This document shows, one piece after another, positions 1 through 64,000 of a stretch of DNA of 64,000 nucleotides (positions are counted from its first letter, which is position 1; each line of letters starts with the position of its first letter). The stretch comes from Octopus sinensis (lineage: Eukaryota). The DNA is taken from NCBI RefSeq assembly GCF_006345805.1, contig NC_043011.1, forward strand, positions 29,090,464 through 29,154,463, written 5' to 3'. A model generated the notes under the pieces. It worked only from the letters and a program-made list of their open reading frames with translations, was not told where the DNA came from and searched no databases. A program made the position numbers and the translations under genes.

Positions 1-189
1 GCCTTTCTTATTGTTCAGTTCAAATAAATTTTACAAACTTTTTAGGTTTTCAAAAACATCAACAGTATCAAATTGATTCAATTATCTCATTCTACTATAC
101 ACTTCCAATTGAATTTTTGCCTTTCTATCTTAGAAACCACTTGAAAATAAATGAAGAAATCAATCTCAAAGAAGGAACAAATGGGTAAT

Positions 190-940
190 AATTTCATACA
201 CAAGACTTACATCATCATCATTATCATCATCATCATCATTGTATTAATGTTTACTTTTAGGGTTAGAGAAATTTCAGGAATGGATGCAAGGACTGAAATA
301 CATAGACCTTATAGTTAATTTAGCAAATACCGAAGTATTAGTAAGCAGGAAAGCAGACAGGTTACAAATCCCTTCTGTGAAATGACCCTGTTCAATACGT
401 AGAAAAGGTGTAGGTAGAAGTTCCTTTCAATGTACCCAGTGCAAGCTACGAACACATAAGAGGTGCCGTGGAATTGCAGGAAGATTAACTGACAAAGTAG
501 TCTTTGTGTGTAGAAGATGTGCAGGTGGAATAAACACGAAGAATGTACAGGAAATAGATTTCCTCAAATGTCCAGGGGGGATCCTTGGAGATTGCAGATA
601 GTTTTCATTATCAAGGTGACCAAATTAGCAGCAGTGGAGGCTGCTCTGGAAGAACAGTGCACATATATACGACAAAGTGTAAATGTTTGAAAGAGAAAAA
701 CTGGGTGTAAGAGGCATCAGTTGTAGTGCGCAAGAGAGAAGATTCTGCTGCTATGGTCATGTGATGCTTATGGATGAGGACAGCTGCATAAAGAAGTGCT
801 AATCTCTAAATGTGGAGAGACTCTGTGGAAAAGGAAGACCCAGGAAGATGTAGGATGAAGTGGTGAGAAATGATCTTCAGCTCACAGAGGAAATGACAAA
901 GGACTGAGACAACTGGCAATATACTATGCTTGAGAAGACC
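190..940 (+). mobile_element. Degenerate RTE-type LINE 3' fragment
   Basis: Broken frames read ..RLC..GHVMLMDEDSCIKK...CGKGRPRK..DEVVR, the typical RTE ORF2 C-terminus; related fragments at about 22560-22810 and 25800-26140 (minus). Confidence 0.55.
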
Positions 941-1180
941 CACACAGAAAAAAAAAAATCCATGTATACAACACCCTCCCTACCCCACAACCTACCCGTG
1001 CTCACCATCAGTTTCCCCCTCCCCTCTATTTTCCCTTGCATGGAAAACAGACATTAAATGATAATGATGATGATGACAATGACGATAACAAGGAGGAGGA
1101 GGCGGATTTCAATAATAAACTCTATAAGAAATAAAGTCTTTCCTACTGACGAATGCTAGATAAAAAATGTTAGAAAAAAA

Positions 1181-1395
1181 GGCGGCGAGCTGGCAGAGAC
1201 GTTAGCAGCCAGACGAAATGCTCAGCGGTATTTCGTTTGCCGTTACATTCTGAGTTCAAATTCCGCCGAGGTCGACTTTGCCTTTCATCCTTTCAGGGTC
1301 GATTAAATAAGTACCAGTTACGCACTGGGGTCGATGTAATTGACTTAATACGTTTGTCCCCTCTGTGTTTAGCCCCTTGTGGGTAGTAAAGAAAT
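1181..1395 (+). mobile_element. Octopus OR/OK-type tRNA-derived SINE, family A (GGCGGCGAGCTGGCAG head); other copies about 16495-16875, 33330-33525, 39440-39865, 59565-59725 (-), 42438-42630, 55905-56090 (+)
   Basis: Recurrent GAGTTCAAATTCCGCCGAGGTCGACTTTGCCTTTCATCCTTTCGGGGTCGAT..AAGTACCAGTT. Confidence 0.85.
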
Positions 1396-1412
1396 AGAAT
1401 ACTATAACCTAC

Positions 1413-33069
<31,657 letters not shown>

Positions 33070-34899
33070 TTAGTAAAATTTAAACAACTAAATAGCTTAA
33101 GTAAAACATAATTGTCTTTTAACAATTGCTCAGTTGCTACAAGTATTAACTGTACCTCCTAACCTAGCAATTCTATATCATCTCACCTCAATAGCAAACA
33201 TAATTAGATGATCTACTAGATGGGGGGGGGGTAAATCTTTCTCAAATTACACTTTGTCATCTATGAAAAAAAGAGTGAGAAAGAGAGCACAGGATAATGT
33301 AGTCCTAGTCGATAAACATGAAAATAATAATCCATTCTACTATAGGCACAAGGCCTGAAATTTTGGAGGGAAATAAGTACGCAAAAGGTACTTACTTTAT
33401 CAACCCGGAATGGATGAAAGGCAAAGATGACCTCAGTAGAATTTGAACTCAGAACGTAATGATAGATAAAATGCCACTAAGCATTTTGTCCCGCATGCTA
33501 ATAATTCTACCAGCTTGCCGCCTTAAACCTGAAAATGATAATAAAGATATGAACGTTAAAGCTGCCAACCTGGGACTAACCATTAATGCATATAATGTAC
33601 AATATTCCTCTCTTACTTAACACCTTATTCAACTTCGATCAACAAGGCTGTTATTCTTTACAATCTCTTTCACCTCCCAAGTTCCCACGCCTACCTCAAT
33701 CTACTAACCTGCAACAATTTAAAACAAACTCATAACTTGATTAGATGAACAACTGATGTTTTGTATGTTTTCATAAAAAATTCTTATCATTTGAAGGAAG
33801 GCTTATAGGTAATTTAATGCATATTATAGTCAGGAGTGTTACAGGCAAATCTAACAACCCAGTCTTCGATGACACCATAGTGTTAATAATAACTTTCCAC
33901 ATAGCATAAAGAGTTCTCTTAACTGTAAATCAGAATGAACAGTTGACATTCATGTGGAGAATGCCTTGTCCACATTAAGAGATGTGGACTAGCCATGACA
34001 GAGAGGGAAGCCAATAATTTATCATAATGTGAGAAGCCTATCCCCAATAGACACTTTTTAAAATTATATTGCTAATATCCTATCCTCGGATATTCGAAAG
34101 TTGTCTAATTATCTTTTATTTACACTTTTACTTGTTTCAGTCATTTGATTGCGGCCATGCTGGAGCACCGCCTTTAATCGAGCAATTCGACCCCGGGACT
34201 TATTCTTTTGTAAGCCCAGTACTTACTCTATCTGTCTCTTTTGCCGAACTGCTAAGTGACAGGGACGTAAACACACCAGCATCGGTTGTCAAGCAATGCT
34301 AGGGGGACAAACACAGACACACAAACATATATATATATATATATACATATATATGACAGGCTTCTTTCAGTTTCCGTCTACCAAATCCACTCACAAGGCA
34401 TTGGTCGGCCCGGGGCTATAGCAGAAGACACTTGCCCAAGATGCCATGCAGTGGGACTGAACCCGGAACCATGTGGTTGGTTAGCAAGCTACTTACCACA
34501 CAGCCACTCCTTTGTTTCAGTAATGTGACCATGGCCATACTGGGGCACTCCTTGGAGTGTTTCATCAATTGAATTGATCCTACTACTTCTATTTTAATTT
34601 TAGGCTGGTTTCCCAGTTTTTGTGGTGTATATATTTTTCGCCCTGGACAGGACGCCAGTCCTTTCCAAGAATACTCAATTTTGCCAGCTGAGTGAACCTA
34701 AGCAATGTGAATTGAAGTTTTTGTGGCCAAGAACAAAAAGCATCGCCTGATCCAGGAATCGGGACCGCAATCTCATGATCATGAGTCCAAGATCCTAAGC
34801 ACTATGATGAAACTAAATAAAACAATATTCAAAAAGCAAAAAAGAATGAAAACAAAATTACTTTCCATGTTAATTTTATATTACAGAAGTTTATAACAC

Positions 34900-34953
<54 letters not shown>

Positions 34954-37900
34954 CAAAGGGTAAAATTAATTAATTAACTAGTAATTATTCTTCATCTCTG
35001 CCTGCATGGATTGTTTTCGAGTACTTTTGTTTTTGTCCGGGAATCTCTTTTTAAAGTAGAGGAAATAGCTAAGGTTCTCAGGCTGCTATTTCTAAACTTC
35101 GGTATGTGGTAAAGCAAATCTTTGCTGAGCCCTAATTATATATATATATATATATACACACACATCATATATATATATATATATATATACATACATCATA
35201 TATATATATACATACATACATCATATATATATACATACATACATCATATATATATATATACATACATACACACACACACACACATATATGCAAATTGACA
35301 AGATTACGAAACGTAAACAAAAATTTTAGTTGAAAAGTCCTGGCGTAACGACAGATTGGTGTCCCACCCGACTTGCTTTACACGTAGCTGTCAGAAAATT
35401 GCATATTTTTGAGTGAAAATTTGGAGAGAAGAGTTTGGGATTGTTGCTCCTCCTTCCTGTTGCAACTTTGTCACCACAAATTCCCGTAACTTTAGCATTT
35501 TAAACTTTTGGGGGAAAGGGAGAGTTTAACTTCATATGTTTGGAACATCAGCATAACGCTATCTATATTCTTTAAACGTATCTCTGCAAAATTTCATTTA
35601 AAATCATAAATTTTAAAGTGAGTGATGCAGAAAGAAACTTGGGAGGGATGGAGAATGATTGTTTTTTGTTTTTTTTAAATATATTATCAACGTAATCGTA
35701 ATCTACATTCTCGAAAATGTATCTACGCAAAATTTTATTGAAAAATATGCAACTTTCAGAACGTTGTGCGAAGACAAATTCAAGTGGAGCACCAATCTGT
35801 AGTTACGCCTCTAAAGATTTGTTTAAAAAAAAAATAGAATGGAGTTATTTCCCTTGCAGTGGGTTATTTCTTCAACTTGTCGTAAAGTTATTTCATTCAT
35901 ACTAACGGTGTATGAAACTGTTTTTCACGGGAGAGAGTCGATACTAATACAGAATTTACCGTAGTATATTAGATATCCATTCTGTTGACACCAGAGAAAT
36001 GAAAGGAAGAAGTCGACTTCAACAAGAACGTTAAGATACTTACACCCAAGTGATGGGACATGAATGATATATTTAGCTTTTATTTAAAATAACAAGAAAA
36101 TACTTATACAGAACCTAATTTAAGAGGCGAGGAATGTTAGGCGCTCTGTAGTGTGATCGGTAATGCAGTCACCCAGTAAGTAATCTCGACATACCTACAC
36201 AAGTCCCTCGCCCGCCCAACAAACCGATTTTGTTTCAGAAAAATGGTTATGTTTTCACGAAACTTTCCAAACACCTTTCAGATTGTGTAGATTCTGATTA
36301 TATTCGTTGTGAAAAATTTTTTTTTTTCTTTTTTCGGAGTAGAAAAAGTTTCGGATAAGTCGGTTTTGTTTCCTCATAACTTTCAGAAAAATTCGCATTT
36401 TTTAATGAAATTTTAAACAAATACCTTTCAGCTAGTGCAGATTCAAATTATACCAGAATTTAATGCGCACCCCCCCCCCTCAGTTTTTTGTAAAAATTTC
36501 TAGTTTTATTTTGTAAATAATTATATCATGTCACGATTTTTAAAATATTCTTTTTATTATTATTATTAAATTCCCATATAATCGTAATCCACACTATCTG
36601 AAACGCTTTTGTAGAAAATTTCATTAAATACACATTTCTCTGAAATATACGCGGAAACAAAGTTATCTCGTGTGAATTATCTGTAACTCCTTTCTTCTCA
36701 CTCTTCCGAAAAATTTTCACAAATTCCGATATAATCACGATCTGGTAATTGTTCAGTTTGGTTAGATTAAAAAAGTAAATAAAAATTAAGGGAGGAGTAT
36801 GTCAACTTTTGTATCTTTTCTTTTTGAAAAAAATCCTCGACACCAGTGCGTAATTGGTACTTAATTTATCGACCCCGAAACGATGAAACATTGCCCCCCC
36901 CCCTCTGTGCAAATTTGTTGCGGCAAGTGGCAAAACACGAACGTGTATTTTTGCTTGTGTGCGTATGTATGTCCGTTTGTATGTGTGAGTATGCTTATAA
37001 ATTACTATGTGCTTGTGCAAATGTGTGTGTGTCGTGCGTCTGCTATATTTCTTTATCAATATCGATAACGCAGCAATGTTGGGATTTCATTGGTTAAAAT
37101 TCGTAAAAGTTAAACTACGTTTAAGTTACAAATTACAATTTTGTTTAGAATAATGTTTTCTTTTGACATATTCTACCAGTATACGAAGTTTCAAATTTTT
37201 TAGTTAACAAGGAAAATCTGGCCTTCAAAAAGAAAAGATCCCAACTTTTTACAAACTGGTGAAAAATGAACGGTAACGAACAGATTTGCTTCTTTTACAA
37301 CGCTTGCAGTGCCATAATTAGTCGATGCCGTGCCAACCACTGAGGAATGTTGTCTCCAGCTTTTCCTAACTGAATGACAGTCCACAGTTCCTCTAAGATT
37401 GATTCGTCCCTTTGCTTTAATTTTAATTTACTTTTTTAATGTAACCAAACAGAACAATTACCTCAGAATCTATACCATCTGAAAGGTGTCTATAGAAAAT
37501 TTCATTACAAAATATCCATTTTTTGTAAGTTATGAGGAAACAAAGTCGGTGGTAGTGGTGGTGAGGGTACACTTGCAGCTATCAAAAAACGTGAGAGTGG
37601 AAAGTGTGTTCAAGTATCTCAGCTACATTTCAAATGCCCATTGTTAATGCTTTTCTTGCTAAGCCATGATTGAGCAAATCAATGATCAATGATTAAAGTA
37701 TGATTCAGGTTACATTATCCTGTGTCCTTCCTTTTTTAAGTTTCGTGTGTGGTTTGAGGTACACTCGACTGTTACTTCCAGCAGATCGAGCAACAACGTA
37801 AAGATCCAGTTAATAATTTAGAATTAGAAAGATGTTTCAATACAATTGAAATGCAGACACAGATAGAAAAACAAGAAATATTTAATAGAACATTCAATTT

Positions 37901-37971
37901 CGCAATTCTAAGGAATACGCTTTACATATCACATTTTGTAAAGGAGGTAGTATTTTTGGGGGAAGGGGAGG

Positions 37972-38290
37972 TACATGGCTCAGTGGTTAGAGCGTCGAGC
38001 TTATGATCGTGAGGTTGTGAGTTCGAATCCCGGACAGGGCTGCGTGTTGTGTTCTTGAGCAAGACACTTTATTTCACGTTGCTCCAGTTCACTCAGCTGT
38101 AGAAATGAGTTGCGACGTCACTGGTGCCAAGTTTTGCCTTTCCCTTGGATAACATTGGTGGTGTGGAGAGGGGAGTCTGGTATGTATGAGCGACTGCTGG
38201 TCTTCCATAAACAACCTTGCCCGGACTTGTGCCTGGGAGGGTAACTTTCTAGGTGCAATCCCATGGTCAGTCATGACCAAAGGGGTCTCA
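37972..38290 (+). mobile_element. tRNA-derived SINE with core domain
   Basis: TGGCTCAGTGGTTAGAGCG...GAGTTCGAATCCCGG followed by TGTTCTTGAGCAAGACACTTTAT; no acceptor stem. Confidence 0.7.
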
Positions 38291-39881
38291 GCATCTCAGT
38301 TGGGTGGGTGGGGGAGGCTTTTTTGTTGTTTATCGAGGAAAAGGAATTTGCACTCACACATACATAAATTCAAGTATTTAAATTTCATAAGCATTTCAGA
38401 TACAGAGTAGGTTAGATTGCTATATAATGACTGACATTCAAAAATATTTTTATCGAAATGGTTAAGTTAACCACCCGCACCCCAATTCACTAGCGGAATA
38501 TCTTTGCTGAAATATATTTTTAAAAATTTCGGCTGTGTGGTAAGTAGCTTGCTAACCAACCACATGGTTCCGGGTTCAGTCCCACTGCGTGGCATCTTGG
38601 GCAAGTGTCTTCTGCTATAGCCCCGGGCCGACCAATGCCTTGTGAGTGGATTTGGTAGACGGAAACTGAAAGAAGCCTGTCGTATATATGTATATATATA
38701 AGTGTGTGTGTATATGTTTGTGTGTCCGTGTTTGTCCCCCTAGCATTGCTTGACAACCGATGCTGGTGTGTTTACGTCCCCGTCACTTAGCGGTTCGGCA
38801 AAAGAGACCGATAGAATAAGTACTGGGCTTACAAAGAATAAGTCCCGGGGTCGATTTGCTCGACTCAAGGCGGTGCTCCAGCATGGCCGCAGTCAAATGA
38901 CTGAAACAAGTAAAAGAGTAAAAGAGTAAATGTTATTATGTACTTAAACAACAGACAACGAGTAAGAAAGAATACGTGAAAAAGGCATATAATAAACACA
39001 GACAATAAGCGCTAAAACCAGACCAGATACGTAAAATCCTAAGTCAAAGTGGAGAACGGAATCCAAGCAAACGAGGTCGCAAACTTAAAGAATGAGAATA
39101 TGAATATGAAAAATTCAAATAAAGGAAAAAATTAAGGAATAAGCTTTGCATATCACGTTTTACAAAGGAGGTCATGCCATTAACTACCGTCTATGCACTT
39201 ATATTTTATTGATTAAAAAAATTTCCCAGAAATGGTTTCAACAGTTTTAACAGAAAGATTTGGAAGAATTAGGTGAAAGTTCTGCAGTAATTTTCTTCCA
39301 TGCATGTATGTTATATATGAAAATAAAATACTTTTGAGGCTCTCTACAAGACAACGTTTTGATGATCTCACTGATTTATTTACAGTTAGGAAATTATTTA
39401 TTATTTTAGCTTTCTTTAATAATATATCTATTTCTTTATTACCCACAAGGGGCTAAACACAGAGGACAGACATAGGTATTAAGTCGATTACATCGACCCC
39501 CAGTGCGTAACTGGTACTTAATTTATCGACCCCGAAAGGATGAAAGGCAAAGTCGACATCGGCGGAATTTGAACTCAGAACGTAGCGGCAGACGAAATGC
39601 TGCTAAGCATTTCACCCGGTGTGCTAACGATTCTGCCAGCTCGCCGCTTTTAATAATATACCTATTTCTTTACTACAGAGAGGACAAACGGATTAAGTTG
39701 ATTATATCGACCTCAGTGCGTAACTGGTACTTATTTAATCGACCCCGAAAGGATGAAAGGCAAAGTCGACCTCGGCGGAATTTGAACTCAGAACGTAGCG
39801 GCAGACGAAATGCTGCTAAGCATTACACCCGGTGTGCTAACGTTTCTGCCAGCTCGCCGCCTTTAATAATATACCGTCACT

Positions 39882-40144
39882 GGTACTACTTAAGAAGAGT
39901 GGTCCCGGTGCGCGCACTCGCGCATCCGCACGAGCTAGTCGTGCGTAGTCGATCCTTACTTTGTGTTTTATTTACTTTGTTTAAAAAAATTATTTACTTT
40001 GTGTTTTATTTACTTTGTTTTAAAAAAAATTATTTATTTTGTGTTTTATTTACTTTGCTAGGTAGTCGTAGGATCGACTAGTCACGACTAGCTAGCTCGG
40101 ATATGCGAGAGCGCGCACCGGGACCACTCTTTATAAGTAGTACC
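39882..40144. mobile_element. MITE with about 75-bp TIRs and 8-bp target duplication (Merlin-like)
   Basis: TIR GGTACTACTT..AAGAGTGGTCCCGGTGCGCGC..; flanks CCGTCACT (39874-39881) / CTGTCACT (40145-40152); internal T-rich tandem repeat. Confidence 0.75.
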
Positions 40145-42738
40145 CTGTCACTTAATGCTGACTTTACTAAAAAAAAAGTCTCGACTTCATCCAAAAACTT
40201 AGTAATAGCAAAATAGTAGCGTAGAGAAAGTATCTGATTACTGTCTCTGTCTCCCATTGATTCAGTACTGCATGCTGCAAGCATTGTTTGTACACGTCTG
40301 CGTGTGTATGTTGGCGCGTATATTTGTTAGTATGCGTTGATGCGTGTTCTCATGCTGCGTGTAATGTGTATTACAGAATATTTTGATTCAGTTTACAAAA
40401 TTGGACTCTTGGTACCTAACATTCAGGGAATAAATACTCTAAAAAAAAAATAATATTTGTCTGGTTGATACATTTTACAGAACGCTCATTTAAAACAACC
40501 ATCTAATGGGTTCCTAGACAGGAGGAGTGTCTGTGAAAGAATTAAATTTTTACTACTCGTTTTAATTGTTATCTAAAGTTTATTTGTCAGCCTACTATTT
40601 TTTTTCTTTCTCATCATTTAGGCGGTAAGCTGGCAGAATTGTTGGCACATAAGACAAGATGTTTATCATTACCAGCATTGCGTTGAATCAATAGCAAAGA
40701 CTTGAATATCAACATCCAGGCCTAAATAGATGTGAATAGGTACCAACAACGATATAGGATCCACTGTTACAGAAAACTTGCATGATGTAAAATTGACATT
40801 TATTTTATGTTTGGAATGCTCAACTCAAATTCATCTATTGGAAGAAAAAAAAAAACCCTGCAGGATGCTGTGCCATTGGCGAGAGAATTGTATATTAAAC
40901 TGTGTAACACCTTCAAAACTGAGAATGGGTTCTCAGTATTGCGAGGAGGGTAAAAATAAAAGGAATTTAAAGTAAATACTCATCATATCAAACTAATCAT
41001 AATCTTAACTTTCAAATGAACTGAAGTGATAAAATCCAATTCGATCTGCAACTCCAAAAGTAGTTATATACTTATTTTCCATCGAGTCCGTTCGTTCGAT
41101 TTTTTATAACACTGATCTTGTTTTATTGTCATGAAGTGTGACATGCCAAATTCATCTCTTTCAAACTAGATATCGTCTGCACTACTCCTATAACTATTTT
41201 TTTTTAATACATAAATTCAAAAGTTGCAAACCTTTCCAGCCAACACAGTCACTCGTCTTGCAAGTAGTAGTAACCATAAACCAAAAATCGATAATAGATA
41301 CACTTTGACTGAAAAAATATATAGGATGGTCACAACTGGAATGCCTTTAATCATACGTCCGCTCCACCTAGACTGACCTGGAGTTAAACGGTTACAACAA
41401 TGGCAAGGCATGAAATGGAAACTTCAATGATGTTATAATATAGTAGCGACAGCACTAGCCAAATTTTGGCAAATTCTTGCTCGTACATGCACAAGAATTG
41501 TGTACAATTCATTTCAAACTCATTCAAAACAATGAACCTGTTTAGCTAGTTTCTTTGTGTTAGACATGAACGTTAAAACCTCACTCTATTTCTTCTTTTT
41601 CTTTCAGTTCCCCGTGTGTTCACCAGCATACGAAGAATGGAATATAAGAAATCAATGTTATTAAATAAAGAGCACGAGTTATGGTATTGCGCAAGATTCA
41701 ATAAACTTAGTATTTAGTTATATATCTCAAGTATGTGAGTTTAAAATTCCATCTTTCGTTCTTCCAGGATCGATAAAGCAAAACTGTTATCAACAATATA
41801 CCGGAATCGATTCGCGATTCTGGTATATTGTTGCATAGCAAATATCAATATTGTGTCAAATCTATTGAAAAGAAATCGTTTTGAAATAAATATATTTCAG
41901 CTTTCGTTGTTATTGTTTTTTGTTTTGTTTTTCACGATTTCTTTATAAAACCGATTCATTCTTCTAAAATGAAACTCAATGAAATGTGAAAATTATTCAA
42001 CACATCTGCGCTGTTTGTTAAAAGCCACATAAATACATGCATATACACGCACGCATATACACACACACACTGACCCAAACACGAATCATAATAAAAAATA
42101 TATATATACAAAGCTCGGCTAAAATATATTATAAACTTCAATAAAAAAAAAAATTCTGTATAAATAAAATGTGGTTACCGAAGGACGAATAGCTGATCAT
42201 AAATAAGTCTTCTACGTAAAGGAAAATAAACAAGTAAGCCCCTAAATGTAACTAAGCGCACATGTCTTTTCATCAGAGCAACAAAGGAGCCAAGAGATTC
42301 TATGCATCACTAGGAACGCCACGGTAACGCAGCACTAAACACTAAAGAATGCGTCAAGGGAGAGAACATGTCTAACAATCTACCTCGCTGCTACTTGTAT
42401 ATGCGCTGAATTTTATTATTGCAAAATATTAAGGTGACGAGTTGGCGGCGGGATCATTTAAGCACGCCGGAAAATGTTTAAACAGTATTTCTTCCGACTC
42501 GAGTTCAAATTCCGCCGAGGTCTTCCTAGCCTTTCATCCTTTCGGGGGTCGATAAAATAAGTACCAGTCGATGTAATCGACTTGTTCCCTCCACCAAAAT
42601 TTCAGGCTTTGTGCCTATAGTAGGAAAAATTATTACGAAGACCGTGCCACTTCTGTAACATTCCAAAGTTTCAAAATTATGGAAAATGTCTTTTGTTTTT
42701 TTTGTTTTTTTTTAATATTTATAAACTACCAGTTACAA

Positions 42739-43390
42739 TTCTAGGATAGACTTCCTCCCGCCCCGCCCCTATTTTATCGCAAATTATTGCTTTAAATTTT
42801 TTTTTTCCCCAAAAAAACCCACGTTTTCGGATACGGAGATTCCGGGAAATTGCCAAAAATCGGAATTTTGAAATTGATTGCCCCCTTTACCCCCCCCCCC
42901 CAATTTCTTCATTTAATTTTTTTCCGTAACCCTAACCCTAAAACCCCAACCTTAACCCTGAAACCCTAAACCTAAAACCTTAACCGTAACCATAACCCTA
43001 AATCCTAACCCTAACTCTAACCGTAAGTAGAAAAACTTTTGGATTTTTTTTTTCAGAATCATAATCTCCGGATTTTTCCGCATATTTTGACAAAAAAAAA
43101 AAAAAATTTTGTGAAAAAAATTTTACAAAAATTTTTGGAAATTCTTTCAGAATCATTCATTATCTCTGTATTTTACCGCATATTTTGAAAGAAAAAAAAA
43201 TTGTGAAAATAAGTTGAAAATGAAGAATTTAGGGGTGGGAGGAATTTAAAAATGCCAATTTTTTTTGCAGATTCGTATTCTCCGTAGCCGAAAACGGGGG
43301 TTTGTTTAGAAAAAAAATTAAATTTTAAAAAAAGGGGTGTTTGGGGGGGGGGCGGTACAAAAGGAAATCTTGCTCAATTCTATCCCTAAA
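42739..43390. mobile_element. Foldback element with central degenerate (CCCTAA)n array; other copies 50212-50824 and partial 58771-59160
   Basis: Imperfect terminal and nested inverted repeats; shared internal motifs TTTTCAGAATCATAA and TTTTG(C/T)AGATTCGTATTC. Confidence 0.7.
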
Positions 43391-43649
43391 GTTTAAAATC
43401 AGCCCACCAGAACATGATTCATATTTTTATTAAATTTTGCTATTCCATAGTGATAAAATTTTATCGCGGTAAATCAATTTAAAAGTAGAATTTATCAAGA
43501 ATATCGTCACTGACAATCGAGGAAATTAAAGAGGCAAAACAGAAGCGGCAAGGATACAATAAAATGCCAAGGAAAACAGTATTATTTAACGAATAACCTA
43601 ACGTTAAAACACTATGATCCCAAACAAATATTTTATTTCTAAAGCTCTA

Positions 43650-44013
43650 TCTCTCTCTATATAAACGGCAGTTTGTGTCTGTGTGTCTGTTAGGTTGTAC
43701 CCTCACCCTGACCACGGCTTTCAACCGATTCTGATGAAACTTGACACACACATAGCCCAATGTCATAATTCAGCGAAAATTTTGAAAAGTTCCCCCAGTT
43801 CTGAAAAAAATCGATAAATTCGACATGGGGTCGAGAATCAGAAACACAAACCACAGACTGTCTAGAGGACGCAACTCGACCTTTTTTACTCTCAAAAAAA
43901 AATTTACCATCATTTTTTTTCCATTTTTTTGCTATTCTTTGGCTATAACTCTCTAAAAATGCTTTATAGTTATTTCCCTTACAAACCCGAGCAACGCCGG
44001 GCGATACTGCTAG
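43650..44013 (+). mobile_element. Non-autonomous Helitron, related subfamily (same 3' end, different 5' body)
   Basis: A|TCTCTCTCTATATAAA...GCAACGCCGGGCGATACTGCTAG|T. Confidence 0.75.
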
Positions 44014-45079
44014 TACACCATAAATAGCGTTGTGTATAAGGTCTACCTACACAACACTATATTTTACGAACCAGCGAAGGTAGTTCGAGTGGTTGATCGA
44101 CTCGTTAAAACAATACAGTTCTCCCTCAAGTCACATCCCGTCGCCTTCAAAAGAAAAGTGGTGGGGAGGACATTGGATAGTGTCCTGGCCCACTGAATAT
44201 ACTTATACACCGAGCCTAAAAATTAAATGCGACGATCGCCGTCAAAACATTGTTGCTCTATTCTATTAGGGCTGCGTCCCCAAAGTCCATCACCTCCTCA
44301 CCGTGGTGGGGACGCTGGTAACGGGTAGTGTCTGAGCTATGCCGTCGGGAACTTCGGTTCCTGGTAGGGCCACCCAAGGCGGATTGGTCTGACACCGAGT
44401 GGTATTAGGGCCATAACCCGGCAGACGGGGGCTCTGGTGAAAATCCTCGGAGTGTCTGTTTCGGCAACTGGCGGCTCCTCGGTCGTTCTGTCCCTGCGTC
44501 CGCAGACAATCTGCGGCAAACAGGATGTCTCCACATGCGGGATTGTTGGGGACCGCTTGTGAAATCCACATATTCCCACGAAACTTCTTTCAACTTCTTC
44601 GAGATGCCTCGAGGGCGGTAGAAGAAGCCGGCTCAACCCGCCCAGGGTGAATGTCGCCACAAGTACAGGTACTATTAGGGCTGACCTGGAGTTAAATATC
44701 AACCGCGCTGTTTTTAAAGAAGTGGTAGGTTATGTCTAAACTGAAATAAAATGGTGACGAAAAACTAAGCTGTTGATTTATTAGAAAGAGTCCTTGAAAG
44801 ATTTCCTGAATGCAACATTTGTTGTTGGAATAAGGAAAATATCACGCAACTGTATTTCGATCTCCGTTCAACATCAAACGGTGGATTAAAATGAAAAGGA
44901 ATACGAAAATATGCATAGATTTAACTACAATGGTATAAAAATTGAACCACGTTCAATACTGATTGCAAAAAAAGATTCTGGTAGGATAGTTAGAGCTGGG
45001 CAAGGTTCGGTTCCAATTGGGCCCTAATTTTTTCATTCGCTTCCATGTTTGTTTATGTATACAATATGATTTGCTATTA

Positions 45080-45468
45080 TCTTTATATATAATAGAGAAG
45101 TTGTGTGTCTGTCTCCTACGATTTAGATTCCTAACTACTCCCACATTTTGCGGTGCAGTTTAACCAAAACCGGGTATCTTATAGTCGTGATTCATATCGA
45201 GCCCTTCTGGGTATTAGCGCACGTCTACGATGAGTCTACGATTAAAAAAAAATTTTTTTTCCATTTTAATGTATTTTTTTTCGCTATTATATTAGGGAAG
45301 TATCTCTCTAAAAATGTCTACGATGAGTCAACGATTTAAAAAAAAATTTACCATAATTTTTTTCCATTTTTTATGCATTTTTTGCTATTTTTTTGGTTAT
45401 AACTCTCTAAAAATGCTTATATAGTTATTTCCCTTACAAACCCGAGCAACGCCGGGCGATACTGCTAG
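45080..45468 (+). mobile_element. Non-autonomous Helitron
   Basis: A|TCTTTATATATAA...GATACTGCTAG|T. Confidence 0.82.
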
Positions 45469-46185
45469 TAATATATAATGAAATTATTGTATACAGTGCT
45501 CAGGTGCACCACAACATCATCAGTTCAAGCTGATGGAGATATAGCAGTGATATCTCACCCTGCGCATCTTTACCCAATATATGACTTAAGACGAGATGGT
45601 CACAACTACAAAATCTTGATCATCGTTGATCTGGAGTGCTAAAGATACCCAAGGTTTGAGCAATATAACCGAATGAAGAACGGGATTGTATATCATGTAT
45701 GTATGTGTGTGTTTGTACAGGGTATCCCCCCAAAATATATACACACTTTAAATAATTGTAAAATAGGTTATTAAAATTATTTCATTTTCAAAATTTAATA
45801 GAATCTACAGACATTATTCTATTGTTTTGTCAATGCCTTCTTTTCAAACTAATGTCCGTTCTGGTCCATTATTATGTACAATTGATGGATATTCGTCCTC
45901 ATGTTTGTTATTAACACAACGTTTCTGCTGGTGTACCCTCCAGCCTTCTTCAAGTGTCTTGAGGAAATTTCGAACCTGGGTTCTCATACCTAAGGTATAT
46001 TTCGATGTTGTTATTATTATAGTCCTTGCAATAATAATAATAATTATAAAAATAATAATAAAATATCCGTCAATTGCAAAAGTCTATTTTTCGTTTAGTT
46101 TACGGGTTGAATATGAACGCCCGAAACAACACAGCACACAATGGGCGAGAAATTTTTTATATTACGTCTATTTTTGATTGATATG

Positions 46186-46349
46186 ACGGGGTGAGCGCGA
46201 ACGCAGACCCCACACTTAGAAATAGCGCACCCGAGTCGCCCACATTTGGGGCGATCGCAAAGGCCAACCCAACCGGAGTGCAATGGAAGGGCCTCACTTT
46301 GGGAGAACCACCTTGATGATCATGGTTTACTCCTGTGCCAGGTAAGTAT
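46186..46349 (-). ncRNA. U1: U1 snRNA gene, copy 1 (variant)
   Basis: 164 nt; starts ATACTTACCTGG; loop II ATTGCACTCC; loop III CAAATGT; terminal GCG-TTCG-CGC stem; two substitutions relative to copies 2-4; 3'-box-like AAAAATAGA downstream. Confidence 0.96.
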
Positions 46350-46440
46350 GTTTTTTAGGCGTTCACTAATCTCATATAAACGATATTTGCATTGTAGCTT
46401 CACTGATATTGCCTCTAATATTACCTTAAAATATTAATTT
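46350..46440 (-). promoter_or_regulatory. U1 proximal promoter block (also 48663-48750, 53117-53205, 55039-55125)
   Basis: About 90 bp near-identical upstream of all four U1 genes; contains ATGCAAAT at about -43..-36 and TTTATAT at about -31..-25. Confidence 0.75.
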
Positions 46441-47050
46441 TTCAGCATATTCCATTATATATATTATAACTCAACTGCTACAACTCATTATTTCTAATTC
46501 AATGGTTTAGTAAGATAATGATTAATTTCTTGAAATATTATAAAGTTTAGAAATTATAACCTTGTTTAATCCAAAAGTAACGGCAAATGAACAAGGGAGA
46601 CAATTCCAGTTTTATTTGTAAGTTTACCGATAAAAATATTTACTGTAATACATTTACTACACAAAACGAACCAACAAAAGAGTATCTTACATGATCGTTA
46701 GGCATGCTAGATATAACAACGAAATCTTCCTCAAATTACACACAATGGTTTATATTTTTTACAAAGATGAAAACTAACCGGGGCCGGTTGTCAAGCGGTG
46801 GTGCGGGACAAATAGAGCATACACACACGCACGTATATGATATCTGTATATATACCAATGTACGACCGGTTGATTGATGCCCGGAATAAGTAATATCGTG
46901 TTTCGGTGAAATATAGACATACATTCAAGAAACAATTATGTAAAACATTATTATTGAAGTATAAAAATTTTACTACTAAATACAATATTTTATAAAACAA
47001 AACCACTGACGGAAGACTTTTACAATCAATGCTTGTAGCGTAATTGGGGA

Positions 47051-47051
<1 letters not shown>

Positions 47052-47119
<68 letters not shown>

Positions 47120-47135
47120 TATGTTACATTTTCTA

Positions 47136-47181
<46 letters not shown>
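47052..47181. repeat. Interrupted (TA)n microsatellite; many other (TA)n/(CA)n/(GAT)n tracts, e.g. 1667-1720, 2024-2077, 35126-35290, 61592-61684
   Basis: Direct reading. Confidence 0.95.
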
Positions 47182-47186
<5 letters not shown>

Positions 47187-47898
47187 ACGGCAGAAATTGA
47201 TTAGTAAACAATTTTATGATGTGTCGAAGTCAGCAGTTGTAACGATCAAAAGTTGTTATAATTGTTTACTGTAGGATGTGAAAGATGAATAATGCATGAA
47301 GTTTTAAGGAAAAGTTTATTTACCGTTACGTTACAATACCTTGCCTCGACGAGCAGGTTATGATAAATCCAAAAGCATGCGAAGTAAAGTTTGTGTTTGT
47401 GGCCTCTACATTGTTTAGTAGTAGTTACAGAGAGAGACAGAATGACGTTGTAAGAGAACAGAATTGGAGCTAGTGAGAGTGAGAGAGTGTGGGACGTTGT
47501 CTTTCTGTTTCCCTCTGGCCGTTTTGTCTGCCTGCTTCCATGATTCTAGTGGTCGGTTCACTAACCGATGTTAGCTCTCTCTCAACTCACGAGTTGTCAC
47601 CAAAGTGACTAACTGATTTTTGCTTGGGGTATGCTTGCTTATATAACTATCCAGAAGGCTAGATATATCATTGGGAACAATAGATTTAGTTGGTGGTCTT
47701 GTTATCTCTATTCTAGCTTTTGGTGAAGTAGAAGAGGTTAGAAAGGGTCAAGCGGTGAAGACATTATTTCGGCCTAGCTAAAGGCATCTGGAAAATATAA
47801 AACTGCTGTCAGAGAAAAACCATTGTTCCACCGTGGGAAAAGTTCTGCTGCAGTGATAATTTAAATTTGAGAATGGTGGATCGAATCCACTTCATACA
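47182..47898. mobile_element. Possible solo LTR
   Basis: Starts TGTAACGG immediately after (TA)n, candidate CA end near 47898; boundaries uncertain. Confidence 0.3.
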
Positions 47899-48498
47899 TG
47901 CAAGATTCACTACAGATATATATCACAGTCTCTACAATATATATCTATATTCAATAACGAACCATATAATTCATACTCTGGAAATTTTTTTCTGTAAAAT
48001 ATTAGGAGCTTCCACCTCACCTCACCCCGTTTTTCTCTCTCTCCAAAAAGGTTTCTGTAGCATATTAGGTCACAGAAATTCATTTAACGAAAAAAGAAAA
48101 TTCCCAATGATTCCGGGAATGGGGGTCCCCTTCGCCCCCCCCCTTCCTGACCGAACTAAAATAAGGGATCTGCAGCATATTAGGAGGTCAGGGTACTTGA
48201 TTCCACGCAAACATTCCGAGAAATTTCTTGGTGGAAAACGAGCGGGTATTAATCTAAAAGTTCACTCTTTGTTTTCGTTTCTAGCATTAACTCACATGGA
48301 GATTGGCAAAAGTTATGGCTGAAAATCGATTTTTACCAGTATCCGCGGGTGCTTTGGAGAAAATAAGTTGACAGAGAAACCCAGCCAAAATGTTTTTCAT
48401 AATTGAAAGACAAATGAAAAGAGAAACAACCTAGAAAATCTTGTCAAAAGGCGAAAATCCAACTTCTGTTGGTAGACTGTCTGTTCTTGAATTATATG

Positions 48499-48662
48499 AC
48501 GGGGTGAGCGCGAACGCAGACCCCACACTTAGAAATAGCGCACCCGAGTCGCCCACATTTGGGGCGATCGCAAAGGTCAACCCAACCGGAGTGCAATGGA
48601 AGGGCCTCACTTTGGGAGAACCACCTAGATGATCATGGTTTACTCCTGTGCCAGGTAAGTAT
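48499..48662 (-). ncRNA. U1: U1 snRNA gene, copy 2 (variant)
   Basis: ATACTTACCTGGCACAGGAGTAAACCATGATCATCTAGGTGGTTCTCCCAAAGTGAGGCCCTTCCATTGCACTCCGGTTGGGTTGACCTTTGCGATCGCCCCAAATGTGGGCGACTCGGGTGCGCTATTTCTAAGTGTGGGGTCTGCGTTCGCGCTCACCCCGT; 3'-box-like AAGAACAGA. Confidence 0.96.
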
Positions 48663-50872
48663 ATTTTTTTCGGCGTTCACAAATCTCATATAAACGATAT
48701 TTGCATTGTAACTTCACTGATATTGCCTCTAATATTACCTTGAAATATTAATTTCTCTCTAAATATCATCATATATATTATAGCTCAACTACTACAACTC
48801 ATTATTTCTAATTCAATGGTTTAGTAAGATAATGCTTTAATTTCTTGAAATATTATAAAGTTTAGAAATTATAGCCTCGTGTTATTCAACAGTAACGGCA
48901 AATGAACAAGGGAGACAATTCCAGTTTTATTTGTAAGTTTGCCGATAAAAATATTTACTGTAATACATTTACTACACAAAACGAACCAACAAAAGAGTAT
49001 CTTACATGATCGTTAGGCATGCTAGATATAACAACGAAATCTTCCTCAAATTACACACAATGATTTCTATTTTTTCTTACAAAGATGAAAACTAACCAGC
49101 GCCGGTTGTCAAGCAGTGGTGGGGCAAATGAAATAGAGTATACACACGCGGGCGCGCGCGTCAGTGTACGTACGACCGATTGTGTTTTTTTTAAAGTTTA
49201 AGTTTTAAGTAGTCATAATCTTTATTTATTTGTAAATTATTTATACTTTGTATATAATAATCGCAAAATTTTTTATATAACACGAACTCATTCATTCTAT
49301 GTAATTGTTTGTCCTGTGCTGCCCCTATTTCTGTGTTTGATCCACAGTGATCTCAATAAAGATTTGTTTGATGCCCGGAATAAGTAATATCGTGTTTCGT
49401 TGAAATATAGACATACATTCAAGAAAAAAATATGTAAAACAAGTAAAACATTATTATTGAAGTATAAAAATTTTACTACTAAATAAAATATCTTATAAAC
49501 AAAACCACTGACGGAAGACTTTTACAATCAATGCTTGTAGCATAGTTGGGGAGGAGGCAATGGGGTGATCAGCTTAGACGGCACTTTTACGGGGATAGTA
49601 CTTACGGATCTACTGTATAAGCCTGTAAAAGAGGATTGAGGGAAGAGGTAAGGGATGGCAATCTTAAGGGACACTCTGGGTAGCACGTAGTATAACAACG
49701 CCAATATATGTGTAAACAATATTTTTCGTGAATGGGAAGGTCAGCTTTTTATGAAGATACGTGTTCAAAATTTATTCTTTTTTACTCTCCCACCACCTCA
49801 CCATCACACTCCGGACCAATCTTGGCGAATTCTTTTGCAAGTAAAACTATGATAGGATCCTTTTCAGTAAAAAGAAAAGTATTGTAAATATTCTCAGAAG
49901 AAAAAGTGTGTGTTTTAATGGAGATTTGGTTGTTATTTCTAGCACATCCTATGATGGCCCTCCTTGTTTCTTTCTTTCTCACTGATACATCTATTGAAGT
50001 TTTTCAATATTTTTCTCTCCATAAACACATTTACGGAATTAATTTTTTTATATTTATGATTTTTTTTTTCTATCCCACTGCCCGGCCTCGATTGTTTCTC
50101 TTCATAATACAAAATATTTTAGATCCTGAGAAGGTCATTGCTGGCACTTATAAACAGTGATTTCAAAAAAGTAGTATGTAAAAGATAATTCATTTTAACA
50201 GTATACTTTTCTGTTAGGAAAAGTTTGGAAATACTTCCGCCCGTCCCCCCACCCCCATATTCTCTCAAATTTGTTAATTTTTGTAATTTTTTGTGCCCAA
50301 AATCCCCGTTTTCGGATATGGAGGTTCCGGAAAATTGCCAAAAATCGGCGTTGGGAAATTCCTCCCCTTCCCCACAACTTCTTCAATTTTGTCTTTTTTC
50401 CCCAACACTAACCCTAAAACCGTAACCCTAACCTTACCCTAACCCTAACCCTAAAGCCGTAACCGTAAATACAGAAATGTTTTGAAATGTTTGTCCGTAT
50501 TTTTCCGCTTATTTAGAAAAAAAAAATTCTTAAAAAAAATTTTACAAAGATTTTTGGAAATTTTTTCAGAATCATAATCTCCGTATTTTTCCGTATATAT
50601 TGAAAAAAAAATTGTGAAAAAAAGTTTAAAATGAAGGAAATGGGGGTGGGGTGGTAATTTAGAAATGTCGATTTTTGCCAATTTTTTTGTAGATTCGTAT
50701 TCCCCGTAGCCAAAGGTGGGGGTGGGGGCGAGGAGTTGTGTGGAAAATTTTTTTTTAAGGGTGGGTTTTTTTTGGGGGGGGGGGGCAGGATAGGCGGAAG
50801 TCTTGCCAAAAGTTTTCCTTTACACACACACACATTGAAGTAGGGGTAAACATTTTAATTACCATTTTTTTG

Positions 50873-52230
50873 TGAAAAAAAAAACAGAAGCGAAGAGAGA
50901 ATTACGGCTAATTCTTTATTATAGGCACAATGGCCTGATTATATAGAGAGGACAATACAAAATACACGCGGGAACACAAAACGAATGAAAAAATGAAAAT
51001 GAAATGAATATAAACAGGGTGTAGATGAGACAGCCGCCTCGCCCCCGCTGCGAGACGAACTGTGATTATCTTACTTTCTTAAACTTACAACAATAACTTT
51101 ACAAAAAACATTGGTTTTTACATCTGTAACAGCCCTTACACTACTTACTCCACCGCATTCTTCTACCACTTCTGGAGTCATTAGGGTTGTTGAGCAGCCC
51201 GTGTCTGCGAAGGCTCGTGATACCTTTCCGTTCATCACGACTTCTACTACTGGCAACGACTGTAAACAGGCCTCTATTCCTTCGACGGGACAACCAGCAG
51301 CGCAGTAGTCTCCCTTGGACCGTTTCCCTGCACACATTCACCAGCGATGTGGCCTATCTGTCTGCATCAATGGCAAATCACTCCAGGCCTGGGTTCCCTG
51401 CAGTCCCCCGCCATGTGGGAAAACTGACACCGAAAACACTGTCCTTTGAGGGGTCGCGCACGTTCCTTGTTCGACTTTTCAAAATTTCATCTTGCATACT
51501 TTTATTTTATAATGTTCTATGTCCCCAATGTCTTGTAGTGTCCCCTCTATGTCGCCCCTCGTGGGTAATAAAGAAAAAGTTCCTTGTTCGACTCCTCTCC
51601 GCCGCTCTTTGTTCGACCCCTTCTCGGTGTTGCAGTCGCTGCCAAAGGTGTCGTCCCGCAACACGAGACGATGATTCTGGCCCGAGAGAGCACCTCTCTC
51701 ATTGACATAGACTGAATGTTCGGCAGCTTTTGTAGCTCGACCGACACATGGCCAGGAAATCCAGTCACAAAGGCTAATTTTACGGATTGTTTTAACGTGC
51801 CATCTCTATATCCCACGAGTATAGCCAATCTCCTGATTTCGTTGGGAAACACATCGACCTGTTTGCCCCTCCACTTTGTTTTCCCCAGTCGACCATATGC
51901 CATAAATGGTCCTTCTGTGAAAACCTCCATTAGACGGCCTTCTATTTTTTCTGCGCTCAACTGGCCCTTCTCTTCCATTTCCAGGTGTAGCGCCAACGCC
52001 GATCCACCGAGGTACAACGGTATAAAACTCGCTAGATCATCTGTATCTTGGAGTCTTGCCACCAACTTAATATTTTGCAGTCAAGCAGTAATATCTCCCC
52101 CACACAAAATAGCCTAAACGTCTCATTCGAAACACGGACCAAACCAATCACTTTTTTTTTCTCCTTTGAACCGAAATATCTTGTATTGTAAAGGAAGAAA
52201 AAAGTCAGAAGCGAAGAGAGAATTACCGTA
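50873..52230 (-). mobile_element. Degenerate Gypsy-type LTR retrotransposon (gag + protease, RT/IN deleted)
   Basis: Gag-like LVARLQ..LASFIPLYLGGSALALHLEM..; aspartic protease VVMNGKVSRAFADTGCSTTLM; G-rich tract (51033-51050) before a TG-starting LTR-like segment (51032-50873) with TATATAA and AATAAA; the LTR 3' motif GTAATTCTCTCTTCGCTTCTG recurs near 52205-52228. Confidence 0.8.
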
Positions 52231-52757
52231 GTCTTACCTGTCGGTCCAGAGAAAGGGTCACTTTCAACATCCACGTCTTGTCACGAACTCCAATGTTCAC
52301 TCCACGTCCTTGCGCGCTATCCGTTACTCGACCGTCTCACACGTCCGCTCTGATGTGCTGTTCGCCGTCGACTGACTCTCGTGCTTCACCGAATGCCGCA
52401 TATCCACCACGGAACTTCCAGTGGTTTCCACAGACCTCACTTCTGACAGGACATGCCTACTCCCTCACCTCCGATCCTTCCCTACAACACAGCAAGGCTC
52501 ATAACACCACATTATTGTTGCTTATATCCCACCAATAGATCGCGCGTGTGTTACATTCGGCATTATAATTCCATAAAATGTGTTAATGAGAGAAAAATAT
52601 TGAAAAAAACATCAATAAATGTGAGAGTGTAAACGAGGATGGTGGTCTTGGGTCATTCAGAGTCTTCTTTCCAGATTAAGTTTGCAATTTCGGCTGGATA
52701 TACTCGAGATTGCTCCAATCTGGCCAGCCCCAAGGAAAAACGAAGCTGAGACGACTA
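51660..52757. repeat. Segmental duplication, partner 62782-64000+
   Basis: Gypsy remnant, LTR-like segment and downstream repeat share the same junctions in both places. Confidence 0.85.
52279..52511. mobile_element. Possible solo LTR (TGTCACG...CA); duplicate at 63400-63632
   Basis: TG...CA termini, GC-rich relative to flanks; no TSD seen. Confidence 0.4.
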
Positions 52758-52952
52758 GATTCATACAAATATATAAACCAAACAGGCTCCTTTCAAATTC
52801 TTGAAGAGCCAAAATCGGTCAGGATTGGAATGGTGAGGAGTGAAAGAATTACATTTCACAAGAAGAGATGCTTCTTTTCATTTCAACGACTGTATTGAAA
52901 TTTATAAAAAGTGAGGCGGAAAAATTCTGATAGTCTATTCTTCGATTATACG

Positions 52953-53116
52953 ACGGGGTGAGCGCGAACGCAGACCCCACACTTAGAAATAGCGCACCCG
53001 AGTCGCCCACATTTGGGGCGATCGCAAAGGTCAACCCAACCGGAGTGCAATGGAAGGGCCTCACTTTGGGAGAACCACCTAGATGATCATGGTTTACTCC
53101 TGTGCCAGGTAAGTAT
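52953..53116 (-). ncRNA. U1: U1 snRNA gene, copy 3 (variant)
   Basis: Identical by eye to copy 2; 3'-box-like AAGAATAGA. Confidence 0.96.
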
Positions 53117-53591
53117 ATTTTTTTAGGCGTTCACAAATCTCATATAAACGATATTTGCATTGTAACTTCACTGATATTGCCTCTAATATTACCTTGAAAT
53201 ATTAATTTTCTCTAAATATCATCATATATATTATAGCTCAACTACTACAACTCATTATTTCTAATTCAATGGTTTAGTAAGATAATGCTTTAATTTCTTG
53301 AAATATTATAAAACTTAGAAATTATAGCCTTGTTTAATCCAACAGTAACGGTAAATGAACAAGGGAGACAATTCCAGTTTTATTTGTAAGTTTATTGATA
53401 AAGATATTTACTGTAATACATTTACTACACAAAACAAACCAACAAAAGAGCATCTTACCTGATCGTTAGGCATGCTAGATATAACAACGAAATCTTCCTC
53501 AAATTACACCCAATGATTTCTATTTTTTACAAAGACGAAAACAAACCAACGCCGGTTGTCAAGCGGTAGTGGGTGAGAAATACAACATTCA

Positions 53592-53624
<33 letters not shown>

Positions 53625-53949
53625 GCCCGCGCGCGCGCACGCTTTGTGGATGTATTGTGTTTGTGTGTGTGTATATTTGTATAAGTACTACGTTTATGCA
53701 TTCTTTGTACATTTATGTGTGTGTGTATATGTGTAAATACTGTTTATGTATTATGTGTTTGCGTGTATGTATATTTATATGTAAGTAATGTATGTGTTTA
53801 TGTGTGTGTATTTGTGCATACACGCATGTACAATATATACAATCGACGATGTGTGAACAAGATGGTTTTTACCTCGATTTCTCTCCCTACTAAGATATTC
53901 AGACAAGTTTACAGACGAACACGAAAATCACAGATACACAGACAGACAG

Positions 53950-54490
53950 ATATGTTTCTTTATTAGCCACACAGGGCTGCACACAGACAGGACAGATTAC
54001 AAAGTAGAGCTTTGCTTTTTGGGGGGGGGGAACGAAAAAGAAGTGGGGTAGGTTTTCGATCAAAAGGGATCGTAAAAGGGAAAGAAGAAAAAAAAAACCA
54101 AAAAAGGAAAGAAAAAAAGAAAAAAAGAAAAAGGGGAAAAAAACGATCAATAGGGATCGTGTATTACAGTGTCATAATGTAATGTGTAAAGGGAAAGCAG
54201 ATAAGGTTTATCCGTGGGAAGAAAGCCTACGGAAAAGACCACGGTAACCTCGGTCAATATTGTTACATGTTACCACATTTGTTTTAAATTTCCGGGTTCA
54301 TAGGATTATGCTCAAGGTGGTTTCGTCATCCATACGTGCCATCCTTGCTACATTCACCCATCTTTTTTTAAAACATTTGCTAGACAGAACTTGCCTCTCT
54401 ACTCTCACTTTCCTTTTCAAGTGATACTTGAAGAAGTTGATGAGAGATTGACCAGAGAGGAAAGTGTTTGTCTTCAATCCTTTCAGACGC
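53950..54490 (-). mobile_element. L1/Tx1-like LINE 3' end
   Basis: ORF 54298-54507 (..FLSGQSLINFFKYHLKRKVRVERQVL..RWVNVARM..) followed by a 3' UTR ending GTGGCTAATAAAGAAA. Confidence 0.55.
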
Positions 54491-54598
54491 GGATTGGAGA
54501 CAAACACTTTCCTCTCTGGTCAATCTCTTATCAATTTCTTCAAGTATCACTTGAAAAGGAAAGTGAGAGTAGAGAGGCAAGTTTTGTCTAGTAAATGT
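54373..54598. repeat. Foldback hairpin, 108-bp arms, 10-nt loop
   Basis: The ORF track gives near-identical peptides on opposite strands (54380-54628 minus, 54391-54591 plus); 5 mismatches. Confidence 0.9.
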
Positions 54599-54874
54599 GA
54601 ACGTCGAAATTCTGTAGCACAAAGTCATGCTTAGTAGTGCAGATGGATAAAAAACAAACTTCGCTGCTGATGTGGCGCGTGGGTGGGATTAGCACTTATC
54701 AGTACGACAAACAAATGCGATAACGAACATGTGATTGTAGCGGGAGCATTTAAGTGAGAAGAAAAAAGTTTATACTAGACAACTCTTTGAACTACGGGTG
54801 AGAGCGACTGAAACAAAACATTTAACTGGAACATGAGAAAATTTCCTCATTTACGTCTATTTTTGATTGATATG

Positions 54875-55038
54875 ACGGGGTGAGCGCGAACGCAGACCCC
54901 ACACTTAGAAATAGCGCACCCGAGTCGCCCACATTTGGGGCGATCGCAAAGGTCAACCCAACCGGAGTGCAATGGAAGGGCCTCACTTTGGGAGAACCAC
55001 CTAGATGATCATGGTTTACTCCTGTGCCAGGTAAGTAT
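54875..55038 (-). ncRNA. U1: U1 snRNA gene, copy 4 (variant)
   Basis: Identical by eye to copy 2; 3' flank shared with copy 1 (AAAAATAGA). Confidence 0.96.
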
Positions 55039-55271
55039 GTTTTATAGGCGTTCACAAATCTCATATAAACGATATTTGCATTGTAACTTCACTGATATTG
55101 CCTCTAATATTACCTTAAAATATTAATTCTTTAACTAATTTCGTCACATACATTATAGACCACCTTAATATAACTCATTATTTCTAATTAAATGGTGTTT
55201 TAATTTAATGCTATAATCTGTTAATATATTTTTGAAATTATAATCTTATTTAAATTAACGGTACTGGCAAG

Positions 55272-55343
55272 TGAACAAGGGAGATAATTCCAGTTTTATT
55301 TGTAAGTTTACCGATAAAAATATTTACTGTAATACATTTACTA
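55272..55343 (-). promoter_or_regulatory. U1 distal conserved block (candidate DSE; counterparts near 46588, 48902, 53356)
   Basis: TGAACAAGGGAGA..TTCCAGTTTTATTTGTAAGTTT..GATAAA.ATATTTACTGTAATACATTTACTAC conserved at about -235..-305 in all four copies, while neighbouring sequence in copy 4 has diverged. Confidence 0.55.
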
Positions 55344-56516
55344 CTACAAAACGAGACAACGAAAAAGTCATTACAAGGTCGCTAGACAAGCTAGATATAA
55401 CAACCAAATCTTCCTTACAATATACACAATGATTTTTTTCATTTTAGAAAAATAAAGACATTTGGTAATATAATTTTAGACACAGATAAAAAGGTATTGT
55501 CAAGTATGGAATATGTTTCATCATAGTTCTGATTGACTTGATAGGTCAATAACTATCAGAAAATTGATGAAAGCATAGAGAAAAAGAGAAATGATAAGGG
55601 TAGAGATGGCAACAGAAGGGTGGGTTGGGGTGGGGGTAGAAAGCGGAGTTAGAAAGGGATTTTGATATGCCATGTTATAATTCATAATTTAAACCAATGG
55701 GTCTTAACACCGATTTAAACTGAATCAGTGAAGCTAATAGGCAGAGCAGCATGGTGCAGTGGACGTGTACTGAGCCCATAACTTATAGGTTACTAGCTTA
55801 AAAGCCACACTCCGGTTGGACATTTAAACTAACCACCGTAGAGGGCTAATTGGGCCTGCGGCTCAAAACTAAAGAGAGCTAAATAACATGATTATAATAC
55901 ATCTTAGCGGCATTTCGTCTGCCGGTGGATTTTGATTTCGAATTCTGCCAAGGTTGACTTTGCCTTTCATCCTTTCAGGGTCAATTAAATAAGTACCAGT
56001 TATGTACTGGAGTTGATGTAATCGACTTAAACCCTTTGTCTGTCCTTGTTTGTCCCCTCTATGTTTAGGCCCCTGTGGGCAATAAAGGAATAATAATACA
56101 TCTATAATGACTATATGCCATGGTGGTGTTTGATCAGAGGTTAAGGATGGACGAGAATTAATTTTGTAATGCAGTCATTCTATTGTTCCAGTCCCAAGTT
56201 GAATTCCAACTGTTGACTGATTCATCCCAAAGTTCTTATCTCAACATATAATTTACGAAGAAAATGTCATTTATATGCCCCTTGATCTCTGATGTCATCT
56301 GAATCAGCCAAGCTTTACCTGCTAGAAATAGCAACACAAATGCTTTTAAATCAGATTCCAATTCTGTATGTTCAAGAACCAAATGAAGGATAGATTTTCA
56401 ATCCCGGGATCATCCTGATTCCATAAAGGCATAATATGTCTATGAAGAGCAAATGAAGCTGAGTCACTTATGTTTACGTAATGTTTGTGCATGTATTATG
56501 TGTTTGTGTACATGTA

Positions 56517-57082
56517 TTGGGTTGTCCGGAAAGTTTGTGCCGATTTATAGTAGCTTACCTTTCGACTTATTTTAGAACATGGTTGAGTCCATAAAACAGG
56601 ATTTGACTACACCTCCATTTAGAGCACAGTTTAAGCTGTCTTTTCGTGGAAGAAGATTTATGTTCCTATAACCTGTGTTAATTCTGTAACCCTTTAAAAT
56701 GGAAGATAAGAAAGTCCATTTTCAGCACTTGATACTTTGGGAACCAGACAAAAATTGCTGCAGCTCGGTTGGGATGTGTTACCCCACCCTCCATATTCAC
56801 CAGATATTGCTCCTTCAGATTTCCACTTATTCAGGTCTCTGCAGAATAGTCTTAATGATAAAAATTTCAATTCCTTGGATGACGTAAAAAGATACCTTGA
56901 TGAATTCTTTGCCATGAAACCACCTCAGTTCTGGGAAGAGGGTATTTTCAAGTTAAAGGAAAGATGGAGACGCATTGTGCAACAAAATGGTTCATATTTG
57001 GTTGATTAAAAATGTAATGGCAAATATTTATTGACCTTTTTCTTTCCTTTAAAAATTGGCACAAACTTTCCGGACAGCCCAA
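56517..57082 (+). mobile_element. Internally deleted mariner, intact TIRs, TA target duplication
   Basis: TA|TTGGGTTGTCCGGAAAGTTTGTGCC...GGCACAAACTTTCCGGACAGCCCAA|TA; MEDKKVHF start fused to QKLLQLGWDVLPHPPYSPD. Confidence 0.93.
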
Positions 57083-57526
57083 TATATTTTTGTAAGTACT
57101 ATGTTTATGCATTTTTGTGCATATATGTGTTTATGTGTGTATGTATATCTGTGTGTATAAGTGTAAGTATGTATTTATGTGCATGTATGTATATTTGTGT
57201 ATGTATGTTTATACACACATACATATACAATACTTACACAAATCTATATATATACACACAAACACTTAATACATACACAAAATATACATAAACATAAGTA
57301 ATTCAGCTTTTTTTTTATTCTTTTATTTGTTTCAGTCATTTGACTGCGGCCATGTTGGGGCACCGCCTTTAGTTGAGCAAATCGACCTCAGGACTTATTC
57401 TTTGTAAGCCTAGCACTTATTCGATCAGTCTCTCTTGCCGAATTGCTAAGTGACGGGGATGTAAACACACCAGCATCGGTTGTCAAGCGATGTTGGGGGG
57501 ACAAAAGCAGACACAGAAATATATAC

Positions 57527-57557
<31 letters not shown>

Positions 57558-60344
57558 CAGTGGGCTCCTTTCAGTTTCCATCTACCAAATCCACTCACAA
57601 GGCTTTGGTCGGCCTGAGGCTAGAGCAGAAGACACTTGCCCAAGGTGTCACACAGTGGGACTGAACCCAGAACTATGTGGTTGGTAAGCAAGCTACTTAC
57701 CACACAGCCACTCCTGTGCTGAAAAGTAAAATTGAAGAAATAATTTTTTTCTTTGCTGCTTATTTTAACCAAAAGATTGCCAATTATTTTACTCATTGCA
57801 TTACTGTGATGAATCCATTTATATAATAATGGTGCTTTTTAGTAATGCAATATCCAGAGGAGATTGATATTTGAACACACAACAGACTGAGAACACATGA
57901 TATTGTCAATATTTTTCTTTCTATTCCTGTCATTTCTCAATCTTTTGTAATACAAATCTCTTAACATTTACACCCATATAAACGCTTCATTTCTTCTGAC
58001 ACAGTATCAAACAATGTTGGATACAGGCAGTGGCTGTATCGTTATTAAACTGAATTTCTAATATTTGTCTCTAACTCAGTAATACCAGAGTAGTTAAGTG
58101 AGAGGAGAATTTGAATTATGTTCTATTATTTCAACTGTATATAGAGTTTATACCTTTTGTAATGGAGAACAAAGGTTAAGTAATCCTGATATCATCCCTA
58201 ACATTTGCAAACACTATTAAAGTTAGTTAGCTCCTTGAATCATACCAACTCAATCGGGCCGGTTTCCTGATTTCATGGTGTACATATTCCCCACCTGGAT
58301 GGGATGCTGGTCCGTCGCAAGGTTACTCATTTTTGCCAGCAATGTGAAATAAAGTGTTTTACTCAAAAACACAAAATGTCGTCCAGTCCAGGAATCAAAA
58401 CCAGTACCTTATGATCAAGAGTCCAATACCCAAAACATTAAGCCATGGGCCTCTACAATTGCAAACACTGTCAATGAAACTATGACTTACCTGAGAAATA
58501 AGGTAACAACAGTAACATTGACAGCTGAATTTACCATTAATTTTGTTTATGTATATAAAATATTACTTCTAAAACAGCTTTTAAAATTTAGTTACCCAAT
58601 ATGTGCAGGTGTGGCTGTATGGTAAGAAGTTAGGTAGGCCTTGTGTCTCAAAACAATCTTTAGGTTCTGTGCACATATTTGGCCTATTTTATAAAAATCT
58701 GCCTAAACTTATGTCTCACTGCAATGAACTATTAATAGCTCTTATGGTAATACAGTAGACACACACATACTAACCCTAAAACCTTAACTGTAACCCTCAC
58801 CCTGAAACCCTAACCCTGACCCTAAAATCCTAACCTTAAAAATCTAACCCTAAAACCCAAACCCTAACCCTAGCCCTAACCCTAAAACTATAAACCTAAA
58901 ACCCTAACCCTAAAACTCTAACCCTAACTCTAACCCTAACCCTAAAGCCCTAATCCTAACCTTAACCCCAAGTAGAAAAATTTTTGGAAATTTTTTTCAG
59001 AATCATAACCTTCATATTTTTCTGCATAATTCGACAAAAAAAATTTTGAGAAATTTTTTTGCAGATTCGTATTCTCTGCAGCCGAAAATGGGGGTTGTGT
59101 AGTAAAAAAAAAAAAAATAAATAAATAAAAAGGAGGTGTTTTTTGGGTGGTGGGTACAAAATTAGATCAGTCATTATGTAACTTTTTCTTGATTTTTATT
59201 TCCTGTGATTATGTTTTTTCTAGATTCAACATTATCACATAATGTAATTTGCATTTTTGAAATGTAACATATTTTTTCCCAACTTAGAAACAAGGTTTGG
59301 TCGATTTGATGCCATTTAACAAGAGCCATGAAGATTTCTCACAGCTTACCCTCAACTGTCCTAGACTACCTATTCTTTGGTCATCCATCTTTCATTTTAC
59401 AGTTAGTATCCATCTTAATGTTTATTTTGGTATCTTGTCCAGATTCCTTCTGAGCGAGTACCTCAGCCATTTAACCGGCCAGCGGCTTATTTCAAGGAGC
59501 ACGTTAATGCAACCACTTTCGCTATACAGTTTCTCGTTTAAGACTTTGTTTGGTCAAACAAGAACAGACAAAGAGATTAAGTCGATTGCATCGACCTCAG
59601 TGCATAACTGGTACTTAATTTATCGACCCCGGAAGGATGAAAGGTAAAGTTGACCTCGGAGGAATTTGAACTCAGAACGTAACAGAAGACGAAATATCAC
59701 TAACATTTCTGCCAGCTCGCCGCCTTGCGGTTACTCATTGAGGCTACTCATGTTTACTTTTAGCATTCATCTGCATTTTGAACCATACATTACGACAGAT
59801 TTTACTTGTTTGTTACATTGTCCAATCTTAGTCCTAATACTATGTTACACTGACTTCCTGATCGACTGAAGCCTTACAAATGCCCAACAAACTTTGACAA
59901 GCCGCAATCTCATGGCCTGTTTCGTCTCGTTCACTGCACTTCAGTTGTTCAAAATATTTAAAGTCGTTCTTATAGTATAGTGGTTTACCGTTTGAGTGAT
60001 CAGTGTAAGGTAGCTGGAGTGAGATATGATTTTAAGATTTGCCTGTTTTGCATAATTGCTCTATGTTGGTGAAAGCCTCTAAAAAGCAATTACAAATACA
60101 AAGTCCTCTTGTGCCCAGAACTAAGGTACAAATAGGCTCTCTTTTACTCTTTTACTTGTTTCAGTCATTTGACTGTGGCCATGCTGGAGCACCGCCCTTA
60201 GTTGAGCAAATCGACTCCAAGACTTATTCTTTGTAAGCCTAGTACTTATTCTATCGGTTTTTGCTGAACCACTAAGTTATGGAGATGTAAACACACCAGC
60301 ATTGGTTGTCAAGCGATGTTGGCGGGACAAACACAGACACAAAA

Positions 60345-60377
<33 letters not shown>

Positions 60378-60652
60378 CAACAGGATAGGAACCAAAAGAA
60401 GGAACCAAAAAGGATCAAAAAGCAAGCAAAAAATTATCTGTGGAAGAAAAGCAAAAAGTAACTCACAGTTTTAATTTTAATTGTAACTGAGTAACTAAAG
60501 GAAAAATAACACTGTGTAACAAAATATTTACTTTTTTTCTTTAGTAAGTTATTTTCTATTTGACACCAATGTTTTGAAACTGACCTATTTTCCATTACAT
60601 TTCAGACAGATCCAGTGCTGAATTGCTGAAGCAGAAATGTAATTATACCTAA

Positions 60653-61036
60653 CTAGCAGTATCGCCCGGCGTTGCTCGGGTTTGTAAGGGAAATAACTAT
60701 ATAAGCATTTTTAGAGAGTTATAGTCAAAAGATAGCAAAAAAATGCATTAAAAATGGAAAAAAAATGATAGTAAATTTTTTTTAAATCGTTGACATTTTT
60801 AGAGAGTTACTTCCCATATATAATAGCGAAAAATGCATTAAAAAAGAAAACAATGATGGTAAATTTTTTTTAAATCTTAGACTCATCGTAGACGCGTGCT
60901 AATACCCAGAAGTGCTCGATATGAAACACGACTATAAGATACCCGGTTTTGGTTAAACTGCACCGCAAAATGTGGGAGTAGTTAGGAATCTAAATCGTAG
61001 GAGACAGACACACAACTTGACTTTTATATATAAAGA
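60653..61036 (-). mobile_element. Non-autonomous Helitron
   Basis: Same termini as 45080-45468. Confidence 0.82.
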
Positions 61037-61590
61037 TATTCTGCTGAATACTACAGATTTGCTTGTCAGTTGATTGACCTTAATCGCTTGAGCACGTCCC
61101 TTAGGGGCTGACAATAGGTGCATCTCTGATCACGAGCAGGAGTTGTGGGGTAGCATCATAGCCATGTGTTGAGACGAATTTTTGGCGGCTTTAATAAATG
61201 TAATAAAAGCAAAGTTTAGAGGAAATATTTGCTATTTTTCATACTTTCTAGGGGTTAAGTAAATAGGAAATTACAGTTGATACCTAAGGACAAAAATTGT
61301 GTGACACTGTAATCATTAAAAAAATTCAAGAAGTTTCGTGAGCAGTTAAAAAGAAGTAATATAAAAAAAAATATCTTGTGTTTTAGGAGAATAATTACAC
61401 CAATAATAATAAAGACACAAGATTTGTTTCAGTACACGAATTCGCATCAAGAATCTTGCAACCCAGGTAGAGAAACGAAGTAATTCAGATATTTACGATT
61501 TTTATCTTCCTTGAATCATTTAAAGTCTAAGGGAGATAACCTCAAGCATTCTGGAGTTTTGCTGAGTCGCCAAGTTACGAGGTAAATAAA

Positions 61591-61653
<63 letters not shown>

Positions 61654-62781
61654 ACACACAGAGACACACACACACACACACACAACTCAATTGAAGAATT
61701 AGACTTTACTTTTATATTTTCACTAATGAACTGGAATACTTGATTCGAATTTCATCAAAACTGGAGATTAAGAATTTTAATGAGGGTTCTTTCCTGGTTT
61801 ACACATCCTAACAAAAATTCTAATCATGACATATTTATCCCATATTACTCATCTTTATGTCCAGATTCCAAAATCCAAATCTTATAAAACCCATTCAAAG
61901 GTTTTTGCCCCTGAAAAATGGAGCACATGGAGCACATGAAGCTCTAAAATGTGTGAGTTAAGGCCTCTATTAAGGGGTCCTTAAAGTCAACTAGAGAAGT
62001 TGAATTGTTGAGAATCTTTTAAAACTTGTGTTTATATCTATTGCTCAAATTTCTTTGAAATCGGAAATATATGAATGTTCACTGGGTTTGTGAAAGAGCA
62101 AAGCTACGGGAAACCAAAAGACGAATGATCCCCATAAGCAGTCAGCTACCCTACCCTAGTCGTTACCACTCCCCAATGTAGGATTCCTCACCGTATAGGT
62201 GACCGGCGCAGCCATAAGATGCATTACAGATCTATAGTAATTGGAAGGGCGTGACCCAACTCAAACTAAACATTAACAACTGTGTGATGTGAGGGCTAAG
62301 GGGAAATGAAAGTGTCACCTGTGGGTTTTGCCAATGATCACTATGTCGATAGGTAACTGAACGGAATAAATTGCAGTCTATAAATCTCTATGAATGACCA
62401 ATCACTTATCTGGAAAGCCTTTGAAAACAATGTTACTATCTGAGGACTATCTCTGACTCAGTGATAAAAAAAAAAAAACTCAAAGGAGGCTTGCAACCAA
62501 ATAACTTTACTCAAAATAACACTTTGCAACTGAATCAGTGGAGGCAAAGATGCCTCCCCTTTACTTGACAATTTATGCACCACATTGCAGAAATCACAAT
62601 CTAAGTATATCTCAAAGCAAACTCTCTCACTGTTGTACTATTGAATTACAAATAACACTCATCTTGTATCCTCGGGTTACTCTACAGCTTCGAAGAGTGC
62701 AATTGTATTAATCTTATCTTAGGAAAAAACGACTAAATTTTTGGGGTTAAACCCTCACTAAGGGGTCTTACTGACTTCTAA

Positions 62782-63350
62782 ACATGAGACAATGGCCCTA
62801 GCCCGAGAGATAACCTCTCCCATTGACATAGAGTGAATGTTCGGCAGCTTTTGCAGCTCGACCGACACATGGCCAGGAAATCCAGTCACAAAGGCTAATT
62901 TTACGGATTGTTTTAACGTGCCATCTCTATATCTCACGAGTATAGGCAATCTCCTGATTTCGTTGGCAAACACATCGACCTGTTCGCCCCTCCACTTTGT
63001 TTTCCCCAGTCGACCATATGCCATAAATGGTCCTTCTGTGAAAACCTCCATCAGCCGGCCTTCTATTTTTTCTGCGCTCAACTGGCCCTTCTCTTCCATT
63101 TTCAGGTGTAGCGCCAACGCCTATCCATCGTGGTACAACGGTATAAAACTCGCTAGATCATCTGTATCTTGGAGTCTTGCCACCAACTTAATATTTTGCA
63201 GTCAAGCGGTAATATCTCCCCCACACAAAATGGCCTAAACGTCTCATTCGAAACACGGACCAAACCAATCACTTTTTTTTTCTCCTTTGAGCCGAAATAG
63301 CTTGTGTTGTAAAGGAAGAAAAAAGTCAGAAGCGAAAAGAGAATTACCGT
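62782..63350 (-). mobile_element. Second, truncated copy of the Gypsy gag remnant
   Basis: ORF 62758-63117 is nearly identical to ORF 51547-52065. Confidence 0.82.
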
Positions 63351-64000
63351 AGTCTTACCTGTCGGTCCGGAGAAAGGGTCACTTTCAACATCCTCGTCTT
63401 GTCACGATCTCCAATGTTCACTCCACGTCCTTGTGTGCTATCCGTTACTCTACCATCTCACACGTCCACTCTGATGTGCTGTTCGCCGTCGACTGACTCT
63501 CGTGCTTCACTGAATGCCGCATATCCACCACGGAACTTCCAGTGGTTTCCACAGACCTCACTTCCGACAGGGCATGCCTACTCCCTCACCTCCGATCCTT
63601 CCCTACAACACAGCAAGGCTCATAACACCACATTATTGTTGCTTATATCCCACCAATAGACCGCGCGTGTTTAATGAGAGAAAAATATTGAAAAAGACAT
63701 AAATAACTGTGAGAGTGTAAACGAGGATGGTGGTCTTGGGATATGCTAAAAACAACAGCCAAATCTCACTTAAATCGCAGACCTTTTCCTCTGAAAATAC
63801 TTATCTTGTATATTTATAATAAAAAAATGGGACAAGAACGCAAAACATCCAGTTAAGTGATACAAAAAAAGGGACAACAAAACATCCAGAGTCTTCTTTC
63901 CTCAGTCGAGTTCCAGATTATGTTTGCAATTTCGGCTGGATATACTCGAGATTGCTCCAATCTGGCCAGCCCCAAGGAAAAACGAAGCTAAGAGGACTAG

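Follow-up and report, generated by a model that had tools for sequence, protein, structure and literature searches.

The four genes described here, which lie in a window of 64,000 nucleotides of Octopus sinensis DNA, are best explained as standard, active U1 spliceosomal snRNA genes that belong to a cluster of 17 units on contig C15 and whose sequence differences reflect ordinary lineage divergence. We put the probability of this reading at roughly 85%.

A cmscan search with Rfam detected exactly four matches to the U1 model RF00003 in the window, all of which were on the minus strand and covered model positions 1-166 (Table 1). Their scores were about twice the gathering score of the model (69.5 bits). 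As had been predicted originally, the genes are full-length, have the same orientation, and comprise three identical copies and one with two differences; gene 1 departs from the major form at RNA positions 36 (U to A, loop I apex) and 86 (A to G), the latter being an unpaired position in stem-loop II. The sequence of gene 2 was found in nine further copies on C15 (10 copies in all). The view that these are intact genes rather than retrocopies was also supported, since all four are free of truncations and tails and have a promoter and a 3' box, whereas the U1 pseudogenes elsewhere in the genome are 5'- or 3'-truncated and promoterless and often carry (ATT)n or other microsatellite tails. Self-BLAST of the window delimited a conserved unit around each gene. 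These units are 87-95% identical in pairwise comparisons, and the spacers beyond them are unrelated, heterogeneous and repeat-rich.

Table 1. Features of the four U1 snRNA genes, given as positions in the window; numbers with a sign are relative to the RNA.
Feature	Position	Strand	Description
U1 snRNA gene 1	46186..46349	-	164 nt; 135.0 bits; minor form, A36 (loop I apex) and G86
U1 snRNA gene 2	48499..48662	-	164 nt; 133.4 bits; major cluster form
U1 snRNA gene 3	52953..53116	-	164 nt; 133.4 bits; major cluster form, identical to gene 2
U1 snRNA gene 4	54875..55038	-	164 nt; 133.4 bits; major cluster form, identical to gene 2
Promoter block, gene 1	46371..46439	-	AATTAAT 46433-46439 (-90); PSE-like core ATCAGTG 46401-46407 (-58); octamer ATGCAAAT 46385-46392 (-43); TATA-like TTTATATGAG (-31)
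Promoter block, gene 2	48685..48753	-	AATTAAT 48747-48753 (-91); ATCAGTG 48715-48721 (-59); ATGCAAAT 48699-48706; TATA-like 48685-48694
Promoter block, gene 3	53139..53207	-	AATTAAT 53201-53207; ATCAGTG 53169-53175; ATGCAAAT 53153-53160; TATA-like 53139-53148
Promoter block, gene 4	55060..55128	-	AATTAAT 55122-55128; ATCAGTG 55090-55096; ATGCAAAT 55074-55081; TATA-like 55060-55069
3'-box-like element, gene 1	46166..46174	-	AAAATAGAC, +12 to +20
3'-box-like element, gene 2	48479..48487	-	AGAACAGAC
3'-box-like element, gene 3	52933..52941	-	AGAATAGAC
3'-box-like element, gene 4	54855..54863	-	AAAATAGAC
Conserved gene unit 1	46166..46832	-	3' box, RNA and ca. 480 nt upstream; window self-BLAST
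Conserved gene unit 2	48479..49147	-	window self-BLAST
Conserved gene unit 3	52933..53600	-	window self-BLAST
Conserved gene unit 4	54855..55435	-	window self-BLAST

The helices quoted in the original prediction (GCAC/GUGC, AAAG/CUUU, UCGCCC/GGGCGA and GGGGU/ACCCC) were confirmed. When the octopus U1 was aligned with seven foreign U1s, RNAalifold recovered all helices, namely helix H, stem-loops I-III of the four-way junction, and stem-loop IV, and double compensatory changes were observed at 17 of the 41 base pairs. Compensatory changes relative to vertebrates are what is expected of orthologous U1 RNAs. Stem I contains one extra nucleotide as compared to human/Drosophila-type U1. The RF00003 alignment also bore out the claim that the 5' arm and the U1A loop are unchanged; the 5' terminal AUACUUACCUG, which pairs with the 5' splice site, is exact in all four genes, and in stem-loop II the AUUGCAC loop for U1A binding (CCAUUGCACUCCGG) shows no difference from the model consensus.

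As had been noted, loop I and the Sm site contain departures from the Rfam consensus that affect conserved positions. In loop I, 8 of 11 nucleotides are conserved with respect to human GAUCACGAAGG, and the differences are confined to the apex trinucleotide, which corresponds to C33, G34, and A35 in human. The apex is UCU, UCA, UCG, GCA or GCU among the octopus copies and CGA in human; the G34 equivalent is changed in all octopus copies (C at octopus position 35 in every genomic U1 copy), and the A35 equivalent is changed in the major cluster form. In the crystal structure of the human U1 snRNP, U1-70K specifically reads G28, A29, U30, C31, A32, A36, G37, and G38 of this loop, while C33 and G34 take part only through stacking, between Arg191 and Lys138, and through phosphate contacts (PMC4383343). 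The octopus U1 keeps the equivalents of all eight nucleotides that are read, and the chromosomal octopus U1-70K exon retains the Lys138 equivalent.

The putative Sm element UAUUUCUAA is located between helix H and stem-loop IV and is presumably single-stranded. Compared with the human nonamer AAUUUGUGG and the consensus R-A-U3-6-G-R, it keeps the A-U-U-U-x-U core and has purines at positions 8-9, with A replacing G; the conserved G132 of the Rfam consensus is replaced by A. Since the octopus U5 Sm site also begins with U (UAUUUUUGA) and A is found at Sm position 8 in octopus U4 and, among the U2 copies sampled, in half (AAUUUUUAC, GAUUUUUAG), U1 stands apart within this genome only by its C at Sm position 6. 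In human, Sm position 6 is G130, which the SmD1 pocket does not hold (PMC4383343). Foreign animal U1s, obtained from contaminated MAG contigs, have AAUUUCUGG Sm sites, which include C at position 6, and AUCA(A/C)C(A/G)AGG loops, and the deviating loop I and Sm positions are also variable in U1s of other, unrelated, non-cephalopod animals. Judged from the human structure, the deviating loop and Sm nucleotides appear to sit where recognition is not base-specific.

The conserved upstream block and the 3'-box-like motif were both real at the window genes. The 3' box follows the pattern A(A/G)AA(T/C)AGAC at +12 to +20, and an A(A/T)(C/T)AGA(C/T) element is also present downstream of U4, U5, and U2 genes; the box lies at +12/+14 in U1, +15 in U5, +18 in U4, and +26 in U2. 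An ATCAGTG-type core was found at -56 to -61 in the U1 genes of all three flank families and in U2, U4, and U5 genes, and AATTAAT was found at -90 ± 3 in the U1 genes of family A, to which the C15 cluster belongs, as well as in U2, U4, and U5 genes. Since this layout is common to U2, U4, and U5, the window genes are most readily interpreted as active snRNA genes of the Pol II type, their activity being judged from promoter layout. Homology to snRNA genes already characterised suggests how the window genes may be transcribed and how their RNA may be assembled into snRNPs and function. RNA polymerase II would transcribe each unit of ca. 650 bp, starting from a promoter of the PSE type (ATCAGTG at -58 and AATTAAT at -90), and the transcript would be 3'-processed at the 3' box 12-20 nt beyond the mature end. 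The 164-nt RNA would adopt the canonical fold, with a four-way junction and stem-loop IV, and its 5' arm would pair with 5' splice sites, while stem-loop I would bind U1-70K, stem-loop II U1A, and the single-stranded UAUUUCUAA the Sm ring. Divergence from vertebrate U1 proceeded by compensatory substitution in the helices and by loop and Sm changes where recognition appears not to be base-specific.

The cluster consists of 17 near-identical family A units, the four window genes included, that occupy ca. 200 kb of C15 (28.985-29.179 Mb) in two arms of opposite orientation. Other snRNA genes in the octopus genome are clustered likewise. A regular tandem array with a constant unit was ruled out by the uneven spacing of the window genes (2313, 4454, and 1922 bp), of which only ca. 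650 bp is conserved, and by the unrelated spacers. Identity among the 17 copies was 98.9% in the RNA, 93.7% at -1 to -80, 78% at -81 to -480, and ca. 36% further out. This conservation of the RNA far above its flanks indicates selection or homogenisation, and where intact copies do carry substitutions, these fall in loops or leave base pairing unbroken.

The cluster genes and the dispersed genes (families B and B') differ by 2-4 nt in the RNA and have unrelated promoters. Cluster genes have A19/A51 and mostly U36, whereas dispersed genes have G19/G51, mostly A36, and U or G at position 34; families A and B share 97.9% identity in the RNA and only ca. 32% in the proximal promoter, and their 3' flanks are different. 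These differences, together with the linkage of RNA variants to flank family, may imply a developmental or tissue-specific division in which family A on C15 is a high-copy stage set (e.g. for oogenesis or the early embryo) and the dispersed B/B' genes are constitutive. U1 isoforms are known in sea urchin, Xenopus, mouse, and Drosophila, with developmental switching documented (PMC4291461). At position 51 outgroup U1s carry G, and at position 36 they carry A or G but in no case U; the cluster form is therefore derived. Nearly all truncated or tailed pseudogene copies are of the B type (G51 and A36), three of them retaining the family B 3' flank, which suggests that B-type transcripts were available for germ-line retroposition; however, this bias may just reflect age, the B type being ancestral. 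Besides, two of the few differences between the families merely turn A-U pairs into G-U pairs, and the linkage is not absolute, as C18:7626201 combines a family A flank with G19/G51. We regard such a division of labour as possible but rather unlikely. It would refine the reading of the window genes as standard U1 genes and does not contradict it.

It seems improbable that, going by its sequence, the C15 array constitutes a recently derived, homogenised isoform family with its own promoter and U36, used in particular stages or tissues and altered in its affinity for U1-70K. In the human U1-70K complex, the loop I position matching octopus 36 stacks on the closing A-A pair. If this were true, the octopus would have two functionally distinguishable U1 snRNPs, atop the lineage-wide G34-to-C change at the apex.

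The repeat-rich spacers and irregular spacing, and a pair-breaking change carried by the outer copies C15:29177123 and C15:29178622, might suggest a silent or decaying array, made up of amplified pseudogenes or passive passengers of segmental duplication. We consider this very unlikely, because the RNA is conserved so far above its flanks, 10 copies are identical, the -90 motif, the PSE core and the 3' box stand at fixed distances and recur at U2, U4, and U5 genes, and genuine pseudogenes in the same genome are of the truncated, promoterless, microsatellite-tailed kind.

The U1 complement of the 2.72-Gb genome was surveyed by covariance-model, BLAST, and exact-pattern scans; the covariance scan scores the best candidates of a first look, among which anything near the gathering score is expected to appear and from which only a very divergent second class might be missing. 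Among the matches listed, ca. 30 full-length genes and ca. 13 fragments were obtained. The 42 covariance-model matches, the 41 BLAST matches, and the exact-pattern matches with a U1-like 5' half all belong to one sequence family; 30 full-length copies are within 10 nt of the major form of the window (10 being identical), and low-scoring matches derive from this RNA by truncation or mutation. No canonical, vertebrate-like or otherwise different U1 class was found among the matches listed from the three scans. All full-length genes and fragments agree in their helices, their Sm-like UAUUUCUAA, and their C35 in loop I, and this RNA is thus the organism's normal U1, the outcome, within this genome, that the original prediction had itself set against its proposal of an undescribed variant class. 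That proposal, in which a variant U1 snRNP class peculiar to cephalopods and altered in its binding of Sm and U1-70K would exist beside a canonical U1, had drawn on the deviating Sm element and loop I apex and on the variant U1 classes of other animals (PMC4291461), but is extremely unlikely given that the deviations are in all copies and of kinds also seen in non-cephalopod U1s, and that U1-70K was detected as a single chromosomal gene, the other match being on an unplaced scaffold that is GC-rich, has short introns and looks foreign.

Reading the window genes as standard U1 genes defines the U1 complement of this species as ca. 30 intact genes with one major cluster and three promoter families. 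The candidate snRNA promoter consensus (ATCAGTG at -58, AATTAAT at -90, and the 3' box) could aid the annotation of cephalopod Pol II snRNA genes, and the natural variation seen at Sm position 6 and the loop I apex offers a modest but useful indication of which nucleotides of U1 can vary freely. Should the cluster and dispersed genes turn out to be differentially expressed, they would add a further case of the known developmental switching of U1 isoforms, in a lophotrochozoan. Beyond annotation, the importance of the result is small.

As compared to the U1 RNAs of RF00003 (human RNU1 and Drosophila U1:21D), the octopus RNA has the same 5' arm, four-way junction, AUUGCAC loop, stem-loop IV, and Sm element position, and differs in its apex (UCU/UCA/GCA versus human CGA), its Sm element, and the additional nucleotide in stem I. 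U1 retropseudogenes were rejected as a counterpart, the window genes being full length with promoter and 3' box, unlike true retrocopies. Multi-copy snRNA arrays that evolve in concert are represented by human RNU1/RNU2, the sea-urchin tandem early U1 repeat beside late genes, and the Xenopus embryonic U1 repeats (PMC4291461). The octopus shares with them many near-identical copies, coding regions homogenised above the flanks, and a second, dispersed set with another promoter and a slightly different RNA; however, its cluster has no regular tandem repeat, but a ca. 650-bp unit, uneven unrelated spacers, and two opposite arms. Human vU1 and Drosophila U1:82Eb-type isoforms are likewise paralogues a few nucleotides apart, with some of the differences in protein-binding loops, but in those genomes a clearly dominant canonical form exists besides the variants, whereas the features flagged in the octopus are common to all copies.

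A scan of the whole window against Rfam gave exactly four matches above the gathering score (69.5 bits for RF00003), and all four were RF00003 (table). A laxer scan of 40-64 kb returned nothing further except low-complexity noise, and no tRNA genes were found in the window. As the original prediction had described, three of the four genes were identical, gene 1 carried two changes (U to A at position 36 and A to G at position 86), the rebuilt helices were present in all four, and the 5' arm and U1A loop matched the consensus exactly. A single-sequence MFE fold in which the 5' arm and the Sm region pair was taken to be an in-silico artefact; folding by covariance model and by alignment gave the canonical structure. 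By every criterion testable in sequence, the four genes belong both to RF00003 and to the class of Pol II snRNA genes, and a standard Rfam-based annotation would call them U1.

The proposal that these genes form a variant class coexisting with a canonical U1 was examined by a census of the 2.72-Gb Octopus sinensis assembly (13,516 contigs) using three independent whole-genome scans. The covariance-model scan, which scores the best first-look candidates only, gave 42 U1 matches, and BLAST with the window's U1 as query gave 41. An exact-pattern scan for a U1-like 5' half (ATACTTACCTG followed after a gap by GATCA) gave 39 matches, seven of which were due to chance, while every U1-like one either was GGCACAGG(A/G)G...ACCATGATCA or had decayed from that sequence. 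Thirty copies were full-length (164 nt); 10 matched the window's major form exactly, and the rest were 1-10 nucleotides away from it. The 12 low-scoring matches all derived from this RNA by truncation or mutation. The helices, the UAUUUCUAA Sm element and C35 of loop I were common to every U1 copy, and no vertebrate-like or otherwise distinct U1 class was found by any of the three scans of the whole genome. A candidate second class on the unplaced scaffold C10352 was actually a 3'-truncated pseudogene of the octopus type with a microsatellite tail. Since all copies are alike, the proposed variant class fails within this genome, where the sequence is simply the normal U1. A literature search found no paper on cephalopod U1 genes. 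A metagenome pattern scan (U1 5' end plus ATTTCTAAG at the right spacing) gave at least 120 matches, and those among the matches listed were all chance bacterial DNA and no U1, which is uninformative either way.

The original prediction had also singled out the U1-70K loop and the Sm site as deviating. Human loop I reads G28 A29 U30 C31 A32 C33 G34 A35 A36 G37 G38, and in the human U1 snRNP crystal structure RNP phenylalanines stack with C31 and A32, Leu175 and Asp177 read U30, the flipped-out G28 lies on Tyr112, and A29 pairs with A36; C33 and G34 only stack on each other between Arg191 and Lys138, residues that touch phosphates (PMC4383343). The octopus apex does differ from human at three positions, but these are the equivalents of C33, G34 and A35 (octopus 34-36), and the specifically read nucleotides are all kept. 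Positions 34 (U/G) and 36 (U/A/G) vary among the genome's own U1 paralogues, and the Lys138 equivalent is retained in the chromosomal U1-70K gene of contig C5, in which the RNP1 exon was the only RRM exon read. We argue that octopus U1-70K binding would tolerate the loop I deviation. The Sm nonamer likewise differs from that of human (UAUUUCUAA vs AAUUUGUGG), but its A-U-U-U-x-U core is intact. U at Sm position 1 recurs in octopus U5, and A at position 8 in U4 and half of the sampled U2 copies, which are divided between the sites GAUUUUUGG and GAUUUUUAG. Given that G at position 6 of the human U1 site does not fit the SmD1 pocket, being too large, and sits outside it, and that U4 has U there (PMC4383343), the pyrimidine C at this position in octopus U1 appears unremarkable. 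The Sm consensus and the exact U1-70K loop are thus matched only with deviations, for the tolerance of which we argue.

The upstream block and 3'-box-like motif reported for the window genes are real, and their layout is common to the U2, U5 and U4 genes of this genome, which also lie in multi-copy clusters. Judged by its motifs, this layout is a proximal sequence element (PSE) plus 3' box, a combination that is the hallmark of Pol II snRNA genes. The window's four genes belong to a cluster of 17 family-A units on contig C15, whose left arm is mostly on the plus strand and right arm mostly on the minus strand; the next unit starts 213 bp past the window end. Only ca. 650 bp, comprising the 3' box, the RNA and ca. 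480 nt upstream, is conserved between units. A regular tandem array was rejected because, besides this limited conservation, the window units are unevenly spaced (2313, 4454 and 1922 bp) with unrelated spacers. Identity among the 17 copies declines steadily away from the RNA (table), the gradient to be expected where a working gene is the focus of selection or gene conversion. True U1 retrocopies in this genome are truncated, promoterless and often (ATT)n-tailed, unlike the window's four with their promoter and 3' box, in agreement with the earlier reading of these as genes. From the layout, the gradient and this contrast, we conclude that the four are active genes, and infer their transcription. 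The (ATT)n-associated truncated copies probably arose from read-through pre-U1 transcripts by LINE-mediated retroposition. At locus L034, two U1 pseudogenes overlap in inverted orientation; their junction lies within the 5' parts, and (AT)n or (ATAC)n repeats border the pair.

The spacers between units are filled by interspersed repeats and a long (AT)n tract, and window spacer ORFs of 150 aa or more had no Pfam matches. Between genes 3 and 4 lies a 226-nt near-perfect palindrome (DNA fold -117 kcal/mol, z-score -24), probably a foldback or MITE-like element, which attracts spurious low-score miRNA matches.

Features of the octopus U1 genes, their cluster and related loci (C-numbers, contigs or scaffolds of assembly GCF_006345805.1, C15 being NC_043011.1; L-numbers, loci; negative positions, upstream of the RNA)
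Feature	Location	Strand	Details
U1 gene 1	window 46186-46349	minus	RF00003, 135.0 bits, model positions 1-166; octamer ATGCAAAT at 46385-46392
U1 gene 2	window 48499-48662	minus	RF00003, 133.4 bits, model positions 1-166; octamer at 48699-48706
U1 gene 3	window 52953-53116	minus	RF00003, 133.4 bits, model positions 1-166; octamer at 53153-53160
U1 gene 4	window 54875-55038	minus	RF00003, 133.4 bits, model positions 1-166; octamer at 55074-55081
Family-A cluster	C15:28.985-29.179 Mb		17 units
RNA	1..164		mean identity 98.9%, 17 cluster copies
Upstream	-1..-80		mean identity 93.7%, 17 cluster copies
Upstream	-81..-480		mean identity 78%, 17 cluster copies
Upstream	beyond -480		mean identity about 36%, 17 cluster copies
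ATCAGTG-type core	-56 to -61		U1, U2, U4, U5 genes
AATTAAT	-90 +/-3		family-A U1, U2, U4, U5 genes
A(A/T)(C/T)AGA(C/T) element	+12/+14 (U1), +15 (U5), +18 (U4), +26 (U2)
U2 cluster	C3:19.70-19.73 Mb
U5 cluster	C25:19.09-19.41 Mb
U4 cluster	C4:104.34-104.37 Mb; scaffold C9560
Repeat pair	window 51660-52553 vs 62781-63673		894 bp, 95.5%
Repeat pair	window 56521-57084 vs 32009-32568		565 bp, 94%
Inverted repeat pair	window 45078-45485 vs 61038-60636		419 bp, 87%
Long (AT)n tract	window 47025-47221
Palindrome	window 54373-54598
Truncated U1 copies, (ATT)n-flanked or tailed	C1:199613232, C25:2506100, C1:194021595, C5:120017932, C13:2782124, C10352:24830		L031, L036, L037, L033, L038, L186
U1 pseudogene pair	C2:143789712-143789998		L034
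Second-set U4	C9068, C9530, C12598		134 nt
Second-set U5	C9082, C9530, C8713, C9729, C9300, C11928 and others		about 106 nt
Second U1-70K gene	C8695:53289-53495		GC-rich, short introns, ~60% identity with exon 1 of its chromosomal counterpart

A second snRNA gene set, clearly unlike the chromosomal U4 and U5, occurs on unplaced scaffolds only (loci L184, L187 and L188 among the places listed). Together with the second U1-70K gene, it seems to be DNA from a different eukaryote (a parasite, a symbiont or prey), whose U1 was not detected in the assembly.

Bacterial and archaeal genome contigs were scanned with a pattern that required a U1 to have C in place of G34. The scan picked up contaminating eukaryotic contigs. 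Their U1 genes are genuine, scoring 140-158 bits where full-length, and are linked to 5S, U2 and histone genes. Loci L195, L198, L203 and L205, filed as bacterial MAGs, are eukaryotic tandem repeats with U1, some of which also hold U2, 5S rRNA or histone genes; such contigs are host or eukaryote contamination in public MAGs. One linked H2B (contig L203) clustered with that of Hydra vulgaris at 90% identity, so L203 is probably cnidarian, and L198, L201, L202 and L205, whose U1s are similar, are possibly so; comparison of the linked histones showed a mollusc origin for no contaminant contig. The most octopus-like foreign U1 (contig L193) was 81% identical. The foreign loops read AUCA(A/C)C(A/G)AGG, with the C fixed by the search pattern, and five of the seven foreign U1s carried AAUUUCUGG as their Sm site, a feature outside the search pattern. 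Alignment of octopus and foreign U1s recovered all U1 helices, with double compensatory changes in 17 of 41 pairs; rebuilt helices are normally how U1 orthologues differ.

By their flanks, the full-length octopus U1 genes fall into three families: A (the C15 cluster and two outliers), and B and B', which are dispersed (C14, C18, C3 and elsewhere on C15). The RNAs of A and B share 97.9% identity, the proximal promoters only about 32%. Family A RNA has A19/A51, U34 and mostly U36, whereas B and B' have G19/G51, A or U at 36 and U or G at 34; the changes at 19 and 51 only turn A-U into G-U pairs. Directly downstream of the PSE core, at -43/-44, the exact octamer ATGCAAAT was present in all 19 family-A upstream sequences printed, and absent from those of B/B' and of U2, U4 and U5. 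In vertebrates, this octamer is the Oct-1 site of the snRNA distal enhancer.

The foreign U1s have G51, and at position 36 they have A or G but never U; nearly all pseudogenes have G51 and A36 (three keep the family-B 3' flank, 3' box included), so the B-type appears to be the ancestral one. The major form in the cluster seems to have arisen recently and to have spread through amplification or conversion, and window gene 1 (A36) retains the older loop state. That the A and B promoter families represent developmental U1 isoforms seems to us unlikely. In its favour, octopus has two promoter families with slightly different RNAs, in which it resembles sea urchin, Xenopus, mouse and fly with their developmental U1 isoforms (PMC4291461).
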